Below are positions 1 to 64,000 of a stretch of DNA of 64,000 bases, in pieces. Both the position numbers and the translations under genes were made by a program. The stretch is taken from contig CAZERF010000001.1 in NCBI GenBank assembly GCA_964515375.1, forward strand, positions 115,243-179,242, in the 5' to 3' direction. Numbering within the stretch: position 1 is the first letter of the stretch; each line of letters starts with the position of its first letter. Origin of the DNA: an uncultured Candidatus Saccharibacteria bacterium. GTDB lineage: Bacteria; Patescibacteriota; Minisyncoccia; Phycocordibacterales; UBA6899. The notes under the pieces are model-generated. The model did no database searches, was not told the origin of the DNA, and saw only the letters and a program-made list of their open reading frames with translations.

Positions 1-176
1 TTGAAGACGATGATGTTTGTTGGATGTGCGCTTGCGTAGAAAGCACGCGCGGTGATCGCTTCAGGCGAGCAGAATTCGGCACTACGAGACTCGTTGAGAT
101 CGAGGATCTCTTGAATGATACGCGGTTGCCGGTTCATGAGCGGGTAATTCTCCTGATGAAACATGGTCGACCTCAT
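1..176 (-). CDS. Partial ORF of unknown function running off the left edge. Its N-terminus reads MRSTMFHQENYPLMNRQPRIIQEILDLNESRSAEF when the minus strand is translated from 176.
   Basis: Read by hand from the reverse complement; an open frame continues to position 1. I recognise no motif. It overlaps the six-frame ORF 24..287 (+), which looks less protein-like. Confidence 0.25.
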   Translation of the reverse strand, partial: MRSTMFHQENYPLMNRQPRIIQEILDLNESRSAEFCSPEAITARAFYASAHPTNIIVF

Positions 177-309
177 TGTTGTTGTGAAGAAAGAAAGGAA
201 CAGCCGGGGAAAACTCTACTTCTTATTTTTGTAGTCGTCAATTGCATTTGTCCACCGAGAGGCGCATATCCCCATCAATTTTTTTGATTTTTTCCATAAA
301 TATGCTAGG

Positions 310-1336
<1,027 letters not shown>

Positions 1337-1354
1337 TCCTCTCACTTCCTTCGT

Positions 1355-1810
1355 ATGGAGATCCTTCACGCATTCGGTATAGAGTGGAAACTGCTCGCCA
1401 TTCAGGTGATCAACTTCGCGGTGGTGCTTTTTGTGTTGCATCGCTTTGCGTATACGCCGGTCATGGCGATCATCGCGAAACGCGAGAAGGAGATCGCGGA
1501 CGGCGTTCGTGCCGCGGAGGATGCCAAGCAAGAAGAGTCCCGTATTCGCGCGGAAAAGGAGGCAATACTCGCTCATGCGCGCGAGGAAGGAGGAAAGATC
1601 GTCGAGGAATTGCGCAAATCAGGTATCGAATCCGAACGTACGATCGTGCGTGAAGCGCAGGAGATGTCCTCTTCGATCCTGACCGATGCGCATGCACGTG
1701 CAGAAGAGGAACGCGCGCACTTGCTTCGCGAGAGCGAGAAGGAGATCGCGCGCGCCGCACTGCTTGCTGCAGAAAAGATCTTACGAGCCAATAACGCGGC
1801 CAATTCCTAG
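1355..1810 (+). CDS. atpF: F0F1 ATP synthase subunit b
   Basis: 151 aa with one N-terminal TM helix followed by a long charged (E/K/R/A-rich) helix. It sits between atpE and atpH. Confidence 0.8.
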   Translation: MEILHAFGIEWKLLAIQVINFAVVLFVLHRFAYTPVMAIIAKREKEIADGVRAAEDAKQEESRIRAEKEAILAHAREEGGKIVEELRKSGIESERTIVREAQEMSSSILTDAHARAEEERAHLLRESEKEIARAALLAAEKILRANNAANS

Positions 1811-1813
1811 ACC

Positions 1814-2218
1814 ATGCGCGCTTCGACCTACGCCAAAGCATTGCGAGAAGTCCTTCGATCACGGACTCATGATGAGGACGTTCTTGTCGAGCATTTTGTC
1901 GCGACAGTCCGCGCGAACGGTCATGAGTACCTTCTTCCCAGTATCGTGAAGGCCTTCGGGCGATTGGCGGAGAAAGAAGTGCGGAACGAGACCATCGAGG
2001 TCACTTCCGCTCACCCCCTCTCTGAGGACGATGTGGTTGGGGTCTTGAAACGACCGGAGTACCGCGACCTCCTCACCGCATCGCATCGTCGCGTCGCACG
2101 GAAGGTTGACGAAAGTATTGTCGGAGGAGTCGTCGTGCGCGCCGGTTCTCGTCGCGTTGACGGAAGTTACAAACGCGCATTGCTTGATATTTACCAAGAA
2201 TTCACCAACACCTTATAA
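1814..2218 (+). CDS. atpH: F0F1 ATP synthase subunit delta (OSCP), shortened form
   Basis: The N-terminus YAKALREVL and the C-terminal ...[29 protein letters not shown] match the delta/OSCP signature. At 134 aa it is shorter than the typical ~175 aa. Confidence 0.75.
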
Positions 2219-2241
2219 GACTTGAGACTCATCACTTCACC

Positions 2242-3804
2242 ATGGAACACGTAGTAGAAAAACTAAAAAAGCAGATCATCGAATTCACTCCGAAGGCCAA
2301 GCAAGAGAAGGTCGGCGTGGTCATGTCCGCCGCAGACGGTATCGCGGAGGTGGACGGACTCGACGATGTCATGATGTCCGAGATGGTCGTCTTCGAAACG
2401 ACGGAAGGGAAGAGTCTTGAGGAAACGCTTCAAGGTGAGGACGCGCTCATTGGCATGGCGCTCAATCTCGAAGAGGATTCGGTAAAGATCGTCGTGCTTG
2501 GTGATGCGACGAAGATCAAGGAAGGTATGCTCGTGCGTTCGACCGGACAGATCCTCTCGATCCCGGTCGGTGATGAGTTGGTGGGGCGTGTGGTGAACCC
2601 GCTCGGAGAAGCGTTGGACGGAGGTGTGCCCGTACGCACCGCTAAACGCAATCCGATCGAGCGTCGCGCGTATGGTGTGATCGAACGCAAATCAGTCTCG
2701 ACTCCGCTTCATACAGGTATCAAGGCGATCGACGGCATGGTGCCGATCGGTCGTGGGCAGCGCGAGCTCATCATTGGTGATCGTCAGACCGGGAAGACCG
2801 TTGTCGCGATCGACACCATTTTAAATCAATTGAATGAACCGGTTGCGAACCGCCCCATTTGTATCTATGTGGCGATCGGACAAAAGGATTCCAAGATCGC
2901 ACGTATCGTTCAACAGCTCCGCGATCGCGGTGCGATGGACTATACGATCGTTGTTTCCGCTCCCGTGTCATCGTCGGCCGCGCTTCAATTCCTTGCTCCG
3001 TACGCCGGGGCAGCTATTGGCGAGTACTTCATGGACGCGGGTCGCGACGCACTCGTGATCTATGACGATCTTTCCAAGCATGCGGTGGCGTATCGTCAAA
3101 TGTCACTTCTCTTGCGCCGTCCGCCCGGACGTGAGGCATATCCCGGAGACATTTTCTATCTCCACTCTCGCTTGCTTGAGCGTGCCGCCCGCCTTTCCGA
3201 CAAGATGGGCGGAGGATCTTTGACGGCACTTCCGATCATTGAGACACAGGAGAATGACGTGTCAGCATATATTCCGACGAACGTCATCTCGATCACAGAC
3301 GGACAGATTTATCTTGAGGCGGACCTCTTCAACAAGGGTATTCGCCCCGCGATCAACGTGGGTGTGTCTGTTTCTCGTGTCGGTTCATCCGCCCAAACCA
3401 AGGCCATGAAAAAGGTTGCCGGTCGCTTGCGTCTTGAACTCGCACAGTTCCGCGAACTTGAGGCATTCGTACAGTTCTCTTCTGATCTCGACTCCGAAAC
3501 CAAGCAGCGCATCGAGAAGGGAAAGCTCATGGTGGAGGTTTTGAAGCAAGACAAATCTGTCCCGCTTCCGTTCGAGAAACAGGTGGCAATCATCTTTGTT
3601 GCCGGCGCGGATGTGTTGAATGATTGCGACAAGACTCGCGTCTCCGCGATCGAGTCCGCGTTCTTTGCACTGCTCGAATCTCAGTACCCGGAGGTCTTGA
3701 AGGAGATCGCCGCATCGCGCGATCTTTCGGATGAATCGCAAAAGACCCTAAAGGATGCGGTGGAAACCCTCCGCGCAACCCGCCCGGAATTCTTCGGGAA
3801 GTAA
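2242..3804 (+). CDS. atpA: F0F1 ATP synthase subunit alpha
   Basis: 520 aa with Walker A GDRQTGKT and typical alpha-subunit conservation throughout. Confidence 0.97.
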
Positions 3805-3810
3805 ACGAAC

Positions 3811-4125
3811 ATGAGTATTAAACCTGAAAAAGAGAGAATCATAAAATTGTGGATCATTGGAGTGATCGAGTTCTTCGCCTCTCTTCTTCTCTTGGCTCCA
3901 ACGTTTAATACTCATGCGTGGAAGTTGAGTTGTGGAGAGTCTGCATTTCCTTGTGAAATGGGTGCCGTTTTGCTTCCGAACAGCTTACTCTATTGGGGGT
4001 ATTCATTAATGCTGATCATTTCATTTGTGGTTATTGTACTCAAAAATTTGAAGTGGGCTTGGTTCCTAAACCTCACACTCCTTATTCTTTTTGTCCCCTT
4101 TACATTTATCGCCGCAAATATTTAA
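3811..4125 (+). CDS. Small hydrophobic membrane protein of unknown function, 104 aa, 3 predicted TM helices. It is inserted between atpA and atpG.
   Basis: The ORF fills the atpA-atpG gap exactly: its stop TAA at 4123-4125 is followed by the atpG ATG at 4127. It is visibly more AT-rich than the flanking atp genes. I recognise no homolog. Confidence 0.5.
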   Translation: MSIKPEKERIIKLWIIGVIEFFASLLLLAPTFNTHAWKLSCGESAFPCEMGAVLLPNSLLYWGYSLMLIISFVVIVLKNLKWAWFLNLTLLILFVPFTFIAANI

Positions 4126-4126
4126 C

Positions 4127-5056
4127 ATGTCTCTCAAAGCCGTTAAAAACAAAATAAAGTCGATTGACAAGACTCGCCAAGTGACGAAGGCGATGGAAGC
4201 GGTCTCTGCGGTCAAGATGCGCAAGTCACAGTCGCTCGCACTCGGAACTCGCCCGTACGCGCTTTCTGCGCTCAAGATCCTTCGGAGTATCTCGGGTTCG
4301 ATCGAAGCGGCAAACCACCCGCTCACAACCGAGCGCCCGGTCACACGCACGATCCTTATTGTCGTGTCCGCGGACAAGGGGCTTGCCGGAAGCTATGGTG
4401 CGTCACTCTTGAAGCAGACGTATCGCTTCATGGCGGAGCATGCGCTCACAAAGGACAATACCGCCCTTATCATGATCGGAAAGAAAGCGCATGAGCATTT
4501 TGCAAAGCGTGGTTGGACGATTCTTGCACATTATGAGCACTGGAGTGATCACGTGGATTTCGACGCGATCCGACCGCTTGCGGACATGGTGAAGGAATTA
4601 TTCGTGAGTGGATCTTATGACCGGGTGCATATTGTGTACACAAATTTTGTTTCGACCCTGAAGCAGGCCGTGTATACACGACAACTCTTGCCGGTCTCGT
4701 TTGCGCGTGTCGAAGAGGTGGTGCGTGGGATCACCCCCGAAAAAGGCAAATTCTCCGACACTGCAAAGGGGGATGACTTGCGTGTGAAAGAGTACGTCTT
4801 CGAGCCCTCCGCGGAGACGATCCTTACAAATTTGATCCCACTTCTTTTCAATATTCAGATCTACCACTCGATCCTTGAGGCGAACGCGTCGGAACATTCC
4901 GCGCGTATGATCGCCATGAAGAATGCGTCCGACAGTGCGGGGGATATCTCGCGTGGACTCAAGCTTTACTTCAACAAGGTACGTCAATCCGCGATCACGA
5001 GAGAGGTCTCCGAGATCGTTGGTGGCATGGAGTCGATGCGTATCGTTGATCGTTAA
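4127..5056 (+). CDS. atpG: F0F1 ATP synthase subunit gamma
   Basis: MSLKAVKNKIKSIDKTRQVTKAMEAVSAVKMRK... is the typical gamma N-terminal helix, and the C-terminal helix (...ITREVSEIVGGMESM) matches too. The track ORF starts at 4091, but the ATG at 4127 avoids overlap with the upstream ORF. Confidence 0.9.
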   Translation: MSLKAVKNKIKSIDKTRQVTKAMEAVSAVKMRKSQSLALGTRPYALSALKILRSISGSIEAANHPLTTERPVTRTILIVVSADKGLAGSYGASLLKQTYRFMAEHALTKDNTALIMIGKKAHEHFAKRGWTILAHYEHWSDHVDFDAIRPLADMVKELFVSGSYDRVHIVYTNFVSTLKQAVYTRQLLPVSFARVEEVVRGITPEKGKFSDTAKGDDLRVKEYVFEPSAETILTNLIPLLFNIQIYHSILEANASEHSARMIAMKNASDSAGDISRGLKLYFNKVRQSAITREVSEIVGGMESMRIVDR

Positions 5057-5073
5057 TCATTCATCACATCATC

Positions 5074-5457
5074 ATGGACGAAGATATGAACATGGATCGG
5101 ATCGCGAAGGAGGATGTCATCGACGCCGCGAATGACCCCGAGCAGTCCGACACGCTTGACCTCCTCACGCTTTATTTCGAGCAAGAGTGCGGAGAAAGCA
5201 AGGATGCCGCGGTGATTATCAAGGAAGCGCACGATGCCGCGATGATCCTCTTTGACGCCAAACGTTACGAGGATACTGTCGAGTGGCTCGACCGAGTCGC
5301 AACCAAACTCTCCGATGAAGAAGGTCCCGACAGTGAACTCTATATGGCCTTCGCTGAAAGTGAGGAGCTTGAGGATCTTCGCATGAAGGCGACCGACAAG
5401 ATCTTTGGTGGCGAAGAAGAAGAGGAAGATGATGATTATAATAATGATGATGAATAA
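5074..5457 (+). CDS. Acidic hypothetical protein, 127 aa, with a poly-E/D tail. It lies between atpG and atpD.
   Basis: Clean ORF in the atpG-atpD gap. The C-terminus is EEEEEDDDYNNDDE, and the central segment AHDAAMILFDAKRYEDTVEWLDRV resembles a segment of the next ORF. Confidence 0.5.
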   Translation: MDEDMNMDRIAKEDVIDAANDPEQSDTLDLLTLYFEQECGESKDAAVIIKEAHDAAMILFDAKRYEDTVEWLDRVATKLSDEEGPDSELYMAFAESEELEDLRMKATDKIFGGEEEEEDDDYNNDDE

Positions 5458-5458
5458 T

Positions 5459-5866
5459 ATGCACGAAGGAGTCCCGCAAGAAGAACAAAATACTCAACCC
5501 ATTGAGTCTCAAGATGAAGATAATATGAACAAGGAAGCAACAGTAAAGGTCATCACTCCGGAATCGGTCGTCGCCACACTCAAGGAGGGGGACGTGAGTC
5601 AACTTATCGAATACCGAAAAGCCCTTGAAGAATCCATGGGTGAGACGACTGAAGGACGCTTTGATCTCGAAGAAATCATGATTCGTCTCTATGTTGCTGC
5701 AGGAATGCACGATGAAGCACTTGATACGGTTGACGCAATGCTTGATATGGCAGACGGTGAACGCAATGATGCACAATATGAACGATTCCGTGCGATGGGG
5801 ATGGAAATAAGCGCTTTGTTGAGTCAGAACAATATGCCGATCGAAACACCGAGAACAGACAACTAA
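5459..5866 (+). CDS. Acidic hypothetical protein, ~135 aa, probable paralog of the 5074..5457 product
   Basis: The track ORF starts at 5405 inside the previous gene. The ATG at 5459 (MHEGVPQEEQ...) comes right after the upstream stop and is the likely start. The segment LYVAAGMHDEALDTVDAMLDM parallels YEDTVEWLDRV of the neighbour. Confidence 0.5.
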   Translation: MHEGVPQEEQNTQPIESQDEDNMNKEATVKVITPESVVATLKEGDVSQLIEYRKALEESMGETTEGRFDLEEIMIRLYVAAGMHDEALDTVDAMLDMADGERNDAQYERFRAMGMEISALLSQNNMPIETPRTDN

Positions 5867-5885
5867 GATTATTATTTATTCGTAA

Positions 5886-7295
<1,410 letters not shown>

Positions 7296-7315
7296 TCATT
7301 CATTGAATCTTTGAT

Positions 7316-7549
7316 ATGAAACTTACCATCACACAGATCGACAAAGTGCTTTGGAAGGGTGATGCGACGAGCGTGACCGTTCCGGGCGCGAGCGGCACAA
7401 TGACCGTACTTGATCATCAGATGCCACTCATCACAACTCTCGAGAAGGGTGTCGTGATGGTGACCGCGGAAAACGGCGAAAAGACTTCATTTCCCATCAC
7501 ATCAGGCTTTCTTGAGGTGGGGAAGAGTGAGACGGTGGTGCTTGTTTAG
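7316..7549 (+). CDS. atpC: F0F1 ATP synthase subunit epsilon, N-terminal beta-sandwich domain only (77 aa)
   Basis: The sequence MKLTITQIDKVLWKGDATSVTVPGASGTMTVLDHQMPLITTLEKGVVMV matches the epsilon N-domain. The ORF stops after 77 aa and a hairpin/T-tract follows, so no C-terminal helical hairpin is encoded. Confidence 0.8.
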   Translation: MKLTITQIDKVLWKGDATSVTVPGASGTMTVLDHQMPLITTLEKGVVMVTAENGEKTSFPITSGFLEVGKSETVVLV

Positions 7550-7570
7550 TCACTCCCGCGGAGAAACACT

Positions 7571-7600
7571 CGAGAAGAACTCTCGGGTGTTTTGTTGTAT
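7571..7600 (+). terminator. Putative intrinsic terminator after atpC
   Basis: Imperfect hairpin CTCGAGA-agaac-TCTCGGG is followed by tgttttgttg. It overlaps a TATAAT (7598-7603) that sits only ~8 nt before the next ATG. Confidence 0.35.
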
Positions 7601-7611
7601 AATGAAACGGT

Positions 7612-10323
7612 ATGCGTGATCAAAGCGAGCGTGAATGGTATCGGTTGCCCCGCGAAGAAGTATATACGATCTTGCGCACGGGGGAAGCGGGTCTTTCGGA
7701 TGACGAAGCGGCGACTTGTCGCTTGAAAATGGGTACAAATGTCCTTTCGGACCCCAAGAAATCGTCTTTTGTTGATCGTATCGTCGATGAACTTAAGAAT
7801 CCGCTTGCTTTTGTGCTTCTCTCCGCGGGGATCGTTACGACGCTTATCCGCGAATATGTCGACTCGACGGTCATCTTTGTTGCGCTCATTATCAATGTTG
7901 CAATCAGTCTCTATCAGCAGGGTCGTGCGGACAAGGCGTTTGTCCGCCTTCGTGATTCACAGGAGAAGCATGCAACCGTCATCCGTTCAGGAGAAAAGCG
8001 ACGGATCCTCGCACGTGAACTTGTTCCCGGCGACATGATCGAGGTCGCTTCCGGAATGAATGTTCCTGCCGATGCACGGATCATTACCGCAACGCGTTGT
8101 GAGGTCAACGAGTCCGCGCTCACGGGAGAGTGGATCGACATTACCAAGGAGGATGCGTACTATGACCGCCTTCTCCCGCTTTCGGAACGGAAGAATATGC
8201 TCTATATGGGTACGCTCGTCACCTCGGGCGTCGCGCAGGCGGTCGTTGTGGCGACGGGTGACCATACTGAATTCGGGAGTATCGCTACTGCACTTAAAAA
8301 ACAAAACGAAGCGATCACTCCTCTTCAGGAAAATATCGCCAACATCGCGCGTTTTCTTTCGTATATCGTGATCGGCGCGCTCGTCGTGATCTTTGTCCTT
8401 GGAATGTTGCGCGACATTCCCTTTGCGGAACTCCTCTTGATATCGATCGCGATCGCGGTTGCCGCTATTCCTGAAGGAATGCCCGCCGCAGTCACTGTCT
8501 CTCTGGCCATCGGGATGGAGTCGATACTTCGCCGTGGAGGATTGGTGCGCAACTTGCTTGCCGCCGAGACGTTGGGTTCGACGACGGTGATCATGACTGA
8601 CAAGACCGGAACACTGACAAAAGGAGAGATGCGCATCGCGCACGTCGCAACCCTCGGAAGTCTCCGTGCCTCACTTCCTCGTGGCTCCGATGACCCTCAT
8701 GTTCCGCAAAACGGAGATGAACACGATCTTCTTCAGTTTGCGACACTTGCCTCCGATGCATATATTGAGCGCGCGCCAAAGGAAGGAGGGGCGGCTGAGG
8801 ATACCGTTGTTGGTCGTCCTGTTGAGAGAGCGATCGTCTCTGCCGCACTCGAATCCGGCATCGATCAACGCGCGTTGCTTCAAGATTTCCCGAGGATCGA
8901 GTTCCTGCCTTTTTCTTCCGACTTTCCCGTCGCGATGTCTCTTCATCGCGTGCGTGGATTGGCGGCGCACCGTTTGTACATGAGTGGTGCTCCCGAATTC
9001 TTGCTTTCTCATGCATCACTCGCCTACATCGCGGGGCGTGCTGAATCGATGAGTGAGGCGGTGCGAAATATTCTCTCTACAACGCTTTCGCGTTACGCAA
9101 GTGACGGACTCCGTGTCATTGCGGTCGCCTATCGTGAAGGCGAGGTGAAACATCTCGGAGAAACAGGAGGCGATCGACGTCGCAAAGAACTCTTGCGTGA
9201 GTTAGTTTTTGTTGGATTCATTGTCTTCCGTGATCCGTTGCGCGAGGATGCGGCTTCTTCGATTTCAGAGGCGCAAGATGGAGGTACAAGGGTCATTATG
9301 GTGACGGGAGACAATCCGGAGACCGCGCGTTCGATCGCTTTTGAGTGTGGAATATGGCACGAAGGTGACCTTGTCCTTTCGGGTGCCGATGTGGAAAAGA
9401 TGAACGACCGGACCCTCTCCGACATGCTCCCTCGTACGTCGGTCTTTGCGCGCATGACTCCCGACAACAAGATGCGGATCGCGCGTTTACTCCTTGCTTC
9501 GGGTGAGGTTGTCGCGATGACGGGAGACGGAGTGAACGACGCTCCTGCTTTGCGCGTCGCTTCGATCGGCATCGCGCTCGGTTCCGGTACTGAGGTTGCA
9601 AAGGAGGCTTCCGATCTCGTTCTGCTTTCCAATAGTTTCCGCATTATTGTTGCGGCGATCGAAGAGGGGAGAAGAATCATCGACAACCTGCGCAAGATCG
9701 TCGCGTACCTCCTTTCTACATCGGGAGGAGAGATCATTGTTGTCGGGGGAGCGCTTGCATTCGGTCTTCCTCTTCCGCTTCTTCCCGCGCAGATCCTCTG
9801 GACGAATATCCTCTCCGAGGGATTCATGAATTTTTCATTTGCCTTCGAGCCGAAAGAGGCGGACCTCATGCAACGCGATCCGAAGCACTCCAGTGCGCGC
9901 ACAATGCTTTCACGCCGGCTCATGGTCTTTGTGACAACGCTCGCACTCTCTTCGGGGGCACTCCTCCTGCTCTTGTATTGGTACCTTATGAAAATGACCG
10001 ACATGTCGCTTGACGGCGCAAGAACCGTCATGTTCATTGCGCTCACGCTGGTGATGGTCTTTTCGGTCTTTTCTCTCAAAGATCTTCGCGCGCCGATCTG
10101 GAAGACGCGAATCTGGAATAATCCTTACATCTTTGCGTCCATAGGAATCACCCTTTTTGGACTTTTTCTCGCACTCTTTGTCCCTCCGGTCACGGATATG
10201 CTGCGGCTCGTTCCCGGTGAGGCAAAGGCGCACCCCTTCCTCTTCGCGGCTGTCGTTGTGGCGAATATTCTCGCCATTGAACTCGCTAAATATCTGCTAT
10301 TTTCACGGCGCGTGCATTCGTGA
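7612..10323 (+). CDS. P-type cation-transporting ATPase (type II, SERCA/PMCA-like)
   Basis: 903 aa carrying the phosphorylation motif DKTGTLT, TGDN and the hinge GDGVNDAPAL. A cation-ATPase N-domain and 10 TM segments are present. Confidence 0.9.
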   Translation: MRDQSEREWYRLPREEVYTILRTGEAGLSDDEAATCRLKMGTNVLSDPKKSSFVDRIVDELKNPLAFVLLSAGIVTTLIREYVDSTVIFVALIINVAISLYQQGRADKAFVRLRDSQEKHATVIRSGEKRRILARELVPGDMIEVASGMNVPADARIITATRCEVNESALTGEWIDITKEDAYYDRLLPLSERKNMLYMGTLVTSGVAQAVVVATGDHTEFGSIATALKKQNEAITPLQENIANIARFLSYIVIGALVVIFVLGMLRDIPFAELLLISIAIAVAAIPEGMPAAVTVSLAIGMESILRRGGLVRNLLAAETLGSTTVIMTDKTGTLTKGEMRIAHVATLGSLRASLPRGSDDPHVPQNGDEHDLLQFATLASDAYIERAPKEGGAAEDTVVGRPVERAIVSAALESGIDQRALLQDFPRIEFLPFSSDFPVAMSLHRVRGLAAHRLYMSGAPEFLLSHASLAYIAGRAESMSEAVRNILSTTLSRYASDGLRVIAVAYREGEVKHLGETGGDRRRKELLRELVFVGFIVFRDPLREDAASSISEAQDGGTRVIMVTGDNPETARSIAFECGIWHEGDLVLSGADVEKMNDRTLSDMLPRTSVFARMTPDNKMRIARLLLASGEVVAMTGDGVNDAPALRVASIGIALGSGTEVAKEASDLVLLSNSFRIIVAAIEEGRRIIDNLRKIVAYLLSTSGGEIIVVGGALAFGLPLPLLPAQILWTNILSEGFMNFSFAFEPKEADLMQRDPKHSSARTMLSRRLMVFVTTLALSSGALLLLLYWYLMKMTDMSLDGARTVMFIALTLVMVFSVFSLKDLRAPIWKTRIWNNPYIFASIGITLFGLFLALFVPPVTDMLRLVPGEAKAHPFLFAAVVVANILAIELAKYLLFSRRVHS

Positions 10324-10335
10324 TACACTCACAGC

Positions 10336-11421
10336 ATGGAAACCGCATTTTATGTTTTGATCGCGCTTTTTGTGGGCGCCGGAGTTGTTTGGTTCATTGT
10401 GGGACGCAAAAGGGAAGAGGTTGAGGGTACTCAAAACAAGGAGACCATGCTCCTTTTGCAACAATTGAACGAGATGAACAAACTCCTTGATACTCGTCTC
10501 TCGGAGTCGCGCAAAGAGATGACCGACGCGGTTCGTGTGCAATTTTCCGAATCCCAGCGCCTTCTCCGCGAGATCAATGAGCAGATGAACAAAAGTCTCG
10601 TTGATGTCGCGCGCGAACAGACCAAGACCAACGAAGCAACGACACGATTCATGTCGATCGCCGAGCAGCTCGCCAGTCTCGAAAAGACATTGAAGCACCA
10701 GAAACAGCGCGGGAACTTGGGCGAAGCATCGCTTGAACTCATACTCTCCAACATCTTGCCGCCGGGCACGTACAAGATGCAGCACGAGTTCGCGAACAAG
10801 GAAAAAGTGGATGCGATCATCGTCACCAAAGAAGGTGTCATTCCCGTCGATGCAAAGTTCTCGCTCGACAACTACAATCGAGTGACGATGGCGATCGATG
10901 ACAAGCAGCGCGAGGAGCTTGAGAAAGAATTCAAGAATGACCTCAAAAAGCGCATCGACGAGACCGCAAAGTATATTCGCCCCGAAGAGGGGACTCTTCC
11001 GTTCGCTTTTATGTTCATTCCTGCCGAAGGAATCTACTACGACCTGCTGATCAATGAAGTGGGCGCGGTCAAAGTGAATACGCGCAATCTTATTGACTAT
11101 GCCTACAACGACAAAAAGGTGATCATCGTCTCTCCGACGACCTTTGCTGCCTATCTCCAGTCTGTGCTCTACGGGTTCAAGGCGTTCAAGATCGAAGAGG
11201 GCGCCAAGGAGATCGGAAAGCGTGTCGGCGAGCTCGGCAAACATTTGAAGGCGTATGAGGAGTATATGGCGAAGCTTGGTAATGCACTTGGAACTACGGT
11301 CAATCACTACAACGCGGCGCACAAAGAATTAGGAAAGATCGACAAAGATGTGACCCGTATCACGGGTGGAAGTCCGGGGATCGATGTGCTCCAGATCGAC
11401 AAGCCCGACCAAGGAGAATAA
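10336..11421 (+). CDS. rmuC: DNA recombination protein RmuC family
   Basis: N-terminal TM helix, a long coiled coil, then the conserved RmuC C-terminal nuclease-like region (...FMFIPAEGIYYDLL...VIIVSPTTFAAYLQ...). Confidence 0.8.
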   Translation: METAFYVLIALFVGAGVVWFIVGRKREEVEGTQNKETMLLLQQLNEMNKLLDTRLSESRKEMTDAVRVQFSESQRLLREINEQMNKSLVDVAREQTKTNEATTRFMSIAEQLASLEKTLKHQKQRGNLGEASLELILSNILPPGTYKMQHEFANKEKVDAIIVTKEGVIPVDAKFSLDNYNRVTMAIDDKQREELEKEFKNDLKKRIDETAKYIRPEEGTLPFAFMFIPAEGIYYDLLINEVGAVKVNTRNLIDYAYNDKKVIIVSPTTFAAYLQSVLYGFKAFKIEEGAKEIGKRVGELGKHLKAYEEYMAKLGNALGTTVNHYNAAHKELGKIDKDVTRITGGSPGIDVLQIDKPDQGE

Positions 11422-11455
11422 AAAATACCGCCCTCTCGAAGAGGGCGGCGTGCTT
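11419..11455. terminator. Hairpin terminator between the convergent rmuC and 11467..11829 genes
   Basis: CCGCCCTC-tcgaa-GAGGGCGG stem at 11428-11448. An A-run precedes it on the plus strand, which gives a T-run for the minus-strand gene. Confidence 0.5.
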
Positions 11456-11466
11456 TCCGCGGAATC

Positions 11467-11829
11467 CTACCTCCCGTCTTGTTGTGAGACGAGGAGGCGG
11501 AAGGTTGCGACGGCGATGGAGATAAAGAGCTCATCACCTCTTAAATGCGGAGCAGCAGCCCCTTGAGCATCTTTTGCCATCGCGAGCGCCTTTGCGGCGT
11601 CCTCGCGAAGGCGTAGGACCTGCGCCTCCGTCATTCCGTACGAGGCAAGAATGGGAATTGCCTCTGCGGTCAGCGCTCCGGCGAGCTTCCCGGTTTGCAA
11701 TTCTTGAGGGGTATTTGATGAGGTGACCGCATCTGACATCGCTTTTGTTGCGATCTTGCTGAGGTTTCTGATTTTTTGTGTGTTGTCGGAGGGGGGGTAA
11801 TATCCAGGAACCAGCATTTTTCTCTCCAA
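11467..11829 (-). CDS. Hypothetical protein, 120 aa
   Basis: Clean ORF between terminators. It is Ala-rich and helical, and I recognise no motif. Confidence 0.4.
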   Translation of the reverse strand: MERKMLVPGYYPPSDNTQKIRNLSKIATKAMSDAVTSSNTPQELQTGKLAGALTAEAIPILASYGMTEAQVLRLREDAAKALAMAKDAQGAAAPHLRGDELFISIAVATFRLLVSQQDGR

Positions 11830-11894
11830 ATTGGGTGAAATGAACTACTCTCCTATTATATAATGCTTATTCTGCAAGGTCAATACTTGCATAT

Positions 11895-11922
11895 TTGCAA
11901 GTTTTAAAAAACCGTGTAGAAT
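11895..11922 (+). promoter_or_regulatory. Sigma70-like promoter for rplU
   Basis: TTGCAA (11895-11900), a 16-nt spacer, then TAGAAT (11917-11922). The predicted TSS is only a few nt before the ATG at 11933, so the transcript would be near-leaderless. Confidence 0.4.
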
Positions 11923-11932
11923 GCTAATCACT

Positions 11933-12280
11933 ATGTCATTCGCAGTAATCCAAACAGGCGGTAAGCAGTACAAGGTCGAGGCGGGAGATGTCCTCACGAT
12001 CGAGAAGCTTTTTCAGCCCCACAAGGCCGGCGAACAGCCCGCTCTTTATGAAGATGGTGCAAAGGTGGTTTTTGACCAAGTGCTCTTGGTCGACGATGGT
12101 GCAAGCACCAAGGTTGGCGCACCGTATGTTTCCGGAGCCAAGGTCACCGCGTCGGTCGTGGTTGCCGAAGGAAAGGGAGACAAGGTGCTCGTGGTGAAAT
12201 ATCGCCCCAAGAGCCGCTACTACAAGAAGAACGGTCATCGCCAACCCTTCACACAGGTCAAGATCGAATCGATCGCCTAG
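11933..12280 (+). CDS. rplU: 50S ribosomal protein L21
   Basis: MSFAVIQTGGKQYKVEAGDVLTIEKL is the canonical L21 N-terminus. The track ORF starts at 11921; I take 11933 as the likely start. Confidence 0.9.
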   Translation: MSFAVIQTGGKQYKVEAGDVLTIEKLFQPHKAGEQPALYEDGAKVVFDQVLLVDDGASTKVGAPYVSGAKVTASVVVAEGKGDKVLVVKYRPKSRYYKKNGHRQPFTQVKIESIA

Positions 12281-12304
12281 CCAAAAAAGATCGCAAAAAA
12301 GAAG

Positions 12305-12333
12305 AACGCCCCGTATTGGGGCGTTTTTTTTTG
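12305..12333. terminator. Bidirectional rho-independent terminator
   Basis: AACGCCCC-gtat-TGGGGCGTT hairpin followed by T9, with an A-rich tract on the other side. It serves rplU (+) and the convergent 12352..12675 gene (-). Confidence 0.8.
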
Positions 12334-12351
12334 AGATCGACCGGAGATCCT

Positions 12352-12675
12352 TTAGTCCAGTCGAGTCATAGAGATGATGTGAATCTGTGAGCTACGACAT
12401 TGCCCTTCGACCATTGTCGCAAGAGACGCACGAACATTGACAAGGTCGTTATTGTTCATAATGGGTCCGGACAACTGAAGGACCGCATCGCCAACCGCGC
12501 ATTCATGTGACCCCTCCTTTGCGGCAAAGGAGAAGAAGTACGTCGCCTTCTTTGCTTTGATGGTGAGTGTCTTGTTGATCAGGGGAATCTCCATTGTTGT
12601 TGCTTCCCCTTGCGCGAACAGAGTGGGAGAGACCAAGAACATTACCGTGATGAGAAACAGACGAATGGCATGCAT
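12352..12675 (-). CDS. Hypothetical secreted protein, 107 aa, with N-terminal signal peptide
   Basis: MHAIRLFLITVMFLVSPTLFAQGE is a signal peptide with an A-Q-G cleavage context. Two Cys are present, and I recognise no motif. Confidence 0.5.
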   Translation of the reverse strand: MHAIRLFLITVMFLVSPTLFAQGEATTMEIPLINKTLTIKAKKATYFFSFAAKEGSHECAVGDAVLQLSGPIMNNNDLVNVRASLATMVEGQCRSSQIHIISMTRLD

Positions 12676-12750
12676 GACGACCTCCGGATGGGTATGAAGC
12701 GTGAAGAATGTGACCTTATTTTATTATAACACATTTACAGTATTTTGCAA

Positions 12751-13368
12751 TCACTTGCGTCCTTCAAGCGCGAAACGGAGAGTTTCCGCATCGGAGTATT
12801 CGAGCTCGGTGCCGGTCGAGAGCCCGCGCCCGAGTGTGGTGATCGCGATCAAATGCTCTGCGGTGATCGGCTCGATCACACTCCGTACATACTCCGCGGT
12901 GTGTTCGCTTTCGGGGGTGACCGCACAAGCAAGAATGATCTCCTTGAGGTTCATTGCCTCTCTAAGGATGCGTTCGCGGAGTGCGTTTACCTTTATCCGT
13001 GAAGGAGGGTCCTTCTCGAGGATGGGGAGCGTGCCACCAAGGACGAAATAGAGACCATTGTAAGTACCACTGCGTTCGATGGCTTCGAGGTCGGAATCTT
13101 TTTCAACGACCATGATGACAGCGTGGTCTCTCGTTTCACTGCTACAGATCTCACAACGCTCTCCTGCGTCTTCATAGCGTTTTGTGGAATAGCGGTGACA
13201 CTCGGTACACTCAAAGACCGAACCTTCGAGAGACTCAATGAGTGCAGCAAGTTCTTTGCGATAACTTCTGTTCTTTTTGAGCAGGAAATAGACGAAACGT
13301 TTGGATTGGCGCGTTCCGATTCCGGGAAATTCAGCAAAAAGAGCGGCGAGTTTTTGGATAGGGTCCAT
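12751..13368 (-). CDS. recR: Recombination protein RecR
   Basis: MDPIQKLAALFAEFPGIGTRQSKRF is the helix-hairpin-helix start, followed by the C4 zinc finger CTECHRYS...CEIC and a Toprim domain. The upstream part of the track ORF (to 13422) is probably not translated. Confidence 0.9.
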   Translation of the reverse strand: MDPIQKLAALFAEFPGIGTRQSKRFVYFLLKKNRSYRKELAALIESLEGSVFECTECHRYSTKRYEDAGERCEICSSETRDHAVIMVVEKDSDLEAIERSGTYNGLYFVLGGTLPILEKDPPSRIKVNALRERILREAMNLKEIILACAVTPESEHTAEYVRSVIEPITAEHLIAITTLGRGLSTGTELEYSDAETLRFALEGRK

Positions 13369-13449
13369 GGCGAGTAGGGAGTAGGGAGAGAGAAGTAAAA
13401 AATACGAAGGCATTGATCTCACTCACAATACACAAGAATCAGCAACTTT

Positions 13450-14844
13450 TTAAAAGATGTCATCAAAGGCATCACCCGAACTCATCCCGGTGTGACCCTT
13501 GTCGATATCGCGGAAGGTTGTGTGTTTGTCGTCGAAGTGGAGCTGTACAACTCCCGTGGGTCCGTTGCGGTGCTTTTCGACGAGAATCTCGGCGAGGCCT
13601 GTTTTCTCGGTGTTTTCAGGGTTTTTGTCCTCACGGTGAATAAAGAGCACCACGTCGGCGTCTTGCTCGATGGAGCCGGAATCACGAAGATCGGAGAGTC
13701 GAGGTTTGCCCCCTCGTTGTTCGACGGCACGCGAGAGCTGTGAGAGAGCGAGGACGGGAACATCGAGGTCTTTGGCGAGACCCTTGAGTGAGCGTGAGAT
13801 TTCGGTTACTTGTTGCACCATGGAATCGGAAGAGCGCATGGGGGTCATGAGTTGAAGGTAATCGACGATCACAAGTCCGAGATCGTGTTCGCTCTTCATG
13901 CGGCGGACAGCCGAACGCATGTTCATGATGTTGATGCCGGCTTGGTCGTTGATGAAGATGGGGGCCTTTGCCAAGCGATCAAGTCCTTCTCGTAAGTACG
14001 CAAATTCATGATCTTTGGAGAGTGTACCCGTGCGTAGGCGCCATGCATCGACGGAGCTTTCGGCGGCGAGCATACGATCCACCAATTGTTGGGAACTCAT
14101 TTCAAGTGAGAAGATTCCCACGGGGACATTGTGGTTGACCGCGGCGCGGCGCGCAATATCGAGCGCAAGTGTCGTTTTACCCACAGAAGGACGCGCAGCG
14201 AGAATGATAAGGTCGGACTTTTGGAGTCCCGAGAGCATCTTGTCGAGTCCTTCAAATCCGGTCGGCACACCACGAAGACCGTCTTTGTGTTCGTGGATCT
14301 CCTCGATACGCCCCCATGCTTCCGCGAGGGCATCCTTGATGTTCTGGATCCCTTTTCCGGAAGAAATATTGGTCACCGCGTAGATCTTGCTTTCGGCTTC
14401 GTCCAAGATCTCTTCAAGCGCTTTTTCTTCTTGATAACCGAGTTCGGAGACATGTTCGGCAGTGCGGATGAGGTCGCGGAGGATGTGCTTCTTTTTGACC
14501 GTTTCGGCGTAGTATTTGGCGTTTGCGGATGAAGGAACCATTCCCGCGAGTTCGGCGAGATAAGTGCGTCCGCCGATCGCTTCAAGCTGACCTTTCTCTT
14601 CGAGTCTGTTGGAGAGCGTGAGCATGTCGATCGGGTCGCGGCGACGGTGAAGCTCCATCATTGCCTCAAAGATGATGCGATGTTTTTCCGCATAGAAAGA
14701 TTCGGGAGAAAGAATGTCGGAGATGTCGTAGAGAGAGTCCGTGCGAAGCATGATGGCGCCGAGGAGCGCTTGTTCAGACTCGAGGTGTTGCGGTGGGAGG
14801 CGGAGACCGGTCGTCGGGATGTACGGACTTTTCATGAGAGCCAT
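13450..14844 (-). CDS. dnaB: Replicative DNA helicase DnaB
   Basis: 464 aa with the DnaB N-domain (LPPQHLESEQALLGAIML) and Walker A GARPSVGKTTLAL. No intein. Confidence 0.95.
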   Translation of the reverse strand: MALMKSPYIPTTGLRLPPQHLESEQALLGAIMLRTDSLYDISDILSPESFYAEKHRIIFEAMMELHRRRDPIDMLTLSNRLEEKGQLEAIGGRTYLAELAGMVPSSANAKYYAETVKKKHILRDLIRTAEHVSELGYQEEKALEEILDEAESKIYAVTNISSGKGIQNIKDALAEAWGRIEEIHEHKDGLRGVPTGFEGLDKMLSGLQKSDLIILAARPSVGKTTLALDIARRAAVNHNVPVGIFSLEMSSQQLVDRMLAAESSVDAWRLRTGTLSKDHEFAYLREGLDRLAKAPIFINDQAGINIMNMRSAVRRMKSEHDLGLVIVDYLQLMTPMRSSDSMVQQVTEISRSLKGLAKDLDVPVLALSQLSRAVEQRGGKPRLSDLRDSGSIEQDADVVLFIHREDKNPENTEKTGLAEILVEKHRNGPTGVVQLHFDDKHTTFRDIDKGHTGMSSGDAFDDIF

Positions 14845-15051
14845 TGTACCATGTTCGCGGAAGAGAAAAGAAGGTCGGGAAAAGTGCGGAAGTTGGGCAC
14901 AAGCTGTGGAGTATTTGTGCTAATTGCCTTGAAAAACACGCAAATCAAAAAAGTGGACAAAACGATATTTTCTCATAGTGTTTTTGCGATATTCACGCTT
15001 TCACGGTCTTCTTGGGCGTGCAAAAATAGAAATGCTGTGTAAAATCAAGGT

Positions 15052-15990
15052 ATGCAAGAATCGTGGAACGAAATACCTAAAGAAGACGAGTTTCCTTCCG
15101 AAGAGGTTTCTGTCTCTCTCGAAACGGACGCATTTGACATCCTTGAGACCCCAAGTGTTGACTGGGGAGCCGCGCGCGCGTACTTTGAAGAATTATTCAA
15201 AAACGATCCTTCAAATAAAGATATTGTCGCGCTGACGAATTCGCTTATTGAGATGTATCCCGCGGACGCGGAGGCGTTGACCGCATTGGCCGAGCTTCCG
15301 GGATATTTTTCTGCTCAGAGCGCGCTCGATCGGCTCCGTGACGAAGAACATTCCCGTCGCCATTTTACCCACGAAGAGCGTCGTGCGATGGAGAAGAAGA
15401 AAAAAGACCTTTTGATCCGTCTCACGCAAAATCAATTTCTCCTGACCGATACGGTGGTCAAGTATGCACACGACCCTTCCTATCTTGAGGGATTCTGGAA
15501 GTCGACAGAACTCCTTGCAAATTTCAAACACGCCGAAGGAACGATGGGGCGAACAAGAGAAAGCGTATTAGCACAAGCGAGTATCTATCAATTATTCGAG
15601 AAGTTGAACAAGCATCCGAGTCTCTCGCATCCGAGCGAGGACGCTTTCAATGCGATCGACCTTTGGATCGCTGAAGGGGAGGAGAAGCAGGCGGTGCAGG
15701 TGAAGGGTGCGCCAAAGAAAGAAGAGTTCAGTGTCATTCCCGCAGCCGAGCGGATATCCTTCCCGGGTGTTGCCGTGCACACCAAGGAAGGTCAACAGCA
15801 TCACTACAACGCGTATACGCAAGATGAACACAATAAGTTTTGCGCAAAGCTTGACCAGTACAACAGGACGACACATCAAGCAGTCGAGGGGTTCCTCATT
15901 GTGATTCCGCGTGATCGTCGGGATCCCGTGACCGGTGAGCCGGATGCGATACTTGTCGAGGAGGCACGCACGCGATTGGGTGCACACTGA
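15052..15990 (+). CDS. Hypothetical protein, 312 aa, acidic N-terminus, no recognisable domain
   Basis: Clean ORF with protein-like composition. A divergent promoter region lies upstream and a strong bidirectional terminator downstream. Confidence 0.5.
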   Translation: MQESWNEIPKEDEFPSEEVSVSLETDAFDILETPSVDWGAARAYFEELFKNDPSNKDIVALTNSLIEMYPADAEALTALAELPGYFSAQSALDRLRDEEHSRRHFTHEERRAMEKKKKDLLIRLTQNQFLLTDTVVKYAHDPSYLEGFWKSTELLANFKHAEGTMGRTRESVLAQASIYQLFEKLNKHPSLSHPSEDAFNAIDLWIAEGEEKQAVQVKGAPKKEEFSVIPAAERISFPGVAVHTKEGQQHHYNAYTQDEHNKFCAKLDQYNRTTHQAVEGFLIVIPRDRRDPVTGEPDAILVEEARTRLGAH

Positions 15991-16008
15991 ATACCATCAT
16001 AAAAAAAA

Positions 16009-16039
16009 GACTCGCCGGATAACGGCGAGTCTTTTTTTT
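16009..16039. terminator. Bidirectional rho-independent terminator
   Basis: GACTCGCCG-gataa-CGGCGAGTC is flanked by A8 and T8. It separates the 15052..15990 gene (+) from the RND gene (-). Confidence 0.8.
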
Positions 16040-16040
16040 G

Positions 16041-19000
16041 TCAGTGTTTTTGAGGAACACCTTTTGTTTGCGCAAACTCTTTGCCCGGCCATCGGTAGAA
16101 GAGAACAGGGATCAGGGCAAGGGTGAGAATGATCGCAAAGGAAAGTCCGAACATGATCGCATATGCGAGCGGACCCCAGAGAGGCGATGCGGACACGAGG
16201 GGGACCATTCCGATGACTGTGGTGATCGTCGTCAGGAAGATGGGACGCAAGCGTACCGCCGACGCTTGAATGATCGCCTCGCGCAGCGTGAGGTTTTCGT
16301 CGTTGTGGCGAAGTCGTACGAGGATCGAGTCGAGGAGAATGATCGCGTGATTGATGATCACTCCCGCGAGCGCGATGATGCCGAGCATTGAAGGGAAGGA
16401 AAGCGCTGCTCCGGTCGCCGCGAGCCCCGCCATGACCCCGATCAGTGAAAGAGGGATGATCGAGAGGAGGTATAGTGTGTAGCGGAACGAGTTGAATTCA
16501 AGCACCAAGATGCCGAGCATGAGTATCATTCCGGCAATGAGTGCAATTCCCATTTCCGTGAAGGATTCATTTACATCCTCGCTCTCTCCTCCGTATTCCA
16601 CGGTGACGGACGGGTCAAGAGAAAGTTCTTGTGTTCGCGCGCGGAGTTCGTCCACGATCTCGATCGCAGTTCTTTCTCCGCTTGTCTGCGCGGTCACCAC
16701 AGCGATCCTTTTTTGATCCTCACGTGAAATAGCAAAGCGTCCTTGTTCGACCCGTGTTTCGATAAGTGTGCCAAGTAGAATGCTCCCTTGAGGTGTCGGA
16801 ATGGGAATCTGTGCGATCTCACTCGGAACAGTATCCGTTGTTTCTTCCGGATTCACAAATTCGGGGTTGAGATCAAGCTTGACGACCACGTCGATGCTCT
16901 CGTCGTCGGTACGTATCGTTGTTGCAGTAACCCCCGACACGGCAGTCCGAATGGTCTGTGCAACCTGTGCGACCGAAAGTCCCGCCTCCGCGACTCTGTC
17001 GCGATCGATCCCAATGGTGAAACGGGTTCCGTCTTCGCGTGTCCCTACTGTGACATCGCGTGTTCCCGCGATCTCGGTGAGGAGTTGCTCAACTTTTTCC
17101 GATGATGTTTGAAGAAGGTCAAGGTCTTCACCGGAAAGTACGATGCGTATCGGCGCGGAAGAAGGAGGACCCGAACCCATTTGGTCGACTGTGACCTTTG
17201 CGTCGGTGACCCCGTTTAATTCTTCGCGAAGTTTGCGCATGATATCAAGCGATGTGTCTGTGCGGTCATCGCGCAGCATGAGGGTGATATTTCCCAATTT
17301 TTCTCCGCCCGAAGCACCGTTCTGGTTGAAGGAAGAACCTTCTCCGACTGTGGTGACAAAGGACTCGATATACGGGGAGGCATAGAGTACTTCTTCGACC
17401 GCGCGGATAGTGCGGTCTGTTTCTTGCAGTGTCGTTCCTTCTTGACGTTCTATTTCAATGTAGACGAGGTCTTGATCTCCTTCGGGGAAGAACTGCACAC
17501 GTACGAGTCCCATAATGGGAAGTGCCATCGCAAGAATGAATCCGCCTATCATGACACTCAAAAAGATATTTTGCGCGCGGCGGTTATCGAGCAATTGTCC
17601 CAATACACGTTTGTACCATCCGCGTGCCCGTTCTGCGTATTCTTCTTGCTTGTCCTCCATGCGGTTCTTGTGCTCCTTGGAGAGGAGGATTGCCAGGAGT
17701 GGGACCATCCCAAGCGCCACAAAGACTGACGCGATGAGGACGAAGATGATCGTGAAGGGGATCGAGGCAATGAATTCTCCGACAATTCCCGAAATGAAGA
17801 AGAGAGGGACGAAGACCGCAACGGTGGTCATTGTTCCGGCGATGAGCGGCCATGCGTATTCGCGGATGGACGCGATCGCGGCGTCTTCAAGCTTTTTGTA
17901 TTTGCGTTGTCTTGCATGTATCGCTTCGGTCACAACGATCCCCGAATCAACAAGGATACCGACCGCAAGAATGAGCGAGAAGAGGGAGATGAAGTTGAGT
18001 GTATTCCCGGATGCTTGCAGTCCGATGAACGCGATCACGAAGGAAAGCGGGATCGACAGCGCCGCGACAATGGATTCTCTCCATCCGATCGTCAGAAGGA
18101 GCATGAGCATAACAAGCCCAACGGTTTCAAGTCCTACTCGCGTGAGTTCACGGAGGTCTTTCTCGACGAGCTCACCGCGGTCGAACGAAATAACGATATT
18201 TGCGTCGGTGAGCATTGTTGTGCGTAGTTCTTCGAGTCGGTCGCGAACATCCTGCGCAATGTGTGTCACATCACCACCCTCTTTTTTGAAGACGGAAAGA
18301 GTAATGGACTGTTCGGATGGCGCGCCGTCAACTGAAATACGAGAGAGGGAAGAGGGGCGAGCAAGACCATCCATGACAACCGCGACATCACGCATCCGAA
18401 TGACCCCCGCGTCACCACCCGCGACCGGAAGATCCCCGATCGTAGTCGTCTCTTCGAGTGTTCCTTCGAAGTTGATGGGGTAGTTCACGTCGGCGACTGT
18501 GATCGTTCCGACCGGTACAGCGATGTTTGCCGATTGGAGCGCAGAGACGACCTGGTCGATGCGGATCCCATAGGTGAGGAGCGCGGAGCGTTTGATGATG
18601 ACGGATACTTCGCGATCACGAACACCGCTTACCGCAACCTTTGAAACACCTCGCACTTTCTTCATCTCATCGGTAAGGGTGCGCGCAAGATCCGGAAGTT
18701 CTCCGGAGGGGCGGTCGACGGAGATCGAGGCGATGAGGATCGGTTGGTCGGCGAAGTTGATCCTTGCAACACGTGGCTCGTCCGCTTCTGCGGGAAGGAG
18801 CGGTCTTGCTCGGTCTACCGCGTCTTTTAAGTCTTGTATGGATTGGTTGATGTCGGCGCTGGCATTCCATTGCACCGTCACGACGGAAACACCCTCTCGG
18901 GATGATGAAGTGACGGTGTCGATGTTCTCGAGATTTGCCGCCTCCTCTTCGATATGCATACTAATAAGCCGCTCCACATCTTCAGCACTTCCGCCGCGCA

Positions 19001-19154
19001 ACGTCGTTGAAACGATGCCGATCGGAATGACCACTTCAGGGGAAGACTCTTTCGGTATGGTGACGAGTGAATAGAGTCCCGCGCCGACGAGCGCGAGCAT
19101 GATCATGTAGGTGAATGCGCGCTTTTTCAGGAAGAATATCCAAATGTTGTGCAT
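16041..19154 (-). CDS. RND-family efflux transporter, inner-membrane permease (AcrB/HAE1-like)
   Basis: 1037 aa with 12 TM segments and two large periplasmic loops. RND conservation is typical throughout. Confidence 0.9.
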   Translation of the reverse strand: MHNIWIFFLKKRAFTYMIMLALVGAGLYSLVTIPKESSPEVVIPIGIVSTTLRGGSAEDVERLISMHIEEEAANLENIDTVTSSSREGVSVVTVQWNASADINQSIQDLKDAVDRARPLLPAEADEPRVARINFADQPILIASISVDRPSGELPDLARTLTDEMKKVRGVSKVAVSGVRDREVSVIIKRSALLTYGIRIDQVVSALQSANIAVPVGTITVADVNYPINFEGTLEETTTIGDLPVAGGDAGVIRMRDVAVVMDGLARPSSLSRISVDGAPSEQSITLSVFKKEGGDVTHIAQDVRDRLEELRTTMLTDANIVISFDRGELVEKDLRELTRVGLETVGLVMLMLLLTIGWRESIVAALSIPLSFVIAFIGLQASGNTLNFISLFSLILAVGILVDSGIVVTEAIHARQRKYKKLEDAAIASIREYAWPLIAGTMTTVAVFVPLFFISGIVGEFIASIPFTIIFVLIASVFVALGMVPLLAILLSKEHKNRMEDKQEEYAERARGWYKRVLGQLLDNRRAQNIFLSVMIGGFILAMALPIMGLVRVQFFPEGDQDLVYIEIERQEGTTLQETDRTIRAVEEVLYASPYIESFVTTVGEGSSFNQNGASGGEKLGNITLMLRDDRTDTSLDIMRKLREELNGVTDAKVTVDQMGSGPPSSAPIRIVLSGEDLDLLQTSSEKVEQLLTEIAGTRDVTVGTREDGTRFTIGIDRDRVAEAGLSVAQVAQTIRTAVSGVTATTIRTDDESIDVVVKLDLNPEFVNPEETTDTVPSEIAQIPIPTPQGSILLGTLIETRVEQGRFAISREDQKRIAVVTAQTSGERTAIEIVDELRARTQELSLDPSVTVEYGGESEDVNESFTEMGIALIAGMILMLGILVLEFNSFRYTLYLLSIIPLSLIGVMAGLAATGAALSFPSMLGIIALAGVIINHAIILLDSILVRLRHNDENLTLREAIIQASAVRLRPIFLTTITTVIGMVPLVSASPLWGPLAYAIMFGLSFAIILTLALIPVLFYRWPGKEFAQTKGVPQKH

Positions 19155-19158
19155 AGGC

Positions 19159-20748
19159 CTATTTGCGCGTTACTGTTTGTCCTGACCGTAGTCCTCGGGC
19201 GTCAACAACGATCTCCATGTCGGGTGTGATCCCGTTGGTAATGACGATCATGTCGCCCAAGAGTGCTCCCTCGGTTATGTTGTGCGCGACGAGTGTGCTT
19301 GATGCGTTCACGGTAAAGACGAAGGACCCTTCGGGGGTGATCTTTATTGCGGTCAAAGGGACGCGCAATTGATCATCGGAGGAGGTTTTCATGATCGTGC
19401 GTTCTGTCGTGACGCGGACCGAGCTTCCGTTCCGAAGACCTCTTCCTCCTTCGGTAAGCGCGATCTTGATTTCGACTTTCTTTGTCCGTGGATCGAGTGC
19501 TGGCGCAATGCGCGCGATCTTTCCTTTGAATGTCTTATCGATCAAGACGTCTCCTCCGACACGAAGCATCGCGGCATCTCCTTCTGTTGCTTGCACGAGG
19601 ACTTCGAGCGCGCCGTTGTTCGCGATCGTTGCGATCTCGGTGTAGGGGGAGAGAATATCTCCCGATGAAACGGGGAGTGCGGTAATGCTCCCTGTGATGG
19701 GGCTGCGGACGATCGTTTTCTCCAGTCGAGCGCGTGCGGCATCGAGATTTCCCTTCGCGCTTCGGAGGTTTGCCTCCGCGATCGCACCGCTCCCTTCTCT
19801 GGTTTGGAGGAGACTTTCTTGCGCGATCTTGCTTCCGGAGACACTCGCACTGAGCGCGGTTCGTGCTCCCGCAACTGAGGAAAGTGCCCCGTTCACTCCG
19901 CTCCGAGTTTGTGCGACGGTCGCCTTCCATGCATCGATCGTTGCGCGACTCGTATTTGTGTCGGGGATAGCGATGCTAAGCGCGCGCGCGATATCGTCGA
20001 GATAGCGCGCGGTCGTGTTGAGTTCTGTCTCAACAAGAGCAAGTTCGGCGCGGAGATCGCTTGTTGTGGTGAGTGCACGGTTTCGTTCCTCGCGTTCTGT
20101 TACTGTATTAAGAATAGGGAGATGTGCAGTCTCGATGTCGATCACAAGTTTTGCATCGGGTATCGAGGGAATGAATCGTGCGTCGCGTTGTCCGGGGTTC
20201 ACAAACATGGGATTGGTCTTTGCGCGCGTCGCGTCATCAAGTGTTGCGTATGCGCTACGGATAGCGTTCAGCGCTTGAGTGTTTGCGTTCTCAAGTGTCG
20301 TGGCCGCGGAGTCAGTGTTGATCGTCGCGATCGAGCCGCTGATGCCGCTTGCACGGAGGGCTGCTTGCGCACTCTCGTACGCGCCCGTCGCACTCTCGAC
20401 CGCCGCGCGCTCCGTGGAGTTCTCGAATTCCGCGATGACCGCCCCGGCGGAAACATTATCACCGAGACGTTTGTATACCGTCACCCTCCCCGAAGATTCT
20501 CCGCGAACAACCGCTTCTTGTTGCGAAACGACTGTTCCGAGAAGAGAAAGGGGGGATCCGGAACGGGAGAGTTCCTCGACCCGCATTGTGTTCACTGCGC
20601 GCGGACTTGCCGTCTGTGTCTCGATACTTTCCTTTGTGCTGTCGCGAAATACGAAAAGCAAAAGCAGTATCGCGATAATGATGATGAGAATACCTTTGCG
20701 AGTGCGTGCGCCCCGGATGATGCGGCCCCATTGTTGTGTGACGTTCAT
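19159..20748 (-). CDS. RND efflux membrane fusion protein (HlyD/periplasmic adaptor family)
   Basis: N-terminal TM anchor, a long coiled-coil hairpin, and lipoyl/beta-barrel-like segments. It sits directly upstream of the RND gene, and the marR stop overlaps its start by 4 nt. Confidence 0.8.
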   Translation of the reverse strand: MNVTQQWGRIIRGARTRKGILIIIIAILLLLFVFRDSTKESIETQTASPRAVNTMRVEELSRSGSPLSLLGTVVSQQEAVVRGESSGRVTVYKRLGDNVSAGAVIAEFENSTERAAVESATGAYESAQAALRASGISGSIATINTDSAATTLENANTQALNAIRSAYATLDDATRAKTNPMFVNPGQRDARFIPSIPDAKLVIDIETAHLPILNTVTEREERNRALTTTSDLRAELALVETELNTTARYLDDIARALSIAIPDTNTSRATIDAWKATVAQTRSGVNGALSSVAGARTALSASVSGSKIAQESLLQTREGSGAIAEANLRSAKGNLDAARARLEKTIVRSPITGSITALPVSSGDILSPYTEIATIANNGALEVLVQATEGDAAMLRVGGDVLIDKTFKGKIARIAPALDPRTKKVEIKIALTEGGRGLRNGSSVRVTTERTIMKTSSDDQLRVPLTAIKITPEGSFVFTVNASSTLVAHNITEGALLGDMIVITNGITPDMEIVVDARGLRSGQTVTRK

Positions 20749-21212
20749 GATCGTGTGTCGTTCTTTTGGATAAGTTGCGCGGTGATACGGGAGAGTGAGC
20801 TGCGCAGCGTCTCACGCTCTTTTTCGGAAAGGCTTCGAGTGAATAGGTCTTGCAGTGCAAGATCGAGTAGTTCGTACGCGCGCTCGAGTTCGCGTGCACC
20901 TTTTGTGGTCAGTGCGAGCACGTGCTTGCGTCGATTGTCCGGATCTTCCGTGCGGGTGAGGAGGCCTTCTTCCGCCAGTGCACTCACATGTCGCGAGACT
21001 GTCGCTTCCGTAAGTGATGTGGCTTCCGCGATGTCGGTTTGAGATGCCTTCTCCTTGCAGTGGATGGGCATAAGAACAAGGAACTGTGCAAACGTGATGC
21101 GCCCCGATTCGGCGAGGCGTTGCTCAAGGTGTCGTTGAATAAGAAAATTCGCCTGATGGATACTGTGCATGAGGCCGGCGCCCCAAGAAAGCATCGCGTG
21201 TTTATTTGTCAT
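20745..21212 (-). CDS. MarR-family transcriptional regulator
   Basis: 155 aa with the winged helix (...TFAQFLVLMPIHCKEKASQTDIAEATSLTEATVSRHVSALAEEGLLTRTEDPDNRRKHVLALT...). Confidence 0.85.
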   Translation of the reverse strand: MTNKHAMLSWGAGLMHSIHQANFLIQRHLEQRLAESGRITFAQFLVLMPIHCKEKASQTDIAEATSLTEATVSRHVSALAEEGLLTRTEDPDNRRKHVLALTTKGARELERAYELLDLALQDLFTRSLSEKERETLRSSLSRITAQLIQKNDTRS

Positions 21213-21224
21213 AAGTGGGCAAAT

Positions 21225-21238
21225 GTTAGCATGCTAAC
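21225..21238. promoter_or_regulatory. Perfect 14-bp palindrome GTTAGCATGCTAAC in the marR upstream region, a candidate MarR operator
   Basis: The palindrome lies 13-26 nt upstream of the marR start codon and overlaps a minus-strand TTGACG...TAACAT promoter-like element. Confidence 0.4.
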
Positions 21239-21275
21239 TATTTGTACGTCAAGAGTCAAAAAATGGACACAGATA

Positions 21276-22670
21276 TCACTTTTTTGAGAGCTTTTGCCCT
21301 TCTGATGTATCACTTACAACATAGCCGAGATCCGCGATCTCGTCACGGATCCGGTCGGCGGCGGAAAAGTCTTTGCTCGCCCGAGCATTCGCTCGTGCGT
21401 TAAGGAGTGTTTGGAGCTCGGGTGTCACCTCGATCGCGTCTTTCGGAAACGGGTCAAGGAGCTTGAGTCCGAGAATAGTGTCAAATTCAGCGATCGTCAC
21501 TCTTTTTTCAGAAGGAGAGAGTTCGGTTGACCTTACGATGTCCCAGAGATGCGCGATCATCCATGACGTGTGAAGATTGCCTCCCGAGGATCGGAGGATG
21601 TTGTCTTTTTCGATTTCGGGTAATGTGACGTTGGGTTCATCAGGAAGTGTACTCGCAAATTCTCGAAGCTTGTGATACGCATGCTCCGCTCCTTCAAGGG
21701 CACTCCATGTAAAATTGATCTGCGCGTTGTAGTTTGCGGTGAGAAGCCAGTAGCGAAAGGCGAGAGGGGAGATCCCCTTTTTTGCCAGATCCGAGAGTGT
21801 GTATGTGTTCTCAAGTGATTTTGACATCTTTTGGCCTTCGACATTCATGAACGCGCTGTGCATCCAGTATCGCGCGAATGGCTTTCCTGTGGCGCATTCA
21901 CTCTGCGCGATCTCGTTCGTGTGATGAACAGGGATATGGTCGATACCCCCGGTATGGATATCAATCGTTTCGCCGAGGTAATGCATTGCCATTGCCGAAC
22001 ACTCGAGGTGCCACCCGGGGAAGCCAACCCCCCAAGGTGACGGCCATTCCTGCTCGCGTTTTCTTCCGTCACGAGGTGAGAACTTCCAAAGCGCAAAATC
22101 AGAGGGGTTTCTTTTCTCGGTATTCATTTCCACTCGCGCTCCTTCTCGCTGTTGAGAAAGGTCGAGCCTCGCCATTTTTCCATATTTCGGAAAGCGCGCA
22201 GTGTCAAAGTAGATACCGTCTGTCGTCCGGTATGTATATCCTTTTTCTTCAAGGGTTTGGATAAGCGCGATCTGCTCGGGGATATGTGCGGTCGCGCGAG
22301 GATAATGATGAGCGGGGAGAATGTTGAGGCGAGAAAGGTCCTCATGGAAGGCGGACTCGTAGAATTGAGCGATCTCTTGAGCGCTCTTTCCCTCACGGCG
22401 AGCGCCTTTTTCCATTTTGTCTTCGCCTTCATCTCCGTCGGAGACAAGGTGTCCGACGTCCGTGATATTCATTACTTGCTTCACGGTATATCCGTGATAG
22501 GTGAATGTTCTCCGAATAATATCCGCGAAGATAAAGGCGCGAAGATTTCCAATGTGCGCGAAGTTGTAGACCGTCGGACCGCAGTGATACATGGTGACGA
22601 TGTGTGGTGGGGGAGGGGTAAACTCTTCTAGTGTGCGGGTTGCGGTGTTGTGGAGTGTGATGGAGGACAT
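21276..22670 (-). CDS. cysS: Cysteinyl-tRNA synthetase
   Basis: HIGH region CGPTVYNFAHIGN, KMSKS, and a Zn-binding Cys pattern. Confidence 0.95.
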   Translation of the reverse strand: MSSITLHNTATRTLEEFTPPPPHIVTMYHCGPTVYNFAHIGNLRAFIFADIIRRTFTYHGYTVKQVMNITDVGHLVSDGDEGEDKMEKGARREGKSAQEIAQFYESAFHEDLSRLNILPAHHYPRATAHIPEQIALIQTLEEKGYTYRTTDGIYFDTARFPKYGKMARLDLSQQREGARVEMNTEKRNPSDFALWKFSPRDGRKREQEWPSPWGVGFPGWHLECSAMAMHYLGETIDIHTGGIDHIPVHHTNEIAQSECATGKPFARYWMHSAFMNVEGQKMSKSLENTYTLSDLAKKGISPLAFRYWLLTANYNAQINFTWSALEGAEHAYHKLREFASTLPDEPNVTLPEIEKDNILRSSGGNLHTSWMIAHLWDIVRSTELSPSEKRVTIAEFDTILGLKLLDPFPKDAIEVTPELQTLLNARANARASKDFSAADRIRDEIADLGYVVSDTSEGQKLSKK

Positions 22671-22702
22671 GGAAGTGGTGCCATTCTTCTATTTTATTTG
22701 TA

Positions 22703-23653
22703 TTACAACCAATGTTTGGATCGGGAATAGGTAAATACTCCAAGCGCAAGAACGGTCATGCATGAAATGACGATCCAAAATCCGTATGGGTGATGGAGGA
22801 GAGGGGTATTCGGAAAACTCATGCCAAATATCTGGCCAATGAGCGTGGAAGGAAGAACAGAGAAGGTCGTAACCGTGAGCACTTTCATGATCTCATTGGT
22901 CTTGGTGGTGAGGAGTGAATCGTTGGTGATACGAAGGTCGGAGAGGACCTCTTTGTGATCATCGAGTACTTCGTCGATTTTGTGGTATTCGCCGATGATA
23001 TCGTCAACATAGTGACGGTAATCCTTTCCAAAGAATCCTTCAGCAATTTGCGCAAGCGAGTTTAGTACATCTTTGTGAAGTCGTAGTGCGCGATGGAATT
23101 CGAGTAGATCGCGATGGATGACGGAAAGGTGAATGACCATTTCTCGTTCTTCGCCTTTGAAGATCCGTTCCTCAATGCTTCGGAGTTGTTCGGAGATAAT
23201 GGAAAGTTCATGACCCAACGAGAGATATATCTTGCGTATCATGTAGAAGAAAAGGAAGCCGGCATGGTCTCCGATCTCCGCTTTGTTCAAGATGGAATTG
23301 ACCTCAAAGACCTTTGAGAATTTGTGGAGCGGATCAAGAAGTTCATAGCGAACCGTAATGATGAACTGCTTTCCGATGATAAAGTCCACCTCCTGGCTGG
23401 GGTTCGTATGTGTGTGACGAATAGCGGGGAAATGAAGGATGAGATAGATGAAATTTTCGTAGTGGTCGACCTTTGGGCGAAGCGAGGGGTTCAAGAGTTC
23501 GTCCGCGACGATGGGGTGAATGTCGAATTCCTCCATGATTTGCCGAACTTCTTCGTGCGTTGGGCGCTCCATGTCGACCCAAACGAGATCGCGGTATTTG
23601 TAACGAGAGATCATATATTGCGTATTATACGAGCTGTTCTTTGTTTTGACCAT
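22703..23653 (-). CDS. CorA/ZntB-family divalent cation transporter
   Basis: 316 aa with two C-terminal TM helices. The signature loop is GMSFPNTP, a GMN-motif variant. Confidence 0.85.
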   Translation of the reverse strand: MVKTKNSSYNTQYMISRYKYRDLVWVDMERPTHEEVRQIMEEFDIHPIVADELLNPSLRPKVDHYENFIYLILHFPAIRHTHTNPSQEVDFIIGKQFIITVRYELLDPLHKFSKVFEVNSILNKAEIGDHAGFLFFYMIRKIYLSLGHELSIISEQLRSIEERIFKGEEREMVIHLSVIHRDLLEFHRALRLHKDVLNSLAQIAEGFFGKDYRHYVDDIIGEYHKIDEVLDDHKEVLSDLRITNDSLLTTKTNEIMKVLTVTTFSVLPSTLIGQIFGMSFPNTPLLHHPYGFWIVISCMTVLALGVFTYSRSKHWL

Positions 23654-23694
23654 GTGTATTTGTGTTTTTTTGATTCTCTGCGATAATAAAGGGA

Positions 23695-25053
23695 ATGAGA
23701 TTCTTGAACCTGCGATCCGTCGCTCGGGTGTGCCTTTGGGTCACTATCTTTTTTGTCGGTTTTTCTTTTGGGTACAACGGTCAGCCGGCGATCGGCAAGG
23801 TTTCCGGACTCACGAATCTACTCCCTGATTCGGGGTCGACCTCGCCCGCACAGCTTGGCACCTGCCTTGACGAGCGCGGTACGCAGGTACCGTGTCTTTT
23901 GGAGCGGGAAGGCGTGCACATTGTCGCCGAAGAGATCGCGGATTTCGGCCAATTTTGGGAAGTTTGGAACATCGTCAATGAAAAATACGTTCCACCCAAA
24001 GACAAAGTGATCACAAACCAAGAGAAGGTGTGGGGCGCCGCGAGTGGACTCGCGGACGCGCTTGGTGACCCGTATACCTACTTCATGCCTCCGCAAGAAA
24101 AGTCTATTTTTGAACAGGATGTCGCAGGTTCCTTTGGCGGGGTCGGTATGCAGATCGGGATCGAAGAAGGTATGTTGACTGCGACCGGACTTCTCCCCGA
24201 TTCACCCGCCGAACGCGCGGGTATTCGCAAGGGCGATAAGATCTTCCTTATCGATGGTGCGACGACAACAGAGATGACGATCGACAAGGCGCTCTACCTT
24301 ATTCGCGGAGAAGTGGGGAAGGCCGTTGAGTTGACCGTGCTTCGCGAAGAGGTCGATGAACCTATTGTGTATCGTGTCGTAAGAGAGGTCATTCAAGTTC
24401 CGACCATCGAAACAAAGAAAGACGGTGACGTTTTTATCATTAGTCTGTACGGTTTCCCTGCGACCGGTGCCGATCTGTTTCGCAATGCGCTTCGCGAGTT
24501 CGTGATCTCCGGAGCAGACAAGTTGGTTGTTGACCTTCGGGGGAATCCGGGTGGATACCTTGAGGTTGCCGTTGATATGGCAAGTTGGTTCCTTCCGCAG
24601 GGTGCTGTTGTCGTGAGCGAGGAGGATCGCGACGGTGTGGGTCGCGTTTATCGCAGTAAGGGCTACAACATCTTCAAGGAAGATTTTCATATCGTTATGC
24701 TCGTTGATGGTGGCTCCGCTTCTGCGTCTGAGATCTTGGCGGGCGCACTCGAACAACATGGCGTTGCGACACTCGTCGGAACCAAGACCTTCGGAAAGGG
24801 CTCGGTCCAAGAACTCGTTCCGGTTACCGAGGATACCGCACTCAAGGTCACTGTCGCGCGTTGGATCATGCCGAACGGCAAGAATCTCTCGTCGGGAGGT
24901 ATTGACCCTAATGTTTTGGTCGAATACACACAGGAGGATGCGGACAATGATCGTGACCCGCAACTTGAACGCGCCCTCGAGCTCATCCGCTTGGGAAAGT
25001 TCCCCCCTCGTGCGGACACCCTCGCCACTCCCGCAACCACCACGCCTCAGTAA
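23695..25053 (+). CDS. Carboxyl-terminal processing protease (S41 family, PDZ domain)
   Basis: N-terminal TM helix, PDZ domain (GGVGMQIGIEEGMLTATGLLPDSPAERAGIRKGDKI), then the S41 catalytic region (VVDLRGNPGGYL, SASASEILAGAL, KTFGKG). Confidence 0.85.
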   Translation: MRFLNLRSVARVCLWVTIFFVGFSFGYNGQPAIGKVSGLTNLLPDSGSTSPAQLGTCLDERGTQVPCLLEREGVHIVAEEIADFGQFWEVWNIVNEKYVPPKDKVITNQEKVWGAASGLADALGDPYTYFMPPQEKSIFEQDVAGSFGGVGMQIGIEEGMLTATGLLPDSPAERAGIRKGDKIFLIDGATTTEMTIDKALYLIRGEVGKAVELTVLREEVDEPIVYRVVREVIQVPTIETKKDGDVFIISLYGFPATGADLFRNALREFVISGADKLVVDLRGNPGGYLEVAVDMASWFLPQGAVVVSEEDRDGVGRVYRSKGYNIFKEDFHIVMLVDGGSASASEILAGALEQHGVATLVGTKTFGKGSVQELVPVTEDTALKVTVARWIMPNGKNLSSGGIDPNVLVEYTQEDADNDRDPQLERALELIRLGKFPPRADTLATPATTTPQ

Positions 25054-25068
25054 GGAAGAGCTATTTCC

Positions 25069-25096
25069 TTGCTATTTTGGGTGGGATCCGTATAAT
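25069..25096 (+). promoter_or_regulatory. Sigma70-like promoter upstream of rplI
   Basis: TTGCTA (25069-25074), a 16-nt spacer, then TATAAT (25091-25096). A ~70-nt leader with a GGGCC-tcat-GCCC hairpin follows. Confidence 0.45.
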
Positions 25097-25168
25097 ACGG
25101 AGCACATCTTTGACCTGTAGGGCCTCATGCCCATAAGGATGTCTTATACGAACTAAATCCGTATTACT

Positions 25169-25627
25169 ATGAAAGTAATTTTGTTAGCGGACGTGAAGAA
25201 CGTCGGCAAAAAGTTTGAGATCGTCGACGTGGCGCCCGGTTACGCGCGCAATTTCTTGCTCGCGCGAGAACTCGGCGAAGCGGTGACCAAGCAGAATGCA
25301 AAGCGTGTCGCGGAGCTCCAAAAGAAACGTGAGCTTCAAGTGTCGCGTGAGCGTGAGGCGCTTGAGAAGGCGTTTTCGGGCGTGAAGGACGCTGTGGTGA
25401 CCTTCACTCGCAATGCCAACGAAGAGGGACACCTCTACGCGGGTGTTACTGCAGAAGATATCGCGCTTGAGTTGAGCAAGAAGATCGGAGCGGAACTTCG
25501 TCCTGATCATGTTGTCCTCGAAAAGGCGATCAAGAATATCGGCGACCATAAGATCTCCGCAAAACTCGGCGAGAAGGAGGTACACTTTGTTGTCACCGTT
25601 GTCGCGGAAGGGGAAGTGACAGAATAA
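25169..25627 (+). CDS. rplI: 50S ribosomal protein L9
   Basis: MKVILLADVKNVGKKFEIVDVAPGYARNFL is the canonical L9 N-domain. Confidence 0.9.
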   Translation: MKVILLADVKNVGKKFEIVDVAPGYARNFLLARELGEAVTKQNAKRVAELQKKRELQVSREREALEKAFSGVKDAVVTFTRNANEEGHLYAGVTAEDIALELSKKIGAELRPDHVVLEKAIKNIGDHKISAKLGEKEVHFVVTVVAEGEVTE

Positions 25628-25653
25628 GCGGAACACAAATTTTGTTCAAAAAA

Positions 25654-25681
25654 ACCACCCCGCGCGGGGTGGTTTTTTTTG
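25654..25681. terminator. Bidirectional rho-independent terminator between rplI and rpmA
   Basis: ACCACCCCGCGCGGGGTGGT GC-rich hairpin is flanked by A7 and T8. Confidence 0.8.
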
Positions 25682-25699
25682 TCTTTGGAAAAGGGAAGT

Positions 25700-25975
25700 C
25701 TAGAGGGCGACGCTCGCTTCCTTCTTGGTGACGCGCTTGCCGTCGAAACGGGTCTTGCGTACGGTCCTGAAGGTGACGGTTCCCGCTTTGACCGCATAGA
25801 GCGTGTGGTCCTTTCCGACCTTTACATTCTCTCCTGCGACAATGCGTGTTCCGCGCTGACGAACGATGATATTGCCGATCTTGGCCTTCTCACCGCCGTA
25901 GAGCTTGGTGCCGAGAAACTTCGGCTGCGAGTCACTGATGTTCTTTGTAGAACCTCCCGCCTTTTTGTGTGCCAT
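25700..25975 (-). CDS. rpmA: 50S ribosomal protein L27
   Basis: [29 protein letters not shown]... is the canonical L27 sequence. It is not adjacent to rplU in this window. Confidence 0.95.
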
Positions 25976-26017
25976 GGCTGTTACCGCTAATTAATATGCT
26001 ATAATTGAGGTCCGCTC

Positions 26018-26461
26018 ATGCTAACAGAAACGTTCAAAAAAATCAAGGAATTTCTCGTTTCCACGGGTGACCTTCCCAAGGATATCTTTTTGGCTCTCCT
26101 GGTTGTTTTTGTGGGTTTTGGAGGATTTTTGATCGGTCGGATCAGCGTTGTTCTCGATGGTACACAAGGCGGGCTCAGGATCACTGAAAAGGAAGTGCGG
26201 TCCTCCGTGGTGGGTGTGGGGCAGGGGAGTGTCCTGGGGGCAGTGACGGCTTCGTCGGAGAGTTTGACGATTGGCACGAAGGAAGTCGTACCAGCGCTCA
26301 AAACAGGAGTCTATGTTGCGTCACGAAACGGGACAGTCTTCCATTTGCCGACATGCTCGGGGGCAAAACGGATCTCGGAAGCCAACAAGATATGGTTTGC
26401 GACAAAAGAAGAAGCACTTGCGAAAGGATATCGCCCCGCTGCGAATTGCAAGGGGTTGTAG
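26018..26461 (+). CDS. Hypothetical membrane-anchored protein with a C-terminal Ada-Zn-binding-like motif
   Basis: One TM helix (IFLALLVVFVGFGGFLI). The C-terminus is VFHLPTCSGAKRISEANKIWFATKEEALAKGYRPAANC, which fits the Ada N-domain-like pattern hPxC...N..F....EA...GYRP..C. Confidence 0.5.
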   Translation: MLTETFKKIKEFLVSTGDLPKDIFLALLVVFVGFGGFLIGRISVVLDGTQGGLRITEKEVRSSVVGVGQGSVLGAVTASSESLTIGTKEVVPALKTGVYVASRNGTVFHLPTCSGAKRISEANKIWFATKEEALAKGYRPAANCKGL

Positions 26462-26610
26462 GAGGGGGGGTAAGATCGTGCAAGAAGTGAGACTGCGAAA
26501 AGAGGGGTTAGGTTATAAACAAGGGGTCGCCAAAAATAAATTTTCTGGTATACTCCTTCTTGTATCTGTTTGGGAGTTTGTATCTGGTAAACATAATTTT
26601 CGGGCTATCG

Positions 26611-26645
26611 GATCGTGGTTGGGACTACATGCCATATTGGAGAGT
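26611..26645 (+). repeat. Degenerate copy of the 5' half (acceptor/D-arm/anticodon stem) of the downstream tRNA-Pro
   Basis: CGGGCTATCGGATcGTGGTtgggaCTACATGCc nearly matches tRNA positions 1-33. The sequence then diverges and lacks a matching 3' acceptor strand. Confidence 0.45.
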
Positions 26646-26695
26646 GCATGCACCCTGTTGAGCGACCACAACTTCGATGATAAAAAAGATAAGAT

Positions 26696-26766
26696 CGGGC
26701 TATCGGATAGTGGTAGTCTACATGCATGGGGTGCATGCGGCGGCAGTTCGATTCTGCCTAGCCCGA
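26696..26766 (+). tRNA. tRNA-Pro (anticodon GGG), 71 nt, CCA not encoded
   Basis: Hand-folded cloverleaf. Acceptor CGGGCTA/TAGCCCG (7 bp). D-stem GGAT/GTCT with loop AGTGGTA. Anticodon stem CATGC/GCATG with loop AtGGGGt (U33, G37). Variable loop CGGC. T-stem GGCAG/CTGCC with loop TTCGATT. Discriminator A. Confidence 0.75.
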
Positions 26767-26802
26767 CAAAAGTTCAGTCAGTAGTTTACTTCACAAAAAT
26801 GT

Positions 26803-26866
26803 CCCCATGCATGGGGGTGTCTATATTCATTACCGGGACGCCAGTTCGATTCTGTCTAGCCCGAAG
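26803..26866 (+). repeat. Degenerate copy of the 3' portion (anticodon-like hairpin, T-arm, 3' acceptor strand) of tRNA-Pro
   Basis: CCCCATGCATGGGG palindrome, then ...CCAGTTCGATTCTGtCTAGCCCGA. That stretch matches the tRNA T-loop and 3' acceptor strand with one or two changes. No 5' acceptor partner lies upstream. Confidence 0.5.
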
Positions 26867-26958
26867 CATTGGTTGTAAAAAGCGGAAAAGCAGCAAAATG
26901 CCATTTTACTGCTTCTTTGCTGAAATATTGTGCGACGTAATAGTGAGACATCGATGCT

Positions 26959-26988
26959 TTGACGGAACTTTTCTGTTCGTGGTATAAT
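26959..26988 (+). promoter_or_regulatory. Strong sigma70-like promoter for the PEBP gene
   Basis: TTGACG (26959-26964), an 18-nt spacer, then TATAAT (26983-26988). The ATG at 27023 follows a GAGTGAGG Shine-Dalgarno-like stretch. Confidence 0.55.
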
Positions 26989-27022
26989 TAAAGAGTGAGG
27001 TGAACTCGGGGCAAGCCGGTTC

Positions 27023-27544
27023 ATGTGCTCCGCGGGGATCCTTGCGATCACCATGAAGGAACATGTTACTCAAGACGCGACCACTCTTTTTGCTTTGACC
27101 AGTCCCGCATGGGGAGACGGTGGTTTTGTTCCTTCCGAATATACCTGTGACGGATTCGGCGAAAGCCCCGAACTCTTGATCTCGAATACCCCCGAAGGAA
27201 CTTCTTCTCTTGTTCTCATCATGCACGACCCAGACGTGCCTCGTGCGATACGTCCAGACGGCAATTTTGACCACTGGGTCCTCTATGATATCGATCCGAA
27301 GACGGTAATCATCCCAAGGAATACGTCGGTTGGTACTGAAGGACTGAATAGTGTGTGCAAGAAGGGTTATGTCGGACCATGTCCGCCGAACGGTGAACAT
27401 CGCTACATTTTCGATCTCTACGCACTCGATAGGAGATTGGATCTTCCTCCGCGTGCGACGCGTCGTGAAGTTGAATGCGCAATGAAATCCGTAACGGTAC
27501 TTGGCGCGGCAACACTTTTGGGGCGATATCGAAGAGGAGGGTGA
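27023..27544 (+). CDS. PEBP-family protein (YbhB/YbcL-like phosphatidylethanolamine-binding protein)
   Basis: Conserved LVLIMHDPDVPR...DHWVLYDID...GYVGPCPPNGEHRYIFDLYAL. Confidence 0.85.
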   Translation: MCSAGILAITMKEHVTQDATTLFALTSPAWGDGGFVPSEYTCDGFGESPELLISNTPEGTSSLVLIMHDPDVPRAIRPDGNFDHWVLYDIDPKTVIIPRNTSVGTEGLNSVCKKGYVGPCPPNGEHRYIFDLYALDRRLDLPPRATRREVECAMKSVTVLGAATLLGRYRRGG

Positions 27545-27938
27545 GAGTGTTTTTTTTGCCGTTTTCTGCGGTTCTTTTCCGTGACTCAATACGTCGCACA
27601 ATATATCTTTTACGACATAATACGAAAGAAGAAATGGCCTTGTGTGGCCGTAGTTATTTCTTTTTCCAAAATCGGCTTTTTTAGATTTTTCTTGTCTTGC
27701 ATTCTTTTTTCATCCACCATTCTCCTTATCTATTTTCTTGCTCGAATGTCTGTCTTCTTGATTCGATACCGTCTCGACTCGCTTCTCCTCATTGGGCATT
27801 TGATGTGATCAAAAAATATTTTCACATTTTGTTATTGCAAAGAAGATACCCGGAGAGACTCCCCTGTTGTGTCGCACAATACAGAGGCGACGCAGTCGAA
27901 AAAAGAAAGATGGAATCGAGTGGGGTTTGAGAGTGAGA

Positions 27939-28112
27939 TTACTCCGTGTGTTCGGCCGGAGTACTTGTACTTGAGTCGTGCTGAGTAGGTATCCCACGCG
28001 CACGGAGCCAGTCGGGAAAACCGCTTTCGTCGACGATCTTGCGGACATCGATATTGAAGTAATACGCCAGTGCGGCGAAGAGAATGAATGTTGCGATAAT
28101 GCGAAAGACCAT
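27939..28112 (-). CDS. Possible small membrane protein, 57 aa, below the ORF-track length cutoff
   Basis: Read by hand: MVFRIIATFILFAALAYYFNIDVRKIVDESGFPDWLRARGIPTQHDSSTSTPAEHTE*. It is a single TM helix located 49 nt downstream of the M23 peptidase gene on the same strand. Confidence 0.25.
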   Translation of the reverse strand: MVFRIIATFILFAALAYYFNIDVRKIVDESGFPDWLRARGIPTQHDSSTSTPAEHTE

Positions 28113-28161
28113 GTTCTTTGTTCTTTTATTTAATCTGCACTTAGGTGTCGTTTCTTTTCAT

Positions 28162-29508
28162 TCAAAGGTATGCCTCCGGGTCGAGGTAGCCATTCACCGG
28201 AGAAACAGGAATATGGAAGATCGCGCCCGGGCAAGATTTGCTGGGGAGGTCGACGATCTGCGTCACCGCAGAGACGAAAACAGCAAAATGGAGATGTGGG
28301 CCCGTTGCATAACCGGTCGCGCCACCATAGCCGATCACATCGCCAACCTGAACACTTTGACCTTTAGATACCTTGATAAGGTCGAGATGTGAATACATGG
28401 TCGAAAGACCGTTCTTGTGCTTGATCATGACCCAGCGACCATAGGAGGCTCCGCGGCACGCGAGATCGGTGTCGCCGAGTCCGATCACGATACCGTCTCC
28501 GGCTGTTTTGATCGGTGTCCCGACCGGAGCGCGGAAGTCGATGCCATTATGAGTTCCGGACGCATAGAGACGTACGGAGTCAACGGTGCGACCGAAACGT
28601 TGTGTGACAAAAGGTTTCTCGACCGGATAGGCAAAAACCTTTGTTCCTGCTTTGGGAATGGTGTTGGGGTCTATTTCTGCACGTAGTTGTGCCTCAAAGT
28701 CATCGATCTCTCGTTCAAACTGTGTCTTGCGTTCTTGCTTTTGCGCAAGGAGTTTCTTGTAGCTTGATTCTTGGTTCTGCGTATCTTTCAAGAGTTGGTT
28801 CTGCTCGAGACGTTTCTGGTCGGCGATCTTTTTCTGGTCGGCAAGTTGCGAATTAAGGGAGAGAAGTGTTTTTTGTTGGGTTTGGAATGATCCTTTTTGG
28901 GTACTGAGTTCATCACGTAAGCGCCGTAAGCTCTCGATACTATCGCGGATCGATGATTGAAGGCGGTTCATGTCCTCGGTATCAGCAAGGAGTTCGGAGA
29001 TGCTTTGTTTTGAAAGGACGACTTCGGTGAATGTTCGCGAACTTTCTTGGTCGATCTTGCGAATAATGTCTCGGATAAGGTCCCGATTCTTTTCGATCCT
29101 GATCTGATTGATGTCGATGTTGTCGCTGAGCTCTGTGATCTTGCTGTTGGTCTGCGCGATACGGGCTTGAGTCAATTTGACATCAGTCGCAAGTTTTGCT
29201 CGGGTGAGGTCGATGGTCTTGATCTCGTTTTGGAGGGTTTTTTTCTGATTGCCCACATCGACGAGCCGTTCTTGGTACGCCGCGATCTCGGACTCAAGTT
29301 TTTTGATCTCGTCTTGATGATTGGTGATATTTTGCTGAAGTTCAACGGCACGCTCAGTGAGCGTCGATGGTGTTGACAATATATTTTTTATGTTTTCTTT
29401 TTGATCTTGCGGGTTGCCTTCATTCGCAATGACGGTGCGCGCAAAGAGCATTCCCGCGATCAGGAAGAGAGTGAGTGTGTAGTAATGGAGGAATTCATGG
29501 TGTTTCAT
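28162..29508 (-). CDS. M23-family metallopeptidase with N-terminal coiled coil (EnvC/LytM-like murein hydrolase or activator)
   Basis: The likely start is MKHHEFLHYYTLTLFLIAGMLF (a signal/TM segment) at 29508; the track ORF extends to 29895 through an Arg/Ser-rich stretch that overlaps gltX. The LytM domain carries GIDF, HLDLIKV and GPHLHFAVF. Confidence 0.85.
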   Translation of the reverse strand: MKHHEFLHYYTLTLFLIAGMLFARTVIANEGNPQDQKENIKNILSTPSTLTERAVELQQNITNHQDEIKKLESEIAAYQERLVDVGNQKKTLQNEIKTIDLTRAKLATDVKLTQARIAQTNSKITELSDNIDINQIRIEKNRDLIRDIIRKIDQESSRTFTEVVLSKQSISELLADTEDMNRLQSSIRDSIESLRRLRDELSTQKGSFQTQQKTLLSLNSQLADQKKIADQKRLEQNQLLKDTQNQESSYKKLLAQKQERKTQFEREIDDFEAQLRAEIDPNTIPKAGTKVFAYPVEKPFVTQRFGRTVDSVRLYASGTHNGIDFRAPVGTPIKTAGDGIVIGLGDTDLACRGASYGRWVMIKHKNGLSTMYSHLDLIKVSKGQSVQVGDVIGYGGATGYATGPHLHFAVFVSAVTQIVDLPSKSCPGAIFHIPVSPVNGYLDPEAYL

Positions 29509-30856
29509 GGAAGAGTAGGAGCGCGCTGTCGATACGTGCAATGGTCTCCCCTTTTCCCAGTATCGCGGCGAGCTGGAACGGGTCAGGTGAGCGTTCCTTT
29601 CCCGAAAGAGCGAAGCGAAGCGGCCAAAGGACTGCACCCCTCCCCTTTTCTTCTGCGTAGGCCCAGAGGGCATTTTTGAGCTCTTGAGGGGTATATGCTT
29701 GCTCGGAAAGGTCGAGTAGGATGGCACGAACATGAGCGAGTCGTTCTTTGAGGGCTTGCTCGTCCTGGTCTTCTTTCCAGAAGAGTGCCTCCTTGGGGAA
29801 AAGTGGTCGTGTGGTGTAAAAGGAGAGGTCGCCCGCTTCGAACATCGCGCGTACTTCACCGAAGTGATTGATCCGCTCAAGTATGACCGGAGCAACGCGG
29901 CGGAAGAGATCGTCCGAGAAACCGGGAGAGTTCACAAAAGATTCCGGAAGCGCTTTTCGCAACAAGGAGAGTTGCTCCTCCCCCGATAGTTGCTTGATGT
30001 GCTCGCGGTTGACCCATTCGAGTTTTTCTGACTTGAAGATCGCTCCGGGTTTCTGCATGCGTTCGAGCGAGAACTCGCGGATGAGTTCGTCGATCGTAAA
30101 TATCTCTTGTGTCGTCCCCGGATTCCATCCGAGGAGGGCCATGAAATTGAGGAGCGCTGCGGGTAGGTATCCCTCATCGCGATACTCGAGCGTGGGGCGA
30201 ACGGTCGGGTCGCGCTTGGAAAGTTTGGCGCGCTCTTCATTCAGGATAACCGAAGCGTGTGCGTAAACGGGTCGCGGCGCTCCGATCGCTTCCTGGATAA
30301 GTATCTGTCGTGGCGTGTTGGAGACATGCTCTTGTCCCCGAATTACATGAGTCACACCCATCTCGAAGTCATCGACGACAACAGTGAAATGATAGATAGG
30401 GCTTTCGAGGTCGCGTGCGATCACAAAGTCGCCAAGTTCTGTCGTGTCGAAGGAGATATCACCAAGTACCTCGTCGTGAAAGGTTACGCGTGTATTCGGA
30501 TTGCGAAAACGGATCACCTCCGCGCGATCTCCTTCTTTCTTTTGTTCTTCCTTGGAGATGTACACCTTGTCTTCCGCGATCAGGCGTTCAAGATAGCGTT
30601 TGTAGATATCCGTTCGTTCGGATTGTCGGTAGAACTGATCGTACTCGAGTCCGAGCCACGCGAAGACCTCAATAAAGTAGTCTTCAAACTCTTTCTTTGA
30701 GCGAACGGGATCGGTATCTTCGCTGCGCAAAATGAATGTCCCTCCGTGTTTTCGGGCGAAGAGATAGTTGTAGAGCGCGGAGCGAATACCTCCAACGTGA
30801 AATCGCCCGGTTGGACTTGGGGCAAATCGTGTAACAACAGTTCGGGATGGTTCAGT
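29495..30856 (-). CDS. gltX: Glutamyl-tRNA synthetase
   Basis: MTEPSRTVVTRFAPSPTGRFHVGGIRSALYNY is the HIGH region; the KMSKS-like motif is KLSKRD. The stop overlaps the downstream M23 start by 14 nt. An alternative start lies at 30877. Confidence 0.95.
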   Translation of the reverse strand, partial: TEPSRTVVTRFAPSPTGRFHVGGIRSALYNYLFARKHGGTFILRSEDTDPVRSKKEFEDYFIEVFAWLGLEYDQFYRQSERTDIYKRYLERLIAEDKVYISKEEQKKEGDRAEVIRFRNPNTRVTFHDEVLGDISFDTTELGDFVIARDLESPIYHFTVVVDDFEMGVTHVIRGQEHVSNTPRQILIQEAIGAPRPVYAHASVILNEERAKLSKRDPTVRPTLEYRDEGYLPAALLNFMALLGWNPGTTQEIFTIDELIREFSLERMQKPGAIFKSEKLEWVNREHIKQLSGEEQLSLLRKALPESFVNSPGFSDDLFRRVAPVILERINHFGEVRAMFEAGDLSFYTTRPLFPKEALFWKEDQDEQALKERLAHVRAILLDLSEQAYTPQELKNALWAYAEEKGRGAVLWPLRFALSGKERSPDPFQLAAILGKGETIARIDSALLLFHETP

Positions 30857-31979
30857 CATGATGAGTAACAATGGCAAGTAATGCCGCAGCGATCTTTTCG
30901 GCGGCGTCGGTTTTGGTGAACGCGCGAGCGCTCTCCTCCATTTCGTGAAGTTTTTGCTCGTTGGTCAGAATAGAGGTGATCACGGAGAAGAGTAAAGAGG
31001 GCTTGAGGTTCTGCTCCTCGATGACCATCGTTGCGCCAGTGCGCGCATAGCTGTATGCATTCTTGCTTTGATGATCATTCCGGGCGATGGCAAGGGGAAT
31101 AAGAATCGACGCCTTCCCCCAGAGTGCGATTTCGAATATTGTCGAACCTGCTCGAGAAATGACCAACGTTGTTCCTTTTGCTGCTACGCGGAGACTTTTT
31201 GCATCCAAAAAGCCGTACGGGCGATAACGCTCAGGATGGTCGTGCCCCGCAAGTACTCCCGCGGCTCGTTTTCTCATCCAGAGGAGATTTGCTTCCCCTG
31301 TTTGGTGGATCACCTGGTATTGCTCAAGGAGTTGAGGAAGAATATCGATGATGTTCTCGTTGATCTTTTCCGCACCCTGCGAACCGCCAAGCACAAGAAT
31401 GGTCGGGATCCCCTGTTCAAGCTTGAAGAATTCCATAGGGTCATCGTCGGGGACTTCAAGAAGCGCCTTGCGTACAGGTTGCCCTGTGTAGGCGACACGG
31501 TCTTTGTGCTTGAACTGCTCCACCGCTTCTGGATACGAGATCGCGATCTTTTCGGCATAATCGGCAATGTAGCGATTCACGCGACCCGGGACGATATCGG
31601 ATTCATGGATGACAACCGGAATGCGTAGTAGTCGCGCCGCAAAGAGTGCGGGAAAGCTTGCATACCCACCTTTCCCAAAAACGACATCGGGGTAGATCAG
31701 GAACATTTTCCACGTCGCAACAATGCAGGCACCAAAGGTTTTGAAGAGATCAAGAAAGTTTTGAAAAGAGGAATAGGTGCGACGCTTTCCTGTGCGCACT
31801 TCGATATATTTAATATCAAGGTGTTCCAAAAGGGCAGGTTCGATCGGTTTGTCGGACATAAAAAAGAGTTTGACTCCGACAAGATGTTTTTCGTCGGCGA
31901 TGCGCTGGAGCGCCTCGATCACCGCAATGATCGGGTAGAAATGCCCTCCTGTTCCTCCTCCTGCAAATAAGATCTTCAT
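30852..31979 (-). CDS. murG: Undecaprenyldiphospho-muramoylpentapeptide beta-N-acetylglucosaminyltransferase MurG
   Basis: MKILFAGGGTGGHFYPIIAV N-terminus and GT28 family conservation. Confidence 0.9.
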   Translation of the reverse strand: MKILFAGGGTGGHFYPIIAVIEALQRIADEKHLVGVKLFFMSDKPIEPALLEHLDIKYIEVRTGKRRTYSSFQNFLDLFKTFGACIVATWKMFLIYPDVVFGKGGYASFPALFAARLLRIPVVIHESDIVPGRVNRYIADYAEKIAISYPEAVEQFKHKDRVAYTGQPVRKALLEVPDDDPMEFFKLEQGIPTILVLGGSQGAEKINENIIDILPQLLEQYQVIHQTGEANLLWMRKRAAGVLAGHDHPERYRPYGFLDAKSLRVAAKGTTLVISRAGSTIFEIALWGKASILIPLAIARNDHQSKNAYSYARTGATMVIEEQNLKPSLLFSVITSILTNEQKLHEMEESARAFTKTDAAEKIAAALLAIVTHHD

Positions 31980-33073
31980 ACGCGTCGATAACGTGAAATA
32001 TTAAGCAATATGCCGACTTCAACCATTGCGATCAAAAGGGCCGTCCCTCCTTGACTGACAAAGATGAGCGGGATACCCGTGAGTGGCGCAAGGGCAAGCA
32101 TTGCACCGATATTGGTGAATGATTGCGACACGATCAGTATAACAAGACCGACCGCAAAGAGTCCACTGAAGCGGTCGGGGGCGCGTGATGCGATCCAGAG
32201 CCCCCGTAATCCGAATAATAGGTAAAGAAGTACGAGAATGGAAGCCCCCACAAAGCCCAGCTCTTCTGATGCGACCGCAAAGACAGAATCACCGTGTGCT
32301 TCCGGAAGATAATTAAATTTTTGAACACTTTGACCCAATCCTTGACCGAACAACCCTCCTGCCCCGATCGCGATCAATGATTGGTGAACCTGATATCCTG
32401 AACCTTGAAGGTCGTCATGCTCGAAAAAGGTCGTGATGCGGTCCATAACGTAAGGTCGCGCAAAGGCGAGTCCCGCAATAAGCCCGACAGCAAGAAGGAA
32501 GAGTAGTGCAAGTTCGCGCACCTTCGCCCCTGCGGCGATATACATCGCGGTTCCACCCGCCGCTGCAATGATGAATGTCCCCGTGTCGGGTTGGGAAAGA
32601 AGCAGTGCTCCGGCGACGCCAAACATCCCCATGAGTGGATAGAAGCCAAAATATGGAGAATTGATGCGTTTCTTTATGAACGTGAACCATGTTGCAAGAT
32701 AAAGAATGATCCCGAATTTAAGGAATTCTCCCGGCTGGAAGGTTGTGATCCCGAGGTCGAGCCAGCGTCGTGCTCCACCGTGCTCCATTCCGATACCGGG
32801 AACAAAGACAAGGGCCGAGCAAATGATAGAGGCGATAAGTATCCAAAAGGCAAAGCGACGCCAAAAAATGTATTTTATCCGAGAAGCAACGAACATCCCT
32901 ATTCCACCCAAGAAGAGCCCAAAACCGATCTGTCCAACCAGAAGACTTGTGAACTTCTCTTCATCGTTGGCAAGTGTGCCGAGTGCGGCGGACACAAAAA
33001 TAAGAAAACCAAGCCCCAACAAGGAGAGGACAATGGAAAGGAATATCTTATCGACGCCGCGTGATGGTGACAT
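31976..33073 (-). CDS. ftsW: Peptidoglycan glycosyltransferase FtsW/RodA (SEDS family)
   Basis: Polytopic membrane protein with the SEDS motifs (...FQPGEFLKFGIILYLATWF...). The likely start is MSPSRGVDKIFLSIVL at 33073. The track ORF extends to 33805 through an Arg-rich frame overlapping mraY, which I take as spurious. Confidence 0.85.
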   Translation of the reverse strand: MSPSRGVDKIFLSIVLSLLGLGFLIFVSAALGTLANDEEKFTSLLVGQIGFGLFLGGIGMFVASRIKYIFWRRFAFWILIASIICSALVFVPGIGMEHGGARRWLDLGITTFQPGEFLKFGIILYLATWFTFIKKRINSPYFGFYPLMGMFGVAGALLLSQPDTGTFIIAAAGGTAMYIAAGAKVRELALLFLLAVGLIAGLAFARPYVMDRITTFFEHDDLQGSGYQVHQSLIAIGAGGLFGQGLGQSVQKFNYLPEAHGDSVFAVASEELGFVGASILVLLYLLFGLRGLWIASRAPDRFSGLFAVGLVILIVSQSFTNIGAMLALAPLTGIPLIFVSQGGTALLIAMVEVGILLNISRYRRV

Positions 33074-33129
33074 AATCCCTATTATACCCCATCGAACACG
33101 CATTCTTTGTCCACAGTGCGTGTTGAGAT

Positions 33130-34185
33130 TCAGCCGATAAGCGCGACAATGACCCCGAGTACGGCGAGGATCATGCTGAGCACCCAATACCGCATGGTCA
33201 CCTTTGCTGCGGACCAGCCGATGGCTTGAAAATGGTTGTGGAGCGGAGCAACAACAAAGACCTTCTTCCCTCCTCTGAATCGTTTGGAGAGGATCTGGAT
33301 GATACTTGAAGCGCTTGTCGCGATGAGCAGGAAAGCAATGATAAGGAGCGGTACGACTGCTTTTGACAAGAAGGCCACCACAACGATCGACGTGGTCAAT
33401 GCCATTGTTCCCGTCTCTGAGTTGAAGAAACGCGCGGGAGGTATGTTGAACCAAAGGAATGCAAGGAGGCCACCCACGACGACGGAACAATATGCCGCAA
33501 GGTCGATCTGGCCGTTTGCATAGGCAATGATGGCATACGCGCTGTAAATCGTCGCGAAGACACCGCCAGAGAGCCCGTCGACTCCATCGATGATCCCACC
33601 CGAATAGATTCCGATAATGAAGAGAATGAATACGGGAACAAAAAAGAGTCCGAGCGTAAGGTCGCCGTAGAATGGGATATGAATGGAGGACATTTCCAAT
33701 TTGACGTAGAACCACCATGCTCCGAGCACGCCGAGCAGGAAGACAAAGAAGAGTCGTGTCGAGAGTGAAAGTCCCCCGCCCTTGTATGTTCCGCGGTCGC
33801 GACACACCAGATAATCATCGATGAGCCCACAGAGCGCTCCTGCGATCAGCGTGAAGAGTGGAAGCCGTGTTTGATTGCGCGAAAGAAAGTTCATTTTTTC
33901 AGCAGCGGGGTCGGAGGAAAATTCAGCAAGAATCCAGAAGAGAAATGTTGTGACGAGGACACTCCCCCAGACAACCATTCCACCCATGCGTGGGGTCTTT
34001 CGCTCTTCGTCGTTGTGGAGACGAGCAGAGATCGCCGCGACCTTTCCGTCGATCGTGTTCTGCACGCTTGTTTTTTTCCACATCTTGTTGCGATAGAGAA
34101 AGTTTGCAATGAACGGAGTCATTGCAATACCGACAAAGAATGCGGTCGCGGCGGGAAGAAGGATCTTGAGGACATCGATGGGCAT
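33130..34185 (-). CDS. mraY: Phospho-N-acetylmuramoyl-pentapeptide transferase MraY
   Basis: 351 aa with 10 TM segments and conserved MraY cytoplasmic loops (...DDYLVCRDRG..., ...PLHNHFQAIGW...). Confidence 0.9.
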   Translation of the reverse strand: MPIDVLKILLPAATAFFVGIAMTPFIANFLYRNKMWKKTSVQNTIDGKVAAISARLHNDEERKTPRMGGMVVWGSVLVTTFLFWILAEFSSDPAAEKMNFLSRNQTRLPLFTLIAGALCGLIDDYLVCRDRGTYKGGGLSLSTRLFFVFLLGVLGAWWFYVKLEMSSIHIPFYGDLTLGLFFVPVFILFIIGIYSGGIIDGVDGLSGGVFATIYSAYAIIAYANGQIDLAAYCSVVVGGLLAFLWFNIPPARFFNSETGTMALTTSIVVVAFLSKAVVPLLIIAFLLIATSASSIIQILSKRFRGGKKVFVVAPLHNHFQAIGWSAAKVTMRYWVLSMILAVLGVIVALIG

Positions 34186-34197
34186 GATAGGGGGATG

Positions 34198-35241
34198 CTA
34201 TCTCGTAAAGGATCCTTCTTTTTCTCTTGTGATCGCATCGAGCGTTGCGGTAATAAGCGTATCGACATCATGGAAGCGACCGGTGCGAGATGAGCCGAGC
34301 ACGACGATGACCACAGGCCTCTTGAGCCCAATGTCGACAATGACCGCAAGGTTCCCTCCGGCAAGGTCGGTGTATCCGGTCTTTGAGCCAATGAGCCCTG
34401 AAACCGCGGCAACTCCTGAGTTGGTGTTGGCGACATGGTGAACAATGTTATCAGTCGAACGAAATTCCGCCTGAGGATATGCGGTCGCGGTGAAGAGTTC
34501 GGGGTGATGTCGGAAGATGTATTCGAAAAGCATCGCTACATCGCGCGCCGTTCCATATGCCCCACCGGTCACACTGTCGATATCAAGCCCGCTTTCATTC
34601 AGGAAATACGTATCGACAAGCCCTATCGCTTGAGCCTTTTCATTCATACGACGGATGAATTGCCGTTTGTTCTCAAATGCGTCAGACGTTGAGGCGGTGC
34701 GCACAAGCGCGATCTTTGCCCCCGCGACACTGGCGATCGCCGAAGCTGCATCGTTCGAAGAGGTGATGAGTGTGAAGTCAAGCAGGTCGGAAAATGACCA
34801 TCGTTCACCCGAGAAGAGTCCACTATCACCTTCTTGGGTCAGATCTTCCGGGGAAATGATAACAGTCTCACTTTTAGGAAGAACGTCGTTGGCAACGAGG
34901 GCCATCATCATTTTTGTCAGGGAGGCAAGCGGAAGCGGTGCGTGTTCGTTGTAAGAATAGAGCGTACGATGAGTAGCGATATCCCATACAAAAACACTTT
35001 TCGCTTCAAGTTGCAGCCCGTCATAAGGACCTGTCGGGGCAATCAAGACGGTCGTTGTTGCCGGTGCTTGTGTCTCCCCCGCCTGCGCGACTGAGGCCGA
35101 CTGTGTGGTCATGGACGGATCGCGCGTCTCGTCCTTGGTTGGAGTATTCGTCCCTTGTATCGCCTGCATGACATTTGGTCCAGCAAGAAAACCGACAATG
35201 AGAGCCAAGAGAAAAAGTTGTGTGTGTGTTGTTCCGGTCAT
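34198..35241 (-). CDS. D-alanyl-D-alanine carboxypeptidase (S11, PBP5/6-like)
   Basis: Signal peptide/TM, then SxxK (ASLTKMM), SxN (SSN) and KTG (KTGYT) motifs. Confidence 0.75.
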   Translation of the reverse strand: MTGTTHTQLFLLALIVGFLAGPNVMQAIQGTNTPTKDETRDPSMTTQSASVAQAGETQAPATTTVLIAPTGPYDGLQLEAKSVFVWDIATHRTLYSYNEHAPLPLASLTKMMMALVANDVLPKSETVIISPEDLTQEGDSGLFSGERWSFSDLLDFTLITSSNDAASAIASVAGAKIALVRTASTSDAFENKRQFIRRMNEKAQAIGLVDTYFLNESGLDIDSVTGGAYGTARDVAMLFEYIFRHHPELFTATAYPQAEFRSTDNIVHHVANTNSGVAAVSGLIGSKTGYTDLAGGNLAVIVDIGLKRPVVIVVLGSSRTGRFHDVDTLITATLDAITREKEGSFTR

Positions 35242-36005
35242 GATGTTGCTCGGTCTTCTTCGGTGTGTTCGTCAAGTTCTTGATCAAGAAAGTTCTCTCC
35301 CGCAATGTCTTCTTCAGCAAGATCCGCGAGAAGCTCGTCGTGCTCAATATTCTCGTGGTCGCGCCCCGGTTCTTCTGTGGGGTATTCATTGTTCGTGATC
35401 TCCTCCCCTTCTTTAACGATCTCGGAAGGTTCGTTCTTCCCTTCTTCCTTTTGTGTGCTTAAGAATCCTTCAAGAGTATGCATCGTTTCTTCGTAAGCGG
35501 GGAGCTCTTCCACTTTTGTAACGCCCATGTATTCCAAAAGCGCGAAGGTCGGCTTGTAGAGAAAGCTGCGTTGATCGTTCGGGTTGTCGATCTTTTCAAC
35601 AAGTCCGCGGATGAGGAGGTTACGCAAGATGAAGGTGGAGTTCACTCCGCGAATGTGGTCGATCTCAGCGCGCGAGAGCGGGCCCTTGTAAAGCACGATC
35701 GAGAGTGTCTCAAGAGAGGCCTTTGAAAGTTCTTTAGAGAGCTCTTCTTTTGTTATTGCATCGATCAGGGAGCTCGCTTCGGGGGCAGTCGTGAGAACAA
35801 CCTCGTTTTTCATCCGCACGAGGCGGAGTCCGCTTGTTGAAAGTTGTGCTTCGAGGATCTCTACCGCTTTTACGATCTCCTCTTGAGAATGCTTGAGAAG
35901 ATGCGCGAGTCGCGCGAATGAGAGCGGTTCGGCTTGATAGAAAAGAATCGCCAAAATAGCGTTTTCGAGCGTGATATCGGACATATTGCCCTTAGTGTAG
36001 CGCAA
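35238..36005 (-). CDS. scpB: Segregation and condensation protein B
   Basis: Tandem winged-helix ScpB fold (ILAILFYQAEPLSFARLAHLL...). It has an acidic C-terminal tail and lies downstream of scpA. Confidence 0.8.
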   Translation of the reverse strand: MRYTKGNMSDITLENAILAILFYQAEPLSFARLAHLLKHSQEEIVKAVEILEAQLSTSGLRLVRMKNEVVLTTAPEASSLIDAITKEELSKELSKASLETLSIVLYKGPLSRAEIDHIRGVNSTFILRNLLIRGLVEKIDNPNDQRSFLYKPTFALLEYMGVTKVEELPAYEETMHTLEGFLSTQKEEGKNEPSEIVKEGEEITNNEYPTEEPGRDHENIEHDELLADLAEEDIAGENFLDQELDEHTEEDRATS

Positions 36006-36052
36006 TAAGTGTCATTTTCCAAGCAAGAAACGGTCAATTCTTGGGGAAAAGC

Positions 36053-36868
36053 CTAACCGTAAGAGGGGGTACCAAACTGGTGTGTTTCAATGTCGATATC
36101 CCCAAAATCTTCATGCTGGGTGACAGAAACAACCCCCTGCTTGACGAGTTCAAGCATAGCGAGGAATGAAACAATGATCTCGACACGGTGCTCCTTGGGA
36201 ACAGCCTTCCCTTTTTCGTAGCGAGAGAATTGCGTGAAGGTCATGCGAAGTGTTTTGGTGACCCGCGAAGAAAGTCGTTCCATCATTTCTTCCAAGGAAA
36301 CAACCTTTTTTATTGTTGCCTTTGGAACTGTTGTCTTTTTGGGGAGTGCGTTGATCACATCGGTGATCGCCGCAAACGACTGCGCGGGGCTGAGACGTGC
36401 GTCTGGTGCGAATACGGGGCGCATTTCAGGTCTTCCGCTGCGCTCACGGAGGATTCGTTTGCCGTAGATCTTGCGGAGCTGTTCGCCGAGTGAGCGGAAT
36501 ATCTCAAAAAGCGCAAGGCGTTTCTTGAGATCATCAATATCGGTCTCTTCTTCTTTGGTGAGGTCAAGTTCGGGGAGTAGTGTCTTTGATTTAATGAGCA
36601 CGAGCGTCGAGGCGACGAGCAGGAAGTTCGCGACATCGTTCATTGGAAAGCGTTCAAATGTGCGAATGTGTGAGATATAATCGTCCGCAACGCGTGACAA
36701 AGAAAAATCACTGATGAAAAGTTTTCGCTTTTCGATCAGGGAAAGCAAAAGATCAAGCGGACCTTCGAATTGCTCCGTTTTGACATGATATCCTACTTTG
36801 TATTCGCCGATGACCGCATCCTCCGTTTCCATATTCTTTATTGTAGCAATTTTTGAGAACGGAATCAC
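36053..36868 (-). CDS. scpA: Segregation and condensation protein A
   Basis: FEGPLDLLLSLIEKRKLFISDFSLSRVADDY is the kleisin N-domain signature. Confidence 0.8.
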   Translation of the reverse strand: MIPFSKIATIKNMETEDAVIGEYKVGYHVKTEQFEGPLDLLLSLIEKRKLFISDFSLSRVADDYISHIRTFERFPMNDVANFLLVASTLVLIKSKTLLPELDLTKEEETDIDDLKKRLALFEIFRSLGEQLRKIYGKRILRERSGRPEMRPVFAPDARLSPAQSFAAITDVINALPKKTTVPKATIKKVVSLEEMMERLSSRVTKTLRMTFTQFSRYEKGKAVPKEHRVEIIVSFLAMLELVKQGVVSVTQHEDFGDIDIETHQFGTPSYG

Positions 36869-36881
36869 GGGGTATGCGGGA

Positions 36882-38273
36882 TCACTTGATGATCCGAATA
36901 CCGAGCTCGACGAGTTGCTCCGGTGAGAGTGTTGCGGGTGCCGCCATCATGAGGTCTTTTCCCTCCCCTGTTTTCGCAAACGCGATGACCTCGCGAATGT
37001 TCGGTTCGTTCTGAAGTATCGCCATGAGTCGATCGAGTCCCCATGCGATCCCTCCGTGTGGAGGAGCACCAAAGGAGAACGCCTCAAGCATGTGTCCGAA
37101 GTTTGCAGTGATCGCTTCGTCGGAATGCCCCATGATCCGAAGTACTTGTGCGAGGGCTTCAGGGACGTGGTTGCGAATGCTTCCGCCGCCGATCTCGAAT
37201 CCGTTGAGCGCGACATCGTACTGTGTCGTAAGGATTTCCCCGATATGTTCGCCTTTCATGAGCCATTCGATATGCTCGGGAACCGGTTGCGAGAAGGGGT
37301 TGTGTGTAAACGTCCACCCTCCGTTGTCGGCACGTTCAAAGAACGGAAAATCGACGACCCAGCAGAATGCGAGGAGATCGGGATCGTTCTTGTCCTTGCG
37401 GATATCCGGCTTGTCGTTTCCATATTGTTCCATCGCCTCTTTGTAAGTCATGCGTGGAAACGGGATCTCCTGGATCTTTTTGTGTGGCGCGATTGTACGT
37501 ACAAGCTCGATAAGGAGACGCTCATTGAGCTCCATCACATCTTCTCGCTTCACAAAGCTCATCTCCATATCGAGTTGTGTAAACTCCGGTTGACGATCTC
37601 CGCGTGTGTCTTCGTCGCGCATACAGCGAGCAAACTGGAAGTAGCGCTCAAAGCCCGCGACCATCAACAGTTGCTTGTACTGTTGCGGTGATTGGGGAAG
37701 AGCGTAGAATTTTCCTTGTTCGAGACGGGAGGGCACAACATAGTCTCGAGATCCTTCCGGAGTGGACTTGGAAAGGAGTGGCGTCTCGATCTCGATAAAT
37801 TTCTCGCGAGAGAGGAAGTTCCGAATGAAGAGTTCGACCTCGTGTCGCGTGCGAATATTCTTTTGTAGTCGGGGACGTCGAAGATCGAGGTAGCGATATT
37901 TCAAACGAACATCCTCGCTGATGTCTCTTCCGTCCGAGCGCACGTCAAAGGGTACTGTTTCCGCCTTGTTCAACACTGTGATCTCAAGGATCTCGATCTC
38001 GAGCATCCCGTTCTGTTCTTCCTGCTTGATCATCTTTTCGGGGCGAGGGTTGACCTTGCCGCGCACTTCAATGACCCATTCAGTGCGCAGTGTGTCTGCG
38101 ACATCGTGCGCCGCGGTATTGTGCGGAAGTGCTACCATCTGCACCATTCCGGACATGTCACGCATGTCGACGAAAATGAGTTTTCCATGATCGCGTCGTG
38201 TGTCGACCCATCCTCGCAAGCAAACCTCTCCCCCGATCTTTTCTTTGAGTGAACCGATATATGTGCGTTCCAT
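36882..38273 (-). CDS. Class IIb aminoacyl-tRNA synthetase, short form (AspRS type 2 or AsnRS)
   Basis: 463 aa. N-terminal OB anticodon-binding domain. Motif 2 is FRDED...QPEFTQLDMEMSF and motif 3 is GFEIGGGSIR...GLDRLMAIL. There is no bacterial GAD insertion. I cannot tell Asp from Asn specificity by eye. Confidence 0.8.
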   Translation of the reverse strand: MERTYIGSLKEKIGGEVCLRGWVDTRRDHGKLIFVDMRDMSGMVQMVALPHNTAAHDVADTLRTEWVIEVRGKVNPRPEKMIKQEEQNGMLEIEILEITVLNKAETVPFDVRSDGRDISEDVRLKYRYLDLRRPRLQKNIRTRHEVELFIRNFLSREKFIEIETPLLSKSTPEGSRDYVVPSRLEQGKFYALPQSPQQYKQLLMVAGFERYFQFARCMRDEDTRGDRQPEFTQLDMEMSFVKREDVMELNERLLIELVRTIAPHKKIQEIPFPRMTYKEAMEQYGNDKPDIRKDKNDPDLLAFCWVVDFPFFERADNGGWTFTHNPFSQPVPEHIEWLMKGEHIGEILTTQYDVALNGFEIGGGSIRNHVPEALAQVLRIMGHSDEAITANFGHMLEAFSFGAPPHGGIAWGLDRLMAILQNEPNIREVIAFAKTGEGKDLMMAAPATLSPEQLVELGIRIIK

Positions 38274-38286
38274 ATCATTGATACGA

Positions 38287-39342
38287 TTAAGCGAAATAAT
38301 TGATCTTCATGCGCGTGCGGACATCATCAAGGGTTTCCTTCGCGACGTCACGTGCGGCTCTTGTCCCTTCTTCGAGTATGTCCATCACATGTTTGGGATT
38401 CCTTGCGTATTCTTCTCGCCGCTCGCGAATTGGTGCAAGGGATTCATTGAGAATATTCACAAGGCGCTTCTTTAGTTCTACGTCACCGATCCCTCCTTGT
38501 CGATATCCTTGTTTGAGCTCGAGAAGTCCACGGGGGTCAGGGTCAAAAACATCAAGATAGGTGAACACAACATTCCCTTCGACCCGCCCGGGGTCGCTTG
38601 CATGAATATGTTTCGGATCGGTATACATCTGCATGACCTTTTTCTCAGTGTCCTTGGGAGAATCGGCAAGAAATATTGCATTGTTGAGAGATTTGGACAT
38701 TTTTGCCTTTCCGTCAATGCCGGGCATGCGACCGTTCTTTGGCACAAGCGGATGGACTTTGGAAAAGGTTTTTCCGTACAAGCGATTGAAGGAGTCGAGG
38801 ATCTCGTTGGTCTGTTCGAGGACGGGAAGTTGATCCTCTCCCACGGGAACAACCGTTGCCTTGAAGGTAAGGATGTCCGCCGCTTGAGAAACGGGGTACG
38901 CAAGAAAACCGACGGGAAGATGTTCCCCGAATCCCTTTTGTTTGATCTCGGTTTTTACGGTCGGGTTTTGCTTGAGTCGGGCAAGCGTGACAAGGTTGAG
39001 AAAAAATATTGTCAGTTCTGCGATCTCGGGTACTTGTGATTGGATGAAAAAAATGGAACGTTTCGGGTCAAGGCCGCAGGCCAAATTGTCGAGTGCGACC
39101 TCCAAGACTGAACCACGAACCTTCTCGGGGTTGTCCGCGTTGTCGGTGAGTGCTTGCACGTCCGCGATCATGTAAAAAAGTTCCGATCCTTCGTTTTGGA
39201 GCGCGATCCTGTTCTCGATCGAACCGACAAAATGTCCGAGATGAAGCTTCCCGGTCGGTCGGTCGCCCGTTAACACCCTCCCCTCCGTCTTTTTTGTCAT
39301 AATCGGCATTCTAGCAGAAAGTGCGCTCCTTTGGTAGTTCAT
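38287..39342 (-). CDS. trpS: Tryptophanyl-tRNA synthetase
   Basis: HIGH-like TGKLHLGH and KMSKS both present. Confidence 0.95.
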   Translation of the reverse strand: MNYQRSALSARMPIMTKKTEGRVLTGDRPTGKLHLGHFVGSIENRIALQNEGSELFYMIADVQALTDNADNPEKVRGSVLEVALDNLACGLDPKRSIFFIQSQVPEIAELTIFFLNLVTLARLKQNPTVKTEIKQKGFGEHLPVGFLAYPVSQAADILTFKATVVPVGEDQLPVLEQTNEILDSFNRLYGKTFSKVHPLVPKNGRMPGIDGKAKMSKSLNNAIFLADSPKDTEKKVMQMYTDPKHIHASDPGRVEGNVVFTYLDVFDPDPRGLLELKQGYRQGGIGDVELKKRLVNILNESLAPIRERREEYARNPKHVMDILEEGTRAARDVAKETLDDVRTRMKINYFA

Positions 39343-39366
39343 ACTCCCCCTTCTCCGGAGGATGGG

Positions 39367-39846
39367 CTAAAATTCATTTTTCCCCGTCCCTTTTTCTCCG
39401 ATCTCGATCATGATGACGCGATAGCCGATCCATGCGTCATATGCCGCAAAGAGTGCACCAACCAGGATCGCCAACATTCCCGCAAGGAAAAAGATGAGCG
39501 ACGAAATGGTTACCGCTGGGGAGGGAAACCAATGCTGTATCCCGATCCCAAAAGAGGTCAAAATAAAGCACCCCACGGCACTTGAATAGCCAATGACCGC
39601 GTTGCGCACAAATCCGACCCTAATGCGTAGTTCATGAAGTTGTCGGTCTACGTTTCCAATACGTGAGTTGTTGATACGTTCCCCATTCTTCTCTTTTTCC
39701 GATGCGATACGCTTTTCTGCGGCAAAGGCACGCATCCGATCAATGATGAGTGAATACTTGTTGTTCATACTGAGTAAAAGCAGTCCGCACGCGGAGATCA
39801 TGACCGCAGGGGCCAGCATTGTTTGGATCACATTTGCAGTTATCAT
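39367..39846 (-). CDS. Hypothetical membrane protein, 159 aa, ~3 TM helices
   Basis: Clean ORF of the DUF2721-like class. I recognise no motif. Confidence 0.45.
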   Translation of the reverse strand: MITANVIQTMLAPAVMISACGLLLLSMNNKYSLIIDRMRAFAAEKRIASEKEKNGERINNSRIGNVDRQLHELRIRVGFVRNAVIGYSSAVGCFILTSFGIGIQHWFPSPAVTISSLIFFLAGMLAILVGALFAAYDAWIGYRVIMIEIGEKGTGKNEF

Positions 39847-39951
39847 GGTGTTTAGGATATGCCCATTCTTGAATTGATAAGAAAATGCAATGAAATTATA
39901 CCCTCAGACTCCATCATCCTGTCAAAAATGAGATGAGTGCCTTGAGAAAGA

Positions 39952-41619
39952 TCATGAGATCGAGACGTTCGACGAGGAGGACGCGAGTCCGTCCCTCTTT
40001 TCTCCATAAAAGATCGCGACGGTAAAGAGGCATCCCTTTCCGGGCCCGTCGGAATCTACCCAAATATCCCCTCCCATCGCTTGAAGGAGGCGTTTTGCCA
40101 CATAGAGCCCGAGCCCTGATCCCTCGGTATTTTCTCGCTGTCCTTGCGTGCCCCGCGCGAATTTTGTAAAGAGTTGATGAATATCATCCTGCGAAAGACC
40201 AATGCCTGTGTCTTTGATGTGACAGATAACCCGCTCGTTCTCTTTGTCGTCATCAAGCGAGATCATGATCGATCCTTGCGGGGTGTATTTGATCGCGTTG
40301 TCGATCAGGTTTGAGAAGATCTGGCGAAGCTTCCCTTCGTCTGCGTCAACCACAATACGTTCATCACACAAAGTGAGGTCAAGTGTGAGCCCCTTTTTGT
40401 CCGCGATCGGCATGAACTCCTCGAATATTTCCGTGAGCATCTTGCGTATGTCGACCACAGAAAACTCATAGCGCATGGTTCCTTGTTCGATCTTGGAAAT
40501 ATCCAAAAAGTCATTGACCATATCCGCAAGACGTTTTGAGGAAAGGAATATTTTTTCGATCTGTGTATGTTGCCGGGTACTGAGCGGACCATATGCGTCC
40601 TCGAGGAGCATTGAAGAGTATCCCTTGATCGCAGTGATCGGTGTACGTAATTGATGTGAAACGATCGAGACAAATTCGCTTTTTCGTTGATCCATCACCC
40701 GAAGTTCCTCATTCTTTTTTGCCAACTCCCAGTTTGTTTCGGTCAAACGTTTGGCAAGTTGACTAATTTCACCTCGTGAACGAATCTCTTTATTTACTGC
40801 GACAATAAGAAGATAGCCAACAACAATGATCGCAACGAGAGATGCTGCTTCGATCATTCTCGTGTCACTTTCACCAAGCACAAGACGGCCCAATGAGAGG
40901 AGTACGAGTAGTGCGACGAATGTTTGTGTCGCCAAGAATTGTACGTTAAAAAGATTTAATCGTGCGATCGAATATACGATAATGAGCGGATAGAGGGTAA
41001 AGAAAATGATGGGATAAGGGGGAAGGTTAATATTGAACGTCAAGAAGAATACACTCCCCCCGCCTATGAATCCTGCCAATGAGGCAAGGAGGATGGCGAG
41101 TTTTTGTTTCCGTATTGAACCTTTAGGAGATTCAAGAACTGAAAAAAAGAGTATCATTCCCGCAAGGGTATTTACTCCAAAGAAATAGATCGTAAAGAGT
41201 GGGTAGAGGCCCCCTGCTTCGGGGGCAAAATGAAAAATAAACTTCGGGAGCACTGTCGACATCTCTGTGCTCATATTGGCAACCGCGAAGTATAGGGTAA
41301 ATGGAAGAACTCCAAAAAGAATCGGGAGTAAACGTCGTGTGTTATCGGTCATTAGGATAATAAAGAGAAGGTAGAAGAATGGGATAGCAATCGCCCCGAA
41401 GTGGAGTATCCAATTGGAAAGGAGTGCGGCCTCTTGAGTATCCGCAGTGATCATTGAGAAATATCCAAAACTCCATATTGCACTTGAGATGTTCAGGAGG
41501 AGCCAGGGGAGATGTTTTCTTTTCTCTTTTGCGTTCAATATAACAACAACACCTGAAGCAAGAGCAACGAGTCCGCCAAGAAAAAAGAGGACAGTAAAAT
41601 ATGCAAGTGGAAATGTCAT
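39952..41619 (-). CDS. Sensor histidine kinase with polytopic N-terminal membrane domain (~7 TM)
   Basis: H-box SEFVSIVSHQLRTPITAIKGY, plus N/G1/G2 ATPase boxes (DNAIKYT, IKDTGIGL, GSGLGLYVAK). Its start overlaps the stop of the upstream 550-aa gene (ATGA). Confidence 0.85.
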   Translation of the reverse strand: MTFPLAYFTVLFFLGGLVALASGVVVILNAKEKRKHLPWLLLNISSAIWSFGYFSMITADTQEAALLSNWILHFGAIAIPFFYLLFIILMTDNTRRLLPILFGVLPFTLYFAVANMSTEMSTVLPKFIFHFAPEAGGLYPLFTIYFFGVNTLAGMILFFSVLESPKGSIRKQKLAILLASLAGFIGGGSVFFLTFNINLPPYPIIFFTLYPLIIVYSIARLNLFNVQFLATQTFVALLVLLSLGRLVLGESDTRMIEAASLVAIIVVGYLLIVAVNKEIRSRGEISQLAKRLTETNWELAKKNEELRVMDQRKSEFVSIVSHQLRTPITAIKGYSSMLLEDAYGPLSTRQHTQIEKIFLSSKRLADMVNDFLDISKIEQGTMRYEFSVVDIRKMLTEIFEEFMPIADKKGLTLDLTLCDERIVVDADEGKLRQIFSNLIDNAIKYTPQGSIMISLDDDKENERVICHIKDTGIGLSQDDIHQLFTKFARGTQGQRENTEGSGLGLYVAKRLLQAMGGDIWVDSDGPGKGCLFTVAIFYGEKRDGLASSSSNVSIS

Positions 41620-43268
41620 GGGCGATAATTCTCCAAATATTTATTTCCCAATGATGATGGAGGTGTATCGGAAAGAAAGAAATCTGCAAGTCCGGAAAGT
41701 GACGGATAAACAATATTTGTTCCGTGATGTGGTTCGATGTGGATATCCCCCTCAAACGCTCCATTTTTACTCATTGCAACTTCAAAGGCGCGAATCTTCC
41801 CGTCAAGAGCATAAATCGCTGATTGAGGAGAGGAGCATGCGACGTGAGGATTATGTTCCCCATGCACATGCCATCCTTCGGGTATCCTTTCTGGATCAAC
41901 ATATCCGTGCCAGTGCGCAATCGCGAGTCCTTGTTGTGTAAGGTTGGTGATGAAACGTGAGCCCGGCTTCTTGTAGGAAAGCACCGCTGCGATAATAGCA
42001 TTGCCGATGGCATGCGCAAGGATAACGCGCGTATCAAATGAAGGTTTGTAGTCGGGAGTCAATACGAGTCCGCTCGGTGTTTCCATACTCATGACTCCAT
42101 TATGTAATTTAAGCTTTAAGAGATCACGTGACGGATTTAGATTTGTTTTATCCGCTCCCGAGCGTTGTGTGAGAATTTCAACTTCCGGAAGATGTAAAAT
42201 AAGATCTTCTTTTCCGAAGCTCATACGAAGATATGTCTCATCCTCCACTTCAAAAATACCACCAGAAGGAGGAATCATCTCTTTTTTAAACTTTTGCATG
42301 GCCACCTCCATACTCATTGCCGGTGCGATCTTTGTTGGCATTTGCCATGCAAGAAAACCAAAACTCATCCCATTTCGATGATCAAGATGTATTTTCCCAA
42401 TCCAACGATAGAAGCCATTTCGAAATGGGAGCTCGTCAATCTTCTTTCCTGGAGGATAGAGCCCCGTTCCCTGCATGCGGTGACTTCCTTCAATAAAATC
42501 TTTGACGATTTGAGCGTGTCGCTCATCGTGGATATCAAAATGTTTGTTAAGAGAATGAAATTCGGACAACCGGACAGGTTGTATCGGTGCGACAATCTTG
42601 GGGATCAACGCAGACAGTAATGCCTCTCGGAAATCTTCTCCACGAAGAGAGAAGAAGGGGTGCGAAGCATTGAAGTTGTAGAGCAGCCATTCATCGCTCC
42701 CGACCCCAATGACAATATTAGACATATGGTGTGCAAAAAGTGACATTGCGGTGTCGAAGTGTTTGTAGAAATCTGATTTTTTTGAAACTCCATCCGGCAT
42801 ATCAAGCACTGTCACAATTGAGGTGCGGCGAAAACTTGTTGTTCTATCCATTGGGAGCATGTTCGTTTCTTGTTCGCCAACTGAAACAACAGAAATACCA
42901 GGGGTAAAACGTCGCCGGTGACGCAAGATATTCAAGATCGCAGAGGGGTGAACGGGGTGCTTTTTTTGCGAGGAGTGCGTGAGATTGTAAAGAAGGACAT
43001 GGATGTCACGAAGGATTATGACCCCGGCGCGCATCAGTGCTGAATGAAGAGGAACGATGTGTAACGCTTTTTCAGTTGGAATAAGTTGAACTCCAAGCGA
43101 TGAGAGTTCCGCTTCGAATCGTTCCATGAAAAAGAGAACATTTGAAGAGACCTTCTTCTTGTCATAAGGAAGTATTGTGAGCTTTAGCTCACTAAGCATC
43201 TCTTCGCTTTTGGTCGGAGTGTGGGTGCTTATTCCGAGTATGCGTTCAATCACCTCTTGGTGCAGCAT
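41616..43268 (-). CDS. Hypothetical protein, 550 aa, His-rich C-terminal region, no domain recognised
   Basis: Long clean ORF with protein-like composition, translationally coupled to the downstream histidine kinase. It contains GWHVHGEHNPH...DIHIEPHHG. Confidence 0.55.
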   Translation of the reverse strand: MLHQEVIERILGISTHTPTKSEEMLSELKLTILPYDKKKVSSNVLFFMERFEAELSSLGVQLIPTEKALHIVPLHSALMRAGVIILRDIHVLLYNLTHSSQKKHPVHPSAILNILRHRRRFTPGISVVSVGEQETNMLPMDRTTSFRRTSIVTVLDMPDGVSKKSDFYKHFDTAMSLFAHHMSNIVIGVGSDEWLLYNFNASHPFFSLRGEDFREALLSALIPKIVAPIQPVRLSEFHSLNKHFDIHDERHAQIVKDFIEGSHRMQGTGLYPPGKKIDELPFRNGFYRWIGKIHLDHRNGMSFGFLAWQMPTKIAPAMSMEVAMQKFKKEMIPPSGGIFEVEDETYLRMSFGKEDLILHLPEVEILTQRSGADKTNLNPSRDLLKLKLHNGVMSMETPSGLVLTPDYKPSFDTRVILAHAIGNAIIAAVLSYKKPGSRFITNLTQQGLAIAHWHGYVDPERIPEGWHVHGEHNPHVACSSPQSAIYALDGKIRAFEVAMSKNGAFEGDIHIEPHHGTNIVYPSLSGLADFFLSDTPPSSLGNKYLENYRP

Positions 43269-43319
43269 GGTGTTCTCTTATTTCTTTTAATCACCCGTAG
43301 TATAACATGAGGGCTCTCG

Positions 43320-44003
43320 TTATTGTGAATTCTTCTCCACTTCTTTGTAGATCGAAACCATGAGAGTACGAGCTTGTTCTTTGTGTTCATTAAGGGGTGT
43401 TTCCTTGGGGAATGAGGAGGAGGGGTTGATTGGTTCCAGGAAAGAGAGTGTCACCGAGTGCTTGCGCAGAAAGAATCTTTCCCATGTGATATCCCCTACT
43501 CCGGAAAGAGCAATGGGGACGATGGGCAACCCCGTTGTGGAGGAAAGAAATATAACACCCGCCTTTGCTTCTCCAGGGTGTCCGGAAATATTTGTTTTTC
43601 CTTCAGGAAAGATGAGGACTGACCCCCCTTTTTGAAGCAGGTCAAGATGAGTAGAAAGTGAACGTCGGTAATCTTTCAGCCCCACGTTTGCAGGGTACGC
43701 ACCCCAGCATTTAAAAAAGAATCCTCCGTAAAGCAAGCGCTTTAAGAGGGTGTTCTGGTAAAATCCTTTTTCGCGAGAGACATAGAATATCGGCGCAAAA
43801 CGAGAAAAAAAAGGGAGTGCCGCCGGGAGCAGTATTGGGTCGAGCTCACTTGCGTGGTTGCTGGCGAATATTGCTGGAGCGTGAAGACATTGCACGTGTT
43901 CCATTCCCTTTACTTTCAGGCGAACAAAGAAAAGAAGTGCGAGTCGTGTGGGGATCCAGACTAGTTGCTGCAAGAAAAAGGGGGCTAACGCGCGAAGCAT
44001 CAT
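43320..44003 (-). CDS. plsC: 1-acyl-sn-glycerol-3-phosphate acyltransferase (LPLAT/PlsC family)
   Basis: Motif I is NHASELD and motif III is FPEGKTN. Confidence 0.75.
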   Translation of the reverse strand: MMLRALAPFFLQQLVWIPTRLALLFFVRLKVKGMEHVQCLHAPAIFASNHASELDPILLPAALPFFSRFAPIFYVSREKGFYQNTLLKRLLYGGFFFKCWGAYPANVGLKDYRRSLSTHLDLLQKGGSVLIFPEGKTNISGHPGEAKAGVIFLSSTTGLPIVPIALSGVGDITWERFFLRKHSVTLSFLEPINPSSSFPKETPLNEHKEQARTLMVSIYKEVEKNSQ

Positions 44004-44026
44004 AACAGTTTTATGCTTTAGTTATA

Positions 44027-45103
44027 TTATACACCCTCATCTCGCAATTCTTCAATCAGTTGTTTTGCTTTCTTTGAAAGTTTTGCAGGAGAAGAAAGTT
44101 TCAAGTGAATAAGCAGGTCACCTTGCTTGCCGTGAAGTGTATTCGGCACCCCCTTCTCCTTGAGTCGCAAGATGTCGCCGAAATTAACTCCCGCAGGAAC
44201 TTTTACTTCGAGCGGTTTTCCGTCGAGCGCAGTGATCGTGTAGGTTGCTCCGAGCAATGCGTCGGAGAGTTTGATCGTGAGGTCGGCCACGAGATTATTT
44301 CCCTCGCGACGGAACATCTCGTGCGGAGTAACATGGATCTTAATGTAGAGATCTCCCGAAATCCCGCGCGCCACACCCTCTCCTCTTCCACTCATGCGAA
44401 TCATTTCGCCGTTCTGGATCCCCGCAGGGATCGGGATCGTGATCGTTTCTTCTTTTTTATTCACGCCAAGTCCGTGACACTCGGTGCATTTTTCCTCAGG
44501 AACCTTCCCTGTTCCCGCACATACTTGACAGGGGCGCACGGTCGAAAAGCTTCCGAGAAAAGAACGACGCATCTCGCTTACCTTCCCCTTTCCGTCGCAG
44601 GTCGTACATGTTTTGAGCGTACTTCCCGGCTTTGCCCCGCTTCCGCTACATGTCGCACAGCGCGTGGTCTTTCCGAGAGTTATCGTGCGTTCAACTCCAA
44701 AGATACTGTCCTTGAAGGAAAGTTCCATATCCACAGAGATATCTCTTCCCCGTTCCTCGCGCACCCCTCCGGAGGACGCGAATCCCCCGCCGAAGAAATC
44801 GTTGAATATATCACCGAGGTCGGCAGCGTCGAATCCTTCTCCAAAACCCTGAAAACCTCCGCCGTAAGCACCATACGGATTTCCACCACCCGTCGGTCCT
44901 TCTGCTCCATACACATCATAGGCTTCCCTCTTGCGATCATCCGAGAGGGTTTGATACGCCTCATTCACTTCTTTGAATTTTTTCTCATCACCGCCTTTTT
45001 TGTCGGGGTGATATTTATGCGCCAATTTATGGAATGCCTTTTTTATCTCCTCCTTGGTTGCCTTCTTGTCTACTCCGAGTATCTCATAGTAATCTTTTGC
45101 CAT
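44027..45103 (-). CDS. dnaJ: Chaperone DnaJ
   Basis: J-domain with HPD (KYHPDKK), a G/F region, and four CxxCxGxG repeats. Confidence 0.95.
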   Translation of the reverse strand: MAKDYYEILGVDKKATKEEIKKAFHKLAHKYHPDKKGGDEKKFKEVNEAYQTLSDDRKREAYDVYGAEGPTGGGNPYGAYGGGFQGFGEGFDAADLGDIFNDFFGGGFASSGGVREERGRDISVDMELSFKDSIFGVERTITLGKTTRCATCSGSGAKPGSTLKTCTTCDGKGKVSEMRRSFLGSFSTVRPCQVCAGTGKVPEEKCTECHGLGVNKKEETITIPIPAGIQNGEMIRMSGRGEGVARGISGDLYIKIHVTPHEMFRREGNNLVADLTIKLSDALLGATYTITALDGKPLEVKVPAGVNFGDILRLKEKGVPNTLHGKQGDLLIHLKLSSPAKLSKKAKQLIEELRDEGV

Positions 45104-45206
45104 AGTGTCCGGTTTTGGGTTAGTTGTTCGCCATATACGCGAAGTACAGATTGAAGTATACTTATTTTTCCGCTATTTGACAACTATTTGATTCACTGCT
45201 TTTATG

Positions 45207-45239
45207 CAAAAAAATCCTCGTTGATACGAGGATTTTTTA
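45207..45239. terminator. Hairpin terminator/attenuator between dnaK and dnaJ
   Basis: ATCCTCG-ttgata-CGAGGAT is flanked by A7 and T6. Confidence 0.7.
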
Positions 45240-45254
45240 TTTTACTGTGAGTGA

Positions 45255-47147
45255 TCACACGTCGTGAACCTTTCCTGATGAGGGCTCCTGACCCTCTTCG
45301 TTTTTCGGTGCCTCACCTTCCCCGCTTGGAGTCTCGGAGGTGCTTTGTTGTTTTGCCATCTCCTCCCCGATCTTTTGAAGCGCGTCAGAGAGTGCCTCGG
45401 TATCCTTTTTGATCACTTCCATGTCGCCCTCCTCCTTGCTTTTCTTGAGCGTGGCGATCTTTGCTTCGACATCAGACTTGATCGTGGCGGGGACTTTCTC
45501 TCCTTGCTCATGAAGCGAACGCTCCGCGGTGTAGATCAAGCTTTCGGCAATGTTTGTGACCTCGATCTTTTCCTTCATCTTTCGATCTTCTTCGGCGTGC
45601 GCATCGGCCTCGTTCTTCATGCGCTCAATATCCTCCTTAGAAAGGGACGAGCGTGCTTCGATGCGAATAGACTGTTCCTTTCCGGAGGTCTTGTCTTTCG
45701 CTTTGACGTTCAAGATACCGTTCGCATCAACGTCAAAGGTCACTTCGACCTGTGGGACGCCACGTGGCGCGGGAGGGATGCCGTCGAGCATGAAGCGTCC
45801 AAGAGACTTGTTCTGTGAGGCCATAGGTCGCTCACCTTGTACGACATGGACTTCTACTGAGGTTTGGTTATCCGCGGCGGTCGAAAAGACTTGGCTTTTT
45901 GACGCAGGGATCGTTGTATTCTTTTCGATCAAATGAGTCGCAACGCCACCCATCGTCTCGATACCAAGCGAAAGCGGGATCACGTCGAGCAGAAGGATGT
46001 CGTGCACATCGCCCTGAAGGATACCGCCTTGGATCGCAGCTCCCGCGGCGACGACTTCATCAGGATTCACGGACATGTTCGGTTTCTTTCCGAAATATGA
46101 TTCAACCGCCTTTTGCATTGCCGGCATGCGCGTTTGTCCGCCGACAAGAATAACTTCGTTGATCTCACTGATACCGAAAGGTGACGCTTCCATCGCGCGC
46201 TTTGAGATCTCCATGGCGCGGTCAATAAACTCTTGAGTCAATTCTTCAAGTTTTGCCCGGGAAAGTTTGATGACGAGATGTTTCGGACCAGTCGCGTCGG
46301 AGGTGATGAATGGGAGGTTGACCTCTGATTCCATCGCGCTCGAAAGTTCGATCTTTGCCTTCTCCGCCGCTTCGTCGAGACGCTGCTTCGCCAAGGGGTC
46401 ATTGCGAACATCAATACCGGAATCTTTTTTGAACTCCTCGGCAAGATAATTGATAATCTTTTGGTCAATGTCTTTCCCTCCAAGGTGCGCATCGCCGTCG
46501 GTCGCTTTGACCTCAATGACATCTTCACCAACCTCAAGCACGGAAATGTCAAACGTTCCGCCACCAAAGTCGAACACGACAACCTTTTCATTCTTCTTTT
46601 TGTTGAATCCGTACGCGAGAGCCGCCGCGGTCGGCTCATTAATGATACGCTTGACTTCGAGACCCGCGATCTTGCCCGCATCTTTTGTTGCCTGACGCTG
46701 AGAATCATTGAAGTACGCGGGCACCGTGATGACTGCTTCCGTGATCTTTTCTCCAAGCTTTGCCTCAGCATCTGCTTTGAGTTTTTGGAGGATCATTGCG
46801 GACGCTTCTTCCGGACGATACCATTTTTCCCCCATCTTGACCTCAATACCGCCATTGTCCGATTTGCGCATTTCAAAAGGCACAACATTTCTGTCTTTTT
46901 GGATAGCGTCTTCGTCAAAGTTGTGTCCAATGAACCGCTTGATCTGATAGATCGTTCCTTTCGGATTGGTGACGGCCTGACGTTTTGCCGCAAGTCCGAC
47001 CACGCGCTCTCCCGTTTTTGCCTCAGCCGCAATGGACGGGGTCGTTCTCATTCCTTCAACGTTCTCGATGATACGAGGTTCTCCCGCTTCAACGATCGCC
47101 ATTGCACAGTTTGTCGTACCGAGATCGATACCAAGAATCTTTGCCAT
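45255..47147 (-). CDS. dnaK: Chaperone DnaK (Hsp70)
   Basis: [17 protein letters not shown], and a substrate-binding domain with a C-terminal lid. Confidence 0.97.
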
Positions 47148-47209
47148 AGGTGAATGGATTAACTAATGATAAAAAATTTCAGATCGTAACTAATATCTAC
47201 GGAAGCTCC

Positions 47210-47860
47210 CTACTCTCCATGTTCTTTGTAGACCTTGACTTGTGGAGATCTGATGACCTTTCCGTTCAGCCGATATCCCACATGTACCACCTCCGCGATC
47301 TTTCCATAAAGCGTTTCATCGCTCGTGGGTATCGCCTCGATCGCCGTGTGTTCATTCGGGTCGAAATCCTGCTCTTTCGGATCAATCTCCTCAAGTCCGT
47401 TTGCAGAGAGCGCTTGCGTGAGCTGTGTGTGAATATGTTCTACTCCCACTCGCCAAGAAGGGTCAACTTTCTCCCATACTTCCTTATTGGCGAAGGCCAT
47501 GCGAAAACTTTCAAGAACGGGCAAAAGGTCTGTCACGATTCCCTCTCTCGAGTACTTGATGAATTCTTGCTTTGCTTCTTCTTCTCGACGTTTAAAGTTG
47601 ATGAAGTCAGCTTTAAGACGCTGCCACCCATCAAGATACTCTTGTTTTTCTCGCTGGCACTCCTTCAACTGTTCACGCAATCTCCTGATTCGATCTTGCG
47701 GGGTCATTGTTCCCGACCCGATGATATCATCATTATAAGTTTCTATTTCAATATCGTCAAGTTCCTCTTGCGGGAGAACATCGACTCCCCCTCCAAGCGA
47801 AACGTCTCGTTCTGATGAGAGATCCTCATCGTTCATTTGTGTCTCATCTTTATCATTCAT
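47210..47860 (-). CDS. grpE: Nucleotide exchange factor GrpE
   Basis: Coiled-coil plus GrpE C-domain (...KADFINFKRREEEAKQE...LLPVLESF...). Confidence 0.9.
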   Translation of the reverse strand: MNDKDETQMNDEDLSSERDVSLGGGVDVLPQEELDDIEIETYNDDIIGSGTMTPQDRIRRLREQLKECQREKQEYLDGWQRLKADFINFKRREEEAKQEFIKYSREGIVTDLLPVLESFRMAFANKEVWEKVDPSWRVGVEHIHTQLTQALSANGLEEIDPKEQDFDPNEHTAIEAIPTSDETLYGKIAEVVHVGYRLNGKVIRSPQVKVYKEHGE

Positions 47861-47922
47861 GTCGATAGTGTAACAGATGGAACGATAAAATTCAAAAATC
47901 CCTATCCTGCCTGCTTGTCACC

Positions 47923-47960
47923 GGTTGACACAAAAAAAAGACCGTGAGATATCCTGACGG
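47923..47960. terminator. Terminator downstream of rpsI and upstream of grpE
   Basis: GACCGT...ACGGTC hairpin is flanked by A8 and T8. Confidence 0.7.
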
Positions 47961-47983
47961 TCTTTTTTTTGTATTGTTGAGTT

Positions 47984-48415
47984 CTAGCGTTTCGACCACT
48001 GAGAGGCCTTGCGCGCTTTCTTGAGTCCGGGGTGCTTGCGCTCCTTTTTTCGTGAATCACGCTTCAGAAATCCGAGCTTCTTGAGCTCACCTTTCTGAGT
48101 AGCGTCTTCCTTAACGAGGACACGGGAAAGACCATGGCGAACTGCTTCTGCCTGCGAATGCACTCCTCCTCCGTTCACATGCACGGAAACGGCATATTTT
48201 CCCGGAAATCCCTCACGAGCGAGAGGGGCGTTCACGATCATGCGGAGCTCTTCGGTCTTGAAGTACTCTTCGACGGGTCGATCATTCACACTGTATGTAT
48301 TCTTTGCTCCGGGAACAGCGCGCACACGCGCGATCGCAGTCTTGCGACGCCCGACCGCTTCAATGTAGTCTGCTCCAGATTTCGAACTCTTGGGTTTTGT
48401 TGTTCCTGTGGTCAT
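47984..48415 (-). CDS. rpsI: 30S ribosomal protein S9
   Basis: [18 protein letters not shown] and the basic C-terminus ...[12 protein letters not shown]. Confidence 0.95.
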
Positions 48416-48423
48416 GTTCGCAA

Positions 48424-48768
48424 CTATCCTTCAATGATTAAATTATGCATGCGTTTATCACGAAGGGTGTTCCCGGGAAGCATACCCTTGACGGCACGCT
48501 TCAAGACATCGGCATGACCCTTCTTTACGATCGCGTCCTTGAGAAAAAGCTTCTTATCAGAACCGGGATAACCGCTGTGACTGTGATAATACTTCTGATC
48601 CATTTTTGTTTCGCGAATGACAAGACCGCTTGCGTTCACGATCTTGACCTTGACGTCGGCAACGGCATTCTTTTTGACCGTTGTGGTGTTTTTCGCAAGC
48701 AGGATCTTGGCCGCTTCGCTCGCGACTCGACCAAGTGACTTCCCTTTTGCGTCAATGATGTGTTCCAT
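48424..48768 (-). CDS. rplM: 50S ribosomal protein L13, short form
   Basis: [20 protein letters not shown] and [11 protein letters not shown] match L13. Confidence 0.9.
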
Positions 48769-48780
48769 GATGATGCAATG

Positions 48781-49143
48781 TTACTTAACGAATTCAATGA
48801 CGGACATCGGAGAAGCATCACCGGTCCCACTCCGCTGACCGATCTTGGTCAAACGCGTGTATCCACCCTTGCGGTCGGCATAGCGCGGGGCGATCTCGGA
48901 GATCAGCTTCTTGACCGCGGTGCGGTTGTTGTTGAGGCGAGATTGCAAAAGGCGCACATTGGGAATCGTATTAGTGCGAGCCTTGGTGACCATCTTTTCG
49001 ATCACCGGGCGAAGCGCTTTTGCCTTTGCTTCGGTTGTCGTGATCTTTTCGTGAACGATAAGAGACACGACAAGTGAACGCATCAGTGCTGCCCTTTCTC
49101 CTGCCTGTCTTCCGAATTTTTTGTTGGTATTGTGGTGTCTCAT
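48781..49143 (-). CDS. rplQ: 50S ribosomal protein L17
   Basis: MRHHNTNKKFGRQAGERAALMRSL is the canonical L17 N-terminus. Confidence 0.95.
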   Translation of the reverse strand: MRHHNTNKKFGRQAGERAALMRSLVVSLIVHEKITTTEAKAKALRPVIEKMVTKARTNTIPNVRLLQSRLNNNRTAVKKLISEIAPRYADRKGGYTRLTKIGQRSGTGDASPMSVIEFVK

Positions 49144-49165
49144 ACGTGATAAGTGATAAAACTTC

Positions 49166-50137
49166 TTACTGCTTGAGTGTCACTCCAAAGTTTGAGAGTG
49201 CGCGCTTGATCTCTTGAACGCCCTTTTCGCCAAGTCCGTCGATGTCGAGAAGATCCTCTTCCTTCTTGCGGACAAGTCCGCCTACTGTACGAATATTTGC
49301 GCCGGAAAGTGCGTTTAGTGTTCTTGAAGAAAGATCAAGTGTGTCGATGCGGGTCTTTAAGAACTCGGTATCAACTCCGCTCTCTTCATGCTCCTCAGCG
49401 GACTCAACCTCCTCGGGGGCAACCTCTTCTTTGATGAGCTCTTCTTCTTTGAAACCGATGATCGCCTTCAGTTGATGGATCATGACCTCGATCGAATTCT
49501 CAAGTGCAGTGCGAGGAAGGAGTGTTCCGTCCGTTTCGATGGTGATCTTGAGCCGATTGTAGTCGGTACGGTCTCCAACGCGCATCGTCTCCACTTCGTA
49601 GTTCACACGGCGAATAGGAGTAAAGGCGGCATCAAGTGCGATCATTCCGATCTCTACCTTCTCCTTCTGGATCGCCTCCTTAGGAAGGTATCCAAGACCC
49701 ATCTCCACCTTCATTTCAATGTTGAGATTCGTGTTTTTGTCGGTGACCTCGCAGATATATTGCTCGGGATTGAGGATATCTACTTGCCCGGAAGTTGCAA
49801 TGTCCGCGGCGGTTACCTTGCGAAGTCCTGAGACGGAAAGCGTGAGCATTTGCGGTTCTTCCGTCAACATCTTGAAACGAACTTTCTTGAGATTCAAAAT
49901 AAGAGAAATAACATCCTCCTGAAGTCCGTCGATCGTCGAGAACTCATGCAAAACACCATCGATCTTGATCTGGGTGATGGCGGCACCGGGAAGCGATGAA
50001 AGAATGATACGTCGGAGTGAGTTTCCGATCGTGTGACCGTAACCGGGGTAAAGACCCTCGATCTCGTACACCCCCAAAAAGCCTTCCTCGCGCACAGGTC
50101 TTGGCTTTGACGGCAACGCAACATTATGGTCAAGCAT
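49166..50137 (-). CDS. rpoA: DNA-directed RNA polymerase subunit alpha
   Basis: N-terminal dimerisation domain, plus a C-terminal domain with the HhH (...LSSRTLNALSGANIRTVGGL...). Confidence 0.95.
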   Translation of the reverse strand: MLDHNVALPSKPRPVREEGFLGVYEIEGLYPGYGHTIGNSLRRIILSSLPGAAITQIKIDGVLHEFSTIDGLQEDVISLILNLKKVRFKMLTEEPQMLTLSVSGLRKVTAADIATSGQVDILNPEQYICEVTDKNTNLNIEMKVEMGLGYLPKEAIQKEKVEIGMIALDAAFTPIRRVNYEVETMRVGDRTDYNRLKITIETDGTLLPRTALENSIEVMIHQLKAIIGFKEEELIKEEVAPEEVESAEEHEESGVDTEFLKTRIDTLDLSSRTLNALSGANIRTVGGLVRKKEEDLLDIDGLGEKGVQEIKRALSNFGVTLKQ

Positions 50138-50207
50138 AGCAAGTAGAATTATGGCTTAATAACAACGTGTTCTAATGAGATATACTAGCACACCAGAGCA
50201 CGGAATA

Positions 50208-50837
50208 CTAGCGACTGTAAAACTCGATGACGGACTGGAAGTTAAAACCGAGTTCGTTCTTGTCGTACTTCGGCGTCCCCTTGATCGTAGCGGAAAGCTT
50301 CGTTGGGTCGGCGGAGATCCAATTCGGGATACTATGCTTGGCCATCTTTGTCTTCGATTCTACAAAGAGCGGTGAGACGCGGCTGCCCTCACGGACAGCA
50401 ATGACGTCTTCCTGTCGCACTTGGTAGGAAGGGATGGTGAGCTTGTGTTTACCGACCATGAAATGCCCGTGGGCAACCATTTGACGAGCTTGTGTTCGAC
50501 TCTGCGCAAAACCCAAACGATACACAACGTTGTCAAGTCGGCGTTCCAGCTTTTCAAAAAGAAGGTCCACGGGGGTTCCCTCGCGTGCTGAAGTTGCCTC
50601 CTTCACGTAACGAGAAAATTGTTTCTCCGAAAGTCCGTAGACATTGCGAAGCTTCTGCTTCTCCTTGAGCTGCATACCATATTCAGTGAGCATACTGCGA
50701 TGCTTGCGTTCGTTCTGAGGCTTTCCGGGAGGAGTCGGGCGCTTCTCGAAGATACACTTCGGCGTAAAGCACTTCTCTCCTTTCAGAAAGAGTTTTTCTC
50801 CAGCGCGGCGACAAATTTTACACTTAGGATCTGACAT
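50208..50837 (-). CDS. rpsD: 30S ribosomal protein S4
   Basis: N-terminal Cys cluster CKICRRAGEKLFLKGEKCFTPKC and an S4 RNA-binding domain. Confidence 0.95.
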   Translation of the reverse strand: MSDPKCKICRRAGEKLFLKGEKCFTPKCIFEKRPTPPGKPQNERKHRSMLTEYGMQLKEKQKLRNVYGLSEKQFSRYVKEATSAREGTPVDLLFEKLERRLDNVVYRLGFAQSRTQARQMVAHGHFMVGKHKLTIPSYQVRQEDVIAVREGSRVSPLFVESKTKMAKHSIPNWISADPTKLSATIKGTPKYDKNELGFNFQSVIEFYSR

Positions 50838-50863
50838 AATGAAAAATGATGAGAGTTACAAAC

Positions 50864-51298
50864 TTAGATGCGGCGAGGCTTCTTGGCGCGGGGGCCATTA
50901 TGTGGCACAGGAGTCTTGTCTTTGATCGACTGCACTTCGACACCCTTTGCGATAAAAGCGCGGATAGGAGACTCACGTCCACTACCAACTCCACGCACAA
51001 CAGCATCGACGGACTTGAGTCCCATGAGTGTCGCCTTCTCCGCGAGCAATTCACCGATCTTTGCTGCAGCGAAAGGTGTCCCCTTCTTTGCTCCCGCAAA
51101 ACCGAGAGAACCCGAGGTGGACCACATCAACACTTTACCCTCGGCATCCGAAAGAGAAACGATGGTATTGTTGTATGTGGACTGAATATTCAAAACACCG
51201 TGCGTGATCTTCTTTTTTGGGACACGCGAAAGAGATCGCGCCTTAAGACCCTGATCTACCGATCCTCCCCCTTTCTTTACGATACGTTTCTTACCCAT
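50864..51298 (-). CDS. rpsK: 30S ribosomal protein S11
   Basis: ...GVLNIQSTYNNTIVSLSDAEGKVLMWSTSGSLGF... matches S11. Confidence 0.95.
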   Translation of the reverse strand: MGKKRIVKKGGGSVDQGLKARSLSRVPKKKITHGVLNIQSTYNNTIVSLSDAEGKVLMWSTSGSLGFAGAKKGTPFAAAKIGELLAEKATLMGLKSVDAVVRGVGSGRESPIRAFIAKGVEVQSIKDKTPVPHNGPRAKKPRRI

Positions 51299-51330
51299 TG
51301 TTCGTGCTTATCGTTAGTAATGAATCAAGA

Positions 51331-51711
51331 TTATTTCTTCTCGAGTTTGCGACGTCCGGAGCCCATCGTCTTGCGGACATTTCCTCGGACAGTGCGTGAA
51401 TTGGTTTTGGTGCGTTGACCGTGTGACGGGAGTCCTTTTGTGTGTCGTGATCCGCGGTAGGACTTGATATCCTTTAAGCGTTTGATGTTTGCTGCCTTTT
51501 CTCGTCGAAGATCTCCTTCGATCTTCATTGTCTCAACTTGCTTACGGATCTTCGCCTCATCATCTGCCGAAATATCTCCCGGTTTCTTTGTCTCAGGGAC
51601 ACCCGCTTCGTTGAGGATCTTGCGCGCTTTTGCAAAGCCAATACCATAGAAGACCGTGAGTCCGACCCAAAGTTGTTTATTTTCCGGAACAGTGATACCT
51701 AAGATACGCAT
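51331..51711 (-). CDS. rpsM: 30S ribosomal protein S13
   Basis: MRILGITVPENKQLWVGLTVFYGIGFAKARKIL matches S13. Confidence 0.95.
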   Translation of the reverse strand: MRILGITVPENKQLWVGLTVFYGIGFAKARKILNEAGVPETKKPGDISADDEAKIRKQVETMKIEGDLRREKAANIKRLKDIKSYRGSRHTKGLPSHGQRTKTNSRTVRGNVRKTMGSGRRKLEKK

Positions 51712-51730
51712 GATGGATGATTAGACTAAT

Positions 51731-51844
51731 TTATCCCTGCTTTTGCTTGTGGCGAGGGTTGGCACAGGTAACATAAAGATTTCCGCGGCGCCGCACGGAC
51801 TTGCACTTCGCACAGATTTTTTTGACAGATGCTCTTACGCGCAT
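51731..51844 (-). CDS. rpmJ: 50S ribosomal protein L36
   Basis: [37 protein letters not shown] is the 37-aa C3H zinc ribbon. The track ORF extends upstream to 51955, but L36 starts at the internal Met. Confidence 0.85.
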
Positions 51845-51905
51845 GGTGATAAAAGAAGGAGCAGTCCGACCGTTCGGGGTCGAACGAAACGAACGCAATG
51901 TATGC

Positions 51906-52124
51906 TTATAATCTTTTGACGATACGGAGCTTTCCTCCGTAAGGGTTATCCTCAAGTGCTACCTTGTCCCCGATGATGACCTTGATGCGATGAATACGCA
52001 TCTTTCCAGAGAGATAGGCAAGGAGTTCCTTTCCATCCTCTGTGGAGACGCGAAACATTGTATTGGGAAGCGCTTCGACGATCGTTCCGATCACGTGTGC
52101 TTCCTTTTGCTTTTCTTCATTCAT
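51906..52124 (-). CDS. infA: Translation initiation factor IF-1
   Basis: S1-like OB fold (...[33 protein letters not shown]...). I take the start at the internal Met (MNEEKQ...). Confidence 0.9.
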
Positions 52125-52204
52125 TCTCAAAGTCGGTGATAGCATCCTAGCAAAAAGGTCATAATCGGTCAAGGCTTTCCTGTTGACAAACCCTCAAAGG
52201 GAGA

Positions 52205-53860
52205 TTATTCGGGGATCTCACGCACTATTTCAACAACAACATCCTTAGGGTCAGTTGGGTATGTATTCTTCCAAAATGGCCGAATTGTTGCCTTGACTCG
52301 CTCAACGTTTCGAAAATCATTGAACAAAAGTTTGAAATCTTTTTCCGCTCGTCCAAGAACAGCGTTCTTCATGATTGTTTCATCCACCTTCCAAACGATC
52401 TCCGGATTCCCTGATACTACGAACGGAATCTCGACGCTTTCCCAAAGCTCTTTTCCGGACATCTCGCCAAGTGTAAAGCGGAGAGCATCGATGTTTGTTA
52501 CTGCAACCGGTTCACCTTTGTAGGTTGGAATAACCGCACGCGCAATCGCACGCGCGAGTGCCTCTCGATCAAAAACAGGGAGATAGAGACTTCCCGTAGC
52601 GCGGACAACAGCGCGGTCATCTTCTGATGCGGTACTGGTTGAAAGAACTGCGTCTTGGATCTCGATAAGAAATGCTTTTTCGTATGTGACCTGAGAAGGC
52701 GAAATATCGCTGCGTGCTTTTGTGCGCAACTTTGTCTCGAGAGAGACTCGCAATTGCTCTTGTGCTGCACGCATCGCCTGATCAGAGACGATCTTTACTG
52801 TTCCCGATGCTCCTCCCGACAAGGCAGTCTTGGAGCGCGCATAGACTTTTGAGTATTGAGGAAGATCTTTTAGACCCGGAACGGTAAAATCGGTGGGCTG
52901 GCTGTTGTAATCCGGACCCGCCTCGTCGGCGTAGACGACAACTTCAAGAGTTCCGGGGGTAAGTTTTCCGGAAACCGTCCGTGCCTTCGGAACAACGATA
53001 GAGTCATTGATCCGGTATATCTTCCCTGTTGGACTTTGAAATCGAGTATTTTTTATGAGTCGCTGATCCGTTGTTTGCTCGTTATAGACAATGATCGTCC
53101 CCGAGGCCTTTGCGGTGACCGTTTTTGTTCCCGTCGCCATAACCTCAACAGAATCATCGAGTGTCACTTCCATAACAGAGAAACCGAGTGTGTCATCTGC
53201 CGGCTCCTTGTATGCGACAAGAGCGAGTTCTTCTTCGAGTTTGACCACTTCACTCTTCGGAATGACGAGCAGTGTTGTTTGAGCAAAGAAATTCGAAACA
53301 AAGACGAAGACAGCGATCAAAATGAGTGGTGTCACGAGCCACGGCAACCAGCTCTTGAGTGGGTTTCGTTCGGTGTTGTTTGAAGAGTGGGGAAAGTGTG
53401 GAGGAACAAAACGATCAGGGTCGACCTTGGGGGTGTCGGTTTTTTGATTGTAGGGCCATGTGCCTTCCGCATTTCGATCAGTCGTGGTGTTCTCGGAAGA
53501 GACGGAGGAGTGCGATTCCACCAATGATCCTCGCGCATGAGGAGAATCTTCGTAGAGATGTTCGAGAATCATTGCGCGGGGGTTTTCGGGGAGCATATCC
53601 TCGATCTCTGCAGCGTGGGGAGGCGGAATTTCCTTGCTTACTTCAGAAGGGGGCACGGGGGTTCCCTTTTCTTCTTTGTTGGGGATCGCCTTGGTCTTTG
53701 AGATTTCAGGCTCCTGTACATGATCCACGTGCTCCAAGGCATGCGTCGAGGCGGCACGACGTGTCGACTTCACTTCAGAAGTCCCTTGTTTCGCCCTGCG
53801 GCGTTCAGGAGGCACTATATCTTGGATCATGTATTTGGGCATATGGCGTTCGGAATTCAT
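52205..53860 (-). CDS. Hypothetical bitopic membrane protein of ~550 aa. It has a Pro-rich disordered cytoplasmic N-terminus, one TM helix (WLPWLVTPLILIAVFVFVSNFF), and a large extracytoplasmic domain.
   Basis: Long clean ORF. The track start at 53965 overlaps the upstream gene; the Met at ~53860 (MNSERHMPKYMIQ) avoids the overlap. No motif recognised. Confidence 0.5.
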   Translation of the reverse strand: MNSERHMPKYMIQDIVPPERRRAKQGTSEVKSTRRAASTHALEHVDHVQEPEISKTKAIPNKEEKGTPVPPSEVSKEIPPPHAAEIEDMLPENPRAMILEHLYEDSPHARGSLVESHSSVSSENTTTDRNAEGTWPYNQKTDTPKVDPDRFVPPHFPHSSNNTERNPLKSWLPWLVTPLILIAVFVFVSNFFAQTTLLVIPKSEVVKLEEELALVAYKEPADDTLGFSVMEVTLDDSVEVMATGTKTVTAKASGTIIVYNEQTTDQRLIKNTRFQSPTGKIYRINDSIVVPKARTVSGKLTPGTLEVVVYADEAGPDYNSQPTDFTVPGLKDLPQYSKVYARSKTALSGGASGTVKIVSDQAMRAAQEQLRVSLETKLRTKARSDISPSQVTYEKAFLIEIQDAVLSTSTASEDDRAVVRATGSLYLPVFDREALARAIARAVIPTYKGEPVAVTNIDALRFTLGEMSGKELWESVEIPFVVSGNPEIVWKVDETIMKNAVLGRAEKDFKLLFNDFRNVERVKATIRPFWKNTYPTDPKDVVVEIVREIPE

Positions 53861-53870
53861 CTGATAATGT

Positions 53871-55070
53871 TCACCACCGACGTTCGAGGCGAACGAATTT
53901 GTTTGCAAAAATAGTCTCGATGGCAAGGAATGGGTCTTGAAAGGCGGGTTCGAGCACCTGAACAAACTTAGTCAAAAAGGTGTTCCCCAATGCGCGAGTC
54001 ACAAAAACACCCTCTTCCTGAGAAAACTTTGTGAAATCCGTTTGACGCAATGTTTCTTCGAACCATTTCATCACGTCATCATCAACAGTATAAAATATAG
54101 TTCTTGGAATGGGAAATTCTGAGGCAAATTGAGTCAATGCGTCCTCAAAGAGCGAGAGCCATTCCCTTCCTGCGGTATCGAGCGCTTTCTTCACCTGCTG
54201 GGCATGTTCGCGCGTTGATTTGCCTTCCAAGTAGAGGTTGAGCTCCGAGGATGCGATATCCGGCGTTACCTCCATGACACTCATGAGCGCGCGGATCAAC
54301 ATATTTTTCCCCGCGGGAAATGTAATGGACTCGAGGAGTACATTATCCTTCGCAAGAGAGATGTCCGTCACTTCGCCGGAGATATCCATGAAAAGGAGGC
54401 TTGTCTCTTCGGTAAAAATATCGCGGATCACATCAAAGGTCGTGAAGGAAAATGAGGAGAAGTGCACATCAGGAACGTGCCAGAATTTGCGGATCGATTC
54501 ATTGATCGAACGGTAGATGTTGGCCGGGATCATGCTGATATAGAGAGCGATCTCGAGTTCGCTCGTCTTTTTTCCAAATGGGTTTCGTACCTCATAACCA
54601 TTCAGCTTCATCTGAATATTTTTTGATTCCATGATTTCGGGCGGGATGTCCCCCACCTTCGATCGGACAAAAAGTTTTGACTCACGAAAGAGATCGATCT
54701 CTTTTTGGATCAACTTGGAGAGACCTTTTTCCGTGACCGTGAAAGGGTCTTTTTGGTCATAGTGCACCAATCGGGTCTGAGACGCGTACCATGGGCTAGC
54801 AAGGACGCAAAAAGCGCGATCAACGCGCACACCTCCTCCCGCCTTCTGCATCACAAGAAACATCTCTTCCAATGTCTTGATCATTGAATCAAGAAAACGT
54901 TGGAAATTGAGTTTTTCTTGGAAAGGAATGTCTCGGCGGGTCGTAAAGATGATTTCGGGATTCTTTCCGCGTTCAATACGCACAAAAGCACCTCCGATCG
55001 ACGCGGAACCAATATCAAAAACGATGACAAAATGCTGACCGCTCTTTGCACTGCGGCGGAAAAGACTCAT
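53871..55070 (-). CDS. Actin-like ATPase (ASKHA superfamily) protein, PilM/FtsA-like
   Basis: Phosphate-1-like motif FVIVFDIGSASIGGAF near the N-terminus and phosphate-2-like motif LLFMDISGEVTDISL at about residue 225. 399 aa. Confidence 0.5.
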   Translation of the reverse strand: MSLFRRSAKSGQHFVIVFDIGSASIGGAFVRIERGKNPEIIFTTRRDIPFQEKLNFQRFLDSMIKTLEEMFLVMQKAGGGVRVDRAFCVLASPWYASQTRLVHYDQKDPFTVTEKGLSKLIQKEIDLFRESKLFVRSKVGDIPPEIMESKNIQMKLNGYEVRNPFGKKTSELEIALYISMIPANIYRSINESIRKFWHVPDVHFSSFSFTTFDVIRDIFTEETSLLFMDISGEVTDISLAKDNVLLESITFPAGKNMLIRALMSVMEVTPDIASSELNLYLEGKSTREHAQQVKKALDTAGREWLSLFEDALTQFASEFPIPRTIFYTVDDDVMKWFEETLRQTDFTKFSQEEGVFVTRALGNTFLTKFVQVLEPAFQDPFLAIETIFANKFVRLERRW

Positions 55071-55123
55071 ACTCTTTTATTGTACCACGCAAGCACAATA
55101 GTGAGAAAGTGTACAACCGGTAT

Positions 55124-57007
55124 CTATTTGACGAGGACTGCCTTGATACGGCGGATGCCTTGCGCGACCGCCTCTTCTTTTTGAATGACAAACCGACCGA
55201 GCTCACTCGTGTTCATTACATGGGGACCTCCACAGAACTCGATCGAGAATCGCTCATCAAATCGCGGATCTTCCGGAGTTGCATTTTTGGGACCAACCGA
55301 GTAAACCGAAACACGTTCGGGATATTTTGCGCCAAATTCATGTTCCGCGCCCAGCGTTTCGGCCTCCTCGCGAGACATTTCGGTGCGAAGAACAGGAAGC
55401 GCCTCGGTGATCTTTTCGTTCACAATACGCTCAACCTCCTTCTTTTGTTCATCCGTCATCTTTTGCGGGTAGGCAAAGTCGATACGCAAACGCTCGGAAG
55501 TAATGTTCGATCCGCGTTGATGCACCTCGGGACCAAGCACGATCTGAAGCGCGCGAAGCAAGAGATGGTGTGCCGTGTGGAGCCGCACAGTCTCGGGTGA
55601 ATGGTCAGCAAGACCTCCTTTAAACTTTTGTTCAGAACCTGACCGTGAAAGGTCTTGGTGTTTTTTGAGTTCTTCGGTGAAAAGTTGCGTGAAGTGTACG
55701 GAGACATCTTCGGGGATACTTTTGCCGCCGTGCTCGATCCGCAGACGGTTGATCTCCTCAAAGCTCATCTCTACAGGGAAACCGTGTGTTTGATAGAGGT
55801 CAAAAAGGGTCTTGGCGTCCAAGGAAAATTCTTTCTTTTCCCCCTCAAAATGCTCGAACAATTTTTCGATCTCGCGTATTCCACTTTCAAGTGTTTTGGC
55901 AAATCGCGTCTCTTCTTCCGCGATCACTTCCTTGATACGCGCGAGGTCGTTCGTAATGTTCTCATAAACACCATTGTACTTCTCCGCAAACAGATCGAGG
56001 ATCGGTGCAAAACCCGAAGAGAGTCCGATCGCGCGTGCATAGCGTACCGCACGACGAAGGAGGCGGCGGAGGATATACCCCTGATCGGTGTTCGACGGTG
56101 CAACTCCGTCACCGATCAAGAACATCGCGGTGCGAAGATGGTCGGCAATGATACGCGCCGAGCGTTCCTCGTAGGTGGTCGCATCGCGCTTGAGGTGTCC
56201 CATGACATCGGCAAAGAGGTCGGTCGCGAAGATATTGTTCTTCCCCTGCACGACCATGACCACGCGTTCAAGTCCGCTTCCGGTGTCGACGTTCTGTTTG
56301 TCGAGTTTGCCAACGACCTTGCCGTCTTTCTTCAAGTATTCCATGAAGACATCGTTCCAGATCTCAACGACCTCCTGACGATCGTCTGCGGCCATATATT
56401 CCTCTTTGGTCATTCCTTCGGTCAGCTTTCCTGTTACGTCGTAGAACATTTCAGAGTCCGGACCACACGGTCCATTGTCGCCCGGGCTCCACCAGTTGGG
56501 CTCCTTGCCGCTTGGAGTTGCGGTCATGAAGTAGATGCGTTCTCCCTTCACTCCAGCTTTTTCAAACAATTCTTTCCATATCGCGTAGGATATTTCGTCC
56601 TTCGGGGCATCGACATTGCCGCCAAAGACGGTGACATAAAGGCGACTTGGGTCGAGACCAAGTCCTTCACCCTTCGAGGTCAAAAATTCAAAACTCCACG
56701 TGATCGCGTCTTTCTTGAAGTAATCCCCGAGCGACCAATTGCCGAGCATTTCGAAGAATGTCGCGTGAGTATTGTCGCCAATCTCTTCAATGTCCACCGT
56801 GCGGACACATTTCTGGGAATCGGCAAGTCGTGTTCCTTCGGGGTGCGGTTCCCCCAAAAGGTACGGAACCAAAGGTTGCATTCCTGCGGTATTGAAGAGT
56901 ACTGACGGATCATTGAGTGGCACCAAGGAGGCGCTCGGAATGATCGCATGTCCACGCGCGGCAAAAAATCGTAGAAAACGTGTTCGAATTTCGTTTGAGG
57001 TCAACAT
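55124..57007 (-). CDS. alaS: Alanyl-tRNA synthetase, short form lacking the C-terminal C-Ala domain
   Basis: N-terminal catalytic domain (FLRFFAARGH..., FNTAGMQ), a tRNA-recognition domain, and an editing domain with HHLLLRAL...FCGGPHV. The ORF ends after the editing domain at 627 aa. Confidence 0.9.
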   Translation of the reverse strand: MLTSNEIRTRFLRFFAARGHAIIPSASLVPLNDPSVLFNTAGMQPLVPYLLGEPHPEGTRLADSQKCVRTVDIEEIGDNTHATFFEMLGNWSLGDYFKKDAITWSFEFLTSKGEGLGLDPSRLYVTVFGGNVDAPKDEISYAIWKELFEKAGVKGERIYFMTATPSGKEPNWWSPGDNGPCGPDSEMFYDVTGKLTEGMTKEEYMAADDRQEVVEIWNDVFMEYLKKDGKVVGKLDKQNVDTGSGLERVVMVVQGKNNIFATDLFADVMGHLKRDATTYEERSARIIADHLRTAMFLIGDGVAPSNTDQGYILRRLLRRAVRYARAIGLSSGFAPILDLFAEKYNGVYENITNDLARIKEVIAEEETRFAKTLESGIREIEKLFEHFEGEKKEFSLDAKTLFDLYQTHGFPVEMSFEEINRLRIEHGGKSIPEDVSVHFTQLFTEELKKHQDLSRSGSEQKFKGGLADHSPETVRLHTAHHLLLRALQIVLGPEVHQRGSNITSERLRIDFAYPQKMTDEQKKEVERIVNEKITEALPVLRTEMSREEAETLGAEHEFGAKYPERVSVYSVGPKNATPEDPRFDERFSIEFCGGPHVMNTSELGRFVIQKEEAVAQGIRRIKAVLVK

Positions 57008-57054
57008 ATCAGGGCATTATAATGATTCAGTAAAATTACGCAAAGAGATATCGG

Positions 57055-57600
57055 TCACCCTCGCAAGGTCTTGACCTCGTTCCCGTCAAATTCAATGAGC
57101 GTAGAGGGCGGTCCTTCCAACGTTCCGCCGTCAACATAAAATTCCGCATCGCTACCAAAATACGCGCGAGCTTCCTCGACGCTCGTCGCAGGAGGTCGAC
57201 CTTCAGGGTTGGCCGACGGAGCAACGAGAGGACCGGCAGATGAGATGAGTTCGCGAAGCTGCTCATTATCGGGGAAACGAAAGGCGATCGTATCGTGCCC
57301 ACGGGAAAGATATTCAAACTGATCGTCGATGATCGGAAGGACGACAGAATAAGGTCCCGGCCAATATGTACGCAACCGTGCTTCGAGTGCTTGTGAAAGT
57401 TCTACCCCAAAAGACTCGAGGGTACTTATGTCATTAATAAGCACAATAAGCGGTTTTGTGGGATTGCGCTGCTTGAGAAAATAGATCCGCTCAACCGCAT
57501 CGGGATCCAGCGCAGAACCGATCAGTCCGTAGAGCGTGTCAGTCGGGAACACGCCAACCGCGCCTTGTGTGATCATTGTCGCGATCTCTTCGTTATCCAT
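57055..57600 (-). CDS. tsaC: L-threonylcarbamoyladenylate synthase (TsaC/YrdC family)
   Basis: YrdC fold motifs (...VFPTDTLYGLIG..., KQRNPTKPLIVLI). The track ORF extends to 57759 across pyrH, and the Met at 57600 is the likely start. Confidence 0.8.
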   Translation of the reverse strand: MDNEEIATMITQGAVGVFPTDTLYGLIGSALDPDAVERIYFLKQRNPTKPLIVLINDISTLESFGVELSQALEARLRTYWPGPYSVVLPIIDDQFEYLSRGHDTIAFRFPDNEQLRELISSAGPLVAPSANPEGRPPATSVEEARAYFGSDAEFYVDGGTLEGPPSTLIEFDGNEVKTLRG

Positions 57601-57613
57601 AGAAGTATGAAGG

Positions 57614-58315
57614 TTATGGGGTAATGATCGAACCGACTTCCGGCAATAGTGCCCGAGAGATATCATTGACGCTAACGATCTTGATCGGAAGCCCATGCTC
57701 TTTGGCGAGCGCAATCGCCGACTGATCGGCAACCTTAAGGTCTTTTTCAAGCACTTCACCGGCGCTTATTGTCCGAATAAGCGTAGCGGATGTGTCAGTG
57801 TCGGGATCTGAAGTATAAAGACCATCAACACCGTTCTTTGCCATGATGACCATCTCGGCGTCGATCTCAAGCGCACGCTGAACAGAAGTTGAATCTGTTG
57901 TGAAATATGGCGCACCAAGCCCCGCGGCAAAGATGATCACTCTCCCCTTCTCGAGATGTCGTTCTGCGCGCTTGGGAATATAGGCCTCGCAGATCTGTGC
58001 CATGGTGATCGCCGACGAGACCCGCGTCTCGATGCCCTTGCTCTCAAAGTAATCGCGGAGCACAAGTGCATTCTGTACGGTTGCGAGCATGCCAATATAG
58101 TCAGCGGTGGGACGAAGGATCGCAAGCTCTCCCGTCAATTCATGTCCGCGAAAAAGATTTCCTCCTCCCACAACAAGCGCAACCTGATGACCTTTCTTGA
58201 GGAGCTGCTTGATCTCACTCGCGATCATTTCAAGCGTTGGTTCGTTGTACTTGCGTCCATTCGCAAGCTCGTCACCCCGAAGGCTCTCCCCGGAAAGTTT
58301 GATGAGTAGTTTCAT
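57614..58315 (-). CDS. pyrH: UMP kinase
   Basis: MKLLIKLSGESL...VALVVGGGNLFRG is the amino-acid-kinase-fold signature of PyrH. Confidence 0.95.
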   Translation of the reverse strand: MKLLIKLSGESLRGDELANGRKYNEPTLEMIASEIKQLLKKGHQVALVVGGGNLFRGHELTGELAILRPTADYIGMLATVQNALVLRDYFESKGIETRVSSAITMAQICEAYIPKRAERHLEKGRVIIFAAGLGAPYFTTDSTSVQRALEIDAEMVIMAKNGVDGLYTSDPDTDTSATLIRTISAGEVLEKDLKVADQSAIALAKEHGLPIKIVSVNDISRALLPEVGSIITP

Positions 58316-58345
58316 GGAGAAGAGTATATCACGGAAGCTTCGATG

Positions 58346-59815
58346 TCAGAAAGAAGAAAGACCGGTTGCCTCCATGATGCGATAAACCGAGAATTTCCAA
58401 AACGTACGGTCTTTATAAGTCTCATAATCGGTCGTAAAGACACCGCCTTCATTGGCCCACAAGCGTTCGAAGTGCTCATGTGCATCCGTCCACGCAGTGA
58501 ATGTATTATCGCCTTCGACAAGAACGTTTGCTTCGAGATTGAACCCACCAATGTTGCGCCGAGTGAAGTTCGCGGATCCAAGCATGAGAAAAGTGCTGGA
58601 CGCGGTTTTTCCGAGAAGCATCTTTCCGTGACACTGTTCCCCATTCGTCGCGCACCAGCGAACGGAAATATCGCCGCCGGTTCGCTTCACGAGTTCTTTC
58701 GCGACGGGACGATTAGGAATGCCGTTCTTCTCATGACCAAAAGCGTCTTTGTTTGGATCGAGAATAAGACGCACCACAACACCACGCTTTGTCGCGTCGA
58801 CGAGCGCCCGGATCACCTTGCGATCAGAGAGATAAAACATCTCGATGTCGAGTGTGTCTTCATTCTTCATATTCTCGATCAAGGCAACTGCACTGTCTCG
58901 GATCTCTCGTTCTTTCAAGAACGAAGCCTGAAGAGTCCCCGTCGCATGTTCCAAAATATCCTTACCAAAATTCGGGAGCCCTGCGCCCGACAATGCTGCG
59001 ATCGCAGTTTCACTCTGCAAGGCATCTTGCCATATCCCCGCGTCAACCTTGAGCGCAACATTGCTGTGCGCACTTGAGCCATCATGAGGATTGGACGAGG
59101 TTACGATCGTGGTCATCCGTCGTCCGGTCTCTTTCCCTTGAACAACGATCGGCTCGTCGGCAACGATCAATTTGCGATGATTGGCCTTGAAATTAAGGAG
59201 CGTGAACCAACTGCGCAGGGTCACACTCTCTCCCCTATACTGAAAGGGGTGCGGAAGTCGTCCTCCAGTTGTGTCGTTTTCCCAAAGCGCGATGAATGGC
59301 CTCCAAAACGCGCTCCATGTTAAATTACTGTCACGAAGTTGCCGTAGGTCGGTCGTCACAACAAAGATCCCTGCAGTACGAAACTCTTCAAACAAAGGAG
59401 AAAGTGCGCCACCATAGACAGTATTGATCGGGTCCGTGATCACGGCGACAGGAACATGAGGGGAGTCTGCGCGCTTCTCAAGCAGAGCATCCCCGAACTC
59501 TCGTGAGAGCGCGCGTGTTGTTTCAGGTTTTGCCCCCTGAAAATCATTGAAAAGAAACATATCGAGCACGATCGCGTGTTCCGCCTTTGTGATCGTTTGA
59601 AATATCGCATCCCAGATCTCTTGCCGCACCACTCGGGTGCCAGTTGTGTTAATAAATGTTTCGTCGGCGAGAAAGTGCACTTCTCCGTCCGAAACACGAT
59701 GGATCGTCGGAGTGAAAGTAAGCGACTCAGGAATCGGTCTCGACCATTGGTAGGCAAAGACGAACACATAGACAACAAGTATGAATCGGAATATCTTTCC
59801 AGAAAGAAATTTCAT
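58346..59815 (-). CDS. Phospholipase D-family protein (cardiolipin synthase-like), two HKD motifs
   Basis: N-terminal TM helix. First HKD is NHRKLIVAD and second is CHGKMLL...GSANFTRRN. Confidence 0.8.
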   Translation of the reverse strand: MKFLSGKIFRFILVVYVFVFAYQWSRPIPESLTFTPTIHRVSDGEVHFLADETFINTTGTRVVRQEIWDAIFQTITKAEHAIVLDMFLFNDFQGAKPETTRALSREFGDALLEKRADSPHVPVAVITDPINTVYGGALSPLFEEFRTAGIFVVTTDLRQLRDSNLTWSAFWRPFIALWENDTTGGRLPHPFQYRGESVTLRSWFTLLNFKANHRKLIVADEPIVVQGKETGRRMTTIVTSSNPHDGSSAHSNVALKVDAGIWQDALQSETAIAALSGAGLPNFGKDILEHATGTLQASFLKEREIRDSAVALIENMKNEDTLDIEMFYLSDRKVIRALVDATKRGVVVRLILDPNKDAFGHEKNGIPNRPVAKELVKRTGGDISVRWCATNGEQCHGKMLLGKTASSTFLMLGSANFTRRNIGGFNLEANVLVEGDNTFTAWTDAHEHFERLWANEGGVFTTDYETYKDRTFWKFSVYRIMEATGLSSF

Positions 59816-59824
59816 AGTTTTAAA

Positions 59825-60691
59825 CTAAAGGCGCAAGGTTTGTAGATGTGAACGGAACGCCGGGCCGATATCAGGGCGTGCGAGTGCGTATTGCAACATT
59901 GCCTTAAGATAGTTGAGCGGATCCCCTGTTGTAAGCCACTGTCCGTCGGTCACCTCTTCGACCATAAAAGTGCCACCCTTTGCGACATATGCACTGATCG
60001 CGTCGGTGATCCAAAGCTCGTTCCCCTTGCCGAGTTTTGTTTTCTTGAGAATCTCAACGATTTCGGGGGTAAGGATCATGCGTCCAAACTGAGCAAGTTG
60101 TGAGGGCGCGGTGCCGACCGCAGGTTTTTCAACCACGCTCTCCATTTGACGAGTCCCTCGTTTTAGCTTGACGATACCATAGCGATCAACTTCTTTCTTG
60201 GGGACCTTCTGAACTCCGATGACCGGTGCTCCGTTCGCGTTGTAATTTTCGATGAGTTTTTTGGTGAAAGGTGTTTTGGAAAGCACGAGATCATCACCCC
60301 ACGCGAACACAAAGGGTTGATCGTGGAGCACATGAGAAGCAGAGAGAACCGGTGTGCCGTTTCCGTAGGGACCCTTTTGTCGAATGTAGACAAAATTCGC
60401 CATCTTTGAGATATCTTTGATGCTCTTCAATATCTGATGCTTCCCTGCTTTTGCAAGAGAATGCTCAAGCTCAAAAGAGCGATCAAAATGATCTTCGAGT
60501 GTCTTTTTGTCCCATTTGGTCACCAAGATGATATTCTCGATTCCTGATCCGACCATTTCTTCAACAACGTACTGAATGATTGGCTTATCGACAATGGGGA
60601 GCATCTCTTTCGGTTGAACCTTTGTTGCCGGCAAAAAACGCGTCCCACTTCCCGCAACCGCGATCACCGCAGTCTTAACCTTCTTGGTCAT
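59825..60691 (-). CDS. galU: UTP--glucose-1-phosphate uridylyltransferase
   Basis: AVIAVAGSGTRFLPATKVQPKEMLPIVDKP is the GalU N-terminal nucleotide-binding motif. I take the start as MTKKVKT. Confidence 0.9.
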   Translation of the reverse strand: MTKKVKTAVIAVAGSGTRFLPATKVQPKEMLPIVDKPIIQYVVEEMVGSGIENIILVTKWDKKTLEDHFDRSFELEHSLAKAGKHQILKSIKDISKMANFVYIRQKGPYGNGTPVLSASHVLHDQPFVFAWGDDLVLSKTPFTKKLIENYNANGAPVIGVQKVPKKEVDRYGIVKLKRGTRQMESVVEKPAVGTAPSQLAQFGRMILTPEIVEILKKTKLGKGNELWITDAISAYVAKGGTFMVEEVTDGQWLTTGDPLNYLKAMLQYALARPDIGPAFRSHLQTLRL

Positions 60692-61190
60692 GATGATGAG
60701 TCGACCGTCGAGCACTCTTGATGAAATCCTCTTCGAGGTCGGTTTGAGCTATTTTGATAAAACGCTCTTCGATATACCACATCGCTTCGAATATAAAGAG
60801 TGTGAGAAAAGTGACATATGCCGCGATGGTGTAGAGTCCGTATCCGCACGCCACGCCAACACCCGCTGCAACCCACAGACCCGCAGCTGTAGTGAGTCCT
60901 GTCAGCTCGTTGCGTTGCACAAAGATCACTCCTGCTCCCAAGAAGCCGATACCCACAACGATCTGTGATGCGACACGGAGCGGGTCAAAGACCGCCCCCG
61001 GGGAAAATTGAGCCGAAACAACGCCGGCAATGACAACAAAAAGACTTGCACCGAGCGCCACAAGTGCGTAGGTGCGCATGCCCGCTCGCTTTCCGACACG
61101 CGAACGTTCCGCCCCGATCAAAAGACCGAGTAATGTTGCAACAGAAAGTCGAATGAGGATCGTGAGATCCGAGACGGCGAATATTTCCAT
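60675..61190 (-). CDS. MgtC/SapB-family membrane protein
   Basis: ...LIRLSVATLLGLLIGAERSRVGKRAGMRTYALVALGASLF... is the MgtC signature. The track ORF extends to 61229. Confidence 0.75.
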   Translation of the reverse strand: MEIFAVSDLTILIRLSVATLLGLLIGAERSRVGKRAGMRTYALVALGASLFVVIAGVVSAQFSPGAVFDPLRVASQIVVGIGFLGAGVIFVQRNELTGLTTAAGLWVAAGVGVACGYGLYTIAAYVTFLTLFIFEAMWYIEERFIKIAQTDLEEDFIKSARRSTHHHDQEG

Positions 61191-61229
61191 TCGTCCATTA
61201 TACACCGCGCGGAAGACAGAACAATCCAC

Positions 61230-62096
61230 TTATCCCGAGTTCCTGAAGGAGAGATCGAGGTTGCATAGCGCATTTCCCTCTTCGATCACCGCATTGATCT
61301 GTTCCTTGCTCATTCCGATCTGTTCGAGAACAGCAGGCGTTGCGACAACGTCATGACAAAGAACAACACCTTCGGAAAGCAAGGCGCTTTTTTGTTTGTC
61401 TGAAAGTGTCGTGAGACAGGTTACCGGATGTGTTTGCGTGCGCTGTACAAGATCTTGCAATGTGTGCCCTTTGGGATAATTCCACCCCGTGAGCGCCAGC
61501 CCCGCACAACGGCCATATTGGATGGCCTGTGAGGTGAAGCTGGTGTTAGTGATGAGCCATGGTCGCGTATGTGTTTTCTCTTCTTTGTGATCAGTGTCAT
61601 AGCGTTTCACGATATCAAGAAAACGTGCGTGCACATACAGTGCGACCTTCACGTCGGACTTTACCTCCACTGAATTATGAAACTTTGCCTCGACAAGAAT
61701 ACGTTCGTCGGGTTTTGTCGCAAAGACATCTACTTCATGCTCGACACAGGCACCCCGCACCATAACCCCGACCTCTGTCGTATATCCTTGCGCTTCAAGG
61801 ATCTTTGCGACAAAGCGCTCGAAGGGAAACCCTGACGGACCGAGCTGCATGATGACTTTCTTCAAGCTGTATTCTGCCGCGACCGGACGATTGTAATTCT
61901 TGAGCAATGCAAAGGCATGCTCGTAGATATCACTCGTGCGCATGCCGTCACGCACATCCTTTTCGATATGCTGGACGATCTCCCGGACAAGTTCTTCGCT
62001 CGCGCGAGCGGCGCGGAGTGAACGCTCAAGTTTTCTTGTGTCCCATGGTTCACGCTCGCCCGACGCCTTGATGATAGTGATCTGGTCGAGAGTCAT
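61230..62096 (-). CDS. ATP-cone domain fused to an Mrr-like (PD-(D/E)xK) restriction endonuclease domain
   Basis: The N-terminal ~90 aa resemble an ATP-cone (IKASGEREPWDTRKLERSLRAA...). The C-terminal region FERFVAKILEAQGYTTEV...VDVFATKPDERILVEAKFHN...ITNTSFTSQA fits the Mrr_cat pattern, with D...E.K catalytic residues. Confidence 0.65.
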   Translation of the reverse strand: MTLDQITIIKASGEREPWDTRKLERSLRAARASEELVREIVQHIEKDVRDGMRTSDIYEHAFALLKNYNRPVAAEYSLKKVIMQLGPSGFPFERFVAKILEAQGYTTEVGVMVRGACVEHEVDVFATKPDERILVEAKFHNSVEVKSDVKVALYVHARFLDIVKRYDTDHKEEKTHTRPWLITNTSFTSQAIQYGRCAGLALTGWNYPKGHTLQDLVQRTQTHPVTCLTTLSDKQKSALLSEGVVLCHDVVATPAVLEQIGMSKEQINAVIEEGNALCNLDLSFRNSG

Positions 62097-62097
62097 A

Positions 62098-62565
62098 TTA
62101 GCGAGTTGGGGCAGAGTTGATGATATTTCCCGAGGGATCTTGCCAGTCGGTGCGTCGCACAGACGTCATGAGCTCATCTCCGTCAAGAAAGAGGCGGATG
62201 ACAGAAACATCTTGAGGTGCTTCAACAATGGTTGAAAAAGGGTATTGCGTAGGGTACCGCGCGCAGGAAGAAGGATTGCGGTCAAAATTGTCACGCGAGG
62301 TAAGGAAAAGATCAATGCGGGCATTTGTCGCATCGTAGTCGGCGACCGTTGTCACCCCATAGCACGAATGTGCAAGCTTCACGGTTCCACTGAGACGATG
62401 GATCCCATCTTGAAATCCGTCCACGATTTTGATCGGCGAAGGATTCAAGCTGCGCGAAAGTGATGTCTCTACCGGAGCAGGAGAAGTACGCGTTGTGCTA
62501 TAGAATAAGAACCCAAATACGCCGGTCGCAAGAAGAAGTGAAACAATGATAATGAGGCGGAGCAT
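62098..62565 (-). CDS. Hypothetical exported protein, 155 aa, N-terminal signal/TM anchor
   Basis: Clean ORF immediately downstream of the ATP-cone/Mrr gene, with a 1-nt gap. Two Cys are present and no motif is recognised. Confidence 0.4.
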   Translation of the reverse strand: MLRLIIIVSLLLATGVFGFLFYSTTRTSPAPVETSLSRSLNPSPIKIVDGFQDGIHRLSGTVKLAHSCYGVTTVADYDATNARIDLFLTSRDNFDRNPSSCARYPTQYPFSTIVEAPQDVSVIRLFLDGDELMTSVRRTDWQDPSGNIINSAPTR

Positions 62566-62589
62566 GATAGTAATGATCCTATTTCGCTA

Positions 62590-63072
62590 TTATTTTACAC
62601 CGACAAGCTCTACTTCAAAAACAAGCGTCGCGTTTGGAGGAATAACCCCAGGAAATCCATCCGCTCCATATCCAAGTTCGGGAGGGATGGTCAATTTGCG
62701 CTTCTCTCCGACCTTCATCCCAAAGACGCCGATATCCCAACCTCGGATCACTTGCCCCGCGCCAAGTGTAAAGGTGAAAGGCTCACCACGTGGGATACTC
62801 GAATCAAAGACAGTCCCATCAGAAAGAGTGCCAGTGTAGTGAACGGAGACATTCTTTCCGTTCGCGGCGACATCACCCTCTCCTTTTTGCAATGTCTCGA
62901 TGTGTAATTGTGCAGTATTCTCGTTTGGCATAGTGCTTGTTGTTGATGAATAATTATTCTCAGTTGCCTCTTCAGTGGCCGGTGACCCTGTAAGAAGGAT
63001 GAGTGCGAACAACGCGACCGCCGCGAGTGCGAGGGCCACGGTGCCGTAGGTCAACTGTTCGCGTTCTTTCAT
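62590..63072 (-). CDS. FKBP-type peptidyl-prolyl cis-trans isomerase, membrane-anchored/secreted
   Basis: N-terminal TM helix. The FKBP domain carries ...[16 protein letters not shown]...[36 protein letters not shown]...LVFEVELV. Confidence 0.85.
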
Positions 63073-63109
63073 TCCTCCATCATACTCGATTGTGCGCGAT
63101 TATACAAAA

Positions 63110-64000
63110 TCATGACAACAAGACATGTTCCGAGACGACTCCCCCGCCAAGACATTCCTCACCGCGATACCAAACGGCGGATTGACCGGAGGCGATCCCT
63201 TCGACCTCTTCGGAAAAAGATACCTGTAGCTCTGAAGGGCTGGTCGCAGGGGTGATCGTCGCCGAATAGAGTGTATCCCGATACCGAAGACGGAGCATGA
63301 GAGAATCGTCATGCGATGGTATGTTTATAAAGTGAGCATCTTCGAGTGTCACCGTGCGCGTTTTTCCTGTGCGCAAGTCGGGGTCACGATGGCTCACGGT
63401 GATCGTATTGGCAGCAAGGTCTTTTCTTAAAACAAAATACGGAAGTTCGTTTCCGGTACGTTTGACGGTCGAGAATCCGTGACGTTGCCCGATCGTATAG
63501 AGCATCGCACCATCGTGTTCTCCGATCACATGTCCTTCTGTATCGAGCACCGAACCTTTTTTTGTTGCGAGATAGTGCTTCAAGAAATCGGCCATATTTA
63601 CTTGCCCCATAAAGCAAAGCCCCTGACTATCCTTCTTTTCCGCATTGGGGAGTCCGAACTCGCGTGCAAGCGCACGAACCTCGCTCTTCAGAAACCCCCC
63701 AACAGGAAAAAGCGCGTGGGAAAGTTGCTCTTGTGTGAGTGTCCACAAAAAATAGGACTGGTCCTTGTTCGGATCCTTCCCCGCAAAGAGATGCATCGCT
63801 TCATCGTCCCCACGAAGCACGCGCGCGTAGTGACCCGTGGCGATCATATCGGCGCCGTGACTGCGGGCAAATTCAATGAACGCGCCGAATTTTACCTCCT
63901 TGTTGCACATCACATCAGGGTTGGGAACTCTCCCCCGCGCGTATTCGCGGATCATATAATCCACAACTCCCTCCTTGTATTCTTTTTCAAGATCGAGTGT
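63110..64000 (-). CDS. mnmA: tRNA-specific 2-thiouridylase MnmA, 5' end beyond the window
   Basis: ...GRVPNPDVMCNKEVKFGAFIEFA...GADMIATGHYARV... is the central MnmA region. The frame stays open upstream of the internal Met at 63964, out to the window edge. Confidence 0.85.
   Translation of the reverse strand, partial: TLDLEKEYKEGVVDYMIREYARGRVPNPDVMCNKEVKFGAFIEFARSHGADMIATGHYARVLRGDDEAMHLFAGKDPNKDQSYFLWTLTQEQLSHALFPVGGFLKSEVRALAREFGLPNAEKKDSQGLCFMGQVNMADFLKHYLATKKGSVLDTEGHVIGEHDGAMLYTIGQRHGFSTVKRTGNELPYFVLRKDLAANTITVSHRDPDLRTGKTRTVTLEDAHFINIPSHDDSLMLRLRYRDTLYSATITPATSPSELQVSFSEEVEGIASGQSAVWYRGEECLGGGVVSEHVLLS

What the first reader, a model, noticed from the sequence alone, without database searches (positions are those of the whole stretch)
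61230..62565. ATP-cone domain fused to an Mrr-type PD-(D/E)xK nuclease, followed by an exported protein
The 288-aa ORF joins an N-terminal ATP-cone-like domain to an Mrr_cat-like restriction-endonuclease fold. ATP-cone domains are nucleotide-sensing regulatory modules best known from NrdR and ribonucleotide reductases. The nuclease fold here has candidate catalytic residues D...E.K in VDVFATKPDERILVEAK. No methyltransferase or specificity subunit is adjacent. That suggests a nucleotide-regulated, modification-dependent or stress-activated nuclease, possibly a stand-alone defence or abortive-infection-type effector. A 155-aa exported protein follows with a 1-nt gap and may be functionally linked.
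Basis: partly seen in the sequence, partly recalled or inferred. Interest (0 to 1): 0.5.

Follow-up and report, generated by a model that had tools for sequence, protein, structure and literature searches.

The report
ATP-sensing nuclease, conserved housekeeping gene

Summary
The 288-aa ORF (61230-62096, minus strand) is real. It has three domains, not two: an ATP-cone (aa 7-78), an Mrr_cat PD-(D/E)xK nuclease core (89-196) and an AF1548-like, helix-hairpin-helix-type C-terminal domain (224-276). All three score above Pfam's thresholds.

- **Conservation:** E93, D123, E136 and K138 are invariant in 391/391 homologues. The cone residues K10, G13, K22 and T54 are kept in at least 95%.
- **Distribution:** the family is large (at least 595 species: Patescibacteria, Bacteroidota, Chlamydiota) and uniformly about 280 aa.
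- **Against defence:** it is absent from 50,697 phage records and from IMG/VR, present on 2 of 72,556 plasmids, and matches no PADLOC defence family. It sits in a syntenic housekeeping block and diverges as slowly as MnmA or AlaRS.
- **Partner genes elsewhere:** outside Patescibacteria the gene overlaps a beta-CASP ribonuclease-like gene, usually followed by an AMP-phosphorylase-like enzyme and a PRPP synthetase.

The best reading is an adenine-nucleotide-gated nuclease for nucleic-acid turnover or salvage. The 155-aa membrane-anchored protein lies upstream, evolves fast and is restricted to a sub-clade.

The parts
61230..62096 (-). Gene for the 288-aa ATP-cone / PD-(D/E)xK / HhH-like nuclease (AF1548 family)
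   Evidence: ORF listing; Pfam; PDB 1y88 E=4.6e-35; 4825 homologues; AF2 pLDDT 93.2, pTM 0.88.
61863..62078 (-). ATP-cone domain (aa 7-78), the predicted adenine-nucleotide sensor
61818..61844 (-). Linker motif LGPSGFPFE (aa 85-93), ending in the first-helix acidic residue E93
   Evidence: G86, G89, F92 and E93 invariant in 391/391, P87 in 388/391. This is the most conserved stretch of the family and was the search pattern that recovered 595 genomic relatives.
61509..61832 (-). PD-(D/E)xK nuclease core (aa 89-196, Mrr_cat). Catalytic D123 = 61728-61730, E136 = 61689-61691, K138 = 61683-61685
61269..61427 (-). AF1548-like C-terminal domain (aa 224-276), helix-hairpin-helix-like; probable non-specific nucleic-acid binding
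62098..62565 (-). Upstream 155-aa gene: N-terminal TM helix plus a small all-beta domain with two invariant Cys. Possibly translationally coupled (TAA-t-ATG). Functional link doubtful
   Evidence: Sequence. No Pfam, NCBIfam or PADLOC family. Only 3 close homologues. Syntenic relatives 20-36% identical. Low-confidence model, pLDDT 59.9.
60675..61190 (-). Downstream MgtC-family membrane protein gene (context; recurrent neighbour)
   Evidence: PF02308 E=2e-34. tblastn places the conserved 171-aa form at 61190-60678. MgtC lies within 2 genes downstream in 13 of 37 Patescibacteria-like loci, and an MgtC+DUF4010 gene lies near the nuclease in 5 of 40 Bacteroidota-like loci.

Best explanation
The gene encodes a cytoplasmic, chromosomally inherited endonuclease of the AF1548 family whose activity is gated by the adenine-nucleotide pool.

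Shown:
- An N-terminal ATP-cone of the NrdR/RNR type, a complete PD-(D/E)xK active site (E93, D123, E136-x-K138) and a C-terminal HhH-like nucleic-acid-binding domain are fused in one 288-aa chain.
- All three parts are under strong purifying selection in thousands of homologues.
- The gene occupies a fixed place in a housekeeping gene array in Patescibacteria.

Inferred:
- As in RNR and NrdR, ATP versus dATP (or ATP depletion) at the cone changes the oligomeric or conformational state. That switch turns cleavage by the nuclease core on or off.
- The physiological role is controlled breakdown of nucleic acid to supply nucleotides or ribose-phosphate when nucleotide or energy status demands it.
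- In Bacteroidota and Chlamydiota this would work in an operon with a beta-CASP ribonuclease-like enzyme, an AMP-phosphorylase-like enzyme and a PRPP synthetase.
- In nucleotide-auxotrophic Patescibacteria it would work as a stand-alone core gene.
- It is not a restriction or defence enzyme.
For: - **Selection:** catalytic residues 391/391; cone K10/G13/K22/T54 at least 95%.
- **Uniformity:** 451 clusters at 50% identity with E<1e-30. The 150 best listed are nearly all about 280 aa and matched over almost their whole length.
- **Vertical, housekeeping behaviour:** the order MnmA-(FKBP-p150)-nuclease-MgtC-GalU-PLD-PyrH-Sua5-AlaRS is kept. MnmA lies upstream in about 30 of 37 Patescibacteria-like loci. 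Nuclease identity of 65-72% (near clade) and 45-51% (far) tracks MnmA at 47-60% and AlaRS at 55-58%. GC content shows no anomaly.
- **Not mobile or defence-linked:**
- **Salvage link:** a beta-CASP gene lies within 2 genes downstream in 23 of 40 Bacteroidota-like loci. It overlaps the nuclease gene by 1-10 nt in Chlamydiia and Bacteroidota contigs. The four-gene operon nuclease / beta-CASP / thymidine-phosphorylase-family / ribose-phosphate pyrophosphokinase is on the Pontibacter and Criblamydia plasmids, beside phosphoketolase, glycogen phosphorylase, acetate kinase and 2-hydroxyacid dehydrogenase. The phosphorylase scores 506.5 bits on the AMP phosphorylase model (cut-off 535) and above cut-off on the archaeal-type models. 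A tandem Usp gene is coupled upstream in 18 of 40 loci.
- **Expression of the partner triad:** the MBL/PRS/TP triad bll3115-3117 is induced in microoxia in Bradyrhizobium (PMC6515984).
- **Patescibacteria neighbours:** some loci carry a YfbR-like 5'-deoxynucleotidase, a family-4 UDG and a PDDEXK_1 nuclease next to the gene.
Against: - No biochemical data exist for any member, as far as the held literature shows. Nucleotide binding, the direction of regulation and the substrate (DNA or RNA) are all unmeasured.
- The window itself contains no beta-CASP, phosphorylase, PRPP-synthetase or Usp homologue. The salvage role is therefore carried over from other phyla by guilt by association.
- Gene order in compact CPR genomes is conserved for many unrelated genes, so the MnmA and MgtC adjacency may carry no functional meaning.
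- The HhH domain suggests DNA, whereas the beta-CASP partner is closest to RNA-acting enzymes. This is unresolved.
- The archaeal AF1548 lacks the cone, so the nuclease can function without it.
Confidence: 0.5

Rival explanations
1. A DNA repair or recombination endonuclease that cleaves branched or damaged DNA, in the manner of Hjc, NucS or XPF/Mus81. The ATP-cone would tie its activity to the dATP/ATP ratio, that is, to replication status.
Against: The Pfam Hjc match is below threshold (14.3 bits against GA 21.1). The most consistent partners outside Patescibacteria are catabolic or salvage enzymes and stress proteins, not repair genes. No RecA, Ruv or ligase genes are adjacent in any locus examined.
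Confidence: 0.25
2. One reading: a stand-alone anti-phage or abortive-infection effector. This would be either a type IV modification-dependent nuclease, or a nuclease released when infection depletes ATP.
For: Mrr_cat fold. Structural neighbours include the modification-dependent enzymes AspBHI and MspJI and the ligand-activated defence nucleases Can2, Card1, NucC and Cap4. There is a weak PADLOC fold-level hit to the ZorD nuclease domain, E=3e-4. No cognate methyltransferase is present. The Criblamydia plasmid copy lies 7 kb from an AbiE toxin-antitoxin pair.
Against: No family-level PADLOC model matches. There is no modification-reader domain. No match in GenBank phages or IMG/VR, and only 2 of 72,556 plasmids. 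The chromosomal position among housekeeping genes is conserved. The divergence rate equals that of MnmA and AlaRS. Length and architecture are uniform across 451 clusters. None of this is typical of defence genes.
Confidence: 0.1
3. A two-gene unit in which the upstream 155-aa membrane-anchored protein and the nuclease act together, for example by tethering the nuclease at a DNA-uptake site.
For: A 1-nt spacer (TAA t ATG) with no visible Shine-Dalgarno sequence suggests translational coupling. The pair is kept in the near clade, including Lloydbacteria.
Against: The protein is beside the nuclease in only 5 of 37 Patescibacteria-like loci and in no Bacteroidota-like locus. It is 22-36% identical where the nuclease is 65-72%. 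Its folded domain is predicted to lie outside the membrane while the nuclease has no signal sequence. Tight spacing is the rule throughout this compact genome.
Confidence: 0.05
4. A catalytically silent, NrdR-like nucleotide-sensing DNA-binding regulator that uses the nuclease fold only to bind DNA.
For: The ATP-cone is most similar to NrdR cones (weak NCBIfam NrdR hit at E=0.028). An HhH DNA-binding domain is present.
Against: All four catalytic residues are invariant in 391/391 sequences, which is not expected for a dead nuclease. There is no Zn-ribbon, and the NrdR model scores 14.5 bits against a cut-off of 124.65.
Confidence: 0.05

Closest known systems
AF1548 of Archaeoglobus fulgidus (PDB 1Y88; Pfam PF04471 + PF22357; COG1787)
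   Different: AF1548 has no ATP-cone; the alignment starts at chain residue 22. AF1548 is itself functionally uncharacterised (a structural-genomics entry), so homology gives the fold but not the function.
ATP-cones of NrdR and ribonucleotide reductases (PF03477)
   Different: The output domain here is a nuclease, not a reductase or a Zn-ribbon DNA binder. The NrdR model scores far below its cut-off. Ligand preference and the direction of the switch are unknown.
Mrr type IV restriction endonuclease
   Same: The catalytic domain is assigned to Mrr_cat.
   Different: No Mrr_N winged-helix modification reader is present; the N-terminus is an ATP-cone. The gene shows no mobile or defence context. 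It has housekeeping-like conservation.
Ligand-gated PD-(D/E)xK effectors of CRISPR type III / CBASS (Can2, Card1, NucC, Cap4)
   Different: The sensor is an ATP-cone, which reads the bulk ATP/dATP pool, and not a CARF or SAVED domain, which reads a dedicated second messenger. No CRISPR or CBASS genes are nearby. It is not a member of those families.
XPF/Mus81/Hef structure-specific endonucleases
   Same: A restriction-endonuclease-fold nuclease followed by a C-terminal HhH-type domain (established knowledge; HhH-like hits).
   Different: No detectable sequence relationship: no ERCC4 Pfam hit. The N-terminal module is different.

Membership tests
AF1548-like nuclease family (PF04471 + PF22357, PDB 1Y88) | Significant similarity to AF1548 across the nuclease core and the C-terminal domain | tested here: met
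AF1548-like nuclease family (PF04471 + PF22357, PDB 1Y88) | Intact PD-(D/E)xK motif (E...D...ExK) | tested here: met
   E93, D123, E136 and K138 invariant in 391/391.
ATP-cone domain proteins (PF03477) | Domain match above the curated threshold, and the cone fold | tested here: met
ATP-cone domain proteins (PF03477) | Binding of ATP/dATP and a nucleotide-dependent change of state | not testable with these tools
   Only conservation of the K10/G13/K22/T54 signature could be shown. That these residues contact the nucleotide in RNR/NrdR is recalled from the literature and was not tested here.
Mrr type IV restriction enzymes | Mrr_cat catalytic domain | tested here: met
   PF04471, 32 bits against GA 21.
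Mrr type IV restriction enzymes | N-terminal winged-helix (Mrr_N) DNA/modification-recognition domain | tested here: not met
   The N-terminus is an ATP-cone and there is no Mrr_N hit.
Mrr type IV restriction enzymes | Cleavage dependent on methylated DNA | not testable with these tools
   Needs biochemistry.
Classical R-M system (types I-III) | Adjacent cognate methyltransferase and/or specificity subunit | tested here: not met
   The neighbours from 55124 to 64000 are all housekeeping genes. Syntenic loci extend this by more than 6 kb on each side without a methyltransferase.
Known anti-phage defence systems (PADLOC-DB v2) | Match to a defence-protein model, plus a defence-island or mobile-element context | tested here: not met
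   Only fold-level hits, E>=3e-4. 0 phage records, 0 IMG/VR contigs and 2 of 72,556 plasmids. Conserved housekeeping synteny.
NrdR transcriptional repressor | N-terminal Zn-ribbon followed by an ATP-cone; match to TIGR00244 | tested here: not met
   14.5 bits against a cut-off of 124.65. Only the cone segment aligns and no Zn-ribbon is present.
Archaeal Holliday junction resolvase Hjc (PF01870) | Match above the family threshold | tested here: not met
Nuclease / beta-CASP / phosphorylase / PRPP-synthetase operon (seen here in Bacteroidota and Chlamydiota) | Partner genes adjacent to the nuclease gene | tested here: not met
   tblastn of partner proteins against the 64-kb window finds none. None of the 37 Patescibacteria-like loci has them within +-6 kb. 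The rest of the genome could not be examined.

The most novel reading that the evidence does not exclude
The family is the gatekeeper of a previously undescribed nucleic-acid-to-PRPP recycling pathway controlled by adenylate status. When the ATP-cone reports a low or imbalanced (d)ATP pool, the endonuclease opens RNA or DNA. A beta-CASP exonuclease reduces it to NMPs. An AMP-phosphorylase-like enzyme releases base plus ribose-1,5-bisphosphate, and a PRPP-synthetase-like enzyme returns this to PRPP. In Patescibacteria, which depend on scavenged nucleotides, the stand-alone copy would be a core regulator of nucleotide supply from imported or self nucleic acid.
Probability: 0.3. Interest if true: 0.7.

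Novelty: new member of a known kind. Interest (0 to 1): 0.45.

Why it matters
ATP-cones are known as allosteric switches of dNTP synthesis (RNR, NrdR). A very widespread, strongly conserved fusion of that switch to a nuclease would extend allosteric ATP/dATP sensing from nucleotide synthesis to nucleic-acid degradation.

The family is a near-fixed chromosomal gene in the Patescibacteria examined, organisms whose nucleotide economy is poorly understood. In cultured Bacteroidota it is tied to a four-gene operon that suggests a bacterial counterpart of the archaeal NMP-degradation route.

The family already has a crystal structure for two of its three domains and has cultivable hosts (Flagellimonas, Arenibacter, Kaistella, Pontibacter), so the hypothesis can be tested directly. 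For annotation, the practical point is that the database name 'restriction endonuclease' for these proteins is probably misleading.

Tried and rejected
- **PADLOC** scan of the nuclease, the 155-aa protein and MgtC gave only weak fold-level hits.
- **Phage and viral searches** found nothing: tblastn against GenBank phages and a pattern scan of IMG/VR.
- **Structure of the 155-aa protein:** The 4-sequence alignment gave pLDDT 59.9, too poor for a fold search, so none was run.
- **Homologue search for the 155-aa protein** returned only 3 close relatives.
- **Literature searches** for AF1548, 1Y88, COG1787, 'ATP-cone'+Mrr/endonuclease/restriction endonuclease and 'ATP cone domain-containing protein' found no functional study. 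They turned up the GOS catalytic-residue prediction and the PD-(D/E)xK census that files 1y88 with Mrr_cat. A Prochlorococcus preprint mentions COG1787 only as a 'recB' label. I recall that Aravind, Wolf and Koonin (2000) described the ATP-cone as a mobile domain, but I could not check whether they listed this fusion.
- **Promoter/terminator scan** of 59500-64000 was not above shuffled expectation: 7 promoter-like sites against 3.6+-2.3. I drew no operon boundaries from it.
- **Rfam and tRNA scans** found nothing near the gene.
- **Family-specific HMMs** for the cone and nuclease parts found no second copy in the window.
- **Other readings considered and rejected:** NrdR-like regulator and Hjc resolvase membership.
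Full report
**1. The observation**

The region holds two adjacent minus-strand ORFs: 61230-62096 (288 aa, ATG start) and 62098-62565 (155 aa). The DNA reads ...cgc TAA t ATG act..., so the stop codon of the 155-aa ORF, one base, and the start codon of the 288-aa ORF follow each other directly. Because both genes are on the minus strand, the 155-aa gene is upstream of the nuclease gene. It does not come after it in the direction of transcription.

Pfam assigns three domains to the 288-aa protein, each above its gathering threshold:
- ATP-cone, aa 7-78: 33.2 bits against 25.8.
- Mrr_cat, aa 89-196: 32 bits against 21.
- AF1548-like_C, aa 224-276: 24.5 bits against 23.9.

GC content across 61-62.5 kb (0.51-0.53) does not differ from the flanks.

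**2. Structure and active site**

- A long list of PD-(D/E)xK nucleases: AspBHI 11.3, NucS 11.0, Can2 10.3, MspJI 9.8, FokI 9.8, NucC 8.7, Card1 8.2, Hjc 7.5.
- For the C-terminus, HhH modules of NusA, Pol X and RAD51 paralogues.

In an alignment of 391 distinct homologues, E93, D123, E136, K138, R158, D161, G86, G89, F92, G115 and P224 are invariant (391/391). The ATP-cone signature is also kept: K10 380, G13 380, K22 382 and T54 372 of 391, with most exceptions being N-terminally truncated gene calls. They correspond to the D38/E51/K53 predicted for AF1548 by Yooseph et al. (PMC1821046).

Both the sensor and the catalytic centre are therefore under strong purifying selection. A degenerate or non-catalytic protein is very unlikely.

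**3. The family**

- The word-indexed search found 4825 homologues. The best 120 are 61-96% identical and 270-308 aa long. The named ones are from Patescibacteria, Paceibacterota and Lloydbacteria and are called 'restriction endonuclease' or 'ATP-cone domain protein'.
- The exhaustive search of 50%-identity representatives found 1190 clusters (451 with E<1e-30). Among the 150 best listed, almost all are about 280 aa and matched over nearly their whole length.
These were Patescibacteria and many Bacteroidota, including cultured Maribacter, Muriicola, Salegentibacter, Flagellimonas, Arenibacter, Christiangramia, Kaistella, Pontibacter and Cyclobacterium.
- A second search seeded from a Criblamydia copy added Chlamydiia.
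- Public annotation already recognises the architecture. JGI, for example, names one member 'restriction endonuclease/ATP cone domain-containing protein/AF1548-like protein'.
- I found no functional study in the held literature. The PD-(D/E)xK census of Steczkiewicz et al. files 1y88/COG1787 in the Mrr_cat group and does not mention the ATP-cone (PMC3424549).

**4. Context in the window and in Patescibacteria**

The window is a run of housekeeping genes. Around the target these are MnmA, FKBP, the 155-aa protein, the nuclease, MgtC, GalU, a PLD-type enzyme, PyrH, Sua5/YrdC and AlaRS, all on the minus strand. This order is kept in relatives whose nuclease is 65-72% identical, including Ca. Lloydbacteria.

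I clustered the neighbours of 77 loci. In 37 Patescibacteria-like loci:
- MnmA, often as two tandem paralogues, is within two genes upstream in about 30.
- MgtC is downstream in 13.
- A PDDEXK_1 nuclease, a family-4 UDG and AlaRS are present in 12-16.
- A YfbR-like HD 5'-deoxynucleotidase is present in 5.
- The 155-aa protein is present in only 5.

Against syntenic orthologues, the nuclease is 65-72% identical in the near clade. The other genes there are MgtC 67-72%, GalU 74-80%, MnmA 50-60%, FKBP 45-70% and PLD 40-57%. In distant Patescibacteria the nuclease is 45-51% identical, against MnmA 47-52% and AlaRS 55-58%. The 155-aa protein is only 22-36% identical.

The nuclease therefore behaves like a vertically inherited core gene. 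Family-specific HMMs find a single copy in the window.

**5. Tests of the defence reading**

- PADLOC gives only fold-level similarity: the ZorD Mrr-like nuclease domain at E=3e-4, and a CARF-PDDEXK model at 0.02.
- There is no Mrr_N-type reader and no methyltransferase or specificity gene nearby.
- tblastn finds no match in 50,697 phage records, and the IMG/VR scan finds none.
- Only 2 of 72,556 plasmids carry the gene.
- The uniform architecture, slow evolution and fixed chromosomal position add to this.

Together these make a restriction or abortive-infection role unlikely, although an ATP-depletion-triggered suicide nuclease cannot be strictly excluded.

**6. An unexpected lead from other phyla**

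Both plasmid copies (a Pontibacter actiniarum megaplasmid and a Criblamydia sequanensis plasmid) sit in the same tightly packed operon. Its genes are:
- ATP-cone nuclease
- MBL-fold beta-CASP hydrolase
- thymidine-phosphorylase-family protein
- ribose-phosphate pyrophosphokinase

Flanking genes include phosphoketolase, glycogen phosphorylase, acetate kinase, 2-hydroxyacid dehydrogenase and P-type ATPases.

In 40 Bacteroidota-like chromosomal loci:
- The beta-CASP gene is within two genes downstream in 23.
- The phosphorylase and PRS genes are present in 13 and 11.
- A tandem universal stress protein gene lies directly upstream in 18, with gaps of -4 to +3 nt.
- Archaeal-type GAPDH, class I aldolase, 2-hydroxyacid dehydrogenase and MgtC+DUF4010 genes recur.

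In three further Chlamydiia and Bacteroidota contigs with otherwise unrelated neighbours, the nuclease gene overlaps the beta-CASP gene by 1-10 nt. The nuclease/beta-CASP pair is therefore the conserved core.

NCBIfam places the partners as follows:
- The beta-CASP protein is nearest to RNA-acting enzymes: type VII Cas14 at 405 bits and aCPSF1 at 299 bits, both below their cut-offs.
- The phosphorylase falls in the archaeal-type group. It is above cut-off for NF003338 and TIGR02645, and scores 506.5 bits against 535 for AMP phosphorylase.
- The PRS falls in subfamily NF005537.

In Bradyrhizobium diazoefficiens the MBL/PRS/TP triad (bll3115-3117) is induced at protein and transcript level in microoxia (PMC6515984). 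I could not check whether a nuclease homologue lies beside it there.

This window has none of these partners.

**7. Mechanism**

Shown: the three-domain fusion, the intact active site, the conserved cone signature, the housekeeping-like inheritance, and the association with nucleic-acid and nucleotide catabolic genes in other phyla.

Inferred from established ATP-cone behaviour in RNR and NrdR: ATP or dATP occupancy of the cone changes quaternary or conformational state and so switches the nuclease.

Inferred from the operon partners: the enzyme starts regulated nucleic-acid breakdown that feeds NMP phosphorolysis and PRPP formation when energy or nucleotide status requires it. For Patescibacteria, which are generally held to lack de novo nucleotide synthesis (my own knowledge, not tested here), a stand-alone nucleotide-gated nuclease would fit a salvage role.

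Open points are the substrate (the HhH domain argues for DNA, the beta-CASP partner for RNA), which ligand acts, and the direction of control.

The main rival is a repair or recombination endonuclease tuned by dATP/ATP. It is supported by the nuclease+HhH layout and by the UDG and PDDEXK_1 neighbours in Patescibacteria.

**8. The 155-aa protein**

It has an N-terminal hydrophobic helix (aa 2-25), a low-complexity linker and a small all-beta domain. D53, G54, H56, G60, C68, D78, C101 and P117 are invariant among 12 syntenic relatives. It matches no Pfam, NCBIfam or PADLOC family and has only three close homologues in the word-indexed search. The model is too poor (pLDDT 59.9) for a fold search.

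The one-base spacing permits translational coupling. However, the protein is confined to a sub-clade, evolves several times faster than the nuclease, and is predicted to face the outside of the membrane. A functional partnership is unlikely.

**9. Verdict**

The idea of a nucleotide-regulated nuclease is reasonable. The defence or modification-dependent reading and the link to the 155-aa protein are not supported.

This is a new member of a known, annotated but biochemically uncharacterised family. Its interest lies in its breadth and conservation, and in the newly noted operon that makes a (d)ATP-gated nucleic-acid recycling function testable.

Noticed in passing
L092:1972-6597; L093:9001-13608; L094:8001-10177; L095:8001-10198; L096:8001-10264: Outside Patescibacteria the nuclease gene is the first gene of a compact operon with a beta-CASP MBL hydrolase (overlapping by 1-10 nt), usually followed by an archaeal-type (AMP-phosphorylase-like) phosphorylase and a PRPP synthetase. 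The operon is often set among Usp, fermentation and P-type ATPase genes. The MBL/PRS/TP triad is microoxia-induced in Bradyrhizobium (PMC6515984).
   Followed up: partly
window 60675-61190 (-); Bacteroidota loci such as L068:2854-4131: An MgtC-family membrane protein recurs near the nuclease in two phyla: plain MgtC downstream in 13 of 37 Patescibacteria-like loci, and MgtC+DUF4010 in 5 of 40 Bacteroidota-like loci. From memory, MgtC is linked to ATP homeostasis in Salmonella, so the pairing with an ATP-cone protein may not be a coincidence.
   Followed up: partly
window 61509-61832 (-), protein residues C117, H120, C197 (also C227, C278): Cys117, His120 and Cys197 are each kept in 384 of 391 homologues, and the two Cys are also present in AF1548. 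They could form a structural metal site or a disulfide/redox switch in the nuclease core. I could not inspect coordinates.
   Followed up: no
Patescibacteria loci, e.g. L025, L028, L031, L044, L048, L081 (genes at -1 and -2 of the nuclease): Many Patescibacteria carry two tandem MnmA (tRNA 2-thiouridylase) paralogues directly upstream of the nuclease gene. The window has a single MnmA gene, cut by the window end at 63110-63964.
   Followed up: no
Flavobacteriaceae loci, e.g. L059:6887-7141: A small protein of about 84 aa that ends in CCGGH, with no Pfam or NCBIfam match, sits between the nuclease and the beta-CASP gene in 13 Bacteroidota-like loci.
   Followed up: partly
window 25990-28160: This stretch of about 2.1 kb contains tRNA-Pro(GGG) at 26696-26767. 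The only ORFs are overlapping ones with no Pfam match, and there is no Rfam family apart from the tRNA. That is unusual in such a compact genome.
   Followed up: partly
family members P0130 (335 aa), P0189 (403 aa), P0191, P0246, P0263: A few homologues carry an insertion after about residue 169, in the variable loop following the long helix of the nuclease core. It splits the match into two stretches.
   Followed up: no
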